From an uncultured archaeon (GTDB taxonomy: Archaea; Asgardarchaeota; Jordiarchaeia; Jordiarchaeales; Jordiarchaeaceae): DNA of 9,727 bases. The notes beneath the pieces are model-generated. The model saw only the letters and a list, made by a program, of their open reading frames with translations. It made no database searches and was not told the DNA's origin. Below, one piece after another: positions 1-9,727 of this stretch. Each line of letters begins with the position of its first letter. Positions within the stretch are counted from its first letter, which is position 1. A program made the position numbers and the translations under genes. The stretch spans positions 1 through 9,727 of the forward strand of contig CAZECW010000012.1 in NCBI GenBank assembly GCA_964510585.1, read 5' to 3'.

Positions 1-248
1 GAATATGCTTGAAACAATTTGATGTATGGGTGTATCTATTTCAACAATTTGAGTATACAGGTATTCACTCAGCACCTTGATTATATGAACTCTTCCATAT
101 GGAATGCGTTTATTGTCTGGAATGCTGGCGTAAGCTCATCATGAATAATATCAACATTTCTTATTGCAGAATCATAATCGTTCTTCAATACAGCATTTAG
201 GATATCGTTTTGTATCTTTTTCTGCAGTTTATCATTCAATATTTCCAT
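1..248 (-). pseudogene. Frameshifted gene running off the left edge; tentatively an alpha-helical, DNA-alkylation-repair-like protein (function low confidence)
   Basis: ATG at 248 follows a purine-rich RBS (GGGGGAAGAGGT) and gives MEILNDKLQKK...DIIHDEL. This frame stops at 81. The -1 frame entered at GAG-CTT/TAC (133-130) stays open for 44 codons to base 1 (YASIPDNKRIPYGRVHIIKVLSEYLYTQIVEIDTPIHQIVSSIF). One extra T in CTT(T)AC would join them. The functional guess is only a recalled resemblance. Confidence 0.55.
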
Positions 249-297
249 ACCTCTTCCCCCATTCCAAAATTTCAAATGGTAGTAAATATAGAAAGAG

Positions 298-306
298 TTT
301 ATTAAA
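298..306 (-). promoter_or_regulatory. Putative archaeal TATA box for the leftmost gene
   Basis: TTTAATAAA on the minus strand, about 50 nt upstream of the ATG at 248. Confidence 0.4.
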
Positions 307-709
307 CCCTCTTGGATTCAAGAAAGGATATATTGTATAATTATTTCCCAACAAAAAATGTGAAACACCCCATTCCAACTTTTTCACACACAGTTTCAAA
401 CCATGAATAGAATAAAACAGTAGAAGAACCAAAAAGCAACAGTAAAAGCTAAACAAAAAATTTCAGAGAACACGAAATTTGTCAAACTATTTGTTGCGCT
501 CCTCATACTAAAACGCACGGCAGGATTCCTATGGCATTTCACAGCAGGATAAACTGTAGCTCCATTCGGGCTCAATAAAGATTTTAAATCAATAATGTTT
601 CTACAAGAAGAGAAGCTGAAGAAAAGATTAAATCGTATGGTAAAATGATTCCCCCTCCTTGATTGGTTATGTTTAGAAAACATGTATACAATGATTCCTA
701 CTACTGTAG

Positions 710-1018
710 ATGGTTATGAAAGAAAACCCTATTGTGATTACTATGCGCTTTTCACGCAAAGATTTGGAGAAAATAGAAGCCGTGAGAAACCAAGAGAATG
801 TTGATCGAACCACGCTGCTTAAGGATTCTATTGAGGACCGGCTACGCCTAAGGGTCATTCAAATTTACAAAAACGGTAAGCTGACCGCTTCAAGAGCTTC
901 TGAAATATTAAGGATACATCTACGAGAGTTCCTAGAAATGCTGGAGAGGGAAGGTGTCGCGGTAAATTGGAACTCGGAAACAGTCAAAGAGTACCTGAAG
1001 GCGAAATACGTGGAATAG
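710..1018 (+). CDS. UPF0175-family protein (putative antitoxin)
   Basis: 102 aa. N-terminal RHH-like segment (ITMRFSRKDLEKIE...VDRTTLLKDSIE) followed by the UPF0175-type C-terminus YKNGKLTASRASEILRIHLREFLEMLEREGV. The start could be 710 or 716. Confidence 0.8.
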   Translation: MVMKENPIVITMRFSRKDLEKIEAVRNQENVDRTTLLKDSIEDRLRLRVIQIYKNGKLTASRASEILRIHLREFLEMLEREGVAVNWNSETVKEYLKAKYVE

Positions 1019-1020
1019 CT

Positions 1021-1277
1021 CTGCTTCCAGCAGTGTTCAATGCAGGGTCACTGTCCCACCTAGCTCAAAAAATCAGGTTCCAACTTCTTGAGAAGCTTTT
1101 TAAATGTGTGTTAGTCGTCCTGGAAGTTAAAACCATTTTTCGCGCTTTTGAGATTTAAGTGGGGTTGTGGGGCCTTCTCTCTTAACGCTTCGAATTTTCT
1201 AGAGAATAAGCTGTAAAGCAAATAAGAGATGCGATGACCTCGCCGAAATCACTAGGAAAGCACAATTAACCAAGTAG
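1021..1277 (+). pseudogene. Decayed DUF3368/PIN-type toxin downstream of UPF0175
   Basis: Starts 2 nt after the antitoxin stop. AVFNAGSLSHLAQKIRFQLLEKLFKCVLVVLEV resembles the DUF3368 N-terminal pattern (recalled consensus VV-N/D-xGPLIHLAxIGxLxLLxxLFxxVxIPxEV), but the frame stops at 1158. A CDDLA remnant (1230-1244), resembling the conserved xDD motif, lies in another frame. No good start codon (CTG). Confidence 0.6.
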
Positions 1278-1324
1278 CCTCGCATACGAAAATATGGGTT
1301 TAAATTAAAGATACTCTCAGAAGC

Positions 1325-2218
1325 TTATTTCTTCTCCCTTTTTCTATAAGAGTACATTTTATGGTAATTATCCACCTTATTTTCTTTGACTAATCTGCTG
1401 GTGTATCTTCTTTTCACACCTGCGTAGTTTTTGTCACAGTAATTGGTTTGGTAGAGTTCCTCATATTTCGGAACCAAATCTGGGTCGTAACTTTTCAGAA
1501 ACTCCATGAACCTATCTCTTGCTTCCCCTCGAAAGTTGAGCATATCCAAAATTACAAAATCCACACCTACACCAGCAACTGTTTTTACGAGTTCTTCCAA
1601 GTCTTTCTCGCCGTCAGATATATATGGTAGTAGGGGAATTGCAGTGACTCCTACCGTTACCCCTGTTTCGTGAAGTTTCTGAACTATTTCAAGCCTCTTT
1701 TCTACACTGGGAACCTTGGGCTCTATCTTCTTTCTTAACTCCTCATTTAAAGTGGGCAGAGTGATTACCATGTTAAGAAAGCCCGTCTCATGGATTTCAC
1801 TCAGTATATCCAAGTCTCTCAACACCAAGTCGGATTTGGTGGTAAGCAGTAGGGAATTATGGTGCTCTAAAAATACTTCCAACACTTTTCTCGTGATTTT
1901 GAACCGGCTCTCAGCCGGCTGGTAAGGATCTGTTACTGTTGCCAAGTTGACCGTCAACTTTTTGTTCCACTTCTCCCTAGAAAACTCTTCACCAAGGATT
2001 TCCACCGCATTATTTTTCACGATGATTTTGTGAGAAAATTCTCCCCTTGGAAGCCCCAGGTATTCATGGGTGTATCTTGCATTGCAGTAAACACAGTTGT
2101 GTTCGCAACCCCGGTAAGTGTTGACTCCCCACTTGAAAGGCAAAAACCAAACATTGACATAATGAAGCATACTCTTAACATTAGCCTGCTCATAAATCAC
2201 TTCACTTGGTTTCACCAT
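1325..2218 (-). CDS. Radical SAM protein, SPL/Rv2578c-like (spore photoproduct lyase family)
   Basis: CxxxCxxC motif (GCEHNCVYC), NTYRGC, TVTDPYQPAE, TKSDLVLRDLD and IEPKVPSVEKRL are typical of this family. ATG at 2218 (MVKPSE) has AGGAG 7 nt upstream, which is better than the track start at 2236. Confidence 0.88.
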   Translation of the reverse strand: MVKPSEVIYEQANVKSMLHYVNVWFLPFKWGVNTYRGCEHNCVYCNARYTHEYLGLPRGEFSHKIIVKNNAVEILGEEFSREKWNKKLTVNLATVTDPYQPAESRFKITRKVLEVFLEHHNSLLLTTKSDLVLRDLDILSEIHETGFLNMVITLPTLNEELRKKIEPKVPSVEKRLEIVQKLHETGVTVGVTAIPLLPYISDGEKDLEELVKTVAGVGVDFVILDMLNFRGEARDRFMEFLKSYDPDLVPKYEELYQTNYCDKNYAGVKRRYTSRLVKENKVDNYHKMYSYRKREKK

Positions 2219-2311
2219 AAATATTCTCCTAATCACTAACTAGAAGAAATGAATATCAAAAAGATGAGGAGTGCTTAGCGTATTTTTGTGCGTCACTATT
2301 TGTTAGCTTTG

Positions 2312-3658
2312 CTAGCCTCCCAACTTTTTGGATTCCTTCCACAGTGGTTCTACCTTTTGTATCCACTCATCAATTTTTTGGGGATTTTTGGGGTAGTTTT
2401 CGTAGAGCTTTCTAAGTTTTGAGGAGATTCTTTGAACCGCTATTAGTTTACCTAGGCTTTCCCTTCTTAATCCTCCTTTGATTACTCCCGTCAAAAGTTT
2501 TCCCAAGGTACCAAGTGTTTTTCTAAGGGACGATTTCACTTCGAAGTCTCTGTTTATCTGGCTGAAGTCTTCCCCATTGAATATTACGTCCACATCAAAA
2601 AGGTAATTTACGTCGCTTCGGGTGAGGGTTGCTGCCGCGGGTAGCTGAGCCATGAGTGCTGCAAACTTGGCACCTTGATCCGTGAAATACCCTACATTAT
2701 AGTCCCACAATGATTCTTTTGAAACATCACCCTTCTCAAGAGCTTGTGTGGCTATTTCCGAAGCAATTTTGCAGCCTGTAAATCCCGAGGATACACCCTC
2801 ACCGGAGAAGGGCTTTGTGGTGAAAGCGGCGTCCCCCACAACCATAAAGCCATTTGCCACCAGTGAGTAGGGTGGTCTTCGGAAGGGTGTCCATCCTTGG
2901 CATGTTTTGACAAGTTTGTGTTTTTGTTGGAAGCGCTCCTTCTTGAACTCTTCTAGGACTTTTCTCGAGTTCTCGAAGGAAATGGGTTGGCCCACTCCGA
3001 GTATGGCTCCTTCACCATAGCTTGGATTAAAGAAGGTCTTGTGGAAGGGGTAAAAGTTCAACCCTTTTGGAAAGGGTTCTTCTATTTCATCCCAATATTC
3101 CAGAATAACGTGAAGCGTATCCTCAGGCTTTATGGGATCCGTTTCTATGCCCATCTTATCAGGTAGAGAGGTTCTCACAACACTTCTGATTCCCGAAGCA
3201 TCAACAGTTATGGGAGCAAGGAACTCAAGCGATTCCCCGTCTCGCTTCGCCTTTATACCAGTAAGGGTTTCTTTCTTAATGATTGGGGCCACATATTTAG
3301 TTTTATCAAATATTTTTGTTCCCGCATCCATGGCGTAACCATTTAGCCTTGAGATGAATAGCGGCAGACGCATGACACAGAACGTGTAGTTGATGACCTT
3401 GTAGTTGTCTCCATCAGGTGGCCACATTTTCCCGTCCCTGTATTTCCCCACCAGTTCCTCTCCCTTAGGCGACGGTATGCCGAACTGCTTGAATCTTATC
3501 TCGTCAAAATGAAAGATATCTATATGTTCCCCGAGAGTACCCAGCTTTTTCTCCTCCACGACAGCGACATTAAAACCCTTCTCAGCCATCTTCCAGGCAA
3601 AGTAACTCCCAGCAGTACCAGCACCAACCACAATTACATCAGCACGAATTTCACTCAA
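2312..3658 (-). CDS. Geranylgeranyl-reductase-family FAD-dependent oxidoreductase
   Basis: Rossmann motif DVIVVGAGTAG, VDASG, and VGDAAFTTKPFSGEGV (GDAA...P..GeG). The overall layout is that of GGR. TTG at 3658 is preceded by a GGAG RBS; the track start at 3667 is the alternative. Confidence 0.85.
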   Translation of the reverse strand: MSEIRADVIVVGAGTAGSYFAWKMAEKGFNVAVVEEKKLGTLGEHIDIFHFDEIRFKQFGIPSPKGEELVGKYRDGKMWPPDGDNYKVINYTFCVMRLPLFISRLNGYAMDAGTKIFDKTKYVAPIIKKETLTGIKAKRDGESLEFLAPITVDASGIRSVVRTSLPDKMGIETDPIKPEDTLHVILEYWDEIEEPFPKGLNFYPFHKTFFNPSYGEGAILGVGQPISFENSRKVLEEFKKERFQQKHKLVKTCQGWTPFRRPPYSLVANGFMVVGDAAFTTKPFSGEGVSSGFTGCKIASEIATQALEKGDVSKESLWDYNVGYFTDQGAKFAALMAQLPAAATLTRSDVNYLFDVDVIFNGEDFSQINRDFEVKSSLRKTLGTLGKLLTGVIKGGLRRESLGKLIAVQRISSKLRKLYENYPKNPQKIDEWIQKVEPLWKESKKLGG

Positions 3659-4248
3659 CCACTCCACAACCAGAAACTATCAACATAACATCAAAACCCA
3701 AAAAATAAGTATCAAACACAATACCACTGCACCAACCTATTTTTATACTTACCCATATTTTTTTCTTTTCCCCACATTGGTTTCCGTTCTGTCTGCTGCC
3801 ATACGTACCAGCGAAGGGAAGCCTTTCTCTACACGAGTTTATTAGCAAAGACAAGTGTGAATCTTAGTAGGTTTCTACATTTTCGATTTAATGATTCTAG
3901 TGTACACGTTCCTTGAATTTACCACGCACCTCTAAGATGTCTTCCCCTAAAACCCCAAATCGCATCATAACCCACTAGCACAATTTAAACAATCTATTCC
4001 CTGCATTAAAACTTTTCATTTAAATCATTAGGAAAGGCTTATTTGATCGGATTATTTTCTGAACATATACCTCGCCCTCTTTTATAATTCTCCATCACGC
4101 CAGAAGTACCCACAAAACCTCAGAAAACTATTTCATAGAAGTTTTTCGGGTACAAGGGATTAACACACCAACCTCCACAGGCGCCAAATATATGAAAAAA
4201 CAGTAATACAACAGTTACATACTCTGCGCATTGTCTCCACATGTTTTA

Positions 4249-4276
4249 GTAAGATTTAAGTAAGTCAAAGTCTTAC
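4249..4276 (+). promoter_or_regulatory. vapBC promoter with an inverted-repeat operator
   Basis: GTAAGATTT (4249-4257) and AAAGTCTTAC (4267-4276) are near-perfect inverted repeats overlapping a TATA-like TTTAAGTA (4255-4262). The box lies about 25-30 nt before the ATG at 4287, consistent with a leaderless mRNA. Confidence 0.6.
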
Positions 4277-4286
4277 ATCTGTAAAT

Positions 4287-4532
4287 ATGAAAGTAAGAAT
4301 GTCGTCAAAAGGTCAAGTGGTTATCCCTAAGGAGATTAGAGAGAAGCTTGGTATTAAGCCAGGAACAATTCTGAATATTAAGGCTGGAGATAAAAAAGTT
4401 ATACTTGAGTTGGCTCCAGAACCACCAGACGTGTTCGTAGAGGTTGGTGAGGTTGCAGAGAAAATTTTAAGAGAAGCAAAGGCGAGTAGCGACAAGGCGG
4501 AGAAACTTTTGAGGGATCTGGGTGTCGGCTAG
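4287..4532 (+). CDS. vapB: AbrB/MazE/SpoVT-family antitoxin
   Basis: Signature MSSKGQVVIPKEIREKLGIKPG. 81 aa. Overlaps the downstream PIN gene by 11 nt. Confidence 0.92.
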   Translation: MKVRMSSKGQVVIPKEIREKLGIKPGTILNIKAGDKKVILELAPEPPDVFVEVGEVAEKILREAKASSDKAEKLLRDLGVG

Positions 4533-4962
4533 AGTTTCAATCGACACCGGCGTATTTATAGACTACATTGACATAAAAAGCTCATTTCATAAACTTGCAC
4601 GAGCTCTTGTTGACTCCCTCAATAGGATGGAGGTATTTTTGCCCGGAGTCATTCTCGCGGAAACATGTTATGTTGCAGCTAGGATTTACAAAACTTTAGG
4701 GTTTAGCAACTTTTTGGAAAAGGCATTAAAAATTGTTGAGTGGCTTAACGGGCATCCGTCAATTCATATTGATCGCAGCTTCAACTTAGATATAGAGGCT
4801 GCAAAAATCAAAACCCAATACAACGTAGCCTTAACTGACTGCTACCTGTTAGCAATATCAAAAATTAGGAATAGCACTGTTGTATTCAGGAAGAGAGAAA
4901 AAGAGATGCCACTCCATTTGGAAAAAGATTTCAAGATTCTATTCTTGGAAGATTATGCGTAG
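4522..4962 (+). CDS. vapC: PIN-domain ribonuclease toxin
   Basis: Acidic PIN residues in IDTGVF, LAETCY and ALTDCYLLA. 146 aa. GTG start coupled to the antitoxin gene. Confidence 0.9.
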   Translation: MSARVSIDTGVFIDYIDIKSSFHKLARALVDSLNRMEVFLPGVILAETCYVAARIYKTLGFSNFLEKALKIVEWLNGHPSIHIDRSFNLDIEAAKIKTQYNVALTDCYLLAISKIRNSTVVFRKREKEMPLHLEKDFKILFLEDYA

Positions 4963-5045
4963 TTAGCTAATTTGCATAAACTAACTTGACAAAGGTAAAC
5001 TTGTTTTCTCAAATGAGTTTTCCCTAATTTTCCCTTTTATATGGT

Positions 5046-5090
5046 GACTTACTTTTCCCCTTTTTTTGGTAATTCGGGAAAAGTGGAGTC
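5046..5090 (+). terminator. Intergenic stem-loop containing an oligo-T tract
   Basis: ACTTTTCCC (5051-5059) pairs with GGGAAAAGT (5076-5084), extended by GACT/AGTC. A T7 run (5061-5067) lies in the loop. Located downstream of vapC. Confidence 0.4.
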
Positions 5091-5189
5091 AAACTAATTT
5101 AACACTATTAGGCTAATAACCGTTCTTGAAGAAAAAGAATATATGCTATATTTGTATTATATAGATTACTGGTTGGGAGGATTTGAAAG

Positions 5190-6518
5190 GTGTCTGTGCG
5201 TTATTGGAATAAAGAAATTGAAACTATGCCAATGGAGGATCTACGCCGGCTGAGAGATAAGAAGATTAAGCACATCGTTAAACTCTGCTATGACAAGGTT
5301 CCCTTCTATAGGGAGCACATGAACAAGTCGAAGGTGAAGCCAGGTGACATTAGAACCTACGACGACCTTCAGAAAATACCTATTTGGAGCAAGCCAGAGC
5401 TAAGAAAAGGACAGGCGCAGAAGCCACCTTACGGACCCTTTGTTTCCGAGGGAACAATCATTGCAGAAGTTGCGGGAAGCACCGGCACTACAGGAAAACC
5501 TACATACCAAATTTGGAGTCACGAAGATATGGAAAGAGCCGTTGACATTCTGGCAAGGGACTGTGTGATGGCGGGTGTGAAACCAGGGGATGTTGCCTAT
5601 CAGTGCTACCCTATGGGATTTGCTCGCGGCTACCACTGGGGTCTGCTGGCTTGTAGAGCCTGCGAGAGGGTTGGCGCTGGCTTCGTGGCTGCGGGTGTGG
5701 GTATCGATATCAATGATAGGATTGATTTCATTGCGGAGACAAAGCCCAATTGTTACATTGGCCCTGTTCGCTTAGCCTTAACCTTCGGCAAGTTACTCCA
5801 AGACAAGGGAGTGGAATCCCCATTTGAAAAATTAACGGTTGCAGGAGATCTCGGCCCAATAGAGGTTCCCAAAATGAGAGAGCGATTCAAGGCGGTTCAT
5901 CCGAAGGGAGAGATCTTCACCCTTTACGCTGGCACTGAAACAAGCACTGTCAGCGTTTTTGAGTGCACCGAACATGAAGGACACCACGTCTGGTTTGATT
6001 CGCTGGCCTTAGAACTCGTTGATCCGAGCACCGGAGAGAGGGTTTCGCCAGAGGAGAGAGGCGAGGCAATAATTAACAATCTCATCCTAGAGGGCATGCC
6101 CATAGTTAGGTACAGTATGGGTGACATTTTGGACTCCTACGAAGATAATCCAGAGATCTGTGGCTGCGGGCGGACTCACGGCAGACTCTGGGGAGGAATG
6201 GCGGGAAGAACAAAAGACATTGTTAAGGTGGCGGGGGTAGAAATACTCCCCAAAGATGTAGAGAACGCAGTACTTTCAATTAAAGAGCTATCAGGAAACT
6301 ACCAATATGTGGTAATAGCGGGTAAAGAAACGGAGGCTCTAAGAATCAAAGCTGAACTTATTGCAGGTGTGGAACCCAGCAGTGAACTAGAAAAAAGAAT
6401 ATCTGAAGACCTTAAAAAATCGCTAGGTGTTCCAGTAATAGTTAAACTGGCGAAACATGGAGAAATACCGCCACCACTATTCAAAATGGAGAGAATCATA
6501 GACCTCGAAAAATTCTAA
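5190..6518 (+). CDS. Phenylacetate-CoA ligase (PaaK) family acyl-CoA synthetase; substrate uncertain
   Basis: YWNKEIETMP N-terminus, AMP-binding loop GSTGTTGKP, YAGTE, ECTEHEGHH, RYSMGD, CGCGRT, GRTKD, and a C-terminal K..RIID. GTG start after a GGGAGG RBS. Confidence 0.88.
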   Translation: MSVRYWNKEIETMPMEDLRRLRDKKIKHIVKLCYDKVPFYREHMNKSKVKPGDIRTYDDLQKIPIWSKPELRKGQAQKPPYGPFVSEGTIIAEVAGSTGTTGKPTYQIWSHEDMERAVDILARDCVMAGVKPGDVAYQCYPMGFARGYHWGLLACRACERVGAGFVAAGVGIDINDRIDFIAETKPNCYIGPVRLALTFGKLLQDKGVESPFEKLTVAGDLGPIEVPKMRERFKAVHPKGEIFTLYAGTETSTVSVFECTEHEGHHVWFDSLALELVDPSTGERVSPEERGEAIINNLILEGMPIVRYSMGDILDSYEDNPEICGCGRTHGRLWGGMAGRTKDIVKVAGVEILPKDVENAVLSIKELSGNYQYVVIAGKETEALRIKAELIAGVEPSSELEKRISEDLKKSLGVPVIVKLAKHGEIPPPLFKMERIIDLEKF

Positions 6519-6543
6519 GAACAAAAATTCCCAAACACCAACA

Positions 6544-6567
6544 TTCTTTCTTTCCTTTTTTCTTTTT
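6544..6567 (+). terminator. Archaeal oligo(T) terminator after the CoA ligase gene
   Basis: Pyrimidine/T-rich tract TTCTTTCTTTCCTTTTTTCTTTTT starting about 25 nt after the stop codon. Confidence 0.55.
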
Positions 6568-6575
6568 AGTCTTTG

Positions 6576-6590
6576 CGTAAAGCTTTATAC
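6576..6590 (+). promoter_or_regulatory. BRE/TATA promoter for the thiolase-like gene
   Basis: CGTAAAG followed by CTTTATAC, about 55 nt upstream of the start and immediately after the terminator. Confidence 0.5.
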
Positions 6591-6644
6591 CTTGTTTCGA
6601 TAATTCAAGTTTAACTTGACATATTCTTCTTTAACTCCCTGGAG

Positions 6645-7814
6645 GTGTGTGAGACGCCTAAAGTGGCAGTTGTTGGTACTGGTCAAACTGAACACGGTAA
6701 AAGGCAGGATGTGAGTTTTCCGGAGTTGGTCTACACAGCGGTTAATAGGGCTTTGGATGATGCCGGTCTAACCATAGATGAAATTGATGCTGTTGTTACT
6801 GGTTCTATGCCTGCGCCTATGGAAGGAGTTAACGCTCCCCATTTATACTGGGGAACTGACTCGACTGGAGCATCTATGAAACCTATGATGAGGGTGGCTA
6901 CCTGCGGTTCAACGGGTATTTCTATTGCTCACTCTGCATTTTACCATGTGGCTTCAGGAATGTTTGATGTAGTTTTGGCTGTGGGTGCAGAGAAACAGTA
7001 TGAAGGTGAACCTCAGGGCACTATGCGCACAATTAGAGATGCATTCTTTCTTGCACCATTCTCTGCTGGAGCTCCTGGAACATTCGCCATCCAATCCAAT
7101 GAGTATATGCACCGCTACGGAAGGTCAGAGGACGAGGTACGCTTGGCAGCGGCGGAACTATCCGTTAGAAACCATACTGATGCTTTGGACAATCCATATG
7201 CCCACATAAAAATAAAAATAGGTGTTGAAGATGTGTTAAAGTCTCGAATCATCTGTTATCCCGTCAGGCTTTTAGACGTCTGTCCCTCATCTGATGGAGC
7301 TTGCGCCGTTATTTTTGCCTCCCAGGATAAGGCTAGAAAAATTACTGACACACCTGCTTGGGTTAGGGGATTAGGTTATTGTGGTGAGGAATATTGGCTT
7401 GCAGACGGGGACAAGGTGGTTTGGCAGTCTGCAATAACTGCTGCAAGAACCGCCTACAAGCTTGCGGGTATCAAAAATCCCCGAAAAGAAATAGATGTCG
7501 CTGAAGTCTATAACCCATTCACATTCCAGGAACTGCTCTTTTATGAATGCTTTGACTTCTGTGAGAAAGGAGAAGCAGTAAACCTGGTTAAAGAAGGCGT
7601 GGTTATGAGAAGTGGAGAACTTCCCTGCGATCCCTCGGGTGGAGTTCTATGCACTAACCCTATAGGAGCCACAGCCTTGGTAAGAGTTGCAGAAGCCGCA
7701 ATGCAAGTTACAGGAAAAGCAGGCAAACACCAAATACCAGACGCAGAAACAGCTCTAGCTCATGGAATGGGAGGACCGGAACAGCTGAACGGAGTAATGA
7801 TTCTTGGGAGATGA
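6645..7814 (+). CDS. Thiolase-superfamily protein (SCP2/lipid-transfer type), Ltp3-like
   Basis: VAVVGTGQT...RQDVS, CPSSDGACAV, AEVYNPF, DPSGGVLCTNPIGA and AHGMGG. The motif series follows actinobacterial Ltp3 as I recall it (CPSSDGACAV, AEIYVPF, NPSGGVLSANPIGA). The exact start is uncertain (6645 or 6663). Confidence 0.85.
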   Translation: MCETPKVAVVGTGQTEHGKRQDVSFPELVYTAVNRALDDAGLTIDEIDAVVTGSMPAPMEGVNAPHLYWGTDSTGASMKPMMRVATCGSTGISIAHSAFYHVASGMFDVVLAVGAEKQYEGEPQGTMRTIRDAFFLAPFSAGAPGTFAIQSNEYMHRYGRSEDEVRLAAAELSVRNHTDALDNPYAHIKIKIGVEDVLKSRIICYPVRLLDVCPSSDGACAVIFASQDKARKITDTPAWVRGLGYCGEEYWLADGDKVVWQSAITAARTAYKLAGIKNPRKEIDVAEVYNPFTFQELLFYECFDFCEKGEAVNLVKEGVVMRSGELPCDPSGGVLCTNPIGATALVRVAEAAMQVTGKAGKHQIPDAETALAHGMGGPEQLNGVMILGR

Positions 7815-8145
7815 AAACGACCTAAAAAATCAAAGCAAAACCTCAAAGAAGGTTGTTTAAACTGTATCCGTTTTAGAGGTTTGCAAATTTCTAATGACTA
7901 TCTTTTTTAAATGAAATCCGAAATTGGCCAAAAAACGCATTTTTTCAATGTTTTGCGCAGCCTATTTTTGAAGCCCATAATGCTGGGAAAATTGGGAAAA
8001 AGGAGGCCCAGAGGCCTTATGAATTTGGGAGTAGTATGTTACCGAACAGCAAGAGAAGTTTCTCTATTCTACCATTCGTAGTGGGTCTCCCGTTATAGTG
8101 TTTGGGAATCAAGGTTGCAAATGTTGATGCTGTGCTGGGAGGGTT

Positions 8146-8538
8146 TCATATTTCATATTCGTACTTTACATCGCCGAGTAGATAGATGAGTGCTGCTATC
8201 CCAAGGATTATGATAACTATGTTGAAGATTATGATCGTGTACATAAACAGGGCGATGGGTGCAACTATGAGGATTATTGAGGAGACTAGTGCAGTGTAGT
8301 ATCCCCACCTAGTCATACTCAGGATGCCTATTCCATCAACCAGAAGCAGAACACTAATAATTGTCCCAGCAATCAAAGACAAATAGCTACTAGGAACCAT
8401 GAAGGGAAAAATGCTTAATGTACTCATGACGCGAAACATTAATTGTACGTACACTATGTAGAGGAAATTGAACATCGCAAAGACTAGCATTAATATGCCT
8501 AAAATTGTTACCCCCGATGGCCTATAAGTCAACTCCAT
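8146..8538 (-). CDS. Small archaeal integral membrane protein (RPxGVTIL type), about 4 TM helices
   Basis: 130 aa, highly hydrophobic, with an N-terminal RPSGVTILGIL and a G.G....W..Y pattern. AGGAGG-like RBS upstream (AGTAGGAGGA). Confidence 0.75.
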   Translation of the reverse strand: MELTYRPSGVTILGILMLVFAMFNFLYIVYVQLMFRVMSTLSIFPFMVPSSYLSLIAGTIISVLLLVDGIGILSMTRWGYYTALVSSIILIVAPIALFMYTIIIFNIVIIILGIAALIYLLGDVKYEYEI

Positions 8539-8685
8539 TCCTCCTACTTTTCAATTAATTGATATGTCATCTCTTCTTATTTTAAAAGTTTATGAAATCT
8601 CCCTGCGGAATACTTGGATTCACCATAAGCCTCTGCTTACAGTTTTTTACCAATTTTCCCCTTTCTTGAAGGAGTTTACAAAACC

Positions 8686-8730
8686 TTGGCGAGAAAGCCC
8701 CCGACTTAAGTCGTGGGGATGAATCGCCAA
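8686..8730 (+). repeat. Left-end imperfect palindrome of the IS200/IS605 element
   Basis: TTGGCGA (8686-8692) and TCGCCAA (8724-8730) close an outer stem around the 8-bp inner hairpin at 8698-8718. Confidence 0.85.
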
Positions 8731-8760
8731 AAAGCTTATTTGAAAGTAGAGTATATAAAT
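8729..8760 (+). promoter_or_regulatory. Element-internal archaeal promoter
   Basis: AAAAAGCTTATTTG (8729-8742) and GAAAGTAGAG-TATATAAA (TATA at 8752-8759) are both BRE/TATA-like. They point into the structured segment, with an expected TSS at about 8765-8785. Confidence 0.6.
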
Positions 8761-8789
8761 AGTTGTTGGTAGCTGAAGGGTTTGGCTTG

Positions 8790-8975
8790 GGCTTAAGGGG
8801 CTAAACAAGACGCAGCCCCCATGAGGGTGCCAACATAGACGCCGTTCCCCTTGAGGGAAGGGCGTGTTAACCGGGTGATGGCACACCCGTTGCCTCGAAG
8901 GCTCCCGACGAGCCAGAAGCAAGAATCTCCCGACTTTAGTCGCGGAGAGTGTCAAATGGATCAGGGTTACACAGT
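8790..8975 (+). ncRNA. Putative stand-alone TnpB omega-RNA (reRNA/sotRNA): scaffold to 8955, guide from 8956 onward
   Basis: Consecutive hairpins at 8797-8819, 8839-8865, 8872-8889, 8900-8914 and 8926-8948. The loop/stem sequence TGGCAC (8879-8884) can pair with GTGTCA (8949-8954) next to the right end, giving a pseudoknot-like contact. The segment also reads as a TnpB-type C-terminal tail (MAHP...QESPDFSRGECQ). The 5' and 3' limits are estimates. Confidence 0.65.
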
Positions 8976-9228
8976 TTTCAGGTGGAGACCGGCCGAATCC
9001 AAGTTACTTTCTGCCCTGAAAAGTTTCAGGGTAGAGTGGGGTGAAAAGGAGCTAATCTATGAGGAGGGATGTATCTCTCTCACAACACAGAGCTTGGAGG
9101 AGTCACTCAGTATAGCGGAAAAAGTGGCGGAGATCGTCGGACTACGGATACCCCAGACACCTGTACCCCGACAATTGGAAATATACAAGTGGAGAGACAT
9201 AGAGGGTCAGGAGGTAATCATCAAGTGA
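8956..9228 (+). CDS. Hypothetical protein (90 aa); host gene at the insertion site
   Basis: MDQGYTVFRWRPAESK...EGQEVIIK. The ATG directly abuts the element's TCAA end. The original SD (GAAGGAG, 8668-8674) lies on the other side of the insertion. The stop overlaps the next start (GTGA). Confidence 0.75.
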   Translation: MDQGYTVFRWRPAESKLLSALKSFRVEWGEKELIYEEGCISLTTQSLEESLSIAEKVAEIVGLRIPQTPVPRQLEIYKWRDIEGQEVIIK

Positions 9229-9437
9229 CTAAACCATTTGTGAAGGACGCTGTTGGTCGCTTCAGAAATCTTTTAATACACTCAACAAGAGAATATGAAC
9301 CCTCACCCGAACACGTATTGAAAAGACTTCTTATACCCTTATGCTGAGATTTAAACTACATTATTGAGAGGGGTACAGTTAGGGACGCTAAAGAAACATT
9401 AACACTCTTTCAGAAAGAGTGTGAGAGAATAGAATAA
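9225..9437 (+). pseudogene. Hypothetical 70-codon gene interrupted by one in-frame TGA (9345-9347)
   Basis: GTG overlaps the upstream stop. The frame reads MTKPFVKDAVGRFRNLLIHSTREYEPSPEHVLKRLLIPLC*DLNYIIERGTVRDAKETLTLFQKECERIE-TAA, continuing for 29 helical-looking codons past the TGA. Confidence 0.6.
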
Positions 9438-9553
9438 TAGAAGGTTTATGTATTTGTATTCCGCACTTTTTGGTGTGTTGGGAAATTTAAATTAGGTGGG
9501 AGATTAAAAGTATGGTTGGTGATTGGTGAAGTTTGAAGGGTTGGTGATTGTTG

Positions 9554-9727
9554 TTGGATTTTTTGATTGCTCATGTTTCTGATTTTCATGTGGGTTCAGG
9601 CGAGTTTATGCCTGAAAAGCTTGAAACATGTATCGATGAGGTTAACAGTTTATCTCCGGATCTGGTTGCTTTAACCGGTGACCTTACTAATTCCGGCTTT
9701 GAGAGAGAATATAGGCAAGCCAAGAAC
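9554..9727 (+). CDS. Calcineurin-like metallophosphoesterase (CpdA/Icc-like), 5' part only
   Basis: Not in the ORF track. Reads MDFLIAHVSDFHVGSGEFMPEKLETCIDEVNSLSPDLVALTGDLTNSGFEREYRQAKN, with motifs DxH (SDFH) and GDL (TGDLT). TTG start follows a GGTGA RBS. Runs off the window. Confidence 0.9.
   Translation, partial: MDFLIAHVSDFHVGSGEFMPEKLETCIDEVNSLSPDLVALTGDLTNSGFEREYRQAKN

Follow-up and report, generated by a model that had tools for sequence, protein, structure and literature searches.

IS608 of Helicobacter pylori inserts 3' of TTAC, carries subterminal imperfect hairpins, has a right end (RE) that terminates in TCAA, and generates no target duplication. In ISDra2 the TAM is TTGAT. In a model attributed to the Meers and Karvelis groups, TnpA is said to excise the element without a scar, after which TnpB with a flank guide reportedly recognizes the restored joint of TTAC and flank, and the break is repaired from the element-bearing sister chromosome (TnpB retention or homing). 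In the ISDra2 omega-RNA, a pseudoknot links tail positions -5 to -3 to a segment further upstream (Nakagawa et al. 2023, PMC10097598), and PATEs "often encode omega-RNAs" on which TnpB must act in trans (Meers et al. 2023, PMC10055086).

Here we describe a 276-bp protein-less element within a 9,727-nt stretch of Asgard archaeal DNA (referred to here as the window). From its sequence, it is probably a nonautonomous IS200/IS605 element of the PATE/MITE kind, with IS608-like TTAC and TCAA motifs, that has kept an omega-RNA scaffold and would depend on TnpA and TnpB supplied in trans. PATEs encoding omega-RNAs used in trans are already published (PMC10055086), and the present case is an Asgard archaeal member. 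It stands out by its copy number, the TATA-like box before the scaffold, and the rearranged-RuvC clade of its candidate partner proteins, as well as by a precise deletion from the right end to a TTAC, both alleles of which are present in one population. In the literature searched, we found no description of omega-RNA mini-elements in Asgard archaea or of adjacent deletions made by TnpA.

Organization of the element and its host

Reading through the window, combined with BLAST searches of its own assembly, delimits a 276-bp element with IS200/IS605 ends at positions 8680 to 8955, lying directly 3' of TTTAC (8675-8679) and closing with GTGTCAA (Table 1). A first-pass annotation had described a guide RNA cassette here, with a TATA-like box, stacked stems, and a TCAA end, all of which are present where it placed them. 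Its right border at 8955 stands, but the true start lies ~100 nt further upstream, at 8680, because the left-end hairpin belongs to the element. The spacer with the TATATAAA box is A/T-rich, and the stems that follow, ~175 nt in all, are G+C-rich. As had also been noted, no TnpB is encoded: the 276 bp contain neither a tnpA nor a tnpB ORF, and neither of the two ORFs touching the element (8647-8955, minus strand; 8851-9228, plus strand) matches a Pfam family. Searching the whole window against Rfam (evalue mode) gives no match in the element, the sole match being a chance miRNA-like one at 232-304.

The host assignment agrees with a thiolase encoded in the window, which has 96% protein identity to Candidatus Jordarchaeia / Freyarchaeota MAGs (Asgard archaea), and matching DNA occurs in hot-spring metagenomes. 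Elsewhere in the window (4287-4962), an 81-aa ORF overlaps the 5' end of a 146-aa PIN-domain gene, and the two are probably a VapBC-type toxin-antitoxin pair.

Table 1. Features of the 276-bp element and its flanks (window coordinates), with variability among the 29 complete copies
Feature	Positions	Strand	Evidence or remark	Deviations per column, 29 copies
TTAC insertion target, also predicted TAM of partner TnpB (TTTAC here)	8676..8679	+	TTAC precedes 27/29 complete copies	
Left end (LE), with bulged hairpin 8698-8718	8680..8739	+	92-96% identity to LEs of full-length tnpA-tnpB elements	1.13
Spacer with TATA-like boxes	8740..8771	+	TTATTTGA at 8737-8744, TATATAAA at 8752-8759	1.40 (most variable segment)
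Degenerate tnpB 3' coding remnant (RuvC-III region, out of frame, 5-nt indel)	8772..8837	+	Aligns to tnpB 3' ends on C8, C45, C54, C152	0.48
Scaffold stem A, two-tier hairpin (outer ACGCC/GGCGU, inner UUCCC/GGGAA)	8839..8865	+	Same hairpin, with other sequences, in relatives	
Scaffold stem B, 6 bp, with 6-nt loop AUGGCA at 8878-8883	8872..8889	+	Both-side changes in 4/6 pairs, 15 sequences	
Scaffold stem C, shortened here	8890..8922	+	Longer variable domain in relatives, closed by GCUUCU.../...AGAAGC	
RE hairpin: TnpA recognition hairpin and last scaffold stem	8927..8947	+	Elements within and outside the genus share it at 84-100% identity	
Tail GUGUCAA	8949..8955	+	Pseudoknot between UGUCA (8950-8954) and loop UGGCA (8879-8883); right cleavage motif TCAA at 8952-8955	
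Putative guide in the flank, ATGGATCAGGGTTACACAGT	8956..8975	+	Identical 20-mer after TTTAC at C154:2124-2143	
Codons 112-201, the 3' part of a conserved gene with no known function	8956..9228	+	Relatives and C154 read through the site	
Pseudoknot columns				0.10
Paired scaffold positions				0.50
Unpaired scaffold positions				1.31

Copy number, target sites, and genome fragmentation

The assembly containing the window (3.78 Mb, 217 contigs) carries 29 complete copies by BLAST (89-96% identity, median 94.8%), as well as 51 left halves and 39 right halves that all stop at contig ends, and the genome has in total roughly 70-80 copies of this 276-base protein-less element. TTAC lies directly before 27 of the complete copies, in 15 of them as TTTAC, and this observed target equals the TAM predicted by the first-pass annotation. 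Every complete copy (29/29) terminates in GTGTCAA, none of the 29 is flanked by a target-site duplication, and their flanks are unrelated to one another. In contigs of four hot-spring metagenomes, depth over 8670-8965 is ~30 to 800 times that of the flanks, depending on the bin, and contigs break at 8674-8676 and 8955-8958. Such borders, target motif, and depth pattern typify IS608-type elements of the IS200/IS605 family.

About a fifth of the contig ends in the MAG (~90 of 434) fall inside the 276-bp element, typically ~140 nt in, which largely explains why the MAG is fragmented; the element is one main cause of this fragmentation and of the missing full-length IS copies. The complete 276-bp unit is found in this genome only, and relatives share just the first ~55 and last ~41 nt, which are the ends of the transposon. 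We note that a 1.9-kb contig from a different phylum (JBMFMY010000207.1, locus L040, labelled as a Methanomethylicaceae MAG) carries a tnpB 3' end and RE at 37-220, the last 41 nt of which match the Asgard element exactly; this match indicates that the element spread horizontally or that the contig was mis-binned.

Parent elements and candidate partner proteins

Pfam searches of the genome identify Y1 transposase genes (PF01797, Y1_Tnp) on contigs C169, C7, and C162. In each case the gene follows immediately after a left end sharing 92-96% identity with element positions 1-60, and the TnpA of C169 gives a full match to Y1_Tnp (E = 9e-35). The left end of the mini-element aligns to these three contigs and to C15, where a Y1 tnpA gene likewise follows directly. 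TnpB matches (PF07282, PF01385) include, among others, a complete 424-aa protein on C81 and a C-terminal fragment at the start of C8. On C169, C7, and C162 the contig stops within tnpB, leaving the N-terminal part, and the C7 copy is frameshifted. In this MAG assembly the cognate tnpB is represented by N-terminal and C-terminal fragments with no full-length gene, and a search for exact contig-end overlaps from which a full-length element could be rebuilt found none. A genome of the same genus has a degenerate full-length copy at 78% identity.

At the other end, the 3' ~185 nt of the mini-element align to the tnpB 3' coding end and RE on C8, C45, C54, C152, and C81, and the last ~36-42 nt of the RE share 93-97% identity with the ends that follow tnpB on the same five contigs. 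The region 8772-8955 abuts the transposon boundary, and ten homologous scaffolds lie behind tnpB coding sequence, the location at which an omega-RNA is encoded. It had been proposed that a deletion removed the protein and kept the RNA scaffold, and this agrees with what we find, in that both genes are lost and ~185 nt of tnpB 3' end and RE are retained. The guide RNA reading also hinged on the genome containing further copies and a TnpB with matching ends, and both are found: the 29 complete copies, and TnpA and TnpB genes whose ends match those of the element. The features by which a nonautonomous IS200/IS605 member is recognized, namely, subterminal hairpins, target and cleavage motifs, and a Y1 TnpA encoded elsewhere, are all present.

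One TnpB locus has an unusual organization. At C81:5075-6787 (L071), a degenerate tnpA remnant and the complete 424-aa tnpB share one stop-free 571-codon frame that runs through the RE to a TGA just outside the element, and the left-end hairpin there is unlike that of the 276-bp mini-element.

The candidate partner proteins lack the canonical RuvC D-E-D triad. Alignment of the TnpB genes on L071, L055, and L081 to solved Cas12f/TnpB-like chains assigns a Gly in place of the RuvC-II Glu (IVVGNL, IVLGRL), with the RuvC-I and RuvC-III Asp residues kept. Large TnpB clades with the same Glu-to-Gly change have been described, in which a relocated Glu is predicted to keep activity (Altae-Tran et al., PMC10691335), and the substitution argues neither for nor against nuclease activity.

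A conserved scaffold with a pseudoknot

The single-sequence fold of 8770-8975 is modestly more stable than those of shuffled sequences (z = -2.0), and the case for structure beyond chance rests on repetition and comparison rather than on this fold. Folding sequences one at a time recovers the same four-part layout, with different sequences, in eight diverged relatives. Stem A occurs there as GUGCC/GGCAC, UCCC/GGGA, GGCUU/AAGCC, and GGCUC/GAGCC variants, where the outer helix of the present copy is ACGCC/GGCGU; stem B has 6 bp and an (A/G)UGGCA loop, stem C varies in length, and the RE hairpin comes last, followed by the tail. Among the elements of relatives, the RE hairpin shows compensatory variants, with GAC/GUC replaced by GGC/GCC. 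The degenerate tnpB remnant at 8772-8837, which varies little among the 29 copies, would supply the putative RNA with its 5' portion.

We counted compensatory changes in a MAFFT alignment of 15 diverged relatives comprising two rows from 276-bp mini-elements, the 326-bp mini-element described below, two sequences with incomplete upstream coding sequence, and ten that lie behind tnpB; the four-stem layout, built from differing sequences, recurs in these 15 elements. The formal count covers stem B and the pseudoknot, stem A and the RE hairpin being inconsistently aligned by MAFFT in distant relatives; stem A and stem D were judged by per-sequence folds. Pairing holds in 96.4% of the cells of stem B and the pseudoknot, and five pairs differ on both sides. 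No shuffle out of 500 scored as high as the real alignment on paired cells, on pairs or cells altered on both sides, or on covariation; for the number of further pair types, 124 of the 500 did. Slid controls are just 30-50% paired. Between the loop and tail positions -6 to -2, all 75 cells of the 15 sequences are paired. One relative with loop GUGGUG and tail ACGUCAA has A-U replaced by G-C and C-G by U.G, and in three relatives with UGACA the G.U pair of the pseudoknot is replaced by A-U. The pseudoknot-like pairing reported by the first-pass annotation is real and is kept in tnpB-linked relatives with one compensatory change, and the covariation that it had suggested looking for across copies is found among the diverged relatives in stem B and the pseudoknot, with no shuffle equalling the covariation score. 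The conserved structure includes a pseudoknot whose tail bases lie immediately 5' of the guide position, as is characteristic of omega-RNAs.

The 29 copies of the 276-bp family vary in a related pattern (Table 1), in that paired scaffold columns carry 2.6-fold fewer substitutions than unpaired ones and the pseudoknot has almost none, and we regard the low variability of paired columns as suggestive, since these copies are young (~5% diverged) and not independent. The copy in the window has a private C-G pair at 8872/8889, where the family consensus is U-A, and, at 8894 in stem C, a C.A mismatch. The same layout, with all stems paired, recurs in a second mini-element family, 326 bp long, which has four copies with 81-91% identity (C107:6908-7233 [L072], C58, C21, and C32), each ordered as left end, GTATATT box, full scaffold with a long stem C, and right end.

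These observations bear on the simplest alternative, in which the element is a passive remnant: a PATE mobilized by TnpA, with a tnpB-derived interior that has no RNA function and an apparent conservation that reflects a young burst of copies. In its favor, the copies differ by just ~5% and fall into subfamilies, so that conservation within the family has little power, the TATA box varies freely among copies, and the fold z-score is just -2.0. Nonetheless, we consider this explanation unlikely. As generally understood for IS608, TnpA needs mainly the subterminal hairpins, yet two independent families (276 and 326 bp) keep the whole ~140- to 190-nt scaffold with every stem paired; the rarity of substitutions in paired columns and in the pseudoknot, together with the compensated 8872C/8889G pair in this very copy, also speaks against it. 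The reading as a mini-element bearing a guide RNA is well supported by the tnpB 3'-end homology, the kept stems and pseudoknot, and the TnpA and TnpB genes with matching ends.

The TATA-like box

The TATA-like box TATATAAA is preceded by a purine-rich stretch and oriented toward the RE. It is retained in 16 of the 29 complete copies and altered in 13. The full-length element has GTATATTGATAG at the corresponding place, 29 nt before the tnpA ATG, and GTATATAAATAG in the spacer resembles it, so the mini-element may have fused the tnpA promoter region to the guide RNA region. By this resemblance, spacer 8740-8771 possibly descends from the tnpA promoter, and the box is a putative promoter. The upstream regions of five tRNAs (identified with aragorn without intron mode) yielded no clear motif from which a local promoter consensus could be drawn.

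The box could also be viewed as a mobile promoter that reads outward, its main effect being read-through into the DNA past the RE, which here is a truncated ORF. Its orientation toward the right end fits this view, and the ATG at 8956 could start a 90-aa product. However, ~175 nt of strongly structured RNA would precede that ORF, in the flanks listed, the copies are not placed or oriented in any consistent way with respect to downstream starts, and the box is not conserved among copies, and we judge such a role to be very unlikely.

A precise deletion adjacent to the right end

The sequence immediately after the last base of the element begins ATGGATCAGG, and the first-pass annotation read this flank as a guide programmed against the start of a host gene. 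This part of its interpretation does not hold. The ATG at 8956 encodes an internal Met: in two related MAGs, as well as on contig C154 of the same MAG, it is codon 112 of a gene of ~201 codons, and the 5' part of that gene has been lost from the window in a 1,985-bp deletion. Across the site, the relatives and C154 encode K-A-(T/I/V)-Y followed by (M/I)-D-Q-G-Y-T-V-F, and the guide matches codons 112-118. The truncated gene (8956-9228) belongs to no Pfam family.

In the two related MAGs, the points that flank the element here are separated by ~2 kb containing a MazE/AbrB-like gene, a SAM methyltransferase gene, and the first ~111 codons of the third gene. One related MAG has an empty site, with CTTAC followed by ATGGATCAGGGTTATACAG; in the related MAG QZM_A3, CTTAC is followed by a 19/20 guide match. 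The undeleted allele is on C154 (locus L092; 2,321 nt). The initial 138 nt of this contig match window 8818-8955 at 100% identity, the bases private to this copy (8889G, 8894C, and 8909C) among them; positions 139-2123 are the 1,985 bp missing from the window; and then comes TTTAC followed by ATGGATCAGGGTTACACAGT, a 20/20 guide match, after which the gene continues at 98% identity. The deletion therefore runs exactly from the right end of the element, after TCAA, to the far side of the downstream TTTAC, and it took out the MazE/AbrB-like gene, the SAM methyltransferase with Cys-rich motifs, and the 5' 55% (111 codons) of the third gene. Since C154 and the related MAGs hold the undeleted ~2-kb arrangement at this site, the window is the deletion allele. 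The right flank is syntenic with a relative up to the end of the window, and independent metagenome contigs contain the junction of the right end with ATGG. The possibility that the window contig (C12) is chimeric, joining distant loci, was considered and rejected, both flanks being syntenic with relatives.

The empty allele that the first-pass annotation had predicted, TTTAC followed by ATGGATCAGG, is present on C154 of the same MAG, and a related species has the CTTAC form. Its proposal that the occupied locus is protected likewise fits the sequence, in that GTCAA rather than TTAC precedes the protospacer and the occupied site would for this reason not be a target. The putative guide is simply whatever DNA flanks the right end; because the RE was joined to this site by the 1,985-bp deletion, the guide would be a by-product of position and not a program against the gene.

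The same evidence makes a TldR-like role, in which a trans-acting guide would regulate or target the neighboring host gene at its start codon, extremely improbable. The ATG does abut the RE and is in frame with the ORF to 9228, but it lies mid-gene in both related MAGs and on C154, and the 29 copies have 29 unrelated flanks. Moreover, the locus is a strain-level deletion allele rather than a conserved regulatory arrangement, and the element is mobile and present in ~70-80 copies. A fixed conserved locus with a guide matching a host promoter or gene start, as for TldR, is not what is found here.

Two routes to the deletion can be envisaged. It may have arisen in a one-step TnpA reaction joining the end after TCAA to the far side of TTAC, and it also fits recombination between two copies, the second having been inserted at that TTAC. 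The identity of the retained element copy mildly favors the one-step reaction. No allele with elements at both the left and right sites is present in this assembly, though the population may still contain one, and no precise-excision joint (8679 joined to 8956) occurs among the metagenome contigs, which drop rare variants. A more elaborate scenario would have the elements form a selfish "guide-only" family that carries its own archaeal promoter and lives on the TnpA and TnpB of a few full-length elements, with a one-step, right-end-anchored TnpA deletion having both removed host genes and re-aimed the guide here, and we think this combination quite improbable. If it were true and TnpB active, the deletion allele could convert the intact allele in cells holding both, because the new guide matches the undeleted allele perfectly (TTTAC plus 20/20).

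Discussion

We propose that an internal deletion of a full-length tnpA-tnpB element removed both genes, and that the product kept the left end, the TATA-like spacer, and the last ~185 nt of the parent, i.e., the tnpB 3' end and RE. From the ends, target, partners, and scaffold established at the DNA level, we infer a series of steps at the RNA and protein levels. TnpA from full-length copies would move the mini-element in trans as single-stranded DNA. Transcription would start near 8780 from the element's own TATA-like box and continue through the RE into the flank, and the flank-carrying RNA would load TnpB made elsewhere. After excision, the TnpB-RNA complex would cut the restored joint of TTAC and flank, and the copy would as a result be restored from the sister chromosome.

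If the elements are expressed, an Asgard archaeon would make dozens of distinct TnpB guide RNAs from protein-free cassettes, each of which would guard its own insertion site, and this would be a natural high-copy case of guide and nuclease encoded apart. Such separation of guide and nuclease is the step later formalised by CRISPR arrays, here in the archaeal lineage nearest the eukaryotes. The family also offers TTAC as a defined TAM, together with a scaffold and a small TnpB clade as candidate partner, and the C12 and C154 alleles are a natural nontarget/target pair. The main value of the locus is as a well-documented archaeal case of a concept that is already published.

Comparison with IS608 places the element among nonautonomous relatives of that type. 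The motif pattern of IS608 is verified here on 29 copies, but IS608 carries tnpA and tnpB and the present element neither, and there is no detectable sequence similarity beyond the motifs. In their RuvC motifs, with the Gly and the kept Asp residues, the candidate partner proteins resemble RuvC-II-rearranged TnpB clades such as RIIr-5 (Altae-Tran et al. 2023, PMC10691335).

As in the ISDra2 omega-RNA (PMC10097598), the scaffold overlaps the tnpB 3' end and the RE, the guide is the 3' flank, and the pseudoknot is formed by the last scaffold bases 5' of the guide, positions -6 to -2 being used here. In contrast to ISDra2, the predicted TAM is TTAC, the tail pairs in the pseudoknot with a hairpin loop at a distance of ~70 nt instead of ~100 nt, there is no sequence similarity, and the putative RNA gene stands alone.

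The closest counterparts are the PATE-like elements of Geobacillus stearothermophilus (PMC10055086), which likewise have ends in common with full-length members, contain no protein gene, keep the omega-RNA region, and are expected to use TnpA and TnpB in trans. The present element differs in that its host is an Asgard archaeon, that its copy number is much greater, ~70-80 mini-element copies standing against fragments of a few full-length ones, that a TATA-like box lies directly upstream of the scaffold, and that the candidate partner TnpB has a rearranged RuvC-II.
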